From a virus, in IMG/VR virus record IMGVR_UViG_3300012924_000001, positions 14,335-78,334 of that record: a stretch of 64,000 nucleotides of DNA; one strand, 5' to 3'. The position numbers and the translations under genes are program-made. Every line of letters starts with the position of its first letter. Position 1 is the stretch's first letter. This document shows, in pieces, positions 1-64,000 of the stretch. Under the pieces are notes generated by a model. The model was given only the letters and a program-made list of their open reading frames with translations. It did not search any database and was not told the origin of the DNA.

Positions 1-325
1 TGGGGCATTTGTATTACCAAGGCAGGGGTCAAAAGTGGGATTCTATTTCTTTATTATTGCATCCTCTGGAATGGATTGGGAGCATGTGAGCGTTTCTATT
101 ATACCACAAATGCGCTGCCCTACCTGGGAAGAGATGTGTTATATCAAATCTTTTTTCTGGGAAGATGAAGATGCGGTCATGCAATTACATCCTCCCAAAA
201 GCGAATGGGTAAATAATCATCCATATTGCTTACATCTTTGGAGGCCAATTCTTAAAGAAATACCTCTTCCTCCTAAAGGAATGGTTGGGCTTCAAAGAAT
301 GAATACAAAGAAAAACCTTACATGA
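1..325 (+). CDS. Conserved phage protein (WEHVSVS...CPTWEEM...HPYCLHLWRP family), probably 5'-truncated
   Basis: Recognisable motif set of a widespread small phage family; the frame appears open to the window edge. Confidence 0.7.
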   Translation, partial: GAFVLPRQGSKVGFYFFIIASSGMDWEHVSVSIIPQMRCPTWEEMCYIKSFFWEDEDAVMQLHPPKSEWVNNHPYCLHLWRPILKEIPLPPKGMVGLQRMNTKKNLT

Positions 326-359
326 TATATGATATGGAAGCTATGTTAAAACATAGCTT

Positions 360-2399
360 ATGCAAACAGTGCATGTATATGGAGTAGATTACAATACTCC
401 CGCCTATCCTAAAAGAGAAACTGTCTCTAATTGTAGAGAGGTTTTGGGAGACCAAAAATGGATACGTGCTCCTATTCCCGAATCATTTGATGAAATAGAA
501 TTTGATGAGGAAGGGAATGCTATTCTTTCTCTTGAGCAGGAAGATTTTGTTGTCTCAGAACTTGAACGAATAAATCACGGATTTTTCTTCTTTAACCGTG
601 GAGAGTTAACCTATATTACAGGCGTTCATTATTTTTACTTACAGTACTATACTCTTGAGGACGGTAATGCCCCTGATTACCGCGATGCAGACCGCAAATG
701 GTTTTACTTTCTCGAACATTGTTACAGTAAGCCTTATATAAAAGGGATCATCCGCATTAAGAAGCGTAGGGAAGGTGCCAGCTCTCAAGCTGCATGTTTT
801 CTACTATGGATGGCGCTCACTAATCCACAAAGCAACTGTGGTATTATTTCTAAGACAAGAGATGATGCCAAGGCTGTTTTCTCAGATATGGTGGTCCGTG
901 CCTTTAATTCGCTCCCTGCTTTCCTGCAACCCCGCGTAGAAGACTCAGAAAGTAAAAGCCAGCTTGTATTTGCAAAGCCCAAAAATAAAAAGAGAAATGT
1001 AATAAAAACTAAAGGGCAGCTGTATAATAAAGATCGTGGTTTGCAATCCAGGATCGATTATAAAGCTACGGCGCTTAATAGTTATGACTCTGGCCGTGTA
1101 ACGCTGCTCATGTGTGATGAGTCTGGCAAATGGGGTGTAGAGGTGCCTATTAATCAGTATTGGCCCATTGTGCGTAAGTGTCTTACCCAAGGTGCAAAGC
1201 GTGTAGGCTTTGCACTATTGATATCAACAGTGAATGATGCGGAGAACGGAGGTAGTGCTTACAAAGAAATATGGGATGAGTCTAACCATTTTGAAAATAA
1301 GATAACAGCTACAGGGTTATATAGATATTTTACTCCGGCTTACGAAGGCTTTGCAGGCTTTATTGATCCTTATGGTTTTTCTATTATAGATAAAGCCACC
1401 CCATCAATGCGCAATATGTTTTCTGAGCAGTATGGTGTAGAGTATGATGGGGCTGTAGACTATTTGATGAAGGAGCGTAAAGCGATCAAAGATCCTGTAG
1501 CGCTTTCTGAGTTGGTGCGTATGATGCCGTTCAATGAGAGAGAGGCATTTATGATCAGTCAAACAAAGTGCCACTTTTCAGTAAACAAACTTAACGAACA
1601 GATTGAGTATTTAATAGAAAATCCTCCCTACCTACGGAGAGGAAAGTTTTATCAAAAGGAAGATGGAACTGTTGATTTCCTTGATATGGAGGATGGGCCG
1701 TGGCATGTTTATAAATTTCCTACTAATGAAGAGCGCAATAGGCGCTTTATGACGGACAAGGGATGGAGTCCCGCAAATACAGCAAAGTATTGCAATGGCA
1801 TTGACCCCCATCGGCATAATTTTACAAAAACTCAAAGGAGCCTTTCAAAAACTTCCGCCTGGATAGGAGAGCGCTTTGATTCTAATGATCCGGAAAATAC
1901 TGGTATGCCTGTAGCATGGTACTATGACCGTCCTGCATTAAAGGCACAAATGTATGATCAAATGCTGTTTGCTGGTATTTTTTGGGGGACGCGAATGCAT
2001 TTTGAAACAGATGCTGGAGATGACTACTATACTTATATCAAAAGTAAAGGGCATCTTAATTATATTCGCTGGACGCCTACTTGCGCTATTGATCCTTTAA
2101 AACCAGGACGGCGTGTTCCTGGGACCAGCTCAAGAGATCCATTTGCACTTTCTAAGCAGCTGGAGCTAGGGATTGCCTTTATTGAACATCATTGTCATAA
2201 AGTATTCTTTATTGCCTTTTTGAGGGAAGCGCTCCTTTATGAGCACGATGACAGGCAGATATATGATACCGTTGTATCCTTTCTTATTATGCTTATTGAT
2301 ATGATGGGGGATACCAAGGCCAAAGTGGCAGATGAAAAGAGGGAAGTCCCAATCATAAATATATATAATTTATTGAATGCGAACCCTCGCACTAATTAA
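360..2399 (+). CDS. terL: Terminase large subunit
   Basis: Walker A variant KKRREGAS, Walker B LLMCDESGKW, nuclease motif GIDP; directly upstream of portal. Confidence 0.93.
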   Translation: MQTVHVYGVDYNTPAYPKRETVSNCREVLGDQKWIRAPIPESFDEIEFDEEGNAILSLEQEDFVVSELERINHGFFFFNRGELTYITGVHYFYLQYYTLEDGNAPDYRDADRKWFYFLEHCYSKPYIKGIIRIKKRREGASSQAACFLLWMALTNPQSNCGIISKTRDDAKAVFSDMVVRAFNSLPAFLQPRVEDSESKSQLVFAKPKNKKRNVIKTKGQLYNKDRGLQSRIDYKATALNSYDSGRVTLLMCDESGKWGVEVPINQYWPIVRKCLTQGAKRVGFALLISTVNDAENGGSAYKEIWDESNHFENKITATGLYRYFTPAYEGFAGFIDPYGFSIIDKATPSMRNMFSEQYGVEYDGAVDYLMKERKAIKDPVALSELVRMMPFNEREAFMISQTKCHFSVNKLNEQIEYLIENPPYLRRGKFYQKEDGTVDFLDMEDGPWHVYKFPTNEERNRRFMTDKGWSPANTAKYCNGIDPHRHNFTKTQRSLSKTSAWIGERFDSNDPENTGMPVAWYYDRPALKAQMYDQMLFAGIFWGTRMHFETDAGDDYYTYIKSKGHLNYIRWTPTCAIDPLKPGRRVPGTSSRDPFALSKQLELGIAFIEHHCHKVFFIAFLREALLYEHDDRQIYDTVVSFLIMLIDMMGDTKAKVADEKREVPIINIYNLLNANPRTN

Positions 2400-2412
2400 T
2401 CTATAAAATTGG

Positions 2413-2420
2413 TATATTTG
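2413..2420 (+). promoter_or_regulatory. Bacteroidota sigma70 -7 element (TATATTTG) upstream of portal
   Basis: Matches TAnnTTTG in an intergenic gap; a second match TAAATTTG at 2428-2435. Confidence 0.5.
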
Positions 2421-2454
2421 TTTTAACTAAATTTGTTACAACAAATATTAGGAG

Positions 2455-4818
2455 ATGATTGATAACAGGCTTATTGAGTTCCATAAAGGTACGAACAGGG
2501 ACAAGGAAGACCCCCGTTTTGGGATTAAGCTGGCCCAGGCGATCAGTTCTACAGTTGATAGGGGATATAACGGGTATTATACGCGCCGCAATGGTAAGAT
2601 CAAGATTAGCCGTGATATCGCAGCGGGGCATCAAAGCATGACCCAGTTTCTTGACTTAATGAACATCGATGGAAAAAAAGCCTTTGTTAACCTGGACCTT
2701 AGTCCTCCCTGTATAGCCCCCAAATTTATGGATATCATGACGCAGCGTTTTATGGAGCGCAGCGAAGAGGTCAAAGTATCTGCAATTGATCCGCTATCCA
2801 TGCGCAAACAGGCGCGTGAAAAAGAGGAAGCTGAATTCAGGATGGGGAACAAGGATCTAATTAATGCTATCCAGCAGGAAGCGGGTGTTCCTGTAGAAGA
2901 TCCTACCGCGTATACTCCAGAAGATAAGGACGACCTTGAATTTTACTTTGGATATGAATATCAGCTTCCAGAGGAAATAAAGTTTGAGAAGGCAGTGTCG
3001 TATGTTTTAATTGATAATGATTGGTTACCCGTTTGTAAACGTAAGATCATCGAAGATATGGAGGAAACTCCCTTCGCGGCCACACGTACCTATGTTGATG
3101 TTAATGGTAAAATAAAGATAAGAGTCTGTGAACCAGAAAATACTTTTTACTCTTGGAGTAAATTTAATGATCTCAGGGATATAGCATGGTGTGGAGAGTT
3201 GTATAAAATGAAGGTCACAGAATACCGTGCTAGATTTGCAGAGGACTATATAAGGAAATATGGACCTGAAGAAGCTGAGAAAAAATTGTTTGAAGATGTA
3301 ATGACAGCCGCGAGTCAGTTCCCTGACTATACCGCTCTTAGTTGGAACTATGATTGGTCCTTTTCTTATTACCGGCCTTATGATGATTGGGAAATTGAGG
3401 TAATGGATTTTGAGTTTAAGACCGTGGATAATGATATTTATACTACAAAAACTAATAAATACGGTAACCTTATTGCCGTTGATAAAAGGAATAAAATTCC
3501 ACAAAATTTAGGCGAAAGTAAAGAAATAGTCTCCAAGCAGGTATATAATGTATACAGGGGATATTATGTGCGCAAACTGGATAAACTTTTTTGCTGGGGG
3601 CTGGCCAAGAACATGATCCGTCCTCAGAGCAACCTGAGTGATGTCTATTTCTCCTACAGCTTCTATATGCCTAAAAACCGGAACATGGATAATGTCACGC
3701 TTCCGGAAAGAATGAAGTCCTCTATAAACCAAATGACGCTCTCCCACTTGAAGATTCAGCAGCTCATCGCCAAAATGCGTCCCGCTGGTATCCTGGTGGA
3801 TATAAATGGACTACAGGATATAGACCTTGGCTTAGGCCATACCGTAACTCCCCTGGAGATGCAGGCTGTTTATGATCAAACAGGTAATGTTTACTATAGA
3901 AGTATAAAAGAGGACGGAGAGACCCGTCAAATAGTCCCTATCCAGGAACTGCCGAATGCTGGCTCAGTTGCCCAAATCCAGAACTGTATTAATATATACA
4001 ACTTCTACCTGGAACGTTTGCGTCAAGACCTTGGCACTAACGAATATGTGGAGGGGCAGTCTGTCAATCCAAAGCTCGGACTTGGTGTAATGGAAAATCA
4101 AATGGCCTCTTCTAACCGGGCAACAGCATATATATATGAAGGTTATCTTTCTCTTATGCAGAACACCTGTAGAAAGGTGGCCATGTTGCTCTGGGACAAT
4201 GTTATGTTCGGCGGTAAGGAATACAGGCATTTTATCGGTGATGAAGAGCTAGAGGATAAATATTTTGATGTAAACATTGAAATGTTGCCTGATGAGATGG
4301 AACGTGCTAAGATCGATCAGAAGGTAGAAACGGCACTTTCTGCTGGGATCATTGAGTTCCAGGATGCCTTCAAGATCAATAACATCAAGAACGTTAAACT
4401 GAAGGAGCTTTATTTGTCTCGTGCTCAGAAGCGTAACCAGCAAATGAAGATTCAGGAGAATCAGGCCAACATCAAAGCGACCTCAGACGCTCAAATTGCT
4501 TCAGCCCAGGCAACTACCCAGGGTAAACAGCAGGAGCTTCAAACTGACTATAGGGGTAAGGCTGTTATTGCTCAGATGAATGCGGATGCTAGTTCAAAAT
4601 TGGAACTACAAAAGTTCGTTCAGCAGTTACAGTTAGTATCTTTTGAAACAGGGACGCCGATCCCTGCGGACATGCAAGCTATTGTTGATGGTTTCTATGA
4701 TTCAATGGCTGAACAGGAAACGCAGCAACAGGAAATGGCTGATTCTGTGATGGAAGCGGATGAACAGCAGCAGCAGCAGCAACAAATGCAACCAGGACAA
4801 GCACCACAAATGGCATAA
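2455..4818 (+). CDS. Portal protein
   Basis: 787 aa after terL; IAPKFMDI motif, helical Q-rich C-terminus typical of crAss/P22-like portals. Confidence 0.88.
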   Translation: MIDNRLIEFHKGTNRDKEDPRFGIKLAQAISSTVDRGYNGYYTRRNGKIKISRDIAAGHQSMTQFLDLMNIDGKKAFVNLDLSPPCIAPKFMDIMTQRFMERSEEVKVSAIDPLSMRKQAREKEEAEFRMGNKDLINAIQQEAGVPVEDPTAYTPEDKDDLEFYFGYEYQLPEEIKFEKAVSYVLIDNDWLPVCKRKIIEDMEETPFAATRTYVDVNGKIKIRVCEPENTFYSWSKFNDLRDIAWCGELYKMKVTEYRARFAEDYIRKYGPEEAEKKLFEDVMTAASQFPDYTALSWNYDWSFSYYRPYDDWEIEVMDFEFKTVDNDIYTTKTNKYGNLIAVDKRNKIPQNLGESKEIVSKQVYNVYRGYYVRKLDKLFCWGLAKNMIRPQSNLSDVYFSYSFYMPKNRNMDNVTLPERMKSSINQMTLSHLKIQQLIAKMRPAGILVDINGLQDIDLGLGHTVTPLEMQAVYDQTGNVYYRSIKEDGETRQIVPIQELPNAGSVAQIQNCINIYNFYLERLRQDLGTNEYVEGQSVNPKLGLGVMENQMASSNRATAYIYEGYLSLMQNTCRKVAMLLWDNVMFGGKEYRHFIGDEELEDKYFDVNIEMLPDEMERAKIDQKVETALSAGIIEFQDAFKINNIKNVKLKELYLSRAQKRNQQMKIQENQANIKATSDAQIASAQATTQGKQQELQTDYRGKAVIAQMNADASSKLELQKFVQQLQLVSFETGTPIPADMQAIVDGFYDSMAEQETQQQEMADSVMEADEQQQQQQQMQPGQAPQMA

Positions 4819-4819
4819 T

Positions 4820-5020
4820 ATGGCGACAATTCATGTAGTACCTATTGGAGAGACTGACAAACACACAAGAGGAAAGGATTGTAAGTGTGTTCCTTTAGAA
4901 TCGGACCATAATGGAGGTCTGCTTGTAATTCACATAGCCTTCGATAATTCCATGAACCGTTCTGATTCTGTAAAGGAATTACTCGATAGACCAATGATGG
5001 CGCATTATATGCAAGAGTAA
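4820..5020 (+). CDS. Small His/Cys phage protein (HVVP...H...CxC family)
   Basis: ATG 1 nt after the portal stop; motif IHVVPIGETDKH...DCKCVP...IH. Confidence 0.6.
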   Translation: MATIHVVPIGETDKHTRGKDCKCVPLESDHNGGLLVIHIAFDNSMNRSDSVKELLDRPMMAHYMQE

Positions 5021-5052
5021 AATTAATTTTTCACTATAATAAAAAATGATTA

Positions 5053-5060
5053 TACTTTTG
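5053..5060 (+). promoter_or_regulatory. Bacteroidota -7 element (TACTTTTG) upstream of scaffold/capsid genes
   Basis: TAnnTTTG match in an AT-rich intergenic gap. Confidence 0.5.
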
Positions 5061-5108
5061 TTTAGTAAGTCTATTTTATAAACTTATTTATAACATAAAC
5101 TAAATTCT

Positions 5109-6284
5109 GTGAATTTATTCAATCCTGCACCAGGAACGAGTTTTGATCAAAATGGAAGTGTTATAGCGCCTCCTGTAGAGACAGAGACGACTGAAACAGC
5201 TGAAGTAAAGATAGACACTCCAATAGCGCCCCCTGAAACCACTGAACAGAAGCCGGAGTCTATAGTTACTGAGCCTGCCGCTCCGATAGCACCAAGTTCT
5301 GATATCAACTGGGAGCAGGTATTGACAGAAAAAACAGGTGGAAAATTTAAGACCTGGGATGACGTTTCCGCAAAGCTTGCTGAAGAGAAACAGGATATTA
5401 CCTTTTCAAATGAAGAATCCAAAAAGATCTTTGATTACCTGCGTGAAGGAAAGGTGGATGATGTATTGCAAGTATACAATGAGCAGAAGCGTCTTTCTTC
5501 TCTGAAGGAGATGTCAGACGAAGAAGCGGTCAAGCTTTCCATGGAATATAAGCAAGCAGGATTGAAGGGTAGTGATATTGACGATGAGTTTTCTGTTATA
5601 TATCAAATCGAAAGACCCGAGGCTCCTAATCCAGATGATTATTTAGATGAGGATGCACAGGCAAAGGCAGAAAAGACTTATCAGAAAGAGCTGAAGGCTT
5701 ATGAAAAAGAACACAAAGCCTTACTTCGTAAGTTAAAACAAGACGCGGTAGATGCGCGTGATTATTTAGGTGGCCTTAAAAAAGACATTTTATTACCGGA
5801 CATACATCCTAAGCAGGAACAAGAAGTCGATGAGGCTGAAATCAACCAAAGGGTCGAAGAAGCCAATCGGGAACGGGAAAGATACCTCAATAGTCTCAAC
5901 CAGACCTTTAACGAGTTCAAAGAAATACCATTAAAAGTAAATGACGGGGGAGTCAGCTTTGATGGGAAATTTGAAATTGAAGAAAGTGAAAGAGTGCAGT
6001 TAAAGAAGGATTTGGCTGAAAAAAATGTTATTGATCTTTTGTTATCTCGCTATGTCAAGGAGGACGGCTATGATACCAAGCAACTAATGGAGGATGTCTA
6101 TTTGTTGCAGAATAAAGAAAAGATCATTAACAGTATTATCAAGCAAGCCGTATCAAAGGGGAAACTTGAGAAGATCAAGGAAGCCAAGAACGTTGACCTT
6201 GATTCGACCAGCAAAGGTAATTTCGAACCGTCCAAGGAGGCTGAATATAAAGAGTTCAGCCGCAATTTTCTTTTAGCGAGATAA
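5109..6284 (+). CDS. Putative capsid scaffolding protein
   Basis: Acidic, coiled-coil-rich, between portal and capsid genes. Confidence 0.65.
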   Translation: MNLFNPAPGTSFDQNGSVIAPPVETETTETAEVKIDTPIAPPETTEQKPESIVTEPAAPIAPSSDINWEQVLTEKTGGKFKTWDDVSAKLAEEKQDITFSNEESKKIFDYLREGKVDDVLQVYNEQKRLSSLKEMSDEEAVKLSMEYKQAGLKGSDIDDEFSVIYQIERPEAPNPDDYLDEDAQAKAEKTYQKELKAYEKEHKALLRKLKQDAVDARDYLGGLKKDILLPDIHPKQEQEVDEAEINQRVEEANRERERYLNSLNQTFNEFKEIPLKVNDGGVSFDGKFEIEESERVQLKKDLAEKNVIDLLLSRYVKEDGYDTKQLMEDVYLLQNKEKIINSIIKQAVSKGKLEKIKEAKNVDLDSTSKGNFEPSKEAEYKEFSRNFLLAR

Positions 6285-6316
6285 TTTATTTTTAACTCAA
6301 ATTAACCATTAATATC

Positions 6317-7687
6317 ATGGCCGCTCCTCTAATGCCATCCGGTATATCGCTGCCCGTAGCCAACCGGGCGCTCCTTTTGACGGACATACAAATGCTGGCT
6401 CCGCATTGTTACAAGGATTTTGTAGAAATATATGGTCAGCAAAGCTGGATAACAATTCTTGACCTCCTGGGTAAGAAAGAGTTTGTTCCTGGCCGTGACT
6501 TCTTCCATTTTGAATCACGCGGTAAGCTCCACCAAAAAGTAACTGTTCAGACAGCTGTAGTAGCTCCTGCTGCTGGCGCTGACGTTACCGTAGTAGCAAT
6601 TGCCGGGGATCACTTTAACAGTGGTACACAATCACCATGGCGCGTGAACGAAGTCGTTAGGATTTCTTCTAGCGGTATAGAGGGTAAGGTCGTGAGTGTG
6701 AATAAAACCACTCCTAACGCCCACTCTGCCGTTATACGCCCAGAGAAAACAACTGCCGCTTTTGTTTCTGCCGGTTCTGCCAACCTGTTAGCAGGTGAGA
6801 TGTTGGAATTCAAAGGCGTTACTGAAGCTGGAGAACGTTCAGATGCTCCTGATCCGATCATCAACCTGACCAACAAGATATCAAATACCACCACGGAGAT
6901 CCGGGAGGTATGGCGTGAAACTGACCGCTCCATGATTGAGGAACTGATGTTCAATTATGACGGGCAGCCTTATTATAAGTATAAGGGTATGGATGAGTCT
7001 CAGAGGAAGTTCCTGAATAACAAAGCATTCAAGTTGTTCATGGGCGACACTGCTGACAACCTTGGTGCTTTGGGCGGTTCTGTGGGTACACAGGGACTTA
7101 TTCCTCGCGTGCGGACAGGTGGACAGACCCTTACTTATACTGCCGGTTCCTTGGATATCCCCAAGATCCATGAAGTAACACGCACCCTGGATTTCTACGG
7201 TGGTGCTCAGGAATATCACTGGCTCCCGGATGTATACCAAAACCAGGAGTTCAATGATGAGCTATTCACTCAGTATAACGGTGGTGCGATCATCTGGAAC
7301 AGTGTTGGTGGATCTGCTGATATCGCAATCGGCTATGGTTTCTCCAGTGTTGCCATTGATGGGTTTGTGTTCCACGTACGGAAGGAACTGATATTTAGTC
7401 CGGAAGCTGTATATGGTGCTGCTCCTACCGTAGGGGTTCCTGAGTTCCGCAACTTTGGTCTTTTCGTACCGCAGAAGAACTTCACTGACCCGGTTCGTAA
7501 ACAAACTATACCGGCTGCGCAGTTGATTTACAATGCAGTGGAAGGGAATAGCGAAATAAAGGTTTGGGAGACTGGCGGATATGCAAAAATTCCGAACACA
7601 AACATCGCTGAAGTGTGTATCAATTGGTTGCAATACTGCGGCCTTCGCGTATTCGGTGCAAATCAGTTCCTTATTCTCGAAGCATAA
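6317..7687 (+). CDS. Major capsid protein
   Basis: 456 aa; position; GTQGLIP and GLRVFGANQF-type motifs of crAss-related HK97-fold capsids. Confidence 0.88.
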   Translation: MAAPLMPSGISLPVANRALLLTDIQMLAPHCYKDFVEIYGQQSWITILDLLGKKEFVPGRDFFHFESRGKLHQKVTVQTAVVAPAAGADVTVVAIAGDHFNSGTQSPWRVNEVVRISSSGIEGKVVSVNKTTPNAHSAVIRPEKTTAAFVSAGSANLLAGEMLEFKGVTEAGERSDAPDPIINLTNKISNTTTEIREVWRETDRSMIEELMFNYDGQPYYKYKGMDESQRKFLNNKAFKLFMGDTADNLGALGGSVGTQGLIPRVRTGGQTLTYTAGSLDIPKIHEVTRTLDFYGGAQEYHWLPDVYQNQEFNDELFTQYNGGAIIWNSVGGSADIAIGYGFSSVAIDGFVFHVRKELIFSPEAVYGAAPTVGVPEFRNFGLFVPQKNFTDPVRKQTIPAAQLIYNAVEGNSEIKVWETGGYAKIPNTNIAEVCINWLQYCGLRVFGANQFLILEA

Positions 7688-7697
7688 TAATCATAAT

Positions 7698-7727
7698 AGC
7701 ATAGCGTACTCATTAGTACGCTATGCT
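7698..7727 (+). other. Perfect 13-bp hairpin after the capsid gene (mRNA stabiliser or attenuator)
   Basis: AGCATAGCGTACT-CATT-AGTACGCTATGCT with no U-tract. Confidence 0.6.
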
Positions 7728-7757
7728 CATTGTAGGACAAGGTAAAAATTTATAGTC

Positions 7758-8285
7758 ATGGCAGAACAACGTTTAAGGATATTACCTGGAAGTGGCGCTG
7801 TAACATTCGATGCGGATTTTGCATCGAAAGGATTTGCTACACTTACAGGTAACATGACGCTCACTCTGACAGGTATGAATATTGGCAAACAAGTGACTCT
7901 TTGGTTTACCCAAGATGGCACTGGTAGCAGAACGCTAACGCTGACCGCTTTTTCAGGAGGCGCAAACGTGACTGTAGGTACGAATACATTTAATGGTGCA
8001 GCTGGTACAACCACAAAAGTAATGTTGATTAATATTAACAACATTTTGTTTGTCGAATATGGCGGCGCTGGCGGCAGCGCATCTTCTGTTCCATTTGCTA
8101 ATGTTACGGGTAAGCCTACCACACTGGTGGGATATGGTATCACAGATGCGATTCCTACCACGCAAAAGGGCGCTGCGAATGGTGTTGCCACTTTGGATGC
8201 AACGACTCATGTGCCGACTGCTCAATTGGGAAGTGGGTCAGCAACTAACGTAACAACGCTGCATGGAGATAATAGCTGGAGTTGA
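7758..8285 (+). CDS. Putative capsid decoration / head-fibre protein
   Basis: Beta-rich TQDGTGSRTL domain plus fibre motifs KPTTLVGYGITDA and GAANGVATLD. Confidence 0.6.
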   Translation: MAEQRLRILPGSGAVTFDADFASKGFATLTGNMTLTLTGMNIGKQVTLWFTQDGTGSRTLTLTAFSGGANVTVGTNTFNGAAGTTTKVMLININNILFVEYGGAGGSASSVPFANVTGKPTTLVGYGITDAIPTTQKGAANGVATLDATTHVPTAQLGSGSATNVTTLHGDNSWS

Positions 8286-8303
8286 TTCGTTAAATCTTAC
8301 ATC

Positions 8304-8627
8304 ATGGCAGAGCCAAGAATAAGGATACTTACTGGGACAGGCATTGTAAATTTTGATATCACCTTTTCGCGCAGGGCTAAGATTACCTTGACGGGTAATG
8401 TTGTGTTCACTTTTAGCGGAATGACGGAAGGAGCTACCGCGATTGTATATATTCAGCAAGATGCAACTGGCGGTCGTACAGTTGGGGTACTTCCCCCATT
8501 GGGCACGCAACTGGTGATCCTGGGAGATCAAACAGATATTTCCACAACCGCCAGCGGCCGTTCAATAATTACAGTCACATTGGCACAAGGAGCTTATGAG
8601 GTAACTTTTGCACCGCAAGCTCCATAA
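8304..8627 (+). CDS. Paralog of the N-terminal domain of 7758..8285
   Basis: MAEPRIRIL.G.G.V.FD...TLTGN...QQDATGGRT aligns with the preceding gene. Confidence 0.65.
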   Translation: MAEPRIRILTGTGIVNFDITFSRRAKITLTGNVVFTFSGMTEGATAIVYIQQDATGGRTVGVLPPLGTQLVILGDQTDISTTASGRSIITVTLAQGAYEVTFAPQAP

Positions 8628-8653
8628 TATATTTTTTACTTAAATAATAGTTT

Positions 8654-9559
8654 ATGGCCGGACCGGGCAGACCTCCTAAGACCATTCAGGATCTGGATGC
8701 TCAATTAGGAGCAGATGGACAAATTCAAGAGGTGGATGTTTTAGAGCCTCCTAAGAAAAATAGACAAAAGGATCGTGCAACTTATACGTTTGAGATGGTG
8801 GGACCATTCCCCAAAGATCCTCAGAACGGTACAATAAGATATCCTGGGTTAAGCCTGGATAACTGTCAGGTAGTGTTTGATGAAGAAACAGGAGTCCAGC
8901 GGACTGCGAGACTTATTCGCGGCCTTAATACGTTTTGGATGGATGAACAAAAGGACATCGATCCAAAATATATTGCCCGTAATAAGCCTACATTGAGCTT
9001 TAACAACGGCCAGATACACATACCGGCTACAGAAGCGCTTACTGTACGTTTTCTCATGCTTCGTTCGGATTTTGTTGGTTGTAAACAGCCAACTGTAAAT
9101 CGTAAGCCACGCTATAAGCTGGTGGACACCGAAGCTGAAGAGGCTTTAATATTCGATTTGAAGAAAAAGGTTAAAGATGCTGCTGACAAAGCCTGGGGAA
9201 CGAGGATGGAAGATCTTATCCCGCACGCTGAATACCTGGGTATACGTATGATCAACGATAAGGGCTTCCCTAAGTCTGAGGATGCATTGCGTACAGACTA
9301 TGTAAATAAAGCGGAGGCACAGCCAGATCTTTTCCTTCGTACCTATGAGAACCCCAAGGTGAAAATGTATGGTCTTGTGAAGAAGGGATTTGAGCAGAAC
9401 GTGGTTATCTACCTGGAAGGTCAGGCGCTCTGGGCTGATACAAAGTCTATGATTTGTCAAGTTCCTCATTCCAGGCAGGACAATGTGGCCGACTATCTGG
9501 CCGAATTGATGCTGACCAAGGAAGGGTACGCGCTCAGGTCACGTTTAGAAAAAGCATAG
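8654..9559 (+). CDS. Conserved head-module protein, function unknown
   Basis: 301-aa ORF closing the head operon; N-terminal GRPPK AT-hook-like motif. Confidence 0.6.
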   Translation: MAGPGRPPKTIQDLDAQLGADGQIQEVDVLEPPKKNRQKDRATYTFEMVGPFPKDPQNGTIRYPGLSLDNCQVVFDEETGVQRTARLIRGLNTFWMDEQKDIDPKYIARNKPTLSFNNGQIHIPATEALTVRFLMLRSDFVGCKQPTVNRKPRYKLVDTEAEEALIFDLKKKVKDAADKAWGTRMEDLIPHAEYLGIRMINDKGFPKSEDALRTDYVNKAEAQPDLFLRTYENPKVKMYGLVKKGFEQNVVIYLEGQALWADTKSMICQVPHSRQDNVADYLAELMLTKEGYALRSRLEKA

Positions 9560-9597
9560 TTTCCGTATCTGAAATATGTAAGTAGATTAGGTCTATT

Positions 9598-9623
9598 ACC
9601 CCGGATTTTTATCCGGGGTTTTT
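9598..9623 (+). terminator. Intrinsic terminator of the head operon
   Basis: ACCCCGGAT-TTTT-ATCCGGGGT followed by a T-run. Confidence 0.85.
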
Positions 9624-9639
9624 ATTTACGGAGGGCAAT

Positions 9640-9668
9640 AAAAAACCCCCTCCTATAAAGGAAAGGGG
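9640..9668 (-). terminator. Intrinsic terminator of the convergent minus-strand operon
   Basis: CCCC...GGGGG hairpin plus T-run on the minus strand. Confidence 0.6.
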
Positions 9669-9754
9669 CGTTTCACACCACACCTTTAACATCCATGTAA
9701 AATCGCCGGACATTAAAGTACAGTGTAAATTTAGTGTTTTATTTAAAATAAAAA

Positions 9755-10393
9755 TCAAAATTCATATTCTAATCCTTCCACCGTAGCTCCCAAGAAATCC
9801 CGATCAAAGTTTACTCTTATAATAGACTGGTGAACATTCTCCCAAACATACTTCAGTTCTACGTCTGCATGTTTGGCTATCGCAATAACATCCCCTTTCT
9901 TTATCTCATCGACCTGATCAGGCACCTGTTCTACATATACAAGGTTATCCCATTTTTCTTTTGTAATACCGCCTATCACTCCTGAAGGAGTAATAGGGAT
10001 GGGTTTGTAGATACGCCTGCAAATGACGCTCTTATCGATGCAGTAAATCTCTCCGGTAGGCTTCACTCCAAGCCAACATAAGGGCTTTTCAATAGCAAAC
10101 AACCTTTCGCCCTCATCTAACAGTGATCCCATCCCAAAGACCTCTTTCCGCTCGTTTTCAAAGGCATTGTGCTGCGTAAGGACATAATCTCCCATTTCTA
10201 TCTCATCGCAGGATGTAACAGCACGCCCTACAGTAGGATTGCCATCCCATCCATTTTCTTTCCAATCCTTTTCTCCCATGTAGATATCCAGGTGAGAGCC
10301 ATCTAGCATCTTAATTCTATGGCTTGTTTTTTGGGCAGGCCATACCGCAACCAAAAGTCGCTTTTGGTTAATGTGATTATTAGGTACTTGCAT
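9755..10393 (-). CDS. Tandem GroES-like (co-chaperonin-fold) protein
   Basis: Two GroES-like repeats, EIEMGDYVLTQHNAF and EIKKGDVIAIAKHAD. Confidence 0.6.
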   Translation of the reverse strand: MQVPNNHINQKRLLVAVWPAQKTSHRIKMLDGSHLDIYMGEKDWKENGWDGNPTVGRAVTSCDEIEMGDYVLTQHNAFENERKEVFGMGSLLDEGERLFAIEKPLCWLGVKPTGEIYCIDKSVICRRIYKPIPITPSGVIGGITKEKWDNLVYVEQVPDQVDEIKKGDVIAIAKHADVELKYVWENVHQSIIRVNFDRDFLGATVEGLEYEF

Positions 10394-10397
10394 TTGT

Positions 10398-10565
10398 TTA
10401 TCCTTTACCTTTACCGCTTACTTTTTTTAATGCAGGATTGGCGGCCTTTGCGGCAGGAGATGCCTCACGGGTTTTCTTAGCCAGAATGGCACCCGCTGCT
10501 GCTTTAGAATAACCTTCTTTTTGGATCTTTTTTTGTACGGCACCAAAGCCAGGATGGTTTTTCAT
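10398..10565 (-). CDS. Small basic protein MKNHPGFGAVQKKI...AGAILA...NPALKKV (55 aa, not in ORF track)
   Basis: Manual translation; ATGA overlap with the upstream gene; resembles a recurrent phage family. Confidence 0.7.
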   Translation of the reverse strand: MKNHPGFGAVQKKIQKEGYSKAAAGAILAKKTREASPAAKAANPALKKVSGKGKG

Positions 10566-10711
10566 TTCCCTTTCTTTTTAACGGTTATTGGTTTGGGAGG
10601 AGCTGCTTTCTCCACAGGCATTTCACGCGATCCCATAAGGGCGCGCCCTTTCTTGTTCATCTCTTTGAGGGACTTATTGGTCTTTGCGATCCCTTTGCCA
10701 TAGTTGATCAT
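10562..10711 (-). CDS. Small basic protein MINYGKGIAK... (49 aa, not in ORF track)
   Basis: Manual translation; follows the minus-strand promoter. Confidence 0.55.
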   Translation of the reverse strand: MINYGKGIAKTNKSLKEMNKKGRALMGSREMPVEKAAPPKPITVKKKGK

Positions 10712-10726
10712 AGCCCAAGGTTTTCT

Positions 10727-10799
10727 CAAATGTAATATAAAATATTGTCATTCTTATACAGAATTGTATAATTTCTATCAACCAAAAAAATTATATTTG
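10727..10799. promoter_or_regulatory. Divergent Bacteroidota -7 elements (minus TACATTTG 10727-10734; plus TATATTTG 10792-10799)
   Basis: TAnnTTTG matches facing each of the divergent operons. Confidence 0.55.
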
Positions 10800-10803
10800 T
10801 GTA

Positions 10804-11472
10804 ATGGATATAAATGAAATATATTCCTTGGTTCGGTTCATTGCCAATAAATCCCAATCCGGATACATCACGCCGGAGGAGTTTAACAATGCCTTTAATC
10901 TATCCCAGGATCAATATTTTCATCAACTCATAGAGGCGCTTCAGGGATGGGACGCAAATAGACGGCGCATTCGTTTGCCAATGGGGAATGCCCAACAAGT
11001 CATCCAGAAACTTGCTCCATTTATCGTAAAAGATACATCTGTTGTTGTTCCTGGTACAGGAGTATATCCAAAACCGGGAGACCTGTCAAATCTTCTTGCA
11101 ATAAGAAGCGCTGATAATACGCAGCGTGTATGGCGCGTGGAGCACGACCGGGTTTTTTCTCATGCCTCCTCTACAATTGATCTCCCGGAGGAGACTCCCT
11201 TTTACACGGAATACAATAATAACTACCAGATCTATCCCATCACGATTGGTACTATCAATGTAGATTATTTACGTACTCCTCCGAATGCGCTATGGGCGTA
11301 TACAGTAGTCAGTGGCAGACCTGTATATGATATAGGGAGTAGTATACAACCATTATGGCAAGACACGGAGATTACAGAGTTGATTATTCGTATCCTTTTT
11401 ATGTTTGGTATAAGTATTCAGGCAAGTCAGCTAGTTCAATATTATGGTAGCGTAAAAAATGATGGTCAATGA
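10804..11472 (+). CDS. Tail ring / tubular adaptor protein
   Basis: NKSQSGYITPEEFN and DYLRTP motifs of crAss-related ring proteins. Confidence 0.75.
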   Translation: MDINEIYSLVRFIANKSQSGYITPEEFNNAFNLSQDQYFHQLIEALQGWDANRRRIRLPMGNAQQVIQKLAPFIVKDTSVVVPGTGVYPKPGDLSNLLAIRSADNTQRVWRVEHDRVFSHASSTIDLPEETPFYTEYNNNYQIYPITIGTINVDYLRTPPNALWAYTVVSGRPVYDIGSSIQPLWQDTEITELIIRILFMFGISIQASQLVQYYGSVKNDGQ

Positions 11473-11519
11473 CAGGATATATCTATATGGGCATCGTAAA
11501 AATAAAACTGATTTAATAT

Positions 11520-12158
11520 ATGCCGACTAGCAGGTTACAGGTTTTAGAAACCGTTCAGAGATTATTGTTAGGGGGAATGGCCTCTGATGATACTGAATTG
11601 ACGCTTGCCCTTATTAATCAACATCTCAATGCAGCCATAGGTTACGCAGCAAAGACAAACTATAAAGAAGAGATTGAGCTAAATGGTATCGAGAATGTAG
11701 CCGATGCTTTTTATGCTGACTTTAAGAGCATCACAATTACTAAGGACAATACAACAGGACTATATACAGCAACGCTGCCGCAACAACCAGTAGGATTAGG
11801 TGCAGGGTGGGACATTTCTACTTTTATGTTAATAACAGGCAGTGGAGCAAAGATGTTTGCACATGCCATTTCCCCGCGAGAGGTTGAATTCCTTTATAAT
11901 ACATCGGGATCGTGCAGTGAGGTTTTTTATTGGATTACTGGATTGACAGTATCTCTACATGCCTGTAAGGACATTACGCAGTACAAGGCAAATATAAGAA
12001 TGATCAGCTCACAAGCAACGGATTGGACAACTCCTGTTACGCTTCCTGATGGATATCTCCCACTTGTAGTGGAATATATGACAAAGGTATTGGGAGTAGA
12101 AGTTCAAAGGCCTATTGATATTTCAAGCGATGGTGTAGAAACTCCTCAAGTAAAATGA
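11520..12158 (+). CDS. Putative tail ring protein
   Basis: Size and position among ring genes. Confidence 0.6.
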   Translation: MPTSRLQVLETVQRLLLGGMASDDTELTLALINQHLNAAIGYAAKTNYKEEIELNGIENVADAFYADFKSITITKDNTTGLYTATLPQQPVGLGAGWDISTFMLITGSGAKMFAHAISPREVEFLYNTSGSCSEVFYWITGLTVSLHACKDITQYKANIRMISSQATDWTTPVTLPDGYLPLVVEYMTKVLGVEVQRPIDISSDGVETPQVK

Positions 12159-12159
12159 A

Positions 12160-12939
12160 ATGGGCGAGACAGCAAGACATAAAGAACTAAAAGACATCAT
12201 TTATGATTACATGGATGAGGCAAAACAGAACTCATCGGTGTTCAGGCGCTTGTGGCGTATAGCCGTTAGGGGCGTCACGGATTTATCTTTAGATATAATC
12301 CCTAATATAAAAAGTCGCAGACTGTGCGTAGATGGAAATAAAACTGTTCAGCTACCTGTAGACTATATCGATTGGAGGAAGGTTGGCGTATTAAACGCAA
12401 TGGGGGAAGTGTGTACGTTAAAATATAACAGCACCTTGACCTTGTATGGCGCTACGGATGTTAACAGGTTGAGTAAGAATACAGATTCAGTGGGTATTGA
12501 TCTGAACCGGATCTCTGATCTTTTCTACCTTAATTATTTTGATTATGCTTATGGCTATGGTCAGATTAATCTTTTTGGGATATCTGGTAATGAAGCCTTA
12601 AAGGTGGGCGATTTTAGGATTGATGATCAGTGTGGGATACTCATTCTTGATAACAGCTTCCCGACAGACTACATTATCATAGAATACTTGGCAGCTCCTT
12701 CTGAAGAGGATGGTATAAAGGTGCCGGTACAAGTATATGAAGCCATGATTGCTTGGCTTTCCTGGAAGGATAATATTCAATTGGCAGCCTCCAGGAAGGT
12801 TAGCATATACGATAAGACTGCTAGGAGGCGAGAATACTATGCACAAAAAGAGCTTTCCAGGAATAGGATGAAGCCCTTCAGGATACAAGATGCAATTAAT
12901 GTTTGTCAAGACGCAATAAGGTTAGTTCCTAAAAATTAA
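12160..12939 (+). CDS. Tail ring protein
   Basis: LPVDYIDWRKVG and IIEYLA motifs; immediately before the muzzle gene. Confidence 0.7.
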   Translation: MGETARHKELKDIIYDYMDEAKQNSSVFRRLWRIAVRGVTDLSLDIIPNIKSRRLCVDGNKTVQLPVDYIDWRKVGVLNAMGEVCTLKYNSTLTLYGATDVNRLSKNTDSVGIDLNRISDLFYLNYFDYAYGYGQINLFGISGNEALKVGDFRIDDQCGILILDNSFPTDYIIIEYLAAPSEEDGIKVPVQVYEAMIAWLSWKDNIQLAASRKVSIYDKTARRREYYAQKELSRNRMKPFRIQDAINVCQDAIRLVPKN

Positions 12940-15900
12940 TGAATGAGGTAAAAATATTTACAGGAGGCGGTCTCAATTATGATACTGAACTGCATTTGCT
13001 GCCAAATGGGGATTGGATAGATGCTTTAAATAGTCGTATGGCTGCCTCTGATGAGCGACAGGAGGGCGCTGACTCTAATATCGAAGGAAATGTAAGAATA
13101 GGCAATTACAATTATCCTGATGGAGATAATAAATGCATTGGTGCGTTTGCCGATGAGTTTAGAAATGTGATCTATGCTTTTATCTCTAACTCATTTCAAA
13201 GTGATGAGATTGTTGAGATCAATCCTGAAACGGGTATAATTACGCCTGTTTTTAGAAATCTTGTTTGGACGAATGCAGCAGATGTAACACAGTTTGAACC
13301 CTGGATCAAGATACCAAGTATTGATGTTATTCATCGAACGGATGAGGAAGGGGATCTTATGTTTTGGACTGAAGGGAATACTCGCCCCAGAAAGATAAAC
13401 ATAAAGAGAGCCAAGGCCTTTGGTTCTCCGGATGGATATCCCTCTCCTATTGTCATGGCTTATACGCTTGTAGCCAAAGCACCTCCTCCTTCCCCTTCAA
13501 TACTTGGGGGATACGCCAGTGATTTTAATCGTACAGTAAATAATTTACGTGGAAGATTATTTCAGTTTCAGATACGGTACGTTTATGATGATTTTGAGAA
13601 ATCTACTTGGAGCGGTTGGGCTGATTTCGATATTCCCCCCCGTCCATTTGCTCCGGACCGTGATAGTGATCCGGCGGTTAATAATGAAATATTTGTAGCT
13701 GTTTTCACAGGAGGCCCACAAGTCAAAAAGATAGAGGTGGCATTCAGACAAAATATCGGTTCTGTATGGGGAGATGCTTATCTGTTTGAAACTATGGACA
13801 AGGTGGCTCAAGATATAGATGACAATGTTGTCTACGCACTTCCTTTCTATAATGACACAATAGGCGTTTTACAGCCCCCCGAGAAGGTGAATCAGGTATG
13901 GGATTTTGTTCCAACGAAAGCAGGAAGCCAAGCGCTTGTAAATGGGAATACGCTTGTTTATGGGGACGTTACAGAGGGCTTACAGTTCACTGGTCCGCTA
14001 ACTGTTACGATTGATGTCCTGATGAATTTGTTAGTCCAAGACTTTGGCAATGACTTTTTATTTTGGAAACTAAATGGGAAGTATCGATTGGGACTCGTTT
14101 ACTTTGATGAGTTTAAACGGACTGATGGGGTGCATACATATACAACTGGCCAAGGAGATAACAATGATTTTGAAGTAACCATCCCTGCCTATGATGATGA
14201 TAATGCCACAGATAATTACAGTATTTACGCGGCAACGTTAAATGCTGCTATATATCATATACCCCCTATTTGGGCCAGAACCTTTAAATGGGTTAGAACG
14301 CCGTGCTTAACCTATACGCGCTTCTTTTACTATATCATGCACCTCATCAAGACGGATGATTTAGAGAATATGTATTTTGAAATAAATCCATTCGTCAATT
14401 CTGTAGCGCTTAACGGACAAAATGTTATATCATACAGTACGTTCACGCCAGGGGATCGTTGTCGGATAGTACGCAAGATGGATACAAAGGTGCCTCCGGA
14501 TACCTTTCCTGGCTTCATAGTAAATGTAGACCTGCCCATACAGAATCTCGTAACAGATCCAACAATAGTAAATACCGACTATATAGGCACATATTTAGTG
14601 GTAAAGCGTAATAGCACTGTTGATGACTATGGTCCGGCTCTTTTTTTACTTGAGATATACAATACGCTCAAGACGGGCAATACTTCAGAATTCTTTTATG
14701 AGTTTGACAGAGAATATCCTATATTAAGTCCAGGCGATGTCAATAACATGCGTCATGGTGGAATGATTCAAAATCAATCACGTCCTTCCAACACTCCTGC
14801 TACGTTTGCTTTTGACAAAGGAGACGTGTATGTTAGAGAGCGTGATAAGATGGAATATAAAAGTCCCGATTCAGCAGATCATTGGAATCTTATAAATATT
14901 CCTATTGAAGATCCTAATTTTTCTGACAAGTATCCGAGTGCTGTTAATGGGAATGGAAGAGGTTACATCGTTGATGATAATCAAAAAGAACAGCGATTAC
15001 CATCATTTATCAGGTTTGGTGGAGCATATATACAAGACACTTTTATAAATGAAACTAATAATTTCCCGGCTGGAAGTTTTGTAGATAATTGTGATAGATC
15101 ATTTGGCACTATTAAAAGGATGACAGTTAGAGACCGCCAACTTAGAATCTTTCAGGAGATGAAGTGTGGATGGATACCTATCTCACAAAATGTGCTTCAA
15201 ACCACAACCGGAAACCAGATCGTTTCACAAAGCGAACAGTTACTTAATAACATACAATATTATGAAGGCGATTTTGGAATAGGCAACGCACCGTGTTCTT
15301 TGGCAACTAAAAATTTTGCTGATTACTTTCATGATACTAATCGGGGGGCGATATTAAGACTGTCCAGGGATGGGTTGACTCCTATATCTATTACGACCAG
15401 AATGAACAGGTTTGCGATTATAGAAGATTTAAAATATAAGAATACAGTTTATTTGGGGGAATATCCGGTCAACGCAAGTGACATTCCGGGACGTGCTCAG
15501 ATATATGGTGTATTTGATACAAAAAACAATGAGTACGTATCCGCTTATGAAGAGATTGCTTCCTATGAATTGGTCGTAGACCCTCCAGGAATTATAAGAA
15601 CAGTTGTTAGTCCGGCAAAAACACTCGCATGGGATGAGGTGCGTAATAGATTTGTTTCATTCTATTCTTATGATCCGGAGTGGATGATATCATTGAAGAA
15701 TGACCTTATAACCTTTAAGCAAGGTATACCATATATTCATAACGACAAAGAGAATAGAAGTACTTTTTATGGTATTAACTATGATTGGTATATAGAGCTT
15801 GTGTTCAATGATAAGTTTACACTGAAGAAGACTTTTGAGGCTATTGATATTATCTCGAACATAGCTCTTGAATGCCCGTCAATAATAACATCATTAACGG

Positions 15901-16139
15901 AGCCGGATAACATTACCCTTCAGGAATCTAATTTAATAACTTCAGATTTTCAGCAGCTGGAAGGCCATTTTCATGCTGTGTTTCAGCGAGACATTAATAG
16001 TCCCGGTGGAATTATAAATGGTGATGTGCTGAAGGGGAGTTATATCAGAATACAAATACGGTCTGCCAATACGCAAGAATTAGTTTCTTTGCGATCCGCA
16101 GCGGTACGATATATAAGTAGTCAACTCGATAACCAGTAA
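12939..16139 (+). CDS. Tail stabilisation / muzzle protein (P22 gp10-like role)
   Basis: 1066 aa; GLNYD...LPNGDWIDALN N-terminus, GNTLVYG, YRLGLVYFD, RLSRDGLTPIS. Confidence 0.8.
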   Translation: MNEVKIFTGGGLNYDTELHLLPNGDWIDALNSRMAASDERQEGADSNIEGNVRIGNYNYPDGDNKCIGAFADEFRNVIYAFISNSFQSDEIVEINPETGIITPVFRNLVWTNAADVTQFEPWIKIPSIDVIHRTDEEGDLMFWTEGNTRPRKINIKRAKAFGSPDGYPSPIVMAYTLVAKAPPPSPSILGGYASDFNRTVNNLRGRLFQFQIRYVYDDFEKSTWSGWADFDIPPRPFAPDRDSDPAVNNEIFVAVFTGGPQVKKIEVAFRQNIGSVWGDAYLFETMDKVAQDIDDNVVYALPFYNDTIGVLQPPEKVNQVWDFVPTKAGSQALVNGNTLVYGDVTEGLQFTGPLTVTIDVLMNLLVQDFGNDFLFWKLNGKYRLGLVYFDEFKRTDGVHTYTTGQGDNNDFEVTIPAYDDDNATDNYSIYAATLNAAIYHIPPIWARTFKWVRTPCLTYTRFFYYIMHLIKTDDLENMYFEINPFVNSVALNGQNVISYSTFTPGDRCRIVRKMDTKVPPDTFPGFIVNVDLPIQNLVTDPTIVNTDYIGTYLVVKRNSTVDDYGPALFLLEIYNTLKTGNTSEFFYEFDREYPILSPGDVNNMRHGGMIQNQSRPSNTPATFAFDKGDVYVRERDKMEYKSPDSADHWNLINIPIEDPNFSDKYPSAVNGNGRGYIVDDNQKEQRLPSFIRFGGAYIQDTFINETNNFPAGSFVDNCDRSFGTIKRMTVRDRQLRIFQEMKCGWIPISQNVLQTTTGNQIVSQSEQLLNNIQYYEGDFGIGNAPCSLATKNFADYFHDTNRGAILRLSRDGLTPISITTRMNRFAIIEDLKYKNTVYLGEYPVNASDIPGRAQIYGVFDTKNNEYVSAYEEIASYELVVDPPGIIRTVVSPAKTLAWDEVRNRFVSFYSYDPEWMISLKNDLITFKQGIPYIHNDKENRSTFYGINYDWYIELVFNDKFTLKKTFEAIDIISNIALECPSIITSLTEPDNITLQESNLITSDFQQLEGHFHAVFQRDINSPGGIINGDVLKGSYIRIQIRSANTQELVSLRSAAVRYISSQLDNQ

Positions 16140-16143
16140 AGAC

Positions 16144-16857
16144 ATGATACTCTTTTTCATTTATTTAGTATTTATCATAATACTTTCTGTGCATTATTCT
16201 TTAAATAAGAAAGAATATGAAGGAAGGCTTATGTTCTTACCTGCTCTTATTCCATTAATAATTACGGCCGGAAGTGCCATATATCAAGGGATCAAAGGGG
16301 CGAAACAGAAGAAGGAGGCCCGTAAGATGCAAGAGAAGGCAGACCAAATGGACGCTTCAAATCTTGCAGAGTCGCGGCGTATTGCTTTATCGGGACTTCC
16401 TACAGAAGAATATCAACAGGCATTACAACAGATCTACCGTAATCAGGCGGTCTCACTTTCTGCGCTCCGTGATAGACGTATGGCATTAGCAGGGGCAACA
16501 AACGTACAGCAGGCGACAAATGATGCTTTGCAAGGCTTAGCCTCTCAAGATGCAAAAATGCGTTTACAGAATCAGTACAATGCATTGGGACAGGGTAATA
16601 GAGCGGCGGCGATACAGGGAGATCGTGCCGCTCAGGAGAGGTACAGTGGTGAAGCTTTAACTGGCGCTGCCATGCAGAACGCCTTTAATGCTGCCGGATC
16701 AGCTGCTTCATTAATGGGTAGTGGAGATAATAACTCTTCAGGAGGAGGATTGTTTGGCAACTCAAAAGGATTTGGCGGCTTCAAACCATTGGATAGTTCT
16801 TTATATGGAAAGGGTGGCTATAAGGGGGGATTGGGCAAGTATTCAAAAGCTTTTTAA
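16144..16857 (+). CDS. Internal virion / ejection protein (start may be 16231)
   Basis: Hydrophobic N-terminus, Q/A-rich helix, Gly-rich tail; follows the muzzle gene. Confidence 0.65.
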   Translation: MILFFIYLVFIIILSVHYSLNKKEYEGRLMFLPALIPLIITAGSAIYQGIKGAKQKKEARKMQEKADQMDASNLAESRRIALSGLPTEEYQQALQQIYRNQAVSLSALRDRRMALAGATNVQQATNDALQGLASQDAKMRLQNQYNALGQGNRAAAIQGDRAAQERYSGEALTGAAMQNAFNAAGSAASLMGSGDNNSSGGGLFGNSKGFGGFKPLDSSLYGKGGYKGGLGKYSKAF

Positions 16858-16860
16858 AAA

Positions 16861-17568
16861 ATGCCAGATAACGAAAAAATCAAGAAAACCGCTGCTCAGG
16901 ATCAGTCAATAAAAGACTGGATGAGTTCCTATGTTGGATCGCCCAAGTATAAGGAACGCCTTTCTAATTTTTATAAGTACCCTGATTATATTAAAAATCA
17001 ACGCGCAAAAATAATAAGCGGTCTCACGATAAAAGATGATACCAAAGGAGATTCGGGATATGATGATAACTTGAATCAAATAAAAATAAATCCCAATGAA
17101 ATAAAGGGATTAGGGTCTACGAGAGAAGAGGCTTTGGTGCATGAAGCGGGTCATAGTTTAAACGTAAACGAGAAGAACAAAGCAGCTTTTTTAAATACAC
17201 CAGAGCGGCGATTTATTATTCAACGTAACAAGGCGTTAATACCAGAATTAAAAGAAAGTGTATTGGAGTCCTCTTCTAATCCGGATGCTGCATCAAGATT
17301 AAGTAATAGCGTTATGCATGACGTAGCTCCTGCCGAAAACAAAAGCGATATCGATGCTTTCCGTTTCCTATTGAAACAACGTAATATCTATGATGCCGGA
17401 ACACAAAATATCACTCCTGAGATACTGGAGAAAGCAAAGAAAGATCCTGTACTAAGGAGATCTTTTATATTTAAACGTTTAAAAGAATCTTTTAATGATG
17501 ATAGCCTGATGGATATTATGAACAAAGTGGCTAAGAATAAAAGTAAAAAACAATCAAATACTGCATAA
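16861..17568 (+). CDS. Zincin-like metallopeptidase-domain protein
   Basis: LVHEAGH (HExxH) plus downstream PAENKSD. Confidence 0.65.
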   Translation: MPDNEKIKKTAAQDQSIKDWMSSYVGSPKYKERLSNFYKYPDYIKNQRAKIISGLTIKDDTKGDSGYDDNLNQIKINPNEIKGLGSTREEALVHEAGHSLNVNEKNKAAFLNTPERRFIIQRNKALIPELKESVLESSSNPDAASRLSNSVMHDVAPAENKSDIDAFRFLLKQRNIYDAGTQNITPEILEKAKKDPVLRRSFIFKRLKESFNDDSLMDIMNKVAKNKSKKQSNTA

Positions 17569-19008
17569 ATGGCGAAGGGGAATTACGGTAATCCGGAAGC
17601 AGTTGTTTTAAATCCGCAGGCATACACTAACTTTTTCTTGAAGCAACAGCAACAGAAAAAGTTAGAGAGGCAGGCATTGGACAAACAAGTCAGCGATGAT
17701 ATAGCAAAGTTATCTCCGGACGGTATCCGTCAACCGGACGTAGAACCTTTTTTAAAACAATACCAATACTTAAAGAATTTATCTATACAATACAAGGATG
17801 CCATCCGCAATCCTAATAAGAATCCACAAGTATGGCAAGAGTACCAGAATTCTAAGGCAAAGCTAATGGGTCTCATTGCCGAGTCAAAAGCTGCCAAGGA
17901 GAATAAGAAAGCTCTTATTGACTTCTATGGCAAGAATGTAGATAGGGTTGACACTGATAAGTTTAGGCAATCATTAGCGGATTACGATGCTCCAATTGGT
18001 TCACCTGAATATGAAAAGATGAAAAGCTTTGATCCTACGGACGTGTTGCTCAAAGCGCCTAAGACGGATCTTAATAAGCTGTTTCAACCACTCAATCAAT
18101 TAAAGCCAGAGGAGAACCAGGAGGAAATAAAGTTACCTAGTGGAGAAACAAGAAAGATAAGGACAAAGCAAGTTAATCCGGGACTTGTGGCAAATCATAT
18201 GGGGCTTCTCTATGACTCTGATCAATTAAATGCTAAGAGTTTCTTCGATAATGAGTTCAACAATACTTCTGAAGATCGTATCTCCAAACTGGAGGATTAT
18301 GCGCAGAAGAATTATGATCCTGATTTTGTGATAAAGGATGCCAGGGATTTGGCCATTGCTAGTGGATTGTATGGCCGCGTGAATAAAAATGTGATTAGTG
18401 ATTTAACAGGATCTGATATAAGCCGAAGGGAAGCATTCCAGCAGCGTATGCAGAACCAGCGCCTTGATCGTGCTGATCTTCGAGCAGAACGTACTGCTGC
18501 CCGTAAGGATGCTAAGGATAGTTATATCTGGGAGAATGATATAGCCAATGCTATGCAGAACGGTGATACTGAAAACGTAAGAAGATTGGCTTCCAGATTA
18601 GATACTTCTACCCCAGGCGTGGAAAAGGTTTTTCTGAAAGAAGGACAAACCACCCAAGGTGCCATGAAAACATTTATGCGTGAGCTTAGGGAACGGGGAT
18701 TAGATGGTAAAACTAAAAACTTGAAGCCAGCAGATTTTAAGGCGGGTGTGTTAGTCGTTGCTGTACCCAAAACGGATAAAGAGGGGAAAAGAATAAAGAA
18801 TAAAAATGGATTGGACGAATTTGAGTACTTAGCAGTTTCGTCACGAGATCAATATATACAAAGCAGGTTGAATAAGTTAAAATCTTATGCAGCTGGGACA
18901 TCCCTTAAAGGACTTCCAGATAAAGCCTTCAAACAGCAGGAAGCTGTTGTCCCAACCTTTGAAGAGGATGGTTATGAGCTTGATCCAACAAATGAAGAAG
19001 AACAATAA
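17569..19008 (+). CDS. Putative ejected cargo protein
   Basis: Helical and charged; within the cargo cluster. Confidence 0.55.
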   Translation: MAKGNYGNPEAVVLNPQAYTNFFLKQQQQKKLERQALDKQVSDDIAKLSPDGIRQPDVEPFLKQYQYLKNLSIQYKDAIRNPNKNPQVWQEYQNSKAKLMGLIAESKAAKENKKALIDFYGKNVDRVDTDKFRQSLADYDAPIGSPEYEKMKSFDPTDVLLKAPKTDLNKLFQPLNQLKPEENQEEIKLPSGETRKIRTKQVNPGLVANHMGLLYDSDQLNAKSFFDNEFNNTSEDRISKLEDYAQKNYDPDFVIKDARDLAIASGLYGRVNKNVISDLTGSDISRREAFQQRMQNQRLDRADLRAERTAARKDAKDSYIWENDIANAMQNGDTENVRRLASRLDTSTPGVEKVFLKEGQTTQGAMKTFMRELRERGLDGKTKNLKPADFKAGVLVVAVPKTDKEGKRIKNKNGLDEFEYLAVSSRDQYIQSRLNKLKSYAAGTSLKGLPDKAFKQQEAVVPTFEEDGYELDPTNEEEQ

Positions 19009-22000
19009 TGCCCGATAAAAAATACATACAGAAGGTTTATGATTTTATGAATACTGCCTATGGTGAAAAGGGGGCAGTAACAAAAGGTGTTTTCCGGGGA
19101 TCTTTTAATGATTTCTATGACAGAATAAATACTGATTCCAAGTACGCCGATAAAATATACGGTGCGCTTTCAAAAGCTTATGGACCAATGGGGTCTTTGA
19201 AGAGAGATGCATTCTCTTCTGATATTACAGGATTTCGAGAGAGGGTATTAGCGCCATCAGGGACACAACCAACTACTAGGGATATTCCTACGGGTCTTCC
19301 TGAAGAAAACCCCGTACAGGCAGTTTTACAAACGGGCAAAGATCTTTCTATTCCTGAGCAACAACGTCCTGGTTACTTCCAGGATATCAAAGCTTTTGAG
19401 CCGGATATCCAAGCAACTGAACTTGTAAAACAAGCACAATCAGAGCAGGCTTCCCGGAACGCAGAAAAGTATTTATTGCAAGATCAGTCCGTTGTTCCTA
19501 TAAACATGGCCGGGCAGCTGAATGGAGAGCAAACACGTACTTTAATAGATAAAAACCTGAACGATCCTAATGTTCAGTATCGCAATAATATTAAACAGGT
19601 CTTAGAAAAAGTTGATGAGGAAGATAAGAACAGACTTGCTAATCAGCAGGTAGCTGATGAGATGTATAAAACTCCACAGGGTAAGTTCTATTATGATTTT
19701 GTTCGCCCTGTCTATAAAGAAGCGCTTAATGTAGGCAAGAATACAGCGGCCTTTGGTGCCAGGGCCGTGGGTGCTGACAAGGTAGCCGATAAGATAATCG
19801 ATTATTTTGACTTCGATAGATTGGCGCGGGAAGGTAATCCCACAGCAGCCCTGAATATGGAGCCTTCTAAGCAACAGGGAAAACTAGGCATGAACAACAT
19901 CCTTCCAAGAACCATGGAGGGCCTGACTAATATGGCGGCCCTTATGGGTGGTTCGTCATTATTAGGAGGGGGAAACGCTGCGCTTATGGCTACTTCCTTT
20001 GTAAGCCAGTACGAAGACTACAGAAAAACGGCGAAACAAAACGGGCTGAGTGATGCGGACGCTGACAAGTTTGCTACAGTGAGCGCCGGTCTTAATTCAG
20101 CGCTTGAATTAGTGTCTCCTAATAAGGTCATTACAAAAGAGCTGCCGCAGGCGCTTACTAAAAAGGAGATATTCAATTACATTAAAAATGGAGCAAGTGC
20201 AAAGGATGCGATAAAAAAGTTCATTGTCCGCAGCGGAGATGAGGTATTAAAAGAGAATATGCAGGAGTTCGCTCAGAACATGGGAGACAAGACCGCGAAG
20301 TATGCTTTTGATAAGTATGTCTTAGATGATCCCCGCTTTGGCGAAGAGACAATATTGCCTTCTTTACAGGAGTCTTTAGAAACAGCGGTTATTACTACGC
20401 TGGTTACGGGCCTTATGTCCTCTCCGCATCTGGTAGCACGCAATAAGCCTTCCAGTCTTGAACGTAGCGCCTGGGCTGCCGCAGCACAGAATCCTGGAAT
20501 CATAGAAGGGGGTTTAAAGAATGCAGTGGCACAAGGGCAATTAACAGAAGCGAAGGCAGACCAGATTAAACAGAATGTAGGGGAATACACAGAGATATAT
20601 GACGCTCTTTCTGCTAAGGGATATAATCCTGAGATGGTGGAGAGAGTTGCTATGAACGCCTTTAGAGCTAAAAAACTGGATGAACATAATAAACCTTTGT
20701 CTGGAATTGAAATTCTGACGCCTATCACAGCACAGGATGATGCTACAAAGATTGATCTTGAGAAAGGAGTTTTATCCGCTATAGCTGGGGAATCAGAAAC
20801 GGATTATGATACAGAACCTGAAAGTAAAAAAGTTACAGTTCAGCAGCCTGAAGAGGTATCACACCCGCAAGTTATTGCTGTTGGGCAAAAAATTACTGAA
20901 CCATCTCAACCTGAACAAAATGCCATTCAAGAGCAAACAGCAAGAAAAAGCGTGCTACGCGAAGAAAGACCCGAACTGGGATTGCAAGAAGTGGGCGAAG
21001 GAAACGCCGAGTCCCAAATCCCTCCCACAGAAAGTGAAACAGAGCAGCCCAAAGTCCAAGAAGAAGTAAAAGTAAAATCAGGAACTAAGGAAAGCCGGGA
21101 TCAGGCGGTTGCCAACTTAAAAAATAAGTTTGATCCTTATAAACACGTTGGTATTATAAGCGATCCTAAGCAGAACCTGAAACGAGATAAAGAATTTTAT
21201 TCTGCTTTGGCAAATTACATTAAAGAAGAAATTCTGTATCGTGCAAATCAAGTGAAGGGCTTTGCCAATGAAAAGAAGGCAAAAATTAAAAGAATGATCA
21301 CTTCTTCTCTTAAAGAAGAAGGAATGACCATTCAGGATCTTTCTATGCTGAATGATGCATTTGATGATGCCTTTTCTCAGATAAAGAAAATACCTGGCGT
21401 ATTACCAGAGCAGCCGAACGATAGGATTTCATTTAAGGATTATGTGCGTGATAGGATAAAGGTTAGAGAGGCAGGTTTTAAGGAAGGGAGTAAGGGGCCA
21501 ACAGGACGGATAAAGGCGGTAAGGGCTGTCATTGGTGATATGTTGAAGGGGAAGCAAATTAATTTAAACATTACGCAATTACGTTCAATAACTTCTCTTT
21601 TACAAAAAGCGGTTGGCACAAAAGATAAGATTGAGAATACTGAGCGTACTGTAAAGACAATAACCAATATTCTTTGGCAGGCACGTAATAAGCAAAAGAT
21701 ATCAAGAACAAAGGGACTCATGAGGTCTCTGGGAAAGCTGAAACGGTCTAAGTCAATGGTCGCTCAGGATATAGATTGGATCAAAGGCCTGCAACTTCCT
21801 TCCCCTTCAAAGGTGGACGACCTGGATTCCTATATGGATATGCTGAAGGATTTTATTGACTCCAGAAAAGGGAACGAGCTAAATCAAAAATATACTAAAG
21901 AAGAAATCTCTGAGTTTGTAGATCAGGAAAATGACCGGATATATACAGAGCGTAAAGAGTCAATGCAGGATGACCTGGATGATCTCAAAGAAGAGGGAAT

Positions 22001-24857
22001 TATACCGAAGGATGTTACTTTGGATGAGTATATGGGAATGTTAAGCAATGAAAAGCCGCCAAAGCTTTCTGAAGGTATAAGTAAAAAGGAAGAGATTTTA
22101 AAGCAAGAATTAAAAAAGAAACTTGGTTATTTAAAGAATCGGCTACCTGAGTTTTATGGATATGAAAGAGATCTTGCTACACAGTTAGCAGATGTAGATC
22201 CTTCATATCTGAAAGGGCCTGATTTGATCAAGCTGAATAATGTATTAAACAATATTGCAGAATTCGGTTCCTTGGATTCAGCCGGAGATATTGTCACTTC
22301 ATATGAAGCACAAAAAGCAAATGAATCGCTGATAGCTGGAGGAGAGAAGATACGGGAACTGGCGCATGAAGATGTTATCAGTAAGAAGAATCTTTCCAAT
22401 ATCATGGCGGGATTGTTTTATAACGATAATGCTGTTGCCGCTTTCAGATCTAAAACGATAGGTCCAATTGAAAGAAAGCTTTCTCCTGTGTTTAGAAAAA
22501 CTCAAAATGTTGTAAAGGCATTTGTCAATCTTAACAAAAAACATAAAATAGGAGCGGCAGCCAATGCGCGGCTCCATGCATATGCTTATCTTAATCAATA
22601 CAAAGGCATAGAAAGCGGTGAGGTTTCAGATAACCTGTCTCAGCGCCTGGATGATTTAGTGGATGATGCAAAATATTTTATTGAGGAAGCCAATAGGATT
22701 CGGCCAGCTGTACGTAAGAAGTACCTGGAAAATGCTACAGACCGGCTGGACGCATTGAAGGACTTTGGATTAATTGATTATGGGATATCAAAATCACAAG
22801 TTGAAGATGAAGGGAAGACAATTAGGGGTAAGCCACGTAAGAAAACTAAATTTGACTTATGGGTCAAGGTCAACGATAATTTTGATAGTCAAGATCCTAC
22901 AAAATCGCTTGAGACTGCTTGGGATAAAATGAGTGCGGGAGAAAAAGAGGTTTATGATTTTGCTCGTAATGCTTACGACGAATTGACCGATAAGGTTGAG
23001 TTTGTTACCCGCGCTTATGCGGGTAAAGACTTCCAGAGAGAACGAAACTATATTTCCCTGGTAGCCAGAAAAAAAACTGGAGAAAATTTTGCCGACACAG
23101 AATTATCAGATCAAACGGATCTAACATATGATTTGCGTTCTATAAACAGCAAGCCAGCGGGAATGACAATGCGGAGGGTGGCTAAGAAGCCTGAGAACAT
23201 CTATTATGACGGTGACTTCTTTTCAAATTTTGTTAATCGGTATTATCAATCGCTATATACTGCTGAGGTGTTGCCGGGATTGCAGGTCGTGGCCAAGACT
23301 GTTAATAATCCTGATTTTAAGCGCTATATAACGGGGCAGCTGGACATAGGGTTTAACAAAGAAAAGGGAGCACCTAATTATGATAAGTTTAAGAACAAAC
23401 TTATCCAGGCTGTTAACCAGGGCAAGTATGCTCCTTTCTTTAAACCCAATCCCAAAAGTGCGCTTGATAATGCAGCCACTCAACTGATGAGTGCGGGAGT
23501 AAAGATGGCCCTTCATAATATATGGCAAGGACCGGCACAGTTGGCACCCGCGCTACTTCATACTGTTGCTATCTCTAACGCGAAAGCAACCGCTCTTGCA
23601 TTAGGTACGGGCTTTAGAGCTTTGGTGGATGGGCAATACGCGAAAAATCGAGCAAAATTTCTGGAGAACTTCACAGCAGTAAAAAGGAGCGCTTTAGGAT
23701 CGGATGCATTTAATTCATATGTTAAAAGACTAGGAGATGAACCAGGATGGTGGACAGATACCAAAGGATATGCAAATAAAATGCAAAAGATATCTGCTTT
23801 TTCTTTAGAGAAGGGAGATCAGGCAGCACAGAATACAGCCTTGATAAGTGGTTATATTACATCTCTCCTTCGCCAAGGCAAGATAAAGGCTGTTAGTGAG
23901 TTCGATTTTGCTAAGGAGGCTAAGAATCCTAACAACGAAGCATTAGCATTTGCCGAGCAAACGGCATCTGCTGTAAATAATGAGTCTGCCAGAGAGTATA
24001 AACCTGATGTGCTCAAGGATTCTGAGAAGGCTAAATATTTATGGATGTTGCAGGGATTCTCTTTGAATGCCTATCAAAATGCCATGAACAAGGCTAAAAT
24101 TATGTTCGACAATAGGCGAACCACTCAGGAGAGAAATGAAGCACGTTTGCATTTTGCAGGATATTTAGGAGAGATGGCGGCCTATCAATTTGTCAAACAT
24201 GCTTCTCGTGGTTTTCAATTAGCGCTTGCTGGTGCGCTTGTTTCTGCGTTGTTCGGTATAAAGCATGAAGAGGATGAAGAAGAAAAGAGGAAAAGGAAAG
24301 AAAAGGAGGCTATCCGCACTGCTACAAATATCTTAGCAGATATTACATTATCAAATACAAATGCGCTTGTCCAAGGTGGCGCAAAAAATTTGATTAATCA
24401 GGGCTATAAAGAATGGGCTAAAGCAAAGGTACGAGAGAAGAAGAAAGCGGCGAAAGAAATGGGTAAGAAGTTTGATCCACGTGGAACTTATCTCAGTCCT
24501 TATTTTGCTCCCTATTATGGAGTTGAAGGAGCAGGAGGTGGGGTAGAGTTCTACACTTCAGCCGGGGAGAAGGCCGTTAAATTAATGTCCAGTGTAATGG
24601 GATGGTCTGATGATCCGGATGCACAAAAGAAAAAGTCTGAAGAAAAGAAAAGAATTGAGGATATAAGTAAAAAGACAAACGTTACATTGAACGCAGCGGC
24701 AATGCTTCTGCGCTCTAGTGATTTGATAATTCTCAATAACAGGATACAGCAGCAATTGCAAGCAGCAGGCAAGAAGAAAGCCCCTACGGGCGCAGCGACT
24801 ACTAGAGGAGCCTCAAGGAGCAGAAGAGCGAAACGAAGAAATACAAATAAGAGATAA
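19008..24857 (+). CDS. Large internal virion (cargo/ejection) protein, 1949 aa
   Basis: Size, position, ENMQEFAQ-type motif, hydrophobic Ala/Gly segments; no RNAP DxDxD catalytic context seen. Confidence 0.7.
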   Translation: MPDKKYIQKVYDFMNTAYGEKGAVTKGVFRGSFNDFYDRINTDSKYADKIYGALSKAYGPMGSLKRDAFSSDITGFRERVLAPSGTQPTTRDIPTGLPEENPVQAVLQTGKDLSIPEQQRPGYFQDIKAFEPDIQATELVKQAQSEQASRNAEKYLLQDQSVVPINMAGQLNGEQTRTLIDKNLNDPNVQYRNNIKQVLEKVDEEDKNRLANQQVADEMYKTPQGKFYYDFVRPVYKEALNVGKNTAAFGARAVGADKVADKIIDYFDFDRLAREGNPTAALNMEPSKQQGKLGMNNILPRTMEGLTNMAALMGGSSLLGGGNAALMATSFVSQYEDYRKTAKQNGLSDADADKFATVSAGLNSALELVSPNKVITKELPQALTKKEIFNYIKNGASAKDAIKKFIVRSGDEVLKENMQEFAQNMGDKTAKYAFDKYVLDDPRFGEETILPSLQESLETAVITTLVTGLMSSPHLVARNKPSSLERSAWAAAAQNPGIIEGGLKNAVAQGQLTEAKADQIKQNVGEYTEIYDALSAKGYNPEMVERVAMNAFRAKKLDEHNKPLSGIEILTPITAQDDATKIDLEKGVLSAIAGESETDYDTEPESKKVTVQQPEEVSHPQVIAVGQKITEPSQPEQNAIQEQTARKSVLREERPELGLQEVGEGNAESQIPPTESETEQPKVQEEVKVKSGTKESRDQAVANLKNKFDPYKHVGIISDPKQNLKRDKEFYSALANYIKEEILYRANQVKGFANEKKAKIKRMITSSLKEEGMTIQDLSMLNDAFDDAFSQIKKIPGVLPEQPNDRISFKDYVRDRIKVREAGFKEGSKGPTGRIKAVRAVIGDMLKGKQINLNITQLRSITSLLQKAVGTKDKIENTERTVKTITNILWQARNKQKISRTKGLMRSLGKLKRSKSMVAQDIDWIKGLQLPSPSKVDDLDSYMDMLKDFIDSRKGNELNQKYTKEEISEFVDQENDRIYTERKESMQDDLDDLKEEGIIPKDVTLDEYMGMLSNEKPPKLSEGISKKEEILKQELKKKLGYLKNRLPEFYGYERDLATQLADVDPSYLKGPDLIKLNNVLNNIAEFGSLDSAGDIVTSYEAQKANESLIAGGEKIRELAHEDVISKKNLSNIMAGLFYNDNAVAAFRSKTIGPIERKLSPVFRKTQNVVKAFVNLNKKHKIGAAANARLHAYAYLNQYKGIESGEVSDNLSQRLDDLVDDAKYFIEEANRIRPAVRKKYLENATDRLDALKDFGLIDYGISKSQVEDEGKTIRGKPRKKTKFDLWVKVNDNFDSQDPTKSLETAWDKMSAGEKEVYDFARNAYDELTDKVEFVTRAYAGKDFQRERNYISLVARKKTGENFADTELSDQTDLTYDLRSINSKPAGMTMRRVAKKPENIYYDGDFFSNFVNRYYQSLYTAEVLPGLQVVAKTVNNPDFKRYITGQLDIGFNKEKGAPNYDKFKNKLIQAVNQGKYAPFFKPNPKSALDNAATQLMSAGVKMALHNIWQGPAQLAPALLHTVAISNAKATALALGTGFRALVDGQYAKNRAKFLENFTAVKRSALGSDAFNSYVKRLGDEPGWWTDTKGYANKMQKISAFSLEKGDQAAQNTALISGYITSLLRQGKIKAVSEFDFAKEAKNPNNEALAFAEQTASAVNNESAREYKPDVLKDSEKAKYLWMLQGFSLNAYQNAMNKAKIMFDNRRTTQERNEARLHFAGYLGEMAAYQFVKHASRGFQLALAGALVSALFGIKHEEDEEEKRKRKEKEAIRTATNILADITLSNTNALVQGGAKNLINQGYKEWAKAKVREKKKAAKEMGKKFDPRGTYLSPYFAPYYGVEGAGGGVEFYTSAGEKAVKLMSSVMGWSDDPDAQKKKSEEKKRIEDISKKTNVTLNAAAMLLRSSDLIILNNRIQQQLQAAGKKKAPTGAATTRGASRSRRAKRRNTNKR
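20920..21069 (+). CDS. Overprinted 49-aa basic protein MPFKSKQQ...WAKETP..KSLP.KVK nested in an alternative frame
   Basis: Resembles the MPFKS...KWAKETP...LP.KVK small phage protein family; A-rich start context. Confidence 0.6.
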   Translation: MPFKSKQQEKACYAKKDPNWDCKKWAKETPSPKSLPQKVKQSSPKSKKK

Positions 24858-24876
24858 AACTATAGGCATTTTTTAG

Positions 24877-24884
24877 TACATTTG
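24877..24884 (+). promoter_or_regulatory. Bacteroidota -7 element (TACATTTG)
   Basis: TAnnTTTG match in the intergenic gap. Confidence 0.45.
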
Positions 24885-24906
24885 TTTCAACAAATATTCC
24901 CTCAAA

Positions 24907-25476
24907 ATGGCTGAAGCCTGGAAAGACATAGAAGGCTATGAAGGTCTATATCAGATTAGCTCCAATGGAAGATTAAAAGCTCTTTCTAAACAAGTATTCC
25001 CCTCTACGCATCCTTGGAGAATAAGAAGTTATCCCGAAAGGATAGTTGATCTGCTGCAAAACGAGTGCGGATATAATTTTTACTATTTAAGTAAAGGTGG
25101 AACCAGTAGTAAGCGGACTATTCACCGTTTAGTTGCTAAAGCTTTTATGGCAAATCCTCTAAATAAACCTCACGTAAACCATAAAAACGGGAATAAGATC
25201 GATAATAATATTTCTAATCTTGAATGGGCGACTCCAAAAGAAAATATGGTTCATGCAAGACGTAATGGATTGATAAAATGTGGCGAAAATGCAGCAAATG
25301 CAAAACTGACAAATAAACAAGCTGAAGACATTAGAAATAGTGTTGAAGGGCCGCTTGCATTATCAAAAAAATATAATGTGACTCAGACTATTATAATAAA
25401 TATCAGACAAAACAAAACATATATGCCGAATATATATTTTGGAGAATTGCCGGCTATTATGAGTTCAAGATATTAA
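24907..25476 (+). CDS. NUMOD4-HNH homing endonuclease
   Basis: WKDIEGYEGLYQISSNGR, HRLVAKAF, VNHKNGNKIDNNISNLEW. Confidence 0.93.
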   Translation: MAEAWKDIEGYEGLYQISSNGRLKALSKQVFPSTHPWRIRSYPERIVDLLQNECGYNFYYLSKGGTSSKRTIHRLVAKAFMANPLNKPHVNHKNGNKIDNNISNLEWATPKENMVHARRNGLIKCGENAANAKLTNKQAEDIRNSVEGPLALSKKYNVTQTIIINIRQNKTYMPNIYFGELPAIMSSRY

Positions 25477-25489
25477 AACAGATATTATT

Positions 25490-25996
25490 ATGGCATTTTT
25501 AGTCAGTTTTTCTGTTTCACAAAGCGCTGACGGTTCTGTAATCACACTGACCGATTTGAGTAACTACGGTGATGGGTCTGCCTTTCATAAGGTTGATTTT
25601 ACTTCCCGTACATTATATATAACACGTGGCGATACGCTTATAGAAGAAACTGTGCCCTTCCCGTATACAAACACAGTTGACAGTACGCAAGATGTATATA
25701 CTTGGACCATTGATCAGGATTATGTTTACTCTATAAGAATGGTACTGGTGGATAATACAGCGGTTACCTATACTTTTATTGCGCAGGCGATTACCACTGA
25801 ATTTACATTGAAAAAACTCCGACAGATACTTTCCGAATTCTCTACCTGTGGATGTGATTCTGAATGCCGTATTGCGCAACAGATCCAGTGTGGGATAGAT
25901 GCTGCAACGGCTAGAACCTGTGCCGGAGATATTGCCGAAGCGCAGCAAATACTTTTCTATATAAATGAGTTAGCGGATAACCATATCAATTGTTAG
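25490..25996 (+). CDS. Putative tail hub protein
   Basis: Beta-rich N-terminus with a CGC-containing helical C-terminus; tail module position. Confidence 0.5.
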   Translation: MAFLVSFSVSQSADGSVITLTDLSNYGDGSAFHKVDFTSRTLYITRGDTLIEETVPFPYTNTVDSTQDVYTWTIDQDYVYSIRMVLVDNTAVTYTFIAQAITTEFTLKKLRQILSEFSTCGCDSECRIAQQIQCGIDAATARTCAGDIAEAQQILFYINELADNHINC

Positions 25997-25999
25997 AGA

Positions 26000-26830
26000 A
26001 TGCCTTATATAGATGCAACAAAAGCAAAACAAATAGTAGCAATTGCCAAGGACTATATTGGCACTACCTACTATTCGTATGTTGCCAAGGCTGCAAATGG
26101 GTGTGGAAAAGGAGATTGGAATTCCCTTCTTTGCTTTTATGAACTATACCGGGTAGCGGGACACAATGTTGACGATCTGATAGATGAGGAATCCTATCAA
26201 AATATAATTTTAAAACTACTTTCTAAGGTAGCGCTTACTCCAAATTACTCTCTTGCGACTTGCAATAACAGTGTGATAGTGACAAGCGGAGGATGTGGTT
26301 GTCAGGGGGGATCTAGTACGACTGGCCCGGTATCAGGGTGTACAGATAGTATTCTTCCTTTCCACATGAATTTTGGAGAGGTTTCGTTTAGCAATCCCCA
26401 GCTGATAGGAGTGGATATCTTGATAGCGATCCGGGAAGGAATGGTAATGAGAGCGAACCCGGCTGCGATTGATGGTTTTTTATTCGATAATGTAACAGGA
26501 ACGTTTATTCCAAACGCACCTGTCTCAGATGGAGGAGAGGATTTTATCATCCTTTATAAGGATTGCAATACTGGTGGTGTTCCGGTCCCTCCTATAGGAC
26601 TCGTTACGGGTACTTCTATTTTTTCTGGAGATGGGGTTACTACGCAGTTTCTCATAGTTCATGGAAGCAGCAGTCCAACACCGCCAGATTTTTATATTGT
26701 AGGTGCAGGATCTGTAGGAGCATTGGGTTGGACTACCTTATCTATTGACATAACAAATATAATTGTGAACTATGATGTTGCGCCTCCTGCTGGATCTGGC
26801 AACATCATTTTAACCTGGGCAGCTAGATAA
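26000..26830 (+). CDS. Putative tail hub / fibre attachment protein
   Basis: Cys-rich; GDGVTTQF.I.H virion beta-domain. Confidence 0.5.
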   Translation: MPYIDATKAKQIVAIAKDYIGTTYYSYVAKAANGCGKGDWNSLLCFYELYRVAGHNVDDLIDEESYQNIILKLLSKVALTPNYSLATCNNSVIVTSGGCGCQGGSSTTGPVSGCTDSILPFHMNFGEVSFSNPQLIGVDILIAIREGMVMRANPAAIDGFLFDNVTGTFIPNAPVSDGGEDFIILYKDCNTGGVPVPPIGLVTGTSIFSGDGVTTQFLIVHGSSSPTPPDFYIVGAGSVGALGWTTLSIDITNIIVNYDVAPPAGSGNIILTWAAR

Positions 26831-27060
26831 TGGCATACAGTGGAGCGACACGAACGTTTGATACGATAACCGATTTGCGGTTGCAGAAAGGTACTCCAAA
26901 TGTAAGAGTAAATATACTTGGAGGAACAACCATATCGGATGGCTTGGGTGGAGATTTTTATTGGAATAATGTTTCAACGGCTGCTGATGATAATCAAAGT
27001 GTAATTCAAGTAACGGGAGTCGTCACAGGACGGTGGATACGTGTTGGTGTTTCTCCCTAA
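26830..27060 (+). CDS. Stand-alone tailspike N-terminal module
   Basis: TITDLR...DGLGGDFYW...ADDN...GRWIR motif. Confidence 0.65.
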
Positions 27061-27074
27061 GATTTTCCCTCAAA

Positions 27075-30000
27075 ATGATCAGATATTTAACCATATCCCT
27101 TTTACTGCTTCTTACATTATCTGTAAGGTCTCAGACTGCTGTGCCAATAGTACAAGGTGGCAAGTATTATGAGTTTAGAAATGCAGCTCGCTTTGATTCG
27201 GCTTTTTTCTTGCCACGTCGAGATACCGGAAACAATGATCCTACCTTACTGGCTCCTGGTGAGATAATCTACCGGGTTGCGGATGATAAGCTCTATTACC
27301 GGAAGGGAACAGCTATGACTCCCCTGGCGGAGGCCACTGGAAATGTAGTCGATAGAGTATTTACGGTAGCGCAACTAATGGCATATGCTGGAACGGCTAC
27401 GGCTGTCTTTGTGGTTGATAGCTTCAGAGGGGGATATTTTAATTATGTACCGGCAGGCCCTTCTGCTCCAGCTGTAGACAGTGGGATCGTATTTCCGGCA
27501 ACAGGTAAGGGAGGTGGTGTATGGCAACGTCCGTGGGACCGGATGACGGTGAACGCAAACTGGTACGGCGTACTGCCTGATGGCAATGATTACAGTTATA
27601 GACTACAAAGGATCATTGATAAATTCTCTTTCCCAACGCTGTCAGATACCGTAGGAATTGCCATCTTATTGCCAAAAGGAATATATCGCTTTAAAGATGT
27701 TTTAATAAAAAGAGGAATAAAGCTCTATTCAGAACAAAGGAGCAAGAATAACGTAAACGCATACGTCCCCAGTAAAATATATCCTGCACCTGGAGCGATA
27801 TACGTTTTTGATTTTGTAGATACCTGTTTGAATGCGGAACTGTCACATCTCTATATAGATGGAGATTATACTAATAATCCAAATCTTCAAGCTGCGATTA
27901 GGTTGAGGGGATATTCCAATGTCCTCAATGATCTGAATGTCATTAATTGTCCAAATCATGCATTATACGGAGTGCTGGGCCTCAACGGTAGGGTAGAGCA
28001 TAGTAATTTCCAGGGGATGTTCGCTCCGAATATTCCCTTTACCGGGTTCAATGACTTCCATGGCGCAGTTCATTTTACTGCTATGGGAGATGCTACTTTA
28101 CACGATAATGAGATTGGGGCAGCGGCTCCTTATCTTATAGGTCAAGTACCAAATCCTATTGACATTATTCGTGATCCGGTTAACTACAGGATCGTTTCTT
28201 TCTGTGGTGATATTGTAGTTAATAGTTGGATTACAAACAACTTTTTTGAAAATGGAGATCAGGGATGTGTAATAAAAGCTGGAGTCCATAATAATTTTGG
28301 CAAGAACAGATATGAAATGAATGCCTTCAGGGGTTTGCTCTTGAAGGGTATGCAATCAAGTTTATTTACAGATGAAGAATTTGCAAATAATTCTTTGGCC
28401 ATAAATGGTGGTGGAGAAGATGTTCGCCTAGATACCGGCGCAGTTGCTTTTTGCGATTTCAAGAGTCCCACATTTTTAAAGCTAGTAAGTCCGATCATTC
28501 CTTCCAGTACGTTTAAAGTAAAATATAATATCGTAAACTATTCCGGGACAGGAGGGAATTCTTTATATGAGCCTACCTTTTCTGATACTTCATTACTTGC
28601 CCGTTATGATAGTTTAGGTCATTTCGATACTACTTCTCAATCTGTAAAATTCCGGCAAGTATCCGGCCAGCTAGACCCGGACAATCCGGCATTCAGTTCT
28701 ATTGGTGTAGGCCGTACTGGTATTATTGATCCCTGGAAGACAAAACCTTACAAGGGAGGGATAGATATTGGTGCCGGGACCGATGCGGCCAATGGTAGCC
28801 GGGTGGGTATTATTAGGGCCTTTAAACCCAACGAGAGTGTTCCTTGGCAAATCGGGTTCGACAATGGCAACGATATGACGTTTGCCATCTTCAATCCTTT
28901 AGGGCGATACATATTTGGAGGAGGCGAAGCTGTCTTTGCAAAAAACGGTGCAAGTGGTATCTCGATCCAAAGCAACGATGGTCTTGCGGATACTCATATT
29001 AATTTGTATTCGGACCCGGCTTTAACGTTTAATGCAGGATTGTCACTTGACCGGAATACAGGAGGGTTAAATATTATATCTTCAAACGGTATAACTTATA
29101 CGAGTGCGGTAGCAAGCACTGCAACCTTTATTAATACTGGATTTACTGTTGCCAAAGTGAATGGTGTTCCTGTAAACCTGATTTCTAATAATCTGGGCTT
29201 TACGGATGTCGCTTTTTCTTCTGATCCTATTCCCACCAGATCTGCAAGGATAAGGTTTGATAATACAAATGGTGATTTCTCATTAACGGGAAGCGGTAAT
29301 ATATACATTGGAGCGAACAATAATTGGCGATTTAATTTTGATGGATCAAACGCTATTCCGGTGCCTCCTGCCCCCGCTCCTGCCGCAGCTGGTGATACGA
29401 CGACATCATTTGTGCTGCGTACAAATAATGGTGGCTTGTTGAGAGTAAGGCCGAATGTATATTGGGATAGCACACAAGTGAAGCATTATGCAGATAGTGT
29501 TAGCGCCGCAGCAGGGGCCGTCGATCTTCAGGCAGTTACAGATGTTGGTAATACTACCTCTAATCCGATAATTGTAAATAAAATAGGCGTAAATACTACA
29601 CCTATTAACCATCTGGATGTGGACGGGTCCATAGGCTTTCCTCTGTTTATTTTTTCCACAGATAATTTGCCATTTGGCAGCAGTGATTATGCATTAGGTA
29701 TAAATAATACCGGGACGGGGACCGTCACTTTGCCAGATGCTACCTTATATCCGAATAGAATTTGTGAAGTAAAAAAGGTTAGTGCTACCGGCATTATTGT
29801 AAACATTGTTACGTTAGGAGGGCAGACTATTGATGGGGCAGCATCTAAAACGCTCACGGTTCAAAATAGTTGGGGACGTTTTCAATCGGATGGGAGCAAT
29901 TGGCATGTTATGGGTGAAACACTCCTTTCAAGTGTACCTACTTCCAGACTTATAAATACAACGTCTCCACTTGCCGGTGGCGGCGACTTATCTGCCGATA

Positions 30001-31154
30001 GAACGTTGTCGATAGCCAACGCAGCAGCAGACGGCACAACAAAGGGAGCCGCAAGCTTTACAGCGAATGATTTTGATGCGACCGCTGGGAATATAGGTAT
30101 AGATTATACGAATGGGCAAACGGCTGGAACAGCCACAAAAGGATTCCTTTCTGCAACAGATTGGAATACTTTTAACAATAAGATCGGTACATTAAATACG
30201 CTGACTGGTGCTTCACAAACATTTGCTACTGGAACTGCCGGTACAGATTTCGCAATAAGCTCTGTTGGAACCACACATACTTTCAATCTACCGGACGCTT
30301 CTGGCACTGCTCGTGGATTGATGACTACAGGTGCTCAAACTTTTGCCGGTACGAAGACTTTTGCTACTGCGAATGCCACCACTTTTGGAGCAACGACTTC
30401 TTTAACGTGTTCCTCTAACAGTGCAAATATTTTTATTCCTCTTTCTTCTTCAGCTCAATCAGTAAGTGCCACTGATAAATATAATAGTTGGGGTGGTTCG
30501 TCTGTTGCCTTTTTACGTGTGGGTTTTGCGGGGGCGACATCAACAACTTTAACGGCTAATGCAAGTTATGCCAATGTGATTGTCGGAAAAACTGATATCA
30601 CGACAGCAGCTACCGGCACTCATCCCTTTATGGCAAATTTCGTAGCGCTCAAGCCAACAAGAACAAGTGGTGGCGCTACTATAACTAACTTTGCAAATAT
30701 CCTTACGCTCAGCGCTCCTACAGGAGGAACAAATAACTATACGCTATATGCTGATAGCGGAAACGTAGCGCTGTCACCAACTTCCGGAAATGTCGGCGTT
30801 GCAACAAATGCTCCAACTTCAAGGCTGCATGTGGGAGGATCATTTGCGCTACCCATTACGACAGTAACGACAACCACTACGCTGGATGCCACGCACGGTA
30901 CTGTCGTTGTTAATAATACTGGTGGCGCGGCAACGATAAATCTGCCAACAGCTGTTGGCATCTCAGGACGGATTTATGTAATCAAAAAGATATCAGGTGC
31001 AGCGTTGAATGTTACCATTGACGGAGCCGGTGCTGAACTCATAGATGGCGCGGCTACTAAAACGTTAACACTACAATACTCGTCAATGATTATACAAAGT
31101 GATAATGTGGGCTGGCAGATACTTGGCGCTTTTGGTACAGGGATAACGCTTTAA
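27075..31154 (+). CDS. Tailspike/fibre-like protein with pectate-lyase-like beta-helix and N-terminal signal peptide
   Basis: [11 protein letters not shown]...LPKGIY beta-helix cap and fibre repeats; [20 protein letters not shown] leader from ATG 27075. Confidence 0.8.
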
Positions 31155-31164
31155 AACTAATTAT

Positions 31165-31665
31165 ATGCTTACGGTTCCTTTTTGCTTAGACGTCCTTAGT
31201 GACCTTTTATTTTATGATTCTTTTCCAGATGGGTTCATAATTTTTATAACTAATAGCCAGAATAAACCACCTGTTCCTTATAGATGGGATTTGACATCTA
31301 CGGCTACAGTAGACGGTGTTAATGTTATAAAGCCCACTACCATTATTTCAGGTGATCCCGGAAGGTGGATCAATCAGATTGGTGGCAATACAAGGGTGGA
31401 AATTATTACCGGAACAACGGACGCCAATGGTAATATAACAACAACATGGGCGACTGCGTTTGCGGGTATTCCTCATCTGTCCCCTACTATTGAAGGAGGA
31501 GCGGCAAATCAAACCTTAACAGTGACTAGTAACACGGCCTCTGGATTTACTGTAAATGTAAAACAAAGGAACAGTGTTTCCTTGCTCGGAATAGATGTAT
31601 TATTGTCCACCACTGTGAATGTGGCTGGAATATTCGTTAGGATAATGGCAACAGAAAAAATATAA
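31165..31665 (+). CDS. Small tail-fibre-related protein
   Basis: YRWD..STATVDG..VIKP...GRW module plus a C-terminal beta domain. Confidence 0.55.
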   Translation: MLTVPFCLDVLSDLLFYDSFPDGFIIFITNSQNKPPVPYRWDLTSTATVDGVNVIKPTTIISGDPGRWINQIGGNTRVEIITGTTDANGNITTTWATAFAGIPHLSPTIEGGAANQTLTVTSNTASGFTVNVKQRNSVSLLGIDVLLSTTVNVAGIFVRIMATEKI

Positions 31666-31669
31666 TGTC

Positions 31670-31930
31670 ATGGCAGACAAAAAAACAATCATCAGTATTC
31701 TGCATCCTACGCCTGCATGGGCTAATTGGGCCTTTAGGATTGTTTTCCTATTAAATAAGGTAGTGATTGGTATGGTTGCATCAGATCCAGGAATTGATGC
31801 AGAAACAAAAGTGCGTATAGGGTTGTATCTCTCAGGCCTGGATACCTTTGTATGGGGTATTAGTAGGATTTTTGGAGTGAAAGTACAAGATGAGGAAGCC
31901 CCTAAGCCAGAAAACACACAAATTAAATGA
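31670..31930 (+). CDS. Putative holin
   Basis: 86 aa, two hydrophobic segments, charged C-terminus, after the tail genes. Confidence 0.55.
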   Translation: MADKKTIISILHPTPAWANWAFRIVFLLNKVVIGMVASDPGIDAETKVRIGLYLSGLDTFVWGISRIFGVKVQDEEAPKPENTQIK

Positions 31931-32883
31931 GAATATTATTATTGTTATGTAGTCTTTTGCAGTTAAATATTTGTTTTGCTCAGGGCTATGAGTTGATTAA
32001 GATTCCGACAGACTCTTATCATGGTGTCTATACTATGATAGCTACCCCTCCTGACTATAAGGATAGTGTTGATAAGACATATCCAACGATCATTTATTTT
32101 CATGGTGGTGGCGCTAAGGGGACAGACGGAACAAAGTTATTTATTGAAGCAATCCCGCAGCGCATAAAAAATGGTTGGCAACCCCAGGCCATTAGTCCCT
32201 TGACCGGAAAATTAGAATACTTTATTGTAATCGCAGCCCAGGATCAATGGGGCACCCCGTGGCCTTCTACGATGACTCCAGTAATGAAGTACCTCAAAGA
32301 GGTGAAACATCTCCGTATTGACACAAATAGGCTCTATACGACCGGCCTTAGCTTCGGCGGCTCCGGATGTATGCTTTTTGCCGGATGGGACTCTATAGCG
32401 CCTAAAAAGGTGGCCGCTGTGCTTTCCTGTTCACCTACGGCAGATGTTAACCTGATCCAACCCAACTTTAAATATATTGCAAAAGAGAATTTCCCTGTTT
32501 GGTTTTACTGTGGTAACCAGGATGGATCTGCTACAGAAAATGCTACACGTTATAGCAAGGAGTTAAACCATTTGGCAGACAGCTTAGGAAATGGTCCAGA
32601 ATCGTGGGTCCAGATGTATGCAGGTGGCCATTGTTGTTGGAATGATCTGTATAATTCAAAAGTAAAAACCAACTTCAATGGAGAGCAGATCGATATGTAT
32701 CAGTGGTTTTTGACCAATAGTAAAAAAGTTCTTCCTCCCGATCCTACCCCTACCGACTATCAAATTTGTATTGGGAATGCGCAGGATATAAAGAAGGTGA
32801 TCGTATTGCTAAAAAGTGGGAAGTACGTAGAATATGATAGTAGTGCGCTATCCATTCCTAAAATACAGATTCAGCTAAAATGA
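31927..32883 (+). CDS. Secreted alpha/beta hydrolase (esterase/peptidase)
   Basis: Signal peptide ...CFA-Q; FHGGG; GLSFGG nucleophile elbow; D and GGH triad candidates. Confidence 0.8.
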   Translation: MRILLLLCSLLQLNICFAQGYELIKIPTDSYHGVYTMIATPPDYKDSVDKTYPTIIYFHGGGAKGTDGTKLFIEAIPQRIKNGWQPQAISPLTGKLEYFIVIAAQDQWGTPWPSTMTPVMKYLKEVKHLRIDTNRLYTTGLSFGGSGCMLFAGWDSIAPKKVAAVLSCSPTADVNLIQPNFKYIAKENFPVWFYCGNQDGSATENATRYSKELNHLADSLGNGPESWVQMYAGGHCCWNDLYNSKVKTNFNGEQIDMYQWFLTNSKKVLPPDPTPTDYQICIGNAQDIKKVIVLLKSGKYVEYDSSALSIPKIQIQLK

Positions 32884-33014
32884 CCGCTTGCCCTAAATTT
32901 TTTTTCGTATTTAATATAAATAACCTAAATTTAAAGCCAGATTTTAACCTATCGGCTTGGAAGACATTACATAAAATCCTATGTTTATTATTCTTCACCT
33001 CTAAAATAAGGGTT

Positions 33015-33341
33015 ATGCATGTTGGTAATCTGCTTATAGATCGAGAAACATTATCAATAAGGATACCAGGAACAGACCTAGCAAAAGAATGCACCCTGCG
33101 CGAGTTTCAGATATTAGAATTTTTATCTAATCATCAAAATCAGGCGGTATTATTTTCAGATCTAATTGAAAAAGTGTTCCCAGTAGGAGACTTTTATGCA
33201 AAAAGGACCACTGAAGTCTATTTAAATATGCTTCGGAAGGTATTGTGCTGGGATGGCGGCCATTTCATTAATATAATAAAAAAGGACAATATAATATCAC
33301 TTACCGTTTCCCCCATTGCTGCTGAACGGCCGACAGTATAA
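33015..33341 (+). CDS. Orphan OmpR/PhoB-type winged-helix DNA-binding protein
   Basis: TLREFQILEFL...DLIEKVF...RTTEVYLNMLRK; no receiver domain. Confidence 0.75.
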   Translation: MHVGNLLIDRETLSIRIPGTDLAKECTLREFQILEFLSNHQNQAVLFSDLIEKVFPVGDFYAKRTTEVYLNMLRKVLCWDGGHFINIIKKDNIISLTVSPIAAERPTV

Positions 33342-33461
33342 GTTTTTTATCTTCACTATATGTACAGATTATTTGGTTAATCCTGAATAATCCAGTAATT
33401 TTCATAACTCAATAACCTACTCTACTCACGCTTTGTTTTTTTAAGAAAAAATACATTAAAT

Positions 33462-34013
33462 ATGATGCAGGCATTTTCAGCTCCTACAGCGAGAGCTATT
33501 ATTACACATGCAAAGAACAACTTGACAGATCTATTAATTGACATCACAAAGATTAGTGATTACGAACGCCACAAGGATGCGCGTTCTGTTAATGAAAAGA
33601 TACTCGCAGCAACCAGGACATTACACGATATAGACAAGCAGTTGTTCCAGCAGATAATGATAAGGCTCGAAGAAATAGAAACATCTGAGAACAAACGAGC
33701 TATCATGTATATTAATGGGAAGGGTATACTCCAGTTAACGGAGTATTTTTTTATGTCTACACATCTTGAGTCCGGGTTGAAGTTTCTCCCTCATATCAAT
33801 AAAGAGAACGAAAGGGATAATGCTATATACTTCGTTGAGGCTACGGATGGTTTTCGTCTGGGCGAAAAGACAATGAATTTAGCGTCTGTTCTGGAACGCA
33901 CCCATATATCATGCCCCAGTAAAGTCTTGTGGTCTCCGGTTAATGAGACAATTGAACAACATGAAGGGCAAAGAGCTTTTCGCTTAGAATTTTCGCAACC
34001 AATTTACGCATGA
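33462..34013 (+). CDS. Hypothetical protein
   Basis: 183-aa ORF with ATGA overlap to the next gene. Confidence 0.6.
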   Translation: MMQAFSAPTARAIITHAKNNLTDLLIDITKISDYERHKDARSVNEKILAATRTLHDIDKQLFQQIMIRLEEIETSENKRAIMYINGKGILQLTEYFFMSTHLESGLKFLPHINKENERDNAIYFVEATDGFRLGEKTMNLASVLERTHISCPSKVLWSPVNETIEQHEGQRAFRLEFSQPIYA

Positions 34014-34909
34014 GTACAAAGATACAGAATGAAGGGCAACTTCAGATCACCAAACGTCATCTACGCAGCTTTAAGGAATCGTGGCGGCAACTAATAACAG
34101 AGCCTATTCCTGAGAGCGTTCACCCTCTCGTGCATCAGGCGCAGATAGATGCTATTGAATACAAGATAAAGGATTTTGAGCAAGAGATTGATGAATATAA
34201 TAGGTATCAAGAATCATTAAATAAAAAGACCTTACTTACAATTAAACCCGTACAGATGTTAAAACTTAAACCTTTAGCCGTACCCTGGAGGCCTTCTAAA
34301 GATTTTGATCGAATTACTATTAATGAAATAGGTCGAATCAATTTTTGGTCTAGCAAGATTATGAATGAGTTTGAATTTAATGGAGTAGAATTCTTTTCGT
34401 TTGCCATGGATACAGCTGATGAGGCTTCTAATAGTTCTGCCGTATTTTTGATGCCGAATTATGATCCTGAACAAAACAGTAGAATTAATCTTAACAGGAC
34501 TGATAAACAGCAACCTTATATTATCATGAAAACACCATTGGATGTGTATCGTATACATTATCCAGCTACGGTTGATTACTCTATCATAAAATACCCTATC
34601 TTTGAATGGAGTGAAGAGGAGCAGAAGGAGGTATGGGCTTATGATATACCTGTGATAAAGCTGGATACTTCCTTTAGGAAGGCTAATAGTATACCTCTCA
34701 CTAGAGATGAAATAGTTCAGCATAAAGGGACATTAGCGGCAAGCACTGAGCCACCACCACCACCACCTCCTCCTTCACCAGAAAGCACTAAACCAAATCT
34801 GCCCCTCCCGCCACCACCTCCTCCTAAAAGAGCAATAGCAAAGACAACCGGAAAGAGCGCACAACAAAAAGGAAAAAAAAGAGGCCCATATAAGAAAGGG
34901 AAGAGCTAA
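34010..34909 (+). CDS. Hypothetical protein with antitoxin-like N-terminal hairpin and polyproline/basic tail
   Basis: IQNEGQLQIT...HPL...IDEY N-terminus; poly-Pro tracts. Confidence 0.55.
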   Translation: MSTKIQNEGQLQITKRHLRSFKESWRQLITEPIPESVHPLVHQAQIDAIEYKIKDFEQEIDEYNRYQESLNKKTLLTIKPVQMLKLKPLAVPWRPSKDFDRITINEIGRINFWSSKIMNEFEFNGVEFFSFAMDTADEASNSSAVFLMPNYDPEQNSRINLNRTDKQQPYIIMKTPLDVYRIHYPATVDYSIIKYPIFEWSEEEQKEVWAYDIPVIKLDTSFRKANSIPLTRDEIVQHKGTLAASTEPPPPPPPPSPESTKPNLPLPPPPPPKRAIAKTTGKSAQQKGKKRGPYKKGKS

Positions 34910-34961
34910 TTCATTATCTTTGGAATATGGGTTGTGACAGGAAACGCCCATAACAAATGAT

Positions 34962-34991
34962 AATGCCCACTGTAACAGGTGGGCATTTTTT
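34962..34991 (+). terminator. Intrinsic terminator
   Basis: AATGCCCAC...GTGGGCATT plus T-run. Confidence 0.8.
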
Positions 34992-35026
34992 AGATTCAAT
35001 ATTCACAACTCATAATATATAAAACA

Positions 35027-35563
35027 ATGTCTCCCACTGATAATAACAAACAGATCAAGGATTACTCATTTAATAATGGGGCGATATGCCTTTCATTTAA
35101 AAATGGCGATACTGTAAGATTACCGCTCATTGATATTTTGCAATCACGCGCTGGTGCGGATGTTATAGCAAAAACAATGGTGAATATTGAGGAGTGGGGC
35201 ATTTCCATCAATATTCCTCAAATTGATATCAATGTAGATGCCATTAGATTACTTTCTGACAAAGAGGGCTACATAAAGATAAAGATTGAAGAGGCGAAAA
35301 GTGAAGCAAAAAAGGTAGGAGCGAAGATCCAGTTTATCCGTGAAGAACGAAAAATATCAAAACAGACTGTTGCTTCCTTCATAGATAGATCATATCAACA
35401 TATATCCAAAATAGAAGCGGGGAAAGCTGATTTAACGTATCAGGATCTATTACAGATTCAGGCAGTTTTGGGATATTCTGAAGAGGAGTTCCTAGCTTTT
35501 GAATTGCCTTCGAAGACAGAAGAAACATCTCTGAAAGAAGAAGACCCTGAATTAGAGAAATGA
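35027..35563 (+). CDS. XRE-family HTH regulator with DUF2442-like N-terminal domain
   Basis: IREERKISKQTVA...ISKIEAG HTH; LSFKNGDTVRLPL N-domain. Confidence 0.7.
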   Translation: MSPTDNNKQIKDYSFNNGAICLSFKNGDTVRLPLIDILQSRAGADVIAKTMVNIEEWGISINIPQIDINVDAIRLLSDKEGYIKIKIEEAKSEAKKVGAKIQFIREERKISKQTVASFIDRSYQHISKIEAGKADLTYQDLLQIQAVLGYSEEEFLAFELPSKTEETSLKEEDPELEK

Positions 35564-35584
35564 TTTTGTCTATCTATTGGCTAT

Positions 35585-35609
35585 ATACCCGCTTCGGCGG
35601 GTATTTTTT
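35585..35609 (+). terminator. Intrinsic terminator
   Basis: ATACCCGC-TTCG-GCGGGTAT plus T-run. Confidence 0.85.
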
Positions 35610-35663
35610 AAACACATGCATATGGTTTTCGAAAGGCGTAAATCCGAATCAACTTTCCGACTA

Positions 35664-36080
35664 TTATTTAACAGTGACATTTTTTATCATACGCAATTCA
35701 TCTTCTTCTATTACGAAGGAATCACCTATAACTCGCGATATCATATCTATCAATAATCCCCAATTTTTTCCATCACTAATAACGGAAACACCTTTCCTTA
35801 CATAAGGTGGAAATATTTTATTGATATGGGTCTCTCCATTATCAAAATCAATTCTCTTTGCAAAGAAAAAGACCATATCTTCAGGTGCATTTTTTTGGAG
35901 CGGGTCTGCTATTTTAATCAATAATTCCTGTGGAGTGATATTCTCATCGATCCTTCCTTCGATTTTTATTATTTCAAATTTCCCTATTACTTTAAACTGT
36001 TCAAAAACGTCCGCAGCCTGCATCAAAGATGTCATTTTTTTATGCTTAAAAATACAAGAAGCAATTAAAGTGAACTTCAT
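35664..36080 (-). CDS. Hypothetical protein
   Basis: Last gene of the minus-strand operon. Confidence 0.55.
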   Translation of the reverse strand: MKFTLIASCIFKHKKMTSLMQAADVFEQFKVIGKFEIIKIEGRIDENITPQELLIKIADPLQKNAPEDMVFFFAKRIDFDNGETHINKIFPPYVRKGVSVISDGKNWGLLIDMISRVIGDSFVIEEDELRMIKNVTVK

Positions 36081-36081
36081 A

Positions 36082-36807
36082 TTAACGTTCTTTTATTCCC
36101 GGATAAAGATCTGTTACAAAATCGGATTGCCAGTATTCATGAGTATCCACGTCCATAATGGTAAGTTTACCATCCCATCCAGCCCCTGTATCTAAGTTCC
36201 ATACGCCACCAGCATATAGTGGTTTCGCCTCTTTATTATTCCCGTTGTTAACGGCAGTGTGTCCGATAAATATTTCAGAGAAATCATCAACAGTTTTAAG
36301 CTTGTTATTTTCACCTTTAACGCTTTGTGCTTTCTCCCAAAGGGATCTGTCCCAATAGTATATGTCTTCTGGTTGTCCTATAAATTGTATTTCCCTGTTG
36401 AAGCCTCCATGTACAAAGCATCTTCTTTTGTCATCTATATAGAACAATCTTTGTTTTTTAAAGAACATGCGATGTGACTTAGGGAAGCAATCTGGATTAC
36501 ATATTCCGTTTTCTTCAGAATATGACTTTAATGTTCCTAATCCTCCCTGTCTCCAAAAATCAGGATGAAAATATGTTTCAAAGAATGCCCTAAGCCATTC
36601 ATCGTGATTACCTCTTATAGCTATAAGGTTCTCTATTTTTAAAAGCTCATCTACACATTGTCTTACTTCTGCCCATCCATCCGCAATATCACCTAATGGA
36701 ATAAGTGTATCATTTTGATAGTCAAACGCGCATCTTTCAAGACACTGCATAAGCGCTTTGTAGGCTCCATGTATATCACCTATTGCAAGTGTGCGGCCTT
36801 TCTTCAT
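36082..36807 (-). CDS. Calcineurin-like metallophosphoesterase (lambda NinI-like Ser/Thr phosphatase)
   Basis: GDIHG, GDIADG, RGNHD, HGG, GHT, LDTG motifs. Confidence 0.92.
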   Translation of the reverse strand: MKKGRTLAIGDIHGAYKALMQCLERCAFDYQNDTLIPLGDIADGWAEVRQCVDELLKIENLIAIRGNHDEWLRAFFETYFHPDFWRQGGLGTLKSYSEENGICNPDCFPKSHRMFFKKQRLFYIDDKRRCFVHGGFNREIQFIGQPEDIYYWDRSLWEKAQSVKGENNKLKTVDDFSEIFIGHTAVNNGNNKEAKPLYAGGVWNLDTGAGWDGKLTIMDVDTHEYWQSDFVTDLYPGIKER

Positions 36808-36811
36808 TCAT

Positions 36812-37267
36812 TTATTGTTTTAACAGTAATGTTATAGCAGAGGGATTATAGTCCCATTTGTTTAATGGATTATAGTTCCATTCGTTTAAGATTTTTAATC
36901 TCCTTACCCATATGGGTATCGCCGGGTTAAACTGTATTTTACATATTGTCTTCCATCCGCGTGGTATTTCAGGCACTAGATTACCAAATTGTGTGAAGCA
37001 GTATAATATTTTTACTGAAAGAGCGCAAGGGTCAGATAATAACTGCATTTTGTCTTGTTCTATTAAGGACGCAAACGAACACCCTGTTGGGATACTTTCA
37101 TAGGCATAATCAATAAAGAACCATCCTTCATTATATCTTGACATAAGCGCATCCACAATATCCTCTTTATTGAGCCTTCCCCATTTAAAGTGACCAGTTG
37201 CCAATAACGCAGGGAATACATGACCTTGTAATGTTAACGGATAGTATACGGCATCTTCATTTTGCAT
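36812..37267 (-). CDS. Hypothetical protein
   Basis: In operon, overlapping the upstream gene. Confidence 0.55.
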   Translation of the reverse strand: MQNEDAVYYPLTLQGHVFPALLATGHFKWGRLNKEDIVDALMSRYNEGWFFIDYAYESIPTGCSFASLIEQDKMQLLSDPCALSVKILYCFTQFGNLVPEIPRGWKTICKIQFNPAIPIWVRRLKILNEWNYNPLNKWDYNPSAITLLLKQ

Positions 37268-37841
37268 ATGGTAAAATCATTTGATGTAAGCGGCCTTCCT
37301 TGTGAAAGCTTGTGATGGCTCCCATAAAGGCTTCCCGGTACAAATTAAAGGCTGTGATTGCCGGAATAGCCTCTTTATTGTTTTTAATATCGCACAGTTC
37401 TGGAGGGCTAATTACATGATAAGACCTGCAAATTATGGGGCGTGCTTCATATATGGTACACTCATTGTCTTTAAGAAAGACACAGGCCGATACATCTGAG
37501 TGTAATAGCTTGTTAATAGAAAGTTTATTCTGACGTAACAAGTGGTTTTTATCTATGGCTATATTATGTTTTCTGCAATACTCAACAATGATTGCCACCT
37601 CCTCCGTGTAAGTTGGAATATCATGATGACAACAAAAGGAGCATCCTTTTTTGCAAGAATATTGAACCTTTGCGTTTGTGGATACCTCTTCATTAATATA
37701 ATCTACTTTTGTAATAGCCCAACGAAATGCCTGCAACTTGCCAACCATTTTAATGAGTTGACCATATTTTATTTTCCATTCAGCATACCAGTCTAATGAT
37801 TCAGGATTATTTGCTATCCAGGATAAGATTTCTTTTTTCAT
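37257..37841 (-). CDS. YkgJ-family Cys-cluster (Zn/Fe-chelating) protein
   Basis: CKKGCSFCC...CVFL....CTIYEARPIICR. Confidence 0.88.
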   Translation of the reverse strand: MKKEILSWIANNPESLDWYAEWKIKYGQLIKMVGKLQAFRWAITKVDYINEEVSTNAKVQYSCKKGCSFCCHHDIPTYTEEVAIIVEYCRKHNIAIDKNHLLRQNKLSINKLLHSDVSACVFLKDNECTIYEARPIICRSYHVISPPELCDIKNNKEAIPAITAFNLYREAFMGAITSFHKEGRLHQMILPYAK

Positions 37842-37871
37842 AATAATATTGGTTTAGATGAAAAAGAAAAG

Positions 37872-38443
37872 GGGAACATAGCCCACGTTGCCGGATATTG
37901 CTCTCGGGTATCTTCCGACCCTCCGGAGGTTGATTTGGCCTTACGCTTTTGGACAGCTGCCTCAGCCATGTGGACGCACCCGCTATCAGCCCTTTCGGTA
38001 TGTTCCCAAGAAAATTGGCCACCGTAGTTTTTCGGCATCTTTAGCTACTAGATGTTAGAATCTATCCGTTAGGACAAGCCCTGATTTTTGCGGCCAATAT
38101 AATAAAGTGAAGAACTTTTAAAGATTCCTGAGCGTGTCCCTTCGGCAGTAAGCGCCGGACATCCTGCAAACCCGCCCTGACTTCGACAGTGTGCCAGACC
38201 GGAATAAATGGTTAAGAGAAAGACTACTTCCGCGGGCCTCTCCCATATTATTCTAGCTTCCTGGTAGTAACCCCCGCCGTCCTTACATTTCAGGCTGCCA
38301 TTGGGATCATTAAATAAAGTTCCCGCATGATATACAGCTCTCAGGAATCCAATAAAATAAAGATCTTAAAGAAAACCCCCTCCGCACCTCATTTCTCTCA
38401 GCGCCGAGATATCCCCCATAAAGACGGATAGCGGAAGGGGTTT
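37872..38443 (-). ncRNA. Cluster of four tandem structured RNA domains, family not recognised
   Basis: Four separately closed 9-13 bp terminal helices with many internal helices; G-U pairs and a GAAA tetraloop favour the minus strand; U-rich linkers. Confidence 0.7.
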
Positions 38444-38476
38444 AGCAGGAATTGACGTTTAAAGATAAGAGATTAT

Positions 38477-38806
38477 TTATTTTGTACCAACCTTATTACG
38501 AAAAGTATTGTAATCAGCAGCAGAAAGAAATCCTTTTTTACATCCTCCATTTAATGTCTTTTGATATTGTACTATTCGGGGGCTGTTTTCTGGTAAAGGA
38601 GTCAAATCCGTGCGTAATTGATCAAGAACGCGCTGAAGTATCTTAGGAGGCACTTCTCCCTCTGCCAGGGTAGCAGTAGTGCAGGTTATGTGAAAGATAC
38701 AGGCCTTATTAAGAATAAACGCCTTCGCTGTGCTCAGTCCAGGAACTGAATCTATTTTTCTTGCCTTTACGTGGATACCATCTACAGAAAAATTTGAATT
38801 ACGCAT
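38477..38806 (-). CDS. Hypothetical protein
   Basis: 109-aa ORF with A-rich start context. Confidence 0.55.
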   Translation of the reverse strand: MRNSNFSVDGIHVKARKIDSVPGLSTAKAFILNKACIFHITCTTATLAEGEVPPKILQRVLDQLRTDLTPLPENSPRIVQYQKTLNGGCKKGFLSAADYNTFRNKVGTK

Positions 38807-38825
38807 AGTGATTGGGTTTAGTGAT

Positions 38826-39119
38826 TTAGTGCTTTAAAAGGTCAACCATATTGATTATTTCGGCTAACCCATATTGAAAGAAAAGAAAGTCTTTATAGGG
38901 ATTGGCCATTAGGGTGAAACGGACTTTTTTATCTGTCAATTCTTTTGCTATTGCTGCTTGTTCGGGAACTAAGTAAGTATATCTTTGGTTTTTCTCGGTG
39001 CCCCAAAGGATACAGGCCATTCCAGATGCCTTACATATTATTACCTTTCCTTCGAGTACTTGAGCGTAGTATTTGGAGGGTTTAGGAGACCGCAATTGGG
39101 AATCGGTATCTTGAGGCAT
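38826..39119 (-). CDS. Hypothetical protein
   Basis: 97-aa ORF. Confidence 0.55.
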   Translation of the reverse strand: MPQDTDSQLRSPKPSKYYAQVLEGKVIICKASGMACILWGTEKNQRYTYLVPEQAAIAKELTDKKVRFTLMANPYKDFLFFQYGLAEIINMVDLLKH

Positions 39120-39192
39120 TTTGCGCTTTTTCCGTAATTTAATAATATTATATTATAAAATAGGTTTTTTGGAGTGAAAAATTATGAATACC

Positions 39193-39432
39193 TTGGGCAT
39201 ACAATTAGGCATACAGAAAAACATCGTTTTGAAGATAGGCCACCATGGCTGTCAGGCAAGAAAGTAGCTAAAATTCCACGTTATGCACAATACTTCCACT
39301 CAGTTCCACGTTATCTGCTAAAAATGGCCACAATAAAGGGTTATATGGGAATGGGACAAAAAATAAAGTGCTGCAAAATGTATTATAATTGAAAGAAAAG
39401 AGTTAGTTTTAGGCATACAATTAGGCATACAA
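39193..39432. other. attP-like region with integrase arm-type and Xis-type repeats
   Basis: Paired TTRGGCATACAR repeats at 39193-39216 and 39409-39432; TTCCAC at 39274, 39294 and 39304; directly upstream of int. Confidence 0.7.
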
Positions 39433-39448
39433 ATAAACCTCTACAGAT

Positions 39449-40855
39449 ATGGCAGAAACTCCCACTCTCATTGTGATTAACAAGTATTACTCCGTTTCCT
39501 TTTATTGCGACGATCTCAAGCCGATGGACAACCGTTTACGCTACCCGACAGGAGTCAGGGCAACGGAGTCCATTTCGAAAGCGGGGCAGGAAAAAATAGA
39601 TCAAATAAAGGATGATATTATGGAATATGTCTCCACCAGGAGGAGGCGAAAAAAAACAGTTCTCAAGCTGGAGTTAAAGACATTCCTTGACGAACAAAGA
39701 GGTATTTTTCTTCCGCTACCTTCTGAATCAATCGTAGCTTCAGAAGCTGAATCAAACGTAGCTTTAGAGGCCATTAAGGATCTTGTGCAAGATCACAAGG
39801 ATATGATAGCCCAAATGCGGAAAGGGAATATCTTAAAAAAAGATGGCGGTGTCTATAGTCCCAATGCGTGTGATCAGTATGAGAGGATAAGAGCGCGTTG
39901 GCAAGACTGCGAGATAGCAACCAAAAACGCTGAAAATAAATTTACACTGTCCTATTTGATTACTATTGACGACTGTAAGGCCTTACAATTGTGGCTGACC
40001 CAGCAAAAGTATAGCAAAAACACCATATATGATACGCTCAATGTTCTCAAGATATACTTGAAGTGGTCTCACAAAGAAAAATATCATCAAAACGAAGTTT
40101 TTAAAGAGATGTGTGACAGAATGAGCTTTTCCCCAGAGGTTGCTGATGCCATTGCTCCTTCTTTTGATGAAGTTTATGCTTTATACACAAAGCATTTCGA
40201 TAATACAAATGAAGAGCGTGCCAGAGACTTTTTTATTTTGGGCTGTTTTTTAGGGTTACGTGTAAATGATCTGTATCGTATTAATGATTATTTGCTGCTC
40301 CTGCATTCTGATGGCTATTATTATTTTGATATCTTCACTCAAAAGGGGCAGAAGACAGTCTCTATTCCGGCCCACTATATAGCTCGTGAAATATATAATA
40401 AATACAGGGGCAATAAAAGTTTATGTGGGGATAATCAATTTGGGCCATTTGAACTATCAAGAATACCAAAACAATGGCGTAAATTATACAAGCCTGGATT
40501 ATTACCTGTATTCCATAAAAGCAATCTTGCTCAATATCTCCCTAAGATATGTAAAGAGACAATAAAAGGAAGCGCACTAATAACAATGACAAAAGGAGGT
40601 ATAAAGGAAGCGCATCATTATGAAAGATGTGATCTAATGACTCCCCATACGATGAGGCGATTTTTTGCGACTTATATGTACTGTGATATGCATTTGTCTG
40701 CTGCGGAGGTAATGGAGTTTACTGGACACAAAACAGAAGAGAGCTTTTTTAGGTATATAAAAATAGATCGCCAAAGAACAGTAAAGAAGGTTGCAAATAT
40801 GATAGCTTTTACGGGACCAGTCGAACTTTCTTCCAATCTTTCCGTGGTAGCGTAA
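39449..40855 (+). CDS. int: Tyrosine integrase
   Basis: GLRVND, HTMRR, GHKT...Y catalytic motifs; Bacteroidota-type N-terminal domains. Confidence 0.93.
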   Translation: MAETPTLIVINKYYSVSFYCDDLKPMDNRLRYPTGVRATESISKAGQEKIDQIKDDIMEYVSTRRRRKKTVLKLELKTFLDEQRGIFLPLPSESIVASEAESNVALEAIKDLVQDHKDMIAQMRKGNILKKDGGVYSPNACDQYERIRARWQDCEIATKNAENKFTLSYLITIDDCKALQLWLTQQKYSKNTIYDTLNVLKIYLKWSHKEKYHQNEVFKEMCDRMSFSPEVADAIAPSFDEVYALYTKHFDNTNEERARDFFILGCFLGLRVNDLYRINDYLLLLHSDGYYYFDIFTQKGQKTVSIPAHYIAREIYNKYRGNKSLCGDNQFGPFELSRIPKQWRKLYKPGLLPVFHKSNLAQYLPKICKETIKGSALITMTKGGIKEAHHYERCDLMTPHTMRRFFATYMYCDMHLSAAEVMEFTGHKTEESFFRYIKIDRQRTVKKVANMIAFTGPVELSSNLSVVA

Positions 40856-41084
40856 TCTCTTTCCCTGCTCGAAGGCCTTTAATGTTAAGTTTCTTCATCT
40901 TATTACGCAACGTCCTCTTACAACAGTTAAACTCCTCAGATGCTTGTCCAAGCGTAAGCTCCTCCCAATCGGGAGGAGCTTTTTGTTCTTCCTTCCACCC
41001 CTGTTTTGCTTTCTCTATGGCCTCATTGATCATATCCTGTAGATCACTACGAGTGAGGCCTATAACTTCAATACGCTGGATCAT
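40809..41084 (-). CDS. xis: Excisionase-like HTH protein
   Basis: LTLGQASEEFNCCKRTL HTH_17-like; convergent with int. Confidence 0.7.
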   Translation of the reverse strand: MIQRIEVIGLTRSDLQDMINEAIEKAKQGWKEEQKAPPDWEELTLGQASEEFNCCKRTLRNKMKKLNIKGLRAGKEITLPRKDWKKVRLVP

Positions 41085-41086
41085 GG

Positions 41087-41518
41087 TTATAAATTTACTT
41101 GGATATCCAATTTATTTAGTTGCCGTATAATATATAAGCGTTCTGCTTCTTTGTGAGCGACTATTACCCCCAGGATCTGAAGTACAATCACCTCCGAAAG
41201 TACTATTGAAAACAATTCTTTTTGTTGATCTTTTTTTTGGTTGCCAAGCGTATTCCATGTAGATGGAAACATTCCCGGTTGAAACATTGCTAAATCATTT
41301 AATAGTTGATTTTTATTCATTCCCATAATAAGGCTCCCGTCATCATCAAAAAGGTCTTTTTTTATTTCTTCCTGTTTTGTGTGCGATAGATCCATTTTTA
41401 TCTTCAGATCGTTGTCTTTAATATTTGATGCATACTTTGCAAGTGAATTGATTTCTTTGCTTATGATTTCAAGGTTACGAAAGAGTAGATTGGCGCTTTC
41501 TAAGTCTGTTATTTTCAT
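41087..41518 (-). CDS. Hypothetical protein
   Basis: In operon. Confidence 0.55.
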   Translation of the reverse strand: MKITDLESANLLFRNLEIISKEINSLAKYASNIKDNDLKIKMDLSHTKQEEIKKDLFDDDGSLIMGMNKNQLLNDLAMFQPGMFPSTWNTLGNQKKDQQKELFSIVLSEVIVLQILGVIVAHKEAERLYIIRQLNKLDIQVNL

Positions 41519-41528
41519 GTATTTTATT

Positions 41529-41771
41529 TTACCAAGAAATAATATGTTCAGTTTCGTTATTATGAGTCATTGTTTTTACATGGTATTCAGCAGCTTCTAA
41601 CATTGATATTACTTGAAACGGCAACGGCCCGTCTATATTGATGCTATAAGCTTCTACACGTTGTAGTAGCTCTCTTATCATATCAATTATAAGGGCATAT
41701 TCTTTTATGTGTTGAGCACTTATTTTCAATGCCATTTCTGTTGCCATTTTTCTAGCTTCTTTTGCGTCCAT
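41529..41771 (-). CDS. Hypothetical protein
   Basis: In operon. Confidence 0.55.
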   Translation of the reverse strand: MDAKEARKMATEMALKISAQHIKEYALIIDMIRELLQRVEAYSINIDGPLPFQVISMLEAAEYHVKTMTHNNETEHIISW

Positions 41772-41772
41772 A

Positions 41773-42114
41773 TTAATTAACTATATAGTTTAAGAATTTT
41801 AGTTGCACTTTTATCTTTGTAATCTCATGTTCCTCCTGCCATTTCTTTAATACCTTCTTTTCTTCCGGATTCTTACTGTCCAGATATGGACACTTCTCCA
41901 TAAGATCATTATACTTTTGTTTCAGAGCACGTATTGATCCTGTTATATATTCGGCTTTAGGCGAACTTTCCAAATATATTACCACTTTGTTCAAGAACTG
42001 CAATCGTTTCTTAGCGGCAGAGATAGCACGTTTGCCATCCGTAACCGGGCTAAGTTGAAGTGCAAGTTCATGCTGCTCCATGAAGGCTTGTTTAACATCG
42101 AGAAGTGTTTTCAT
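41773..42114 (-). CDS. Hypothetical protein
   Basis: In operon. Confidence 0.55.
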   Translation of the reverse strand: MKTLLDVKQAFMEQHELALQLSPVTDGKRAISAAKKRLQFLNKVVIYLESSPKAEYITGSIRALKQKYNDLMEKCPYLDSKNPEEKKVLKKWQEEHEITKIKVQLKFLNYIVN

Positions 42115-42123
42115 GAGTATTTT

Positions 42124-42567
42124 TTATAGTCCAAATACTAATCGTGCGGCGTCTCTTATTTCTGGATTGGTACGAGACTGCACGCCTGTTATTTTTTTAA
42201 ATACATCTGCGTCCCATTTTTTTTGTGTAGGCCTAATGACATGATGAGGTATCATTTCTAGTTCACAATATTCCACTAGCAGTTTGCCTACAGCATGATT
42301 TTCGCCCACCCTTTTGGCAATAACCTCTCTCACGCTGGCTCCCTGTGCTTTATGGAAATTACTTTTTACGTTTAACCAGCCACCCTCAATGTATATTTTA
42401 ACGTCAGGTTCATTACCCTCCATTAGCGCTTCCATTTTTTTAAACTCCAGATAGTCTATCAGCTCAAAAAAACGCATTATCCCAAGCTGAATGAATTCTT
42501 TCCCGTTCCAGGTAGCGACCCCTGATTTGATCAGGTCCGGATCTATCCCTATACATATCTTACCCAT
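42124..42567 (-). CDS. RuvC-like Holliday junction resolvase
   Basis: IGIDPD...SG, IYIE, RDAA RNase H-fold motifs. Confidence 0.75.
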   Translation of the reverse strand: MGKICIGIDPDLIKSGVATWNGKEFIQLGIMRFFELIDYLEFKKMEALMEGNEPDVKIYIEGGWLNVKSNFHKAQGASVREVIAKRVGENHAVGKLLVEYCELEMIPHHVIRPTQKKWDADVFKKITGVQSRTNPEIRDAARLVFGL

Positions 42568-43442
42568 TATTCAAATATTCTTTTTTTACCTGCACCTTTC
42601 CATACCTTGAAGAGGTCGAGAAGAGCTATTCGCTTGGCGCAATTGATAACCCATTTTTTTTCTGAAATAGGTATCTCATTTTTTGCATAATCTGCTAGCA
42701 ATTGCTTTACCTCTTTATATTCTTGCACATGGGCTATGGACTGTTCATTGAGTATATGCAAACGAAGCCCCTGAGCCTCTTCCATAAACTTCTTTTTTTG
42801 ATCTACAGAATAAGAGATTAGTTGAAACTTATCTAAGATATCATAGATCCAATGCGCGTATTCCGGGCTAACGAATGAAAATTCTTTATTAATATATTTT
42901 CTATAATACTCATTGGCTATGTTCTTGTCTTCCATTTCCTGTTCTTCTTTGGTTAATTGAGGTGCTTCTATCATAAGGTACTCTTCTTCGCGTATTTTCT
43001 TGGCCAGATTTGCCCTCTTTTGCATATAGCGAAACAAGATGCCGCCGACATGCTCAATAGTCAAGGATGACCCATAGAAATCTATTTTATCCGTCTCCTT
43101 CCCGTTGGATGATCCCGGTAACTCCCCCGCAGCATTTAGCGTAAAAGCTAACACTATTTCGCTCGGAGTGATATTTGCATAGTGAGCATGGATGAACTTG
43201 TTGAAAAGCTTCGTGAACTCTTTGCTTACTCCTTCATCCACTTTTAACCCGGTTATCAAGCAAATCTCCTTGAGGATATCCCCCATTTTAGCCACAAAGG
43301 ATTGAGCGGGATATTCCCTAATCTTCTGGCTGCTGGCGTGCTGCCTCATCAATATCTCGTATGAGGTCAGCCGTGGCCCTGTCGATTGCTTGGATGCTAT
43401 CCGTAGTTGTCGATACTCTTCCGCGTCCATGGTTTTTTTCAT
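42567..43442 (-). CDS. Putative replication accessory protein (helicase loader-like)
   Basis: Follows the initiator; ITPSEIVLAF motif. Confidence 0.5.
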   Translation of the reverse strand: MKKTMDAEEYRQLRIASKQSTGPRLTSYEILMRQHASSQKIREYPAQSFVAKMGDILKEICLITGLKVDEGVSKEFTKLFNKFIHAHYANITPSEIVLAFTLNAAGELPGSSNGKETDKIDFYGSSLTIEHVGGILFRYMQKRANLAKKIREEEYLMIEAPQLTKEEQEMEDKNIANEYYRKYINKEFSFVSPEYAHWIYDILDKFQLISYSVDQKKKFMEEAQGLRLHILNEQSIAHVQEYKEVKQLLADYAKNEIPISEKKWVINCAKRIALLDLFKVWKGAGKKRIFE

Positions 43443-44079
43443 TTTCGTGATAATTCACGATAAAGTTATTTGCATTAGAAGCCCAATTTCGAATAGGCGA
43501 TCCACGTATTTCCCACTGAACACCCTCCCTGGCATTCCAATATTTTTTTGCCATCTCCTCCGTAGCCCCAGCACCACGAAAAAATCGGACGACTTCTTCA
43601 AGCGATGGAATGTTTGCTTTCGGGCGCGTAATATCTCCCTTCCCTTCCTTTCCCTTCCCTTCCCTTCCTGTCGTCCTGGGTATTTCCAAAGTGTTTCCAA
43701 AGTGATCCGAAGTGTTTCCTCCCGTTTGTTCACTCTTTTGAGCGGCTTTAGGCGGGGCCGGTAAGACACTTTCGGATTGGGCCTCAGAACCTGTTATTCT
43801 TTGGTGGACTGTAAAATTCTTGATTTGTATCACTTTCAGTTCGCCAACTTCATATCTTTCAATAAAGCCTGCACTTTGAAGCCGTGATAATTCAACATCA
43901 AGATTTACATTGCTGTAAGGGAAAATTTCTGCTTTTAACCTTTTGGGCCGATCCAGCAACCTACCTTCCTTATCTGCTTGTGTCCAAAGACCTATGAAAA
44001 GTAATCTCACAATGGCAGAGAGATCGGCTAAATCTTCATTTAAAAAAAAACTCGGTTTTATAGATCTTATCCGTGCCAT
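43318..44079 (-). CDS. Phage replication initiator / replisome organiser
   Basis: MARIRSIKPSFF...RLLFIGLWTQADKEGR; GKGKEG linker; PSLEEV...IRNW C-domain. Confidence 0.85.
   Translation of the reverse strand: MARIRSIKPSFFLNEDLADLSAIVRLLFIGLWTQADKEGRLLDRPKRLKAEIFPYSNVNLDVELSRLQSAGFIERYEVGELKVIQIKNFTVHQRITGSEAQSESVLPAPPKAAQKSEQTGGNTSDHFGNTLEIPRTTGREGKGKEGKGDITRPKANIPSLEEVVRFFRGAGATEEMAKKYWNAREGVQWEIRGSPIRNWASNANNFIVNYHENEKNHGRGRVSTTTDSIQAIDRATADLIRDIDEAARQQPED
43683..43719. repeat. Iteron-like direct repeats (putative origin) inside the initiator gene
   Basis: TTTCCAAAGTG twice, then ATCCGAAGTG and TTTCC; next to a CCCTT-repeat tract. Confidence 0.55.
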
Positions 44080-44088
44080 TGATCGTTT

Positions 44089-44370
44089 TTAATATAAACA
44101 CGCTTTCGCCCATCCATTTGCATCGAAGTACCCGTTCTTCTCCCACGGTGCTTTCTTTTCAAAGTCAAATGGTTCTTCCAGAAGTGGAGGGATACCATCT
44201 CCATTGTAAGAGTATATATATCCTCCCCAGAAATTTTCATCCTGAACAAGATGCCTAAACTTAGAAACATCCATTCTGATAGAGGCAGCCCCTTCTTTAA
44301 TAGAAGCGAAGCTATCTATCAACTCTCCTTTTACGTTATACTTAAAAACGGGGATGCCTATTTTTGACAT
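44089..44370 (-). CDS. NUMOD1-like DNA-binding protein
   Basis: PVFKYNVKGELIDSFASIKEGA. Confidence 0.65.
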   Translation of the reverse strand: MSKIGIPVFKYNVKGELIDSFASIKEGAASIRMDVSKFRHLVQDENFWGGYIYSYNGDGIPPLLEEPFDFEKKAPWEKNGYFDANGWAKACLY

Positions 44371-44636
44371 TATTCCTGTACTAATTTGTATTTTTTACAC
44401 CTAATCTTATTACCCTGCGAATCCATTACAGTTATCATCTTACCCTCTATATTAATTTTACTTCGATGTCGGAGGTCGGCAATTCTACTGTTTAAATAAT
44501 GTATACGATACAATCGTAAGGCTGAAAGGAAAGTAATTGTTTTCCCACTCGCTAAATGCTGATAAATTAATCTGTTCTGTCTTTCTAATTTATCAACATT
44601 AATAGGACTTGCAGTTGTCATTTTGAGGGTTGCCAT
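44370..44636 (-). CDS. Winged-HTH protein
   Basis: HLASGKTIT.LSAL...LNSRIADLR. Confidence 0.7.
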   Translation of the reverse strand: MATLKMTTASPINVDKLERQNRLIYQHLASGKTITFLSALRLYRIHYLNSRIADLRHRSKINIEGKMITVMDSQGNKIRCKKYKLVQE

Positions 44637-44648
44637 GGTACAAGCTGT

Positions 44649-45059
44649 TTAATATGGAATAGGTTCTTCTTTATACATTATATCGTGCCAATTTTGAGGA
44701 ACACCGTTGTGTAATAACCAAAGTATCCTCTTAGCAGCTCCTACAGGAGTATTGTCAGTTCGTTCCCAATCGGCATCAAAGCACCATCTCCACGCAATAG
44801 TAGAGGCTACTATGTTAAGACCAAAGACCCGCGTAATGTATTGACTCCATGTTTCACTGTCATACTTAGGGATACCGGCATGGGGACCATGTCCCGCAGC
44901 GCATCCGATAGTACCACATTCTACGGAATAATCATCATGATCCCAATCAGAATATGCTACCATATCGAACTTGGCCTTTAATTCTGGCCGCAGGAGATAT
45001 TCAGCAAGCTTTCTTAGATTATGTTCATGTTGCTGTGAAAGCTTAATTACATTTCCCAT
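44649..45059 (-). CDS. Hypothetical phage protein (CGTIGCAAGH motif)
   Basis: Recurrent phage motif; in operon. Confidence 0.6.
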   Translation of the reverse strand: MGNVIKLSQQHEHNLRKLAEYLLRPELKAKFDMVAYSDWDHDDYSVECGTIGCAAGHGPHAGIPKYDSETWSQYITRVFGLNIVASTIAWRWCFDADWERTDNTPVGAAKRILWLLHNGVPQNWHDIMYKEEPIPY

Positions 45060-45061
45060 GC

Positions 45062-45313
45062 TTATATATTTTGAAGTTGTTTAGCACCTCCTATCTTATC
45101 TCCTTTATAATGTTGTCCTTTTATTACTCCTCCTGTGGCGTTAAACATCTGGTTAAACATACTAATGTTGGCCCAATGCTTTCTTTGGTTAATAGGGTCA
45201 TATAACAGATACATATCCTCTCCATTGTTAGAGAGCATGTCTATTACTTTACGGAAGATTTGCTTTCCGTTATGTTTGTAGCTAAAGGTGCGATCTTTAA
45301 GAGAAATGTCCAT
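45062..45313 (-). CDS. Hypothetical protein
   Basis: In operon. Confidence 0.55.
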   Translation of the reverse strand: MDISLKDRTFSYKHNGKQIFRKVIDMLSNNGEDMYLLYDPINQRKHWANISMFNQMFNATGGVIKGQHYKGDKIGGAKQLQNI

Positions 45314-45315
45314 GA

Positions 45316-45729
45316 TTATAGGGTATTGTTGTTTTGTGAATAAGCTTTGTTCTCTTCTTTTAATGCAGAAATAGCGGTACGGAGGAAATCAAGTATATGC
45401 ACACAGGTTCGGTTTGTTCTTTCAATAGACTCCCAAATTGCCTCATAATTACCTGCTTTGGCTGTGGCGTACCTATTTGCAAGAGTAGCCTGTATCTGCA
45501 TCCCCTGTGCCATCTTACTGAATATATGGTTATCATATGCTTTTGCGGTTTCATTTCTCCATATCCTTTTTGCTACCGACATCTGTTCCCCTGTATAAGC
45601 AATCCAGGAAGAAAGGACTCCACCCAGATCAATCAATTGGCCTATCGATTGAGTAGAAGTGATGACAGTGTTTATGTTTTCCAGTTCTGTCTGGATATCC
45701 CTTAATCTGTATAAATGTTCTTGGGTCAT
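45316..45729 (-). CDS. Hypothetical helical protein
   Basis: In operon. Confidence 0.55.
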   Translation of the reverse strand: MTQEHLYRLRDIQTELENINTVITSTQSIGQLIDLGGVLSSWIAYTGEQMSVAKRIWRNETAKAYDNHIFSKMAQGMQIQATLANRYATAKAGNYEAIWESIERTNRTCVHILDFLRTAISALKEENKAYSQNNNTL

Positions 45730-46118
45730 TTCTTATTATTTAATGCATTTTCACAAAGCCTTACAACCGTTTTACATTGCTGTTCGTCAAACATGCCCAT
45801 ATGTGTCATCTCTCGCGGTATTCCCATCTGTATAGATAGCCAGTAATATGCATTCTCTCTTGTAAGCCGTTTGGTTGTCCATATTTTATCAAATGATTCA
45901 TGCGCTTTAATCTTCCATTGTCGTAAGCTCTTTTTTGCCACCCTCCCAAGCGCTTGATTTGTTCCTTTGTGTACACCAACCCAGGCCTTACACTTCCTAC
46001 ATATATACATCATCCCATAAGACTTACAATACACCTCTACACTATCGATATACTCTGTTGGTTTATTACAATACGGACACTGGTGACCAAGCATTATAGG
46101 ATCATCAGGTAGTATCAT
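45726..46118 (-). CDS. DUF3268-like zinc-finger protein
   Basis: CPYC...C..CKAWVGVHKGT..ALG...AHESFD.IW. Confidence 0.85.
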   Translation of the reverse strand: MILPDDPIMLGHQCPYCNKPTEYIDSVEVYCKSYGMMYICRKCKAWVGVHKGTNQALGRVAKKSLRQWKIKAHESFDKIWTTKRLTRENAYYWLSIQMGIPREMTHMGMFDEQQCKTVVRLCENALNNKK

Positions 46119-46654
46119 TTGGGCAACGTGATTTTGTAAGAGCTTTTTGATGATTTACTCGGACCTATATAAGTTTCTCCTGTCTGTTCATCAACCAGGA
46201 GTTTCCCGGCAGGAATGGTTTTTAATTTGTCCTCTAATGCTCTCATCTGTGCCTTGATCTCGCCTTCTTTTTCAGAAAGCTCTCTCCATTCTGAGTTAAG
46301 CGAATAATCATATCTGGTGCCGAATTCTGCCAGTTCAAACTTTACGCCACGCTCTGAGATATAATCCCTGCCGTGCTTAGATATCTCAGAAGTTATAAAA
46401 TCCAACAGTTCTTTATCATCACTAATAAACTCTTTTAGCTTAAACATTAACTGTAGGGTTTCCAGATACCTGAACATAGTGTCTCCCCCTTCTAAAATGG
46501 CCGCTTTTACCATTCCGTAAAACATCCCTACCATTTCTTTATTGAAGCCGGACAACATAGAATAGGAGAATCTGTTCGTATCCAAAAGACGTTGATCCTG
46601 ATCAGGATTTTTACTGAACCTAGCTTGTTCATCAAAAAAAAGATCTTTACTCAT
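46115..46654 (-). CDS. Conserved phage protein adjacent to ERF
   Basis: GTRYDYS...VDEQTGE...P.KSS motif. Confidence 0.6.
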   Translation of the reverse strand: MSKDLFFDEQARFSKNPDQDQRLLDTNRFSYSMLSGFNKEMVGMFYGMVKAAILEGGDTMFRYLETLQLMFKLKEFISDDKELLDFITSEISKHGRDYISERGVKFELAEFGTRYDYSLNSEWRELSEKEGEIKAQMRALEDKLKTIPAGKLLVDEQTGETYIGPSKSSKSSYKITLPK

Positions 46655-46656
46655 GG

Positions 46657-47250
46657 TTATTGAGGTTTAGTATTTATCATAATTTCAGAATGGCGTTTTA
46701 TCCCAGCGGCTTTCACCTCTTGATCTTTTGCAAATAGATCTGGATACATTTCCTTTAAAATCGTGAGGTCTTTTGCCTCCTGGCTCTTTTCGATAAGAAA
46801 TAAGACCTCTCCTTTCCTGGAGATAATTTCATGTGTTTCCTCTTCGGTATCCTTCTTGTCCTCTGTGGGAATAAGAAACATCTGCAATAGCACATATTTT
46901 AGAGCAGCGCTCATAGCCTTGTTACATCCTTTGTCTCCACTGTCCATTGCCTCCCCGATCATCGTAGCTTGGATATTGCTACCATCTTGTGTATAGAATG
47001 TAAATTCCACATGCACAAGGGTCCATATAAGTGCTTTATCTTTAGAACTTTGACGTTCTTCGCGGTCAAGCTTTATAACCTTTGGAGATATGAATACATC
47101 ATTTTTTGCAAAGATGGGATGCAGCTCGTTATAGACATCATCAATGCCCCTGAAGTTATAGTTCTGTGTTTGATTCCTTTTATCCTTCCCGATAAAATCA
47201 ATAGCATTGAGGATATTAATGATGCGTTGATATATAAAAGACGGTTCCAT
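46657..47250 (-). CDS. ERF-family ssDNA annealing protein
   Basis: YNFRGIDDVYN, GEAMDSGDKGCNKAMSAALKY, FLIPTE. Confidence 0.88.
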   Translation of the reverse strand: MEPSFIYQRIINILNAIDFIGKDKRNQTQNYNFRGIDDVYNELHPIFAKNDVFISPKVIKLDREERQSSKDKALIWTLVHVEFTFYTQDGSNIQATMIGEAMDSGDKGCNKAMSAALKYVLLQMFLIPTEDKKDTEEETHEIISRKGEVLFLIEKSQEAKDLTILKEMYPDLFAKDQEVKAAGIKRHSEIMINTKPQ

Positions 47251-47344
47251 AATAAGATAAGTATGAGCTATGTCCAGGGGTCGAACCCGGATCTCCTCCT
47301 TCAGGAAGAATCTTGCCATTAGACCAACACAGCTACCATGAGAG

Positions 47345-47704
47345 CTAAAGAGAAGTTGAAGGAGGATTAGTCGTAGCAGCTTTTACTGCCCACATTGCCC
47401 CTTCTTCATAAGCGGTTTGCGCCAAGCTGGCCAATCTCCCGTCAAGAGACTTTAGTCTTTCACAGAGATCAATTAAATCAGCTGACTTTTGTTTGATGTC
47501 ATCTACGAGTGAGTTACTTGAGGGATTGAAAGAGACCCGAACACGCCGCTGCCCGATAGAGATAGGAGCGGTGTTTGTTTCCGGTGTTACTGTTAATGGT
47601 TCTGAGGAGGTGATCATTGCTGTTTTTTTTATGGATTTATCGATTACATATGTTAAAGCGAATAGCGCAAAAAGAGACGCTGCGAACTGTATAATTATAT
47701 CCAT
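47345..47704 (-). CDS. Acb2/Tad1-like helical-hairpin protein with possible N-terminal membrane anchor
   Basis: RVSFNPS...RLASLAQTAYEEGAMWAVKAAT. Confidence 0.6.
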   Translation of the reverse strand: MDIIIQFAASLFALFALTYVIDKSIKKTAMITSSEPLTVTPETNTAPISIGQRRVRVSFNPSSNSLVDDIKQKSADLIDLCERLKSLDGRLASLAQTAYEEGAMWAVKAATTNPPSTSL

Positions 47705-47782
47705 TTTGTTTTTTTAAAAACCAGAGCTGAGAACAGCCCCGGCATTTACAATTAATCATGTGTGAAAATATACCCTTATACA

Positions 47783-48094
47783 CTACTGAGGATAAAAAAG
47801 AGGATGATCATTGTTAATGATATCGCTAACACCGTGCCGGTCCAAAAAAGTATCCTGTCCTGTCTCCGGCTGTTCATCCGGAGTGATGTATATCGCGGAT
47901 ATCTTCTCATACTTGTTTATTGCTTCTTCTATAATATAATACCTGTAAACTTTTGAACGGTAGGCTTTATTCACCACTTCCTTTCCGTCTACCTCTATCC
48001 TTATCCGACCAGATATGCGGCTCTCTGAGGTAGATGTATCTGGCGGGATAAGAAAAAGCCGCTGCATGTATGTGATGAGTTTTTGGAAGATCAT
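47783..48094 (-). CDS. Hypothetical protein
   Basis: 103-aa ORF. Confidence 0.5.
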   Translation of the reverse strand: MIFQKLITYMQRLFLIPPDTSTSESRISGRIRIEVDGKEVVNKAYRSKVYRYYIIEEAINKYEKISAIYITPDEQPETGQDTFLDRHGVSDIINNDHPLFYPQ

Positions 48095-48176
48095 AACAAT
48101 AGTTTTAAGGTTTAAAATAATACCGGCTGATAGGAATAAAAGCCGGATTACAATACCGTGTAAATAACCCTACTGT

Positions 48177-48329
48177 TTATCTGCGGTAATCAGAGTACGC
48201 TATACCTCCTATAGTAGCTGAAATGATCAGCCCAATAAGAGTGGGATATAATGAAGTCACATATATACCTAATAACAAGGAGATGGAGAAAAACACTCCT
48301 GCAAGGAGAATGATGATTCTACGTTTCAT
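48177..48329 (-). CDS. Small 2-TM membrane protein (50 aa, not in ORF track)
   Basis: MKRRIIILLAGVFFSISLLLG...; ATGA overlap. Confidence 0.6.
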   Translation of the reverse strand: MKRRIIILLAGVFFSISLLLGIYVTSLYPTLIGLIISATIGGIAYSDYRR

Positions 48330-48487
48330 TCTTCGTCTGAGGTGTCCAATGGTGCAGGCGCTTGTACAGAAAGTTCTACCCAGCCTCCTTTATCGTGTAT
48401 GGATTCTATTTCGTCCTGGTTCTCATCCGTTACATCTGCCTCCGGATTAACCTGTTTAAGTAAATCAATAAGTTCTTTTGCTTTCAT
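48326..48487 (-). CDS. Small acidic protein MKAKELIDLLKQVNPEADV... (53 aa, not in ORF track)
   Basis: Common phage N-terminal motif. Confidence 0.65.
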   Translation of the reverse strand: MKAKELIDLLKQVNPEADVTDENQDEIESIHDKGGWVELSVQAPAPLDTSDEE

Positions 48488-48521
48488 GATGTATATTTTG
48501 AGAGAAAAATGTCTGATATGA

Positions 48522-48773
48522 TTACAGGGCCAGAACAGCCTTTATCTTAGCCTTATATGCCGTTCGGAATTCGTTAATCCTTTTTACTACATCCAGGTCA
48601 AACGTTTTTTGATGAGAAAGCGTGAGGTAGTTGGTAACCACCTGTCTCTTAACACCTATCTCACGGGCTATCTGGCTATAGGGAACAGCTTCCAGGTCTT
48701 TAGCAGCTGCCGCGCTCCAACCTATTAACGATTCTTTAACAACTTTTATTTGACATTTGCAATCCATTTGCAC
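48522..48773 (-). CDS. Cro-like HTH regulator
   Basis: YSQIAREIGVKRQVVTNYL; divergent from the repressor. Confidence 0.7.
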   Translation of the reverse strand: MQMDCKCQIKVVKESLIGWSAAAAKDLEAVPYSQIAREIGVKRQVVTNYLTLSHQKTFDLDVVKRINEFRTAYKAKIKAVLAL

Positions 48774-48924
48774 TATATTAGCGTTGTGTTTGCAACAGGT
48801 GATGATGATTATTCTGCGCGATTGTGATGATTTAGCTACACGATGATGACAAATATGCGCTGTAGAATTGATAATAACAAATTTATTTTCTGTTTTTTTA
48901 CATATTTTTAACTGTAATATATTT
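48774..48924. promoter_or_regulatory. Lysis/lysogeny switch region
   Basis: Between divergent HTH genes; GATGATGA/GATAATAA direct repeats; minus-strand TAAATTTG at 48878-48885. Confidence 0.6.
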
Positions 48925-49371
48925 ATGACAAAAGGACAAAGAATTTCAGCAGCAAGGCGCGCTAAAAGCCTTACTCAGCAACAGTTAGCAGATGCGTGTG
49001 GAGTTACTAAGAATACGGTTTCCCGGTGGGAGATTGGTAAGAATAATCCAGATCAGGAGCGGATAGTTCAAATTGCCACTGCTGTGGGCTTTGATGTTGC
49101 TTATTTTGATTTTGAAGATGATATCTCAGTTGGCCATACACCGTTATTAGATATAACTGTTACACCCGAACGAGCCGTTATGATAATGATAGTCTCTTCG
49201 ATCTTGGATTTAGGTGAAGCAGTGCAAGATTTATCAATGCAAATAATCGATATGAGGGAAGTGCTTCTATTTACCGAGCAGGGGGAGACTGGTCAGAAGA
49301 AAAAGCAGCAGATGGAGAAGATGGAGCTAAAGATGGAAATGATAAGAAAAGCCATGCAAGCGCTTCAATAG
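48925..49371 (+). CDS. CI-like XRE repressor without S24 peptidase domain
   Basis: RRAKSLTQQQLADACGVTKNTVSRWEIG. Confidence 0.8.
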   Translation: MTKGQRISAARRAKSLTQQQLADACGVTKNTVSRWEIGKNNPDQERIVQIATAVGFDVAYFDFEDDISVGHTPLLDITVTPERAVMIMIVSSILDLGEAVQDLSMQIIDMREVLLFTEQGETGQKKKQQMEKMELKMEMIRKAMQALQ

Positions 49372-49642
49372 CCGATTTACGGCTACTTTCACAGGGGGCA
49401 GGGAATTGCTCATCCTTAGATGATTTCATCTTTTTTGAGGGCCTCTTGTTCGTCATAACTTAAATGTTTACTGGTGTGTAAGCTTGTTACATATCGGTTG
49501 TAGGGACAGCCGTTAAGGAAATAAGATTAGAATAGTTAGAAAACAGGATTGTATCAATAAGATCAGGACAACTAATGTAAGAAAAAGGATTTGATATAAC
49601 AAGGAAAAAAAATAAAACCTTTAAAAAAATAAAATTGGACTA

Positions 49643-50041
49643 ATGGATGATCTCTTTATGAAGCTAAGGCTTTTCTTAAAATCACCTTCTCGCAATCAAT
49701 ACATTCAGGACGATCATATGAAGATATATTTGAGAAAGTCTGTACGGAGGATTAATAATCAGTTCTATGCGTTTATTGATTTTGCTAACATTGAGATAAC
49801 AGATAGTAGTAAGCGTGGAAAAGGGTTGTTCACCCTGTTTTTGTCAACTTTCTTGAGTCGATATCCGGATATAAACATTTTTGTTGAATGCATACATAAT
49901 CCACATTTGACTTATAAATTAAAACAGTTTGGTTTTGTTGAGGCACGAACAAGTATACATGATTTACATATGTTTCTGCTTAATAGTAAAAACATCGTAA
50001 CTCCTTCAGATGTTTATTCTTTAAATAAATATTTTCACTAG
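49643..50041 (+). CDS. GNAT-like acetyltransferase
   Basis: FANIEI...KRGKGLFT motif A; LKQFGF. Confidence 0.6.
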   Translation: MDDLFMKLRLFLKSPSRNQYIQDDHMKIYLRKSVRRINNQFYAFIDFANIEITDSSKRGKGLFTLFLSTFLSRYPDINIFVECIHNPHLTYKLKQFGFVEARTSIHDLHMFLLNSKNIVTPSDVYSLNKYFH

Positions 50042-50073
50042 AGATTGTTTTCTCCGGATGGATATAATGTATG

Positions 50074-50081
50074 TAAATTTG
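50074..50081 (+). promoter_or_regulatory. Bacteroidota -7 element (TAAATTTG) of the fibre moron
   Basis: TAnnTTTG match ~20 nt upstream of the ATG. Confidence 0.55.
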
Positions 50082-50100
50082 CGTGTAAATCCGCATTTAC

Positions 50101-52197
50101 ATGAGACCTTTTTTCTTTTCCCTCTTATTGCTTACTCTGCCGCTTATTACAAGAGCGCAACAGATCCTCAGCGGGAGCGATTATATATATAAGTATCAAA
50201 TGTCAGTGGGCAAGACAAATGCCAGTCCTATCAATATTACGCCTAGCCTAACATCCCCCGCTGCTTGGATCGAGATCGGGCGAGACAGCACAAATAAAGC
50301 GATGTTGTTACCCCGTGCTGTAGATACTGCTCTCGTCCTTAACCCCGTTAAAGGTCTTTTCCTTTATCAAATAAAAGATAGTACCCTTTACTACCGCAAC
50401 AGGCATAGGTGGGTAAGGGTCGGAGATGATGCCGTGTTAGCGGGTTATCTAAAAATAGCGGATAGTACAATTTATTATCCATACGCTTCTAATCCTTTGG
50501 GGTATATATCAACAGAAGCAGATCCTGTAGCAAATGGCAAAATTGTAACGTTAACACAAGGTACAGGCATCTTTATCGGAGGATCAGCTCAGTTTGTTGG
50601 AAACAATCCAACTTTTTCTATAGCGGCCAATAACACCACGGCTTTGTGGAATGCAAATGCGTTGCAAGGTATTCAAGTAGCGGCAGCTACTCCCACAACC
50701 GGGCAGCTGCTTCAGTTCAACGGTGTTAGCTGGCTTCCCCAGACAGTCACAACTTTGGGAACAGTAACGAGTGTGGGACTCGCTCTCCCTGGCGATGTGT
50801 TTAATATTGCTGGGTCTCCTGTTACCACATCCGGCACATTGAATGCCACTTTTAAACCACAGTTCGCTAATTTGTTCCTGGCCTCTCCCAATGGCATTAG
50901 CGGCCTTCCTTCGTTTAGGTCATTCGTCAATAATGATCTGCCGCTCTCAGGAGTTTCGCCCGGAACATTTGGTAGTGATACATCTGGATTAATTGTTACC
51001 GTTAATAGCCGGGGCATCATGACAAATATTAGCAATGCGCCTATTAACTTCTCAAGGTATATCATTAATCAAAGGGACAGCATACAGACCGCTGACATGC
51101 AGATATCAGGAAGGGCTGTTATAGGTGATAGTCTTGCCGTTGGTTCTACTACTCCCGCAACCGCCAACCTTCAGGTCACTGGCTCCATGAAGTTTGACCT
51201 TCCCAGTAGCGCTACCGGAGACCTGTATTACAGAAATTCTGCCGGTGAAGTCACTCGCCTACCGATTGGTACGTCCAATCAGGTATTAGTACCTTTTGGT
51301 GGTGTTCCTATATGGGGCGGTCTCCCAGGCAACTCCAACAGCTACATACGTAACAGCACAGGCTTGCAAACTTCAGCAGCCGCTTATATAGACGGTGTAT
51401 TCCGTTCACAGGGTGGTATGTGGTGTACAAAGGACGGCAACGGTGCATTTAGTCAATCCCTTTTCCTAAGCAACTTAGCAAACAACAGGGGGTGGAACTT
51501 TCAACTGAATGGAGATGCTGATCCGGGGTTAGATATATACGGAACTGATAACACTGGTTTATATACAAGGAGGTTCAGCATTCTGGCAAATGGGAATGTG
51601 GGGATAGGGAATGCCGCTCCAGCTGAAAAATTAGCTGTAACTGGGAATGCCATTATAAATGGGGATATCATTTTACCGGCCAATGGTACCCCGTGTGTGG
51701 GGTGCGTATTAACAGGGACGGACGCGGCCGGTCATGCGACTTGGCAATTTGCGACTGGCATGGTGATTCCCCTGGAAGATTTTATAACAGACGCCAATAA
51801 TAGTAGTGCTGGTACATATAGCCAGATGTACGCTTATACTATTCCGTCCAACACCTTAACCGCTACGGGAGATAAGATAAAGGCTACCTACGGGGGCCAA
51901 TTTGCCTCTAACGGCAATACAAAGGGGCTACAGGTGTTTATAAATGGTACAGGTAGTGGCGCGAGTGATGAGGCGGCTCATACAGGTGGATGGTCAACAA
52001 CAGTTACATTCATACGTACAGGAACTACAACGGGTAGGTTTGTAACAAATTTTGGCACATTGGGATCAAGAGAAGTAGCCTTAACAGGATTAGACTTTAC
52101 TGCTTCAATGACTTTTGAGTTGTGGGGGAAAGGAGGAGTTGCTACAGATGTAACAGCCATGCAGGGAGACATAATAAAATATAACGCTGCTCCATAG
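50101..52197 (+). CDS. Secreted tail-fibre-like protein (moron)
   Basis: Signal peptide ...ITRA-Q; GTVTSVGL, RLPIGT, GNVGIG fibre motifs. Confidence 0.75.
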   Translation: MRPFFFSLLLLTLPLITRAQQILSGSDYIYKYQMSVGKTNASPINITPSLTSPAAWIEIGRDSTNKAMLLPRAVDTALVLNPVKGLFLYQIKDSTLYYRNRHRWVRVGDDAVLAGYLKIADSTIYYPYASNPLGYISTEADPVANGKIVTLTQGTGIFIGGSAQFVGNNPTFSIAANNTTALWNANALQGIQVAAATPTTGQLLQFNGVSWLPQTVTTLGTVTSVGLALPGDVFNIAGSPVTTSGTLNATFKPQFANLFLASPNGISGLPSFRSFVNNDLPLSGVSPGTFGSDTSGLIVTVNSRGIMTNISNAPINFSRYIINQRDSIQTADMQISGRAVIGDSLAVGSTTPATANLQVTGSMKFDLPSSATGDLYYRNSAGEVTRLPIGTSNQVLVPFGGVPIWGGLPGNSNSYIRNSTGLQTSAAAYIDGVFRSQGGMWCTKDGNGAFSQSLFLSNLANNRGWNFQLNGDADPGLDIYGTDNTGLYTRRFSILANGNVGIGNAAPAEKLAVTGNAIINGDIILPANGTPCVGCVLTGTDAAGHATWQFATGMVIPLEDFITDANNSSAGTYSQMYAYTIPSNTLTATGDKIKATYGGQFASNGNTKGLQVFINGTGSGASDEAAHTGGWSTTVTFIRTGTTTGRFVTNFGTLGSREVALTGLDFTASMTFELWGKGGVATDVTAMQGDIIKYNAAP

Positions 52198-52215
52198 TGG
52201 AGCAGCGCTTTATTT
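52185..52215. terminator. Hairpin terminator between convergent units
   Basis: CGCTGCTCCA-TAG-TGGAGCAGCG. Confidence 0.65.
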
Positions 52216-52347
52216 CTTGTAGACTAGGTAGATACTATACCCAATTATACCAAAGCCCATCCCTCCCAGGATATAAATGGAGAAAAGGTCGTAGAAGCAA
52301 CAGGCATAAATATAGAAAATCAGCACCATTATTTTGTAGTACTTCAT
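52210..52347 (-). CDS. Small membrane protein (45 aa, not in ORF track)
   Basis: Manual translation MKYYKIMVLIFYIY... Confidence 0.45.
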   Translation of the reverse strand: MKYYKIMVLIFYIYACCFYDLFSIYILGGMGFGIIGYSIYLVYKK

Positions 52348-52353
52348 TAGCTA

Positions 52354-52695
52354 TTAATTTTGAGGTAAAAAGATAGGGCATATTTCTGCATCCATCCATA
52401 TTTTCGCATTGCTGTTCACCAAATTTGTTCTGTCCTTAAATTTAAATCCAATAACAGCCCCTTTGTTGATCTCCTTTTCTAATTCACTTCTGCTGTAGTA
52501 GCACAGTAGGCAAATGTGTGAAAAAGAATTTTCGCCCTTTTGTTTAACTTGTACTACTATTGAACAGGCCCCATTCTCTAATGCCATATCATTGTGCCTT
52601 GGGTTGTAGGCTTCAAAGGCTTCAAGATTATCAGCCTCTACACGCATCAAGGCCGCGTTTACCAATTCTATTAACTTCTTATACGTTAATCTCAT
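52354..52695 (-). CDS. Hypothetical protein, small-gene array
   Basis: Tightly packed co-oriented ORF. Confidence 0.6.
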   Translation of the reverse strand: MRLTYKKLIELVNAALMRVEADNLEAFEAYNPRHNDMALENGACSIVVQVKQKGENSFSHICLLCYYSRSELEKEINKGAVIGFKFKDRTNLVNSNAKIWMDAEICPIFLPQN

Positions 52696-52706
52696 AGTAG
52701 TGATTT

Positions 52707-53105
52707 TTAAAGTACATTAATTATTTCATATCCCAGCGCTTTGAGTCTGTTGAGTCCAGGTATATACGTGTCCTTTTCTTTTCCTGCAATAGAGAGATAG
52801 TCCGGAGATACTGTTACCTCTTCCTTGTAAAGCTGGATTCCTGCAAAACATAGCCCATTTAAGGCATTTCCAAATGGCCATGGTTCGGTTTCCCCAAGGT
52901 ACTGGTGAATAAGTTTCTCCCCTTCATAGACATCTATCCGGATATAGTTTTCCCTTGCATAGGAAACGTGTATTCTCCCGATAGCGTTTAGATCAGGCGC
53001 AGGGGACAATATCATATAGATTCCGATTTGTTTAACCCACCAGGACATGCTGATAGGTTTGTATTTCTTCGGTGGCTCTGTGCCGTCCTTTTTTCTTCTT
53101 CCCAT
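52707..53105 (-). CDS. Hypothetical protein, small-gene array
   Basis: Tightly packed co-oriented ORF. Confidence 0.6.
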   Translation of the reverse strand: MGRRKKDGTEPPKKYKPISMSWWVKQIGIYMILSPAPDLNAIGRIHVSYARENYIRIDVYEGEKLIHQYLGETEPWPFGNALNGLCFAGIQLYKEEVTVSPDYLSIAGKEKDTYIPGLNRLKALGYEIINVL

Positions 53106-53117
53106 TTGTTTATGGCT

Positions 53118-53381
53118 TTAAAAATACTTGATAAAATGCTCTATTTGTGAATGCACCAAGATAAGGTGTTCCGGTGTTTTATAGTAATTATGAGGGTTGT
53201 AAAAGTTCAATGCTAATTCCTCATAAAGATCAGGGAGATGAGTTTTTACATGCCTATCTATTATCTTTTTGTTAGCGCGTGTAGCCCCTTTCATTAGCTC
53301 TTCCCATTTGTTTATTGAAATAGCGGTGCAATTAGTCTCATATTCTAACCCGTAAATAAAATTTGGTGTTTTCATGATCAT
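53118..53381 (-). CDS. Hypothetical protein, small-gene array
   Basis: Tightly packed co-oriented ORF. Confidence 0.6.
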   Translation of the reverse strand: MIMKTPNFIYGLEYETNCTAISINKWEELMKGATRANKKIIDRHVKTHLPDLYEELALNFYNPHNYYKTPEHLILVHSQIEHFIKYF

Positions 53382-53396
53382 TGCTTTTTAGTTAGC

Positions 53397-53442
53397 TCCC
53401 GCTGGCGGTAATGAACCGCACAACGTCTGCCGTTCAGCGGGA
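53397..53442 (-). ncRNA. tRNA-like element lacking the anticodon arm
   Basis: UCCCGCUG/CAGCGGGA stem, D-like AACG-GCAGA-CGUU, T-like GCGG-UUCAUUA-CCGC. Confidence 0.55.
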
Positions 53443-53447
53443 AGGGA

Positions 53448-53570
53448 TTATATAATGTATGGAAGATAGGCCCCTATCTCAGGACATAGCATTAGGATAG
53501 CTATTATCCCAAAGAAAAAAAGGGCACATATAATCCAAAACAGGATATCTTTTATTTTGAGGCGCTTCAT
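53448..53570 (-). CDS. Small single-TM protein
   Basis: MKRLKIKDILFWIICALFFFGIIAIL. Confidence 0.55.
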   Translation of the reverse strand: MKRLKIKDILFWIICALFFFGIIAILMLCPEIGAYLPYII

Positions 53571-53598
53571 GGGTATCTGTTTAATAGATGAACAAGTA

Positions 53599-53862
53599 TT
53601 ATATCTGATCCATTTCAATGTTACTTCCAAAGAGGTGTGGATTTTCAAACTGTAACAGTATATTTAGTCTCAAAAGGATTAATATACTTTCCCGGTTAAG
53701 GTCTTCAAATTCCTGGTCAGCCTTGTAAAGGTTGTATGCTTCTTTCTTTATTCCTTCTTGTTCTTTATCGTACTTCTCTTGATCAATCTGTGACATCCCC
53801 CTGTTCAGTAAATAACGCCTTTTTAGACTTTTAACTTTCCGGTTTAATTCAGCTTTTGTCAT
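53599..53862 (-). CDS. Hypothetical protein, paralog of 57229..57504
   Basis: Shared IK.EA..LY..D...R.NI.L.FE.PH.FGS motif. Confidence 0.65.
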   Translation of the reverse strand: MTKAELNRKVKSLKRRYLLNRGMSQIDQEKYDKEQEGIKKEAYNLYKADQEFEDLNRESILILLRLNILLQFENPHLFGSNIEMDQI

Positions 53863-53919
53863 AAATTAATTGTTTTATGGTTTGAAAATATGATAGTCTT
53901 ACGGGACTATCCGTTATGT

Positions 53920-54186
53920 TTATCTTCCTTTAAAACTGTCAATGAGTGGTCTATAATTCTCATAAGCAGCATTCAAAGTACGTTCAACAAAATCCTTTCT
54001 GAAGTGGTAGGGAGCCTCTTTAGGCTTAACTCCTCTTTCGTAATAGTCTTTTAGCTGGTCCTGGCTCCATTCCTCCCACGCTTGTTTAATTGCGGTGTCT
54101 ATTGTATTGTACAGTGAGGAATCAAACATCTCCGCTTTGTGGTTGGCGATCTCGATGGCAATACGGTTATATAGTGGCTGTGGCAT
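53920..54186 (-). CDS. Hypothetical protein, small-gene array
   Basis: Co-oriented ORF. Confidence 0.6.
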   Translation of the reverse strand: MPQPLYNRIAIEIANHKAEMFDSSLYNTIDTAIKQAWEEWSQDQLKDYYERGVKPKEAPYHFRKDFVERTLNAAYENYRPLIDSFKGR

Positions 54187-54197
54187 AATGAAAAGAT

Positions 54198-54455
54198 TTA
54201 ATGGTGAATAAGAGGGATATTACTAGCGTGTTGTTGTGCCAACATTGTAAGATGGCAGTTAATTTCCCATTGCAATGAGTCATTGAGGCCGGAAATAAAA
54301 ATTAAAAGATTATCGGCTGTTCTTCTTTTGCCGATTAGAAAGGCCTGATCTGAGGCCGGGATGTCTCTAAAGATCGTGTTAATTAGTTGGGCTGCACCCA
54401 ATGTGTTTAACTGTTCGTAGGCGTGTAGCAGCGGTTGAATTGTTGTTTGTTCCAT
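54198..54455 (-). CDS. Hypothetical protein, small-gene array
   Basis: Co-oriented ORF. Confidence 0.6.
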   Translation of the reverse strand: MEQTTIQPLLHAYEQLNTLGAAQLINTIFRDIPASDQAFLIGKRRTADNLLIFISGLNDSLQWEINCHLTMLAQQHASNIPLIHH

Positions 54456-54480
54456 AGATGTTAAAGTGTGTGGTGAATAA

Positions 54481-54891
54481 TCAATATTGAAATTCTGAAT
54501 AATGCCAGTTCTTTGGCTGTTGTCTATTCCAGCATTCTAACAATAGTTTACCATTCTCAGCGGTAAGGCCATATATAAAACTACAGCCTTCCTTATTACT
54601 GGGGAGGTGTTTCCATTTGTACCAGTATTCTGAAGCGCCTTTATAATACTCATGGGTATACGATATACCCTTCGATCCAGTATGTTCACTTAGCCACATT
54701 ACATCGTTGTAACTTTTTGGATCAACATTTAATTTAAAGGTCAGAATGTTGCCGTACTCTGGAATGTTGTATTTGTCCCTCCAAAGGGAATACATTGTTA
54801 AGGCCTCATTAGGTGTAATCACTTCTGGACTGATAGTTGAAAATTCAATAGTCCCCAAAAATTCTTCTATGTTATAAACTGCATATGTCAT
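54481..54891 (-). CDS. Hypothetical protein, small-gene array
   Basis: Co-oriented ORF. Confidence 0.6.
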   Translation of the reverse strand: MTYAVYNIEEFLGTIEFSTISPEVITPNEALTMYSLWRDKYNIPEYGNILTFKLNVDPKSYNDVMWLSEHTGSKGISYTHEYYKGASEYWYKWKHLPSNKEGCSFIYGLTAENGKLLLECWNRQQPKNWHYSEFQY

Positions 54892-54932
54892 TTTATTCGG
54901 TTTTAGTGAACACCCGGCATGTACCGGGCCGC

Positions 54933-54960
54933 ACGGTTTTTACGCCCTAATCACTCTGTA
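54933..54960. repeat. 28-bp direct repeat, copy 1
   Basis: ACGGTTTTTACGCCCTAATCACTCTGTA; one mismatch to 55452-55479. Confidence 0.9.
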
Positions 54961-55406
54961 AAATCAGTTTCTTTTGGCCATTCTGTAGGCGATATCCAAT
55001 TATCAGAACCACCGCTACCGTCCATATCTGCAAGTTCTACGGCTATATGCTGCTCAAGGGTTAAACCGTTAATACTCTTGCCCCCCTCAATAATAGAAGC
55101 GGCAAATTCTTGTGCAATTTTATATGCAAAATCGTACATCTGTGAGCTACTGAAGTCCCTGTCGTCTTGCGGTTCTAACTCATCGTATGGGATTGGGGAA
55201 ACTCCCTTTTTCATAGTAAAGCCATTGAACCACTTTCCAACTAAGGAAGATGCTATAGATAATGCAATCCCTTTGTCAGTCAGTTTATTTATGATGGTTT
55301 TTTCTGAGTAATTTTGATGTTTAAGAAAAAAGTTGTTAATCCAATTTTGGATATTTTCCGAGAAATACAGTTCGCGGAGGTCTTCAAATTTGATTTCATT
55401 TTCCAT
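54951..55406 (-). CDS. Acidic hypothetical protein
   Basis: ORF lying between the two 28-bp repeats. Confidence 0.6.
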   Translation of the reverse strand: MENEIKFEDLRELYFSENIQNWINNFFLKHQNYSEKTIINKLTDKGIALSIASSLVGKWFNGFTMKKGVSPIPYDELEPQDDRDFSSSQMYDFAYKIAQEFAASIIEGGKSINGLTLEQHIAVELADMDGSGGSDNWISPTEWPKETDFTE

Positions 55407-55451
55407 GGTAGTATATTTTAGTTTTTTGAATGTTGAATGAATACTGGAGGA

Positions 55452-55479
55452 ACGGTTTTTACGCCCTAATCACCCTGTA
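55452..55479. repeat. 28-bp direct repeat, copy 2
   Basis: ACGGTTTTTACGCCCTAATCACCCTGTA. Confidence 0.9.
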
Positions 55480-55703
55480 GCACCTACTTTGATCCATTCA
55501 TTAAAGCCTAAATTAAAACGTATAGGATCGTTTTTTCGTAACAAAACGCCAAGTATATGGTTGGCATGAGCGCTATATATAACGGAGCGTGCTATTTTGC
55601 CGTTTTTAAAGTAGCAAAATTGTTCGTATGCCTCTTCAGCTGAGTAAATATCCGCGAAAAGGTCATTTAAGTAGTCGGTATATGCTTTTTTGGTCTTATT
55701 CAT
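55470..55703 (-). CDS. Hypothetical protein (LRKNDPIRFNLGFNEW motif)
   Basis: Recurrent phage early-gene motif. Confidence 0.6.
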   Translation of the reverse strand: MNKTKKAYTDYLNDLFADIYSAEEAYEQFCYFKNGKIARSVIYSAHANHILGVLLRKNDPIRFNLGFNEWIKVGATG

Positions 55704-55705
55704 TT

Positions 55706-56278
55706 TCAATCTTTTGAATGTTGAATAAAAATTGGTTCTACGGGTATGCTGTGAATAGCGCCGGTAAAATGGCCCTTATCAAAAGCGCTTCCTAATGAGG
55801 TAAAAGTAACCTCATCTGTATTGCGCACTACCTTTTTTAGTGTCTCTGTATTGGGCTTATGTTCGCCAGCATAAATAGCGATAGATTGGTAGGGAAGTAT
55901 TTGCATCATATTCGCTATTCTTTTTCGTGGTAGTAGATATTTAATAAATAAGCAATTATCATACTGGGCATAGTTTCGTACATATACATTTACTAGAGTG
56001 CAAATAAAAGAGGTGCAATATCCCCATTCTCCCGACCTAACGATAGTTGCTTTCTTGTCAAGTAAAGAGTTTAACTTGTTAACTGTGTCCTGTAAGAAAT
56101 CCGGGATGGGATATACTGACCACGCTAAGCGGTCTACTTCCATATGCATATCGCGCTCAAATATACGTCCGCTTGCAAAGACTATATCATAAAGTTCTGA
56201 AAGCGCACCCCTATTGCGCAGGGGACCATGTTTGATAAATAATTCAATTGCTTTTTCTTTGATCTGTTCGTTTGTCAT
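55706..56278 (-). CDS. Hypothetical protein, small-gene array
   Basis: ATGA overlap at 56275-56278 supports this start. Confidence 0.6.
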   Translation of the reverse strand: MTNEQIKEKAIELFIKHGPLRNRGALSELYDIVFASGRIFERDMHMEVDRLAWSVYPIPDFLQDTVNKLNSLLDKKATIVRSGEWGYCTSFICTLVNVYVRNYAQYDNCLFIKYLLPRKRIANMMQILPYQSIAIYAGEHKPNTETLKKVVRNTDEVTFTSLGSAFDKGHFTGAIHSIPVEPIFIQHSKD

Positions 56279-56553
56279 AATGATGATTTTATCTTTTTTA
56301 AATGCTTCTTGCAAAACCATCCCGAAAAGACGCTGCATTGATAATATGTTGTTTTGTATCCTACAGCCTGTTTTTTACAGTGCCATGCGCTACAGACGGG
56401 TAGGTCAAAGCTAACGTCCTTTATGCGCTCTGTTTTCACTCCAAAGCTGTCTGTATAGAACGGTACTCGCTTTTCCTGCGCCTGTGAAAATAGGGGTAGC
56501 AGAATGAGAATTATTATATGCTTCATTTGGTACGATGTTTTATGTGTTTCCAT
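56275..56553 (-). CDS. Small protein with signal-peptide-like segment
   Basis: MKHIIILILLPLFSQA-Q; four Cys. Confidence 0.5.
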   Translation of the reverse strand: METHKTSYQMKHIIILILLPLFSQAQEKRVPFYTDSFGVKTERIKDVSFDLPVCSAWHCKKQAVGYKTTYYQCSVFSGWFCKKHLKKIKSSL

Positions 56554-56563
56554 ACAAGTATAT

Positions 56564-56821
56564 TTAAAGAGTGATTTTTATTTCTTTTATACCGAGCGCT
56601 TTTGCATAAGAAGCGAGAAACGCAATACCTCCGTTTTGTTTGGTTCGGTTCAATTCACTTTCAAAATGTGTAATATTAGTACGGTTACATCTTACTCTTT
56701 TCGCTAAATCTTCTATTGAGATGTTAAGGACATCTCTAAATAGTTTCATTTGCTGACCTGTATGTTTGTCCGCATTTATTGTAACTGATTTTAGTTTGAC
56801 GTCTTTTCGCTGTCTTTTCAT
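56564..56821 (-). CDS. XRE-family HTH protein
   Basis: ISIEDLAKRVRCNRTNITHFE...YAKALG. Confidence 0.75.
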   Translation of the reverse strand: MKRQRKDVKLKSVTINADKHTGQQMKLFRDVLNISIEDLAKRVRCNRTNITHFESELNRTKQNGGIAFLASYAKALGIKEIKITL

Positions 56822-56822
56822 T

Positions 56823-57209
56823 TTATTGTAATTCAGCTTTACTTAACTCTTCACAAAATTCCTTAAACTCTTCTGTGTAATTCCCCTCTTCGTCGAATAC
56901 TTCATAATCAATAGAGTCATACTCGCAAAAAAGAGGGTAATTTTCTTTTGAATTATATGTTGTTTTGAAAAACAATGGTGTCTCATTCAGGGTGAAAGTG
57001 ATATTCATAACAGTCAAATGACCATCACTTACAAGCCCAATTACAAATGGTTCTCCGTCATGCTCGAATTGCATGTCATTCAAACCAAAGCCCTCATGAA
57101 TAAGTATTGTTAACCTGCCAATACATTTTAATAGCTTTGATACGTTGTAGGCGTCACGCGGCAACACGTGAAAAAAGCCTGTATCTATTGTTTGCCCTGT
57201 GTGGTACAT
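56823..57209 (-). CDS. Hypothetical protein, small-gene array
   Basis: Co-oriented ORF. Confidence 0.6.
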   Translation of the reverse strand: MYHTGQTIDTGFFHVLPRDAYNVSKLLKCIGRLTILIHEGFGLNDMQFEHDGEPFVIGLVSDGHLTVMNITFTLNETPLFFKTTYNSKENYPLFCEYDSIDYEVFDEEGNYTEEFKEFCEELSKAELQ

Positions 57210-57228
57210 ATATTTTTTGTTTGAAGGA

Positions 57229-57504
57229 TTATAATTGTTTTATATCTATACTGCTGCCAAAACGATGTGGCTCCTCAAAACGAAGATGGATATTTATACG
57301 CATCAATATTTTTAGACTACCTAAACTCATTATTTCAATTTTCAGATCAAGAAGATATAATCTTAATGCCTCTTCTTTAATATGCCCCATTTCTGTATGA
57401 TAAGCGTCTTCCTTTTTTTCTTGGGCCTTTAAATAATGATTCTTTAGCTTTTTGATTTGGTTATTATATTGACGGGATGTTAATGTTTTTTGTGTGTTTT
57501 CCAT
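57229..57504 (-). CDS. Hypothetical protein, paralog of 53599..53862
   Basis: Shared motif. Confidence 0.65.
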   Translation of the reverse strand: MENTQKTLTSRQYNNQIKKLKNHYLKAQEKKEDAYHTEMGHIKEEALRLYLLDLKIEIMSLGSLKILMRINIHLRFEEPHRFGSSIDIKQL

Positions 57505-57515
57505 GCTTATATAAT

Positions 57516-57719
57516 TTAAGCGGTTACTTCAGACTTGTATAATTCGTATGCGGCTTTCCGTAAAGCTGTTGGGGTAAGGTAAAACTTGCCATTGCCATGC
57601 AGTTCATTACGGCCAAGATATTCCGCTACTTTATTTTGCACAGTAGTACGCGGTTCTTTTATCGGCTCTTTGAGTTTCTTACACGCGGTTTGGAATTGAT
57701 TCCATGTTAGTTTGTCCAT
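57516..57719 (-). CDS. Hypothetical protein, small-gene array
   Basis: Co-oriented ORF. Confidence 0.6.
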   Translation of the reverse strand: MDKLTWNQFQTACKKLKEPIKEPRTTVQNKVAEYLGRNELHGNGKFYLTPTALRKAAYELYKSEVTA

Positions 57720-57739
57720 ATGCTATAATTAAATGGTGA

Positions 57740-58156
57740 TTAATAGGTTTTGAATGCGCGTTTCAGCGTTCTTTTAGCGGAGGTATGGTATTCACTATCC
57801 GAGTTAAAATAGTCGTTAATATACTCCTTTAAATGGTCACACTCGGCACTATTGGACCATTCTATTTGCAAGGGAGTGTAGTTTTTAAAATAATCCTTAT
57901 CCGTATCACCTTCCTGAACGGCGAAGCGGCCTAACAGCCCTGCCATAGCTACTAGGCTGTCAATCCCATAAAGTATAGACGGTTTGAAATCTTTTCCACT
58001 AAATAACTCTTTACCGTTCCACCAAAAAGAGTAACGTACATTATCGCCCCCTGTATAAAATGTATAACAGGCAATTTTTAGCTTGCGCATTATCAGGGTA
58101 GATAACAGATTTTCATCTGCTAACAATTGTTCGTGTGTGGGCTGTTTTGTTTCCAT
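57740..58156 (-). CDS. Hypothetical protein, small-gene array
   Basis: Co-oriented ORF; GDTDKDYF..YTP.Q.EW motif. Confidence 0.6.
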   Translation of the reverse strand: METKQPTHEQLLADENLLSTLIMRKLKIACYTFYTGGDNVRYSFWWNGKELFSGKDFKPSILYGIDSLVAMAGLLGRFAVQEGDTDKDYFKNYTPLQIEWSNSAECDHLKEYINDYFNSDSEYHTSAKRTLKRAFKTY

Positions 58157-58164
58157 ATTAAAAG

Positions 58165-58440
58165 TTATTTAATACATGCGGTTATTGTTTGTCCTGTAGC
58201 GCTTACCTGGATGGGTTTACCAATGTTGGCAAGAATAGTCTCATATTCCTGGGTAGCTATTTTGATAGCTTCCGCGTACTTTTCGGAGTTATCAAACACT
58301 TTCAGCTCTAAGGGTCTGAAATAAACATGCGCTATCGTATGATAGTCCCCAGCCGTTTCTTTGCGCTTATCTGCGTATACATAAGCATTCGGATAAGTGC
58401 CAATGAATAGCCAATCAGGGATTACAATTTTTGTGTTCAT
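58165..58440 (-). CDS. Hypothetical protein, small-gene array
   Basis: Co-oriented ORF. Confidence 0.6.
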   Translation of the reverse strand: MNTKIVIPDWLFIGTYPNAYVYADKRKETAGDYHTIAHVYFRPLELKVFDNSEKYAEAIKIATQEYETILANIGKPIQVSATGQTITACIK

Positions 58441-58499
58441 AGTATACAGTTTTAAGTATTAATCAATAAACTCAATGACTTTATTCTTTGTTTGTATTA

Positions 58500-58880
58500 T
58501 CAAAAAATAATTTCACCGTAAAATACAGTCTGTAGTAAAACATCAGCGGTTACGGCATCGTCTATGTCATTTATAAAATCGCTTAAATAATCAAACGGCA
58601 TTTTTGAGACGCCTATATGTACGTCTGATAGTTTAATTTGTTTTATACCCTCACTTCCTTCCTTATCCTCAAACGATAGCGTTCCCCCATCCTTTAAAAT
58701 TTGCATCCAAACATCTTCAATGCAGGGGTTTGTTAGTGAGGCCTTGGCTGTCTTATACTCCTGTTCATCGTAGGTCAATTCAATTCCGTGAGCGGCCATA
58801 TACCCACTGCTAACAGCATTACAGAGGGCCAAATGAAAGTACTTTTCTGATTCCTCATGCGTTAATAATATCTGTGCCAT
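58500..58880 (-). CDS. Hypothetical protein (DAVTADVLLQ...GEII motif) directly downstream of hammerhead 1
   Basis: Recurrent phage motif. Confidence 0.65.
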   Translation of the reverse strand: MAQILLTHEESEKYFHLALCNAVSSGYMAAHGIELTYDEQEYKTAKASLTNPCIEDVWMQILKDGGTLSFEDKEGSEGIKQIKLSDVHIGVSKMPFDYLSDFINDIDDAVTADVLLQTVFYGEIIF

Positions 58881-58897
58881 ATTCTTTATTTTTATTT

Positions 58898-58950
58898 GGT
58901 TAAGACCCCGCTTGTCGGGGTTTCACAGAGTAACCGATCATCAGTTAACC
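58898..58950 (-). ncRNA. Type I hammerhead ribozyme (variant), HH1
   Basis: GGUUAA-CUGAUGA-UCGG UUACU CUGU-GAAA-CCCCG ACAAG CGGGG-UC^UUAACC. Confidence 0.85.
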
Positions 58951-58958
58951 TTTAGTCC

Positions 58959-59129
58959 TCATCCGGGGTATGTAATGGGAGTTGTCATCCATTCCGTATC
59001 TATTACTAGCACATTCGCTGTGCTGAATATCTCATACTCAGAATTTTGTTCTAGTTCCTCAATGGCATCCGCTACACTGAGAGCGGACTGTATCTTTATT
59101 TTGATGATAGCATAAATTGTTGTTTCCAT
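58959..59129 (-). CDS. Small acidic protein (56 aa, not in ORF track)
   Basis: METTIYAIIKIK...; preceded by TAACCTTTAAAC. Confidence 0.65.
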   Translation of the reverse strand: METTIYAIIKIKIQSALSVADAIEELEQNSEYEIFSTANVLVIDTEWMTTPITYPG

Positions 59130-59161
59130 AATAAATAAGTTTAAAGGTTATTAATACTATT

Positions 59162-59347
59162 CTATACCAAACTAAAATTACGCCACCATGAGCCAATAGT
59201 ATGCCGTTGTCCTAGATCATTGGTTACGGTTACTTCCATTAATGCAGCAACGCTTTCAATCGGGTTTTTAAGCTCATACGTGCGGCCTTTAGTAAAGCAT
59301 TTACCAAGGTTATACAGGTCTTTTTTCGCTTTTATTTTCGTGTACAT
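59162..59347 (-). CDS. Hypothetical protein, small-gene array
   Basis: Co-oriented ORF. Confidence 0.6.
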   Translation of the reverse strand: MYTKIKAKKDLYNLGKCFTKGRTYELKNPIESVAALMEVTVTNDLGQRHTIGSWWRNFSLV

Positions 59348-59348
59348 A

Positions 59349-59591
59349 TCAATGTAGTTTAGCGGTTAATTTTGTTTGAAAGCGGCCCCCAAAGGAAAAG
59401 TAGGTGTTACATGGTTCTATTTCCTTACGGTCAAAATGCATTTTTGCGTCATCTGGGGTTATCCAGCCGTTTGTAATGGCCTTGTTGATCTCTGTAGGAG
59501 TATACAGTTCATCCCTTACCAGAAAGGTATTGGAAAAGTGGACACTCAGAGGGACTTGATCTGAACTTTTTTTCACTTTGTAGTATAACAT
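59349..59591 (-). CDS. Hypothetical protein, small-gene array
   Basis: Co-oriented ORF; ELYTP...YFSFG.RF motif. Confidence 0.6.
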   Translation of the reverse strand: MLYYKVKKSSDQVPLSVHFSNTFLVRDELYTPTEINKAITNGWITPDDAKMHFDRKEIEPCNTYFSFGGRFQTKLTAKLH

Positions 59592-59612
59592 ATATAGTGG
59601 TTTTAGGATTAT

Positions 59613-59867
59613 TTAATCGGCCATTAGTGGCTGTTTGGCTATGTGTGTTACCAGCATTCGGACAGCGAGAACGTTTAATTGTTCTAGCGCGCTGATAGCC
59701 GATTCCGCTGTATAATATGCATGTGTGCGCATCTGTTTAAGTGACTTGTTTCTACATTTGCCATCTGAATAGTGGTAAGTACGTCCGGCGCTATCGACAA
59801 TATACCAGTAGGTAGTAGCACGACCAGCTAAGAAGTATCGATTGCTCTTTATAGTGTACAGGTACAT
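59613..59867 (-). CDS. Hypothetical protein, small-gene array
   Basis: Start at MYLYTIK after an A-rich leader. Confidence 0.55.
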   Translation of the reverse strand: MYLYTIKSNRYFLAGRATTYWYIVDSAGRTYHYSDGKCRNKSLKQMRTHAYYTAESAISALEQLNVLAVRMLVTHIAKQPLMAD

Positions 59868-59889
59868 AATAATGTAGTTTAAGGAGTAT

Positions 59890-60420
59890 CTAAAAATCAA
59901 AATCGATAACAACTGTAGTTCCTTTCTTCTTACCAAAGCCACCCCCTAACACGTCATTAAATGGCACATACCAGTATTTACGCGCCTGGTGGTTATATCC
60001 TTGCGCCACATATACCTGAGCGGATACACGGCCACCCTTAAACAGGAGCTTAAAGTAATCGCCCTTTTTAACCTTCTCAATTGTGGTTTGGCCTTGTATC
60101 TTATTGATAATTTCCGCATTCGCTTTGATTACCATATCCAGCCTATTACTTATGTCATTAAGAGCTATCGTATTACCTTCCCGTTGTAGCTTATCGGCAA
60201 GGGCACTTAACCCATCTACAGGCACGGTTTGAGCGTTATAAATCTCATTTACATAAGCGGCTTTAGTCCTTCCCATCGCTCCACACACAGTACAGCGTAC
60301 CTGAGAAGATTTAGTAGGTTTTATCTTACCAGTGCGATAACTCCAATAGTGCCTGTATTGCGTAATTACATATTTGCTTCTATCGCGTGGCCTGCATTGG
60401 CAGGAAAATCGTATTGACAT
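59890..60420 (-). CDS. Hypothetical protein with N-terminal Zn-ribbon
   Basis: CQC...CTVC. Confidence 0.6.
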   Translation of the reverse strand: MSIRFSCQCRPRDRSKYVITQYRHYWSYRTGKIKPTKSSQVRCTVCGAMGRTKAAYVNEIYNAQTVPVDGLSALADKLQREGNTIALNDISNRLDMVIKANAEIINKIQGQTTIEKVKKGDYFKLLFKGGRVSAQVYVAQGYNHQARKYWYVPFNDVLGGGFGKKKGTTVVIDFDF

Positions 60421-60430
60421 AATAACAGGT

Positions 60431-60676
60431 TTACAGGTTATTGAAAGAGGGCTGATAACCGATCATACCCTTGTGTAACATACCAACTATAGTAAACTCT
60501 GATTCGCTGCCGTTTAGCGTTATTCCGTCCATATGTGTTAATCCTATGCAATAATCATTCAGCAGGCATATAATAAGATACTGCCCTATGCGGTCTTTAA
60601 TAACACGATAAGCAGTAGATGCCCACTGTACATTGTGACCTGAATCAACAGCTTGTTTAATTTCTGTAACTGTCAT
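60431..60676 (-). CDS. Hypothetical protein, small-gene array
   Basis: Co-oriented ORF. Confidence 0.6.
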   Translation of the reverse strand: MTVTEIKQAVDSGHNVQWASTAYRVIKDRIGQYLIICLLNDYCIGLTHMDGITLNGSESEFTIVGMLHKGMIGYQPSFNNL

Positions 60677-60696
60677 AATAGAGTTCGGTTTAAAGG

Positions 60697-60966
60697 TTAA
60701 TACATTTTATCTATGGGCAGATGTTCGCCCCCGTCTGCATCCCTACAGATTGCGCGGTAGCCAGCACAATCAATGGCCGGTCTATTTTCATGTGCGAGGC
60801 GCTTTACTTGCGTTTCAAGTGCCAATAATTCGTCATTATCCCCCTCATCTTCTTGTGGGGAATAATCAGCTACAAAGGGCATTGTGAAATAAGGCCAATC
60901 CTGCGTCAATTGTCCGTTGTGGTCTAATTTCCATATTTCTAGTGTCCAATTATTATTTGTTTCCAT
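60697..60966 (-). CDS. Acidic hypothetical protein directly downstream of hammerhead 2
   Basis: Co-oriented ORF. Confidence 0.6.
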   Translation of the reverse strand: METNNNWTLEIWKLDHNGQLTQDWPYFTMPFVADYSPQEDEGDNDELLALETQVKRLAHENRPAIDCAGYRAICRDADGGEHLPIDKMY

Positions 60967-60988
60967 CTGAAAAGATTTAAAGGTTATT

Positions 60989-61041
60989 GACTAATAGGGG
61001 CCTTTTACCCCTTTCACGTAATAAACGATCATCGGTTAGCC
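60989..61041 (-). ncRNA. Type I hammerhead ribozyme (variant core CCGAUGA), HH2
   Basis: GGCUAA-CCGAUGA-UCGU UUAUU ACGU-GAAA-GGGGU AAAAG GCCCC-UA^UUAGUC. Confidence 0.75.
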
Positions 61042-61052
61042 TTGTAATAGGT

Positions 61053-61358
61053 TTAAAGGAATTTATAAATAAGCCTGATACTCACTATATCCCCTTCTTT
61101 GCTATCTATCTGTACCGTGTTTATGTCTATGACTGAAAATTCATCTTTTTTAGGCCAATCAACCCAGCTGTCTTTAAAAGCCTGATCTTTTTCTCGCCAT
61201 GTTTTTAGGGCAAAAGAATTGCTTTGTACGATAGATACTTCCCTTTCATCATGTAGCTGTATGAGCTTTAGATTCCCCTGTTTGTCTGCCCAATGTAATT
61301 CAGAATATATTTTTGTACCAGGGGTAACACGTTTTTTGAAGTCTGAAATAGTCTGCAT
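61053..61358 (-). CDS. Hypothetical protein, small-gene array
   Basis: Start at MQTISDF after the TAACCTTTAAAC motif. Confidence 0.6.
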   Translation of the reverse strand: MQTISDFKKRVTPGTKIYSELHWADKQGNLKLIQLHDEREVSIVQSNSFALKTWREKDQAFKDSWVDWPKKDEFSVIDINTVQIDSKEGDIVSIRLIYKFL

Positions 61359-61368
61359 AGTAATAGGT

Positions 61369-61560
61369 TTAAAGGTTAAGGTTTTTAATATAGTTTTTTG
61401 CAACTGTCCATGCCTTACTGCGCGTGGGTTGGGCAGCGTTTAAATAAAAACTATCCGATATAGTTTTACTATAAAACATTATAACAGGATAGTATTGTAC
61501 ATGCCCTTTGTGATTTGATTTGGACGTGGAGGGCTTGTAAGTTACGTTTTGCTGTGCCAT
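61369..61560 (-). CDS. Hypothetical protein, small-gene array
   Basis: Preceded by the motif. Confidence 0.6.
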   Translation of the reverse strand: MAQQNVTYKPSTSKSNHKGHVQYYPVIMFYSKTISDSFYLNAAQPTRSKAWTVAKNYIKNLNL

Positions 61561-61571
61561 AATCTAATGGT

Positions 61572-61835
61572 TTACAGGTTATCATTGATGTGTTGAACGA
61601 TGGCTGTATAAGTGGAGTCCGGCACTGGCTCCCGCTGTATTTTGGGCAGGAAGGGGGAGATAGGGTACAACTGCACACGATATACAGGCAGTTCATTTGA
61701 CTTGTCCTGTGTGATAAAGATATGCAGGCCGTCCGGCGCATTGTCTGCTATCCAGTCCATGAGTAATTCAAGGGCCGGGCCTTCCTTTGATATAAGGAGG
61801 GCGTTTTTATTGATAAGATAATATGCTTTGTTCAT
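61572..61835 (-). CDS. Hypothetical protein, small-gene array
   Basis: Preceded by a motif variant. Confidence 0.6.
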   Translation of the reverse strand: MNKAYYLINKNALLISKEGPALELLMDWIADNAPDGLHIFITQDKSNELPVYRVQLYPISPFLPKIQREPVPDSTYTAIVQHINDNL

Positions 61836-61846
61836 GATACGATAGT

Positions 61847-62038
61847 TTAAAGAGTTTGTAGTTTTAAAAGTATATCGGTCCAGTATGCAACAATGGTTAT
61901 ATCATCGGTATAGTATATGACATTGGGGTCATTCCACATTGTACGCTCCTGTGCCTGCTCTATTGCTTTATTTAGATCGGTAACCTCAATAGACTTGCCT
62001 AATAGATCAGTTATGTAAATTTTGTTTGTAGTGTCCAT
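61847..62038 (-). CDS. Hypothetical protein, small-gene array
   Basis: IEVTDLNKAIEQA...YWTD motif. Confidence 0.6.
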   Translation of the reverse strand: MDTTNKIYITDLLGKSIEVTDLNKAIEQAQERTMWNDPNVIYYTDDITIVAYWTDILLKLQTL

Positions 62039-62055
62039 AGTATGTTAGTTAAGAG

Positions 62056-62379
62056 TTATTGATTAATATACAGTGTAGCATACTGATACCCCCAAAAATT
62101 AGACTGTATGAGCAGCATGTTTTTGCTGTTCCTTATAGCTATTTTCATACAGTCATTAACAAATTGCTGAGTGTCCTTAATTAATCTTGGACCAACAATA
62201 CTAAAATCAAAACTATAGAAGCTATGTTTTGTATCAACGGTTGTTCTACAGGTATCAATCTCGCAAACAATAGCCTTGTTTTGCTTGGCATAGTCATATA
62301 CTATAGTAACCTGCTCAGCGGGTGATAATTCATTAATGTTTGCCGGTAAGCCTATTATATTGGGAATGGTGATTGCCAT
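62056..62379 (-). CDS. Hypothetical protein, small-gene array
   Basis: Preceded by a motif variant. Confidence 0.6.
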   Translation of the reverse strand: MAITIPNIIGLPANINELSPAEQVTIVYDYAKQNKAIVCEIDTCRTTVDTKHSFYSFDFSIVGPRLIKDTQQFVNDCMKIAIRNSKNMLLIQSNFWGYQYATLYINQ

Positions 62380-62389
62380 AAGAACAGGT

Positions 62390-62629
62390 TTAAAGATTAT
62401 AGTTAGGATGTGCGGTCATCTTTAGCAAGGGACTAACGCACACGTGTTGAAATGTGATAGGGTCTGTAACTGCCCATAAGAGCCTGTGGCGGTCCGCTGG
62501 CTTGTAAGACTTGTAGTTGATACGCTGATCTATTGTAAGCTCAAAATACGGGCTGTAATAGCCGTGGAAATGATTTTGAAAGATGATACTACGGAAGGTA
62601 AGTTGCTGGGAAGTGTTGTTTGTGGTCAT
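62390..62629 (-). CDS. Hypothetical protein, small-gene array
   Basis: Preceded by the motif. Confidence 0.55.
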   Translation of the reverse strand: MTTNNTSQQLTFRSIIFQNHFHGYYSPYFELTIDQRINYKSYKPADRHRLLWAVTDPITFQHVCVSPLLKMTAHPNYNL

Positions 62630-62662
62630 AGTATGTTAGTTTAAAGGTTAAGAGTGATCCAC

Positions 62663-62959
62663 TCAAATGTTATACGGTAACTGGTACAATTCTGTACTGT
62701 TAAGGGTATAAAAATGCACGGGTTCAGCTTGCCGCTGTTCAATAAATGTCACATACTCATCAAAGGACACTTCTTTGGGGTCACGCCCATTTAAGTACAT
62801 ATTGAGTGAAGCGTCCTTTGTGTCGTTGCGCATAGCGAAGGTGTTAAAGGCTGTATCAGGCTGTTGGTCATTGGCAACTATGTATATTACTATACCTTGT
62901 TCAAAGAGCAGCCGCGCCTGTCTGTGTGTGATTTCTAACAATGTTAGGGTGTGGTTCAT
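62663..62959 (-). CDS. Hypothetical protein, small-gene array
   Basis: Preceded by a motif variant. Confidence 0.6.
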   Translation of the reverse strand: MNHTLTLLEITHRQARLLFEQGIVIYIVANDQQPDTAFNTFAMRNDTKDASLNMYLNGRDPKEVSFDEYVTFIEQRQAEPVHFYTLNSTELYQLPYNI

Positions 62960-62969
62960 AGTAAACAGG

Positions 62970-63341
62970 TTAAAGGTTATTAGATTCCATTTTAACAGGC
63001 GCTAAATACTCCCGCGTGCCGATATGCTTAAAGAGTAGTGCAGCGCTGCCTGTATCCGCGTCTTTCATCCCCATGTACATATAATGACCCGCAAAGTTAG
63101 GGGACGCGGGATCAGCAGATAATATACCGGCGTTGATAGCATGAGCAAAGCAGTCTTTTGCGCTTGGACCGTTTATAGGGAAGCTCTTTTTAAGGTCCTC
63201 AATCTGCTGCTTAATTGTTAAGCGAGTAGCGGGATCAATAGTACGAACCATACGCGCAGTGAGCAGCTCAATGAGCTTATGGGGATCGGTAGTGTTAGCG
63301 ATCATGCGATCTATGATAATAGTCATGTTCATTCCGTTCAT
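62970..63341 (-). CDS. Hypothetical protein (YMYMG...FKHI.TREYL motif)
   Basis: Preceded by the motif. Confidence 0.6.
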   Translation of the reverse strand: MNGMNMTIIIDRMIANTTDPHKLIELLTARMVRTIDPATRLTIKQQIEDLKKSFPINGPSAKDCFAHAINAGILSADPASPNFAGHYMYMGMKDADTGSAALLFKHIGTREYLAPVKMESNNL

Positions 63342-63359
63342 GATATATAAGTTTAAAGG

Positions 63360-63563
63360 TTAAAGTGAATTGATTTCATTATCTAAAAGGTGGTGCCCCG
63401 CTTCCACGTACTTTGTGGCATATACTTCAAAGCCGTCTCCTTCAGGGAAGCGCGTTTTGAAGTCGTTATAGATGGCTTTAAGCGCTTTACCGCTTGTAAT
63501 ACTGCGCTTATGAGTGGCAAAATAATGTACGCCTTTAAGTGACACGATAATTTCGTAGTACAT
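63360..63563 (-). CDS. Hypothetical protein (YEIIVSL.G.HYFAT..RSI motif)
   Basis: Recurrent phage early-gene family. Confidence 0.65.
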   Translation of the reverse strand: MYYEIIVSLKGVHYFATHKRSITSGKALKAIYNDFKTRFPEGDGFEVYATKYVEAGHHLLDNEINSL

Positions 63564-63573
63564 ACAATGTAGT

Positions 63574-63801
63574 TTAAAGGGTTGATGAATGTGTAATGTC
63601 TACCATATCCCCGGCCTTTACTACTTTCTTACGTAAGCGGGCGTGATATTTAGCTTCCTGTAAGGCGACGGCGTCCTGTCCTATACGAGTCCAGTTTGCG
63701 AAATCTTTATCAGTCTCATAGATAACAATATATGTTGCTGTTATATACGGTTGTGTCGCAAAGATAAAATTACCTTCTTTGGTGGTTATTGCGGTATGCA
63801 T
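63574..63801 (-). CDS. Hypothetical protein, small-gene array
   Basis: Preceded by the motif. Confidence 0.6.
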   Translation of the reverse strand: MHTAITTKEGNFIFATQPYITATYIVIYETDKDFANWTRIGQDAVALQEAKYHARLRKKVVKAGDMVDITHSSTL

Positions 63802-63819
63802 AGTTATGTAGTTTAAAGG

Positions 63820-64000
63820 TTATTCAGCAATAGTAACTTTATAATACCCTTTGGGATCAATCCAGTACTTAAACCCCCCATTGTCACACGTATTGGTTTG
63901 TTCTATCAATTCATATGCACAATCAGCTAGTGTCTCCTGCGCTAATGTATAGAAAAGTCCCTGTAAGGTTGGTTCGTTACGTTGTTCTTTTGCTTCATTG
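63820..64000 (-). CDS. 3' part of a gene truncated by the window end
   Basis: Open frame ...GFKYWIDPKGYYKVTIAE* whose TAA begins the motif. Confidence 0.55.
   Translation of the reverse strand, partial: NEAKEQRNEPTLQGLFYTLAQETLADCAYELIEQTNTCDNGGFKYWIDPKGYYKVTIAE

Follow-up and report, generated by a model that had tools for sequence, protein, structure and literature searches.

Results and discussion

A hammerhead between small phage genes

The intergenic element HH2, on the minus strand of an uncultivated soil phage, is best explained as a phage type I hammerhead ribozyme that would cleave the polycistronic transcript of small genes in which it is embedded. Judging from its sequence and those of its relatives, we give this reading a probability of roughly 0.6. 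HH2 has homologues in other phages, its fold is conserved among them, its layout at a gene junction is shared with them and each of its variant features is found again in nature. A sister copy, HH1, is carried on the same strand (Table 1).

The source is a 78,334 bp IMG/VR virus record with direct terminal repeats, originating from soil metagenomes and coding for a large terminase, a portal protein and virion proteins. The window, by which we mean the whole 64-kb stretch of DNA analysed, comprises bases 14335-78334 of this record. Small ORFs are packed tightly on its minus strand, from about 64000 down to about 55000. No Shine-Dalgarno sequence was found upstream of any of the 35 start codons checked in the record (0/35), an absence that would suit, for example, a Bacteroidota host. 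Neither of the ORFs flanking HH2 (60697-60966 and 61053-61358) has a Pfam or PHROGs match, a protein scan of viral contigs found no relative of the 89-aa downstream ORF, and a blastn search of INPHARED phages with 7 kb of the window returned no match. Promoter and terminator scans of positions 56000-64000 gave no more than chance, with nothing at HH1 or HH2. The whole 78-kb genome contains two hammerhead copies only, HH1 and HH2, which add a well-supported hammerhead pair for an uncultivated soil phage lacking Shine-Dalgarno sequences.

Table 1. Features of the HH2 junction and associated elements (window coordinates)
Feature	Position	Strand	Basis or remark
HH2, complete 53-nt type I hammerhead, stem I open	60989..61041	(-)	sequence read and covariance-model hits (R1, R2, R3)
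Stem I 5' strand, GGCUAA	61036..61041	(-)	pairs with 60989-60994, one G.U pair
Core C3-A9, CCGAUGA	61029..61035	(-)	C4 at 61034 in place of consensus U4
Stem II hairpin: U10.1, CGU, loop UUAUU, ACG, U11.1	61016..61028	(-)	3 bp closed by a U.U mismatch
U10.1; U11.1; loop II UUAUU	61028; 61016; 61024-61020	(-)	direct reading
Core G12 A13 A14 (GAA)	61013..61015	(-)	invariant or nearly so across the family
Stem III hairpin: A15.1-GGGGU, loop AAAAG, GCCCC-U16.1	60996..61012	(-)	present in every predicted fold
Predicted cleavage site, after A17 (60995) and before U1.1 (60994)	60994..60995	(-)	hammerhead consensus position
Stem I 3' strand, UUAGUC	60989..60994	(-)	would be the first six nt of the 5'-OH product
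Leader remainder: tail AAUAA, motif TAACCTTTAAA, 9-nt spacer, then ATG	60967..60988	(-)	part of the 28-nt post-cut leader
Downstream ORF, 89 aa	60697..60966	(-)	start codon 60966-60964
Upstream ORF, 101 aa	61053..61358	(-)	stop codon 11 nt ahead of HH2
Motif TAACCTTTAAA, examples	60976-60986, 61368-61378, 62640-62650, 63352-63362, 63812-63822	(-)	
16-nt exact repeat CCTTTAAACCTATTAC	61044-61059 and 61360-61375	(-)	sole two copies in the window
HH1, sister type I hammerhead, canonical CUGAUGA core, U.U mismatch	58898..58950	(-)	R3 59.2 bits

Architecture and homology

A preliminary description of this DNA, made from the sequence alone, had set out the stems, core, cleavage triplet, loop and tail of HH2, and direct reading of the minus strand finds all of these statements correct. 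Three helices surround the core in type I order. The cleavage triplet is CUA, with an A at 61012 facing a U at 60996 as the A15.1-U16.1 pair and an A rather than a G at position 17 (60995). The core residues C3, G5, A6, G8, A9, G12, A13 and A14 are all in place and match those that are invariant in the family described below. Two consensus features are missing: the U at position 4, where the change to C noted in the preliminary description is indeed seen at 61034, and the Watson-Crick 10.1-11.1 pair (usually G-C), which is replaced by a U10.1.U11.1 mismatch that is common to HH1 and HH2 and had gone unmentioned. The core positions other than C4 and the U.U mismatch are unaltered, and all 15 base pairs are intact. 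Folded as a single sequence in its 89-nt context, HH2 adopts a minimum-free-energy structure that differs from the hammerhead fold.

HH1 and HH2 had been said to share a 53-nt layout while their stems differ in sequence and still pair, and this covariation had been taken as a sign of a real structure. Reading both copies bears out the comparison, and the covariation is far stronger across the relatives retrieved by a covariance-model search such as had been proposed. A model of the two sequences (R1) drew relatives from pattern scans of viral contigs, and a further model (R3) was then made from the alignment of 137 hits (125 distinct), all from other phage contigs and with the window excluded. 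Both the core and the pairing are conserved in the 125 distinct relatives: stems I, II and III are paired in 100, 99.7 and 99.5% of cases respectively, with compensatory changes at 6/6, 3/3 and 5/6 of their pairs. Pairing falls to 26-43% when the partner columns are slid, shuffle controls are likewise far lower, and alignment A3 behaves similarly. C3, G5, A6, G8, A9, G12, A13, A14, A15.1 and U16.1 vary little or not at all across these relatives, and position 17 is C in 100 of them, A in 24, U in one and G in none. Applied to the 64-kb window with filters off, R3 recovers HH1 at 59.2 bits (E 3e-13) and HH2 at 53.5 bits (E 1e-11), the third-best match reaching 10.9 bits. HH2 is thereby confirmed as a genuine hammerhead-family element, homologous to phage type I hammerheads.

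A chance likeness to a hammerhead, in for instance an ordinary intergenic hairpin or terminator, is scarcely credible in the face of these results. It could draw on the silence of the Rfam hammerhead models, which report nothing in the whole window (at gathering scores), in a 6-kb stretch including HH2 (E<=10) or in the 101 nt around HH1 (E<=10), and on fold z-scores, which are unremarkable (only -1.26 for HH2). However, it is effectively refuted by the pairing across the family and by the R3 match at E 1e-11 in a window where only HH1 and HH2 score above 11 bits, and Rfam misses canonical relatives as well: when four relative loci were compared with its models, a canonical relative scored just 23.5 bits against HH9, for which the gathering score is 52. 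The blank obtained for HH1 and HH2 therefore reflects model coverage, and it is for this reason that we built models of our own. The terminator candidate was also rejected on its own terms, as stem III is followed by no T-run and the terminator scan came up empty at this place.

The relatives, of which viral contigs contain at least 125 distinct copies, make up an abundant sub-family of phage type I hammerheads, situated between co-oriented genes of tailed phages, that is invisible to current routine Rfam annotation. One member, at 3446-3502 of viral contig L330, has U3 and A8 replacing C3 and G8 (GGCUAAU-UGAUAA), a natural case of the known C3-G8 to U3-A8 core covariation.

Gene junctions, leader motif and recombination

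The layout of the family is constant, consisting of an upstream stop codon, the ribozyme, a leader of about 27 nt and a start codon. In 95/102 members the upstream stop either shares bases with the 5' strand of stem I or borders directly on it, and the downstream start lies 25-34 nt past the predicted cut in 85/104. HH2 fits this layout, with a stop 11 nt upstream and a start 28 nt past the predicted cut. For HH1, whose cut is predicted between 58904 and 58903, the stop codon is 8 nt upstream and the ATG at 58880 follows 23 nt past the cut. Many contigs carry three to six hammerhead copies spaced by a few hundred bases. Three viral contigs (L006, L331 and L335) have five to six type I copies within a few kb, one ahead of each small gene, none of which is reported by the Rfam hammerhead models at gathering scores.

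The leader downstream of HH2 carries the motif TAACCTTTAAA, which occurs 17 times with at most one mismatch, as against 3.4 occurrences expected; 11 of the copies, all between 59140 and 63822, precede the ATG of a small minus-strand ORF by 9-12 nt. The motif genuinely belongs to the initiation regions of the small-gene array, and looks like a phage-specific initiation-region or gene-junction signal. HH2 ends two bases upstream of one copy (60986-60976), and the tail AAUAA (60988-60984) that follows stem I has its final three letters within it. In three viral contigs (L249, L250 and L256), hammerheads with the U.U mismatch are followed by Shine-Dalgarno-less leaders containing TTTTAAAC, which is reminiscent of TAACCTTTAAA; these contigs may come from phages with similar hosts.

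The 16-nt exact repeat CCTTTAAACCTATTAC bears on how HH2 came to lie where it does. One of its copies is the leader of ORF 61053-61358; the other is found directly 5' of HH2, with no start codon following it. From this stray copy it would seem that recombination brought HH2, along with a copy of the motif, into what had been an ordinary gene junction. Such an entry agrees with two independent soil runs (X4/X5). They contain a 13.6-kb contig that matches only 60976-61043 (the motif and HH2), with 3 differences and with both flanks unlike, so that a 68-nt HH2-like island has been kept in a relative phage while its flanks were replaced. A second contig from the soil runs has an orthologue of ORF 60697-60966 and the motif, its match ending at 60988 and giving way to 17 unlike letters up to the contig end.

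The same runs also show a related soil phage (matching 58797-60988) in which the orthologues of ORFs 60431-60966 are joined to the region of ORF 58500-58880 with 56 letters between them, HH1 and five or so intervening ORFs being missing. The small-gene array is strongly mosaic. A metagenome scan for the 3' strand of stem I followed by the motif yielded 66 stretches, all of them chance matches without a hammerhead. Hammerheads were likewise absent from six related loci and five whole related records found through the 61-aa protein encoded at 59162-59347, which indicates that the element is dispensable in relatives and that the ribozymes are sporadic in this phage group.

Variation in the catalytic core

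Position 4 is U in 118 of the 125 distinct relatives and C in the other 7. Two scans enlarge on this minority. The first combined the family stem I with any letter other than U at position 4 and recovered five true C4 hammerheads amid chance matches to coding sequence. The second, an unbiased one, was keyed on stem II with a UAGAUAU loop. In the sub-lineage that it defines, 7 of 12 readable copies have C4 and 5 have U4, a count that includes L235, a C4 relative from the position-4 scan whose stem II and loop differ. Compensated differences separate the C4 copies in stem I (GGCUAA/UUAGUC versus GGCAAA/UUUGUC), in stem II and in stem III, where four helices are represented. The retention of compensatory changes in the stems of C4 copies argues that U4C is tolerated in vivo, and as far as the sequences can tell C4 is a tolerated, recurrent natural variant. 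Among natural phage hammerheads, in other words, a stable minority has C in place of U4, a residue supposed to be essential.

The second departure of HH2 from the consensus is also shared. The U.U class consists of 16 distinct relatives, all with U4 and with covarying stems. A scan of genome contigs for this class gave 60 stretches, none matching R3, and a scan of viral sequences for the interior of HH2 gave no match. The U10.1-U11.1 mismatch is a natural one and the best tolerated of the mispairs at this place (Perreault et al. 2011, PMC3088659). What sets HH2 apart is the combination: C4 and U.U occur together in none of the 125 relatives (0/125), and a metagenome scan for the two together returned no match.

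Because it combines C4 with U.U, HH2 is probably a slower cutter than HH1, and the fact that no relative or metagenome match has both raises the possibility that the double variant falls below a useful rate. It is nevertheless reasonably likely, to judge from the sequence, that HH2 does cut at a useful rate. The opposite view holds that HH2 is a recently disabled copy, in which C4 on top of U.U abolished useful catalysis and which persists either as a hairpin-rich spacer or as a remnant that has yet to decay. The uniqueness of the combination speaks for this, as does the published record of the C4 change: U4C considerably lowers activity in vitro, although the viroid variant that has it is infectious (as cited by Perreault et al. 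2011, PMC3088659, their reference 30), and a C4 candidate from Aedes is listed in the literature among inactive examples that are multiply deviant. Related phages, moreover, manage without hammerheads. On the other hand, the rest of the core and every stem pair of HH2 are intact, C4 alone has persisted in a whole sub-lineage whose stems have undergone compensated changes, and the 68-nt island has been conserved in a diverged relative despite the replacement of its flanks. We consider a disabled HH2 unlikely on balance, if a serious competitor to an active ribozyme.

The preliminary description had suggested that the variant core might tune the cleavage rate, which is plausible. A stronger version of the same idea, that C4 hammerheads, and notably HH2 with its U.U mismatch, have been selected as slow or condition-dependent cutters (through metal-ion preference or co-transcriptional folding, for example), seems to us quite unlikely. 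Should it be true, such ribozymes would set the ratio of read-through to processed mRNA in a small-gene operon, and U4C would be a rate-tuning switch rather than damage. HH2, with both C4 and U.U, is a handy natural test case for the amount of core damage that peripheral structure is able to offset.

Loop II and the leader tail

The preliminary description had further proposed a pseudoknot that joins loop II (UUAUU) to the AAUAA tail and reaches into the initiation motif. Extended to function, this would mean that folding or cleavage of the ribozyme and translation of ORF 60697-60966 control each other, which we regard as highly improbable. The exact 5-nt complementarity is there, but it is no more than expected by chance: five contiguous loop/tail pairs are reached by 18% of the permuted pairings in the family. 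A relative in viral contig L248 does have a loop identical to that of HH2 and an identical start of the tail, the first A of the tail and the last U of the loop are conserved in the family, and pseudoknots joining stems I and II are common in hammerheads (Perreault et al. 2011). Against this, the five pairs form in 47.3% of family cells, as compared with 99.5-100% for the true stems, and the central pair forms in about 21/120 family sequences; the outer U-A pair is frequent because both of its letters are conserved. On average the longest helix between loop and tail has 3.23 pairs per member, versus 3.33 when tails are permuted among members, and five or more pairs are found in 17 of 106 members, versus 18.9 expected from permutation. 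HH1, for which a similar option had been claimed, offers only 3 contiguous pairs. The isolated UUAUU/AAUAA duplex is predicted at +0.8 kcal/mol, and in the 89-nt fold the complementarity feeds a rival hairpin that is not part of the hammerhead.

We therefore reject the loop II/tail pseudoknot as a family feature and put the complementarity down to the A/U-rich sequence. With the pseudoknot unsupported, the proposed coupling of HH2 to translation of the downstream gene becomes speculation. Conservation in this region does have a pattern of its own, the first U of loop II being invariant and the last nearly so among the 125 relatives, in which the sequence of stem I and the first A of the tail are also strongly conserved. 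There may still be a smaller, non-helical contact of a non-Watson-Crick kind between loop II (its first U), stem I and the tail (its first A).

Transcript processing and known hammerheads

Under the preferred reading, that of an active intergenic hammerhead, HH2 would lie within a long transcript of small genes on the minus strand, would fold into a three-stem junction and would most likely cut between 60995 and 60994, on the 3' side of A17. This would free the message of ORF 61053-61358, ending in a 2',3'-cyclic phosphate, and leave the downstream message with a 5'-OH end and a 28-nt leader that carries the initiation-region motif. Cuts at HH1 and HH2 together would release a segment of about 2.1 kb with seven ORFs. 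Cleavage by HH2, its rate and its effect on the fate of the mRNA are inferred.

Such a role is in line with previous work. Clustered hammerheads of types I, II and III located between genes of phages and prophages have been proposed to cut long transcripts down to mRNAs of gene length (Perreault et al. 2011, PLoS Comput Biol, PMC3088659), and this established view of phage hammerheads as transcript-processing elements is left unchanged by our results. Like those hammerheads, HH1 and HH2 are intergenic, lie among co-oriented genes and occur in several copies per genome, which flank either single genes or short blocks of them; the core, the three-stem junction and the U10.1-U11.1 variant are also the same. 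Unlike them, HH2 combines U.U with C4, has a 6-bp stem I with the family-conserved GGCUAA/UUAGUC and has no evident loop-loop pseudoknot, and its genome lacks Shine-Dalgarno sequences and uses a leader motif of its own. The string formed by stem I and the core of the HH2 sub-family had no text match in the supplements searched. The Rfam families RF00163 (Hammerhead_1), RF00008, RF02275 (HH9), RF02276 and RF02277, all of clan CL00010, represent the same ribozyme class and core as HH1 and HH2, yet report neither.

Each unusual feature of HH2 (its intergenic phage setting, the U.U mismatch and U4C) has a published precedent (Perreault et al. 2011, PMC3088659). The viroid U4C hammerhead, as it is presented in that paper through its reference 30, has the same core change as HH2, with reduced cleavage in vitro and infectivity kept. 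It is a type III ribozyme of rolling-circle replication without the U.U mismatch, whereas HH2 is an mRNA element of a DNA phage. A further parallel is the A6C variant, first seen in an intergenic phage hammerhead (Perreault et al. 2011, PMC3088659), which favours Mn2+ (Naghdi et al. 2020, PMC7151607). As is the case for C4, this is a natural core change, at position 6 rather than 4, and it alters the reaction conditions instead of simply killing the ribozyme.

A marker gene for the phage group

The 61-aa protein encoded at 59162-59347 of the window, on the minus strand, has no Pfam domain and has 56 homologues at 50-71% identity, some of them on phage-sized contigs of 60-95 kb. Its invariant positions are K, A, N, G, K, C, F, Y, I and G, and a SWW-R-F stretch is nearly invariant. 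Its gene can be used as a marker of this phage group.
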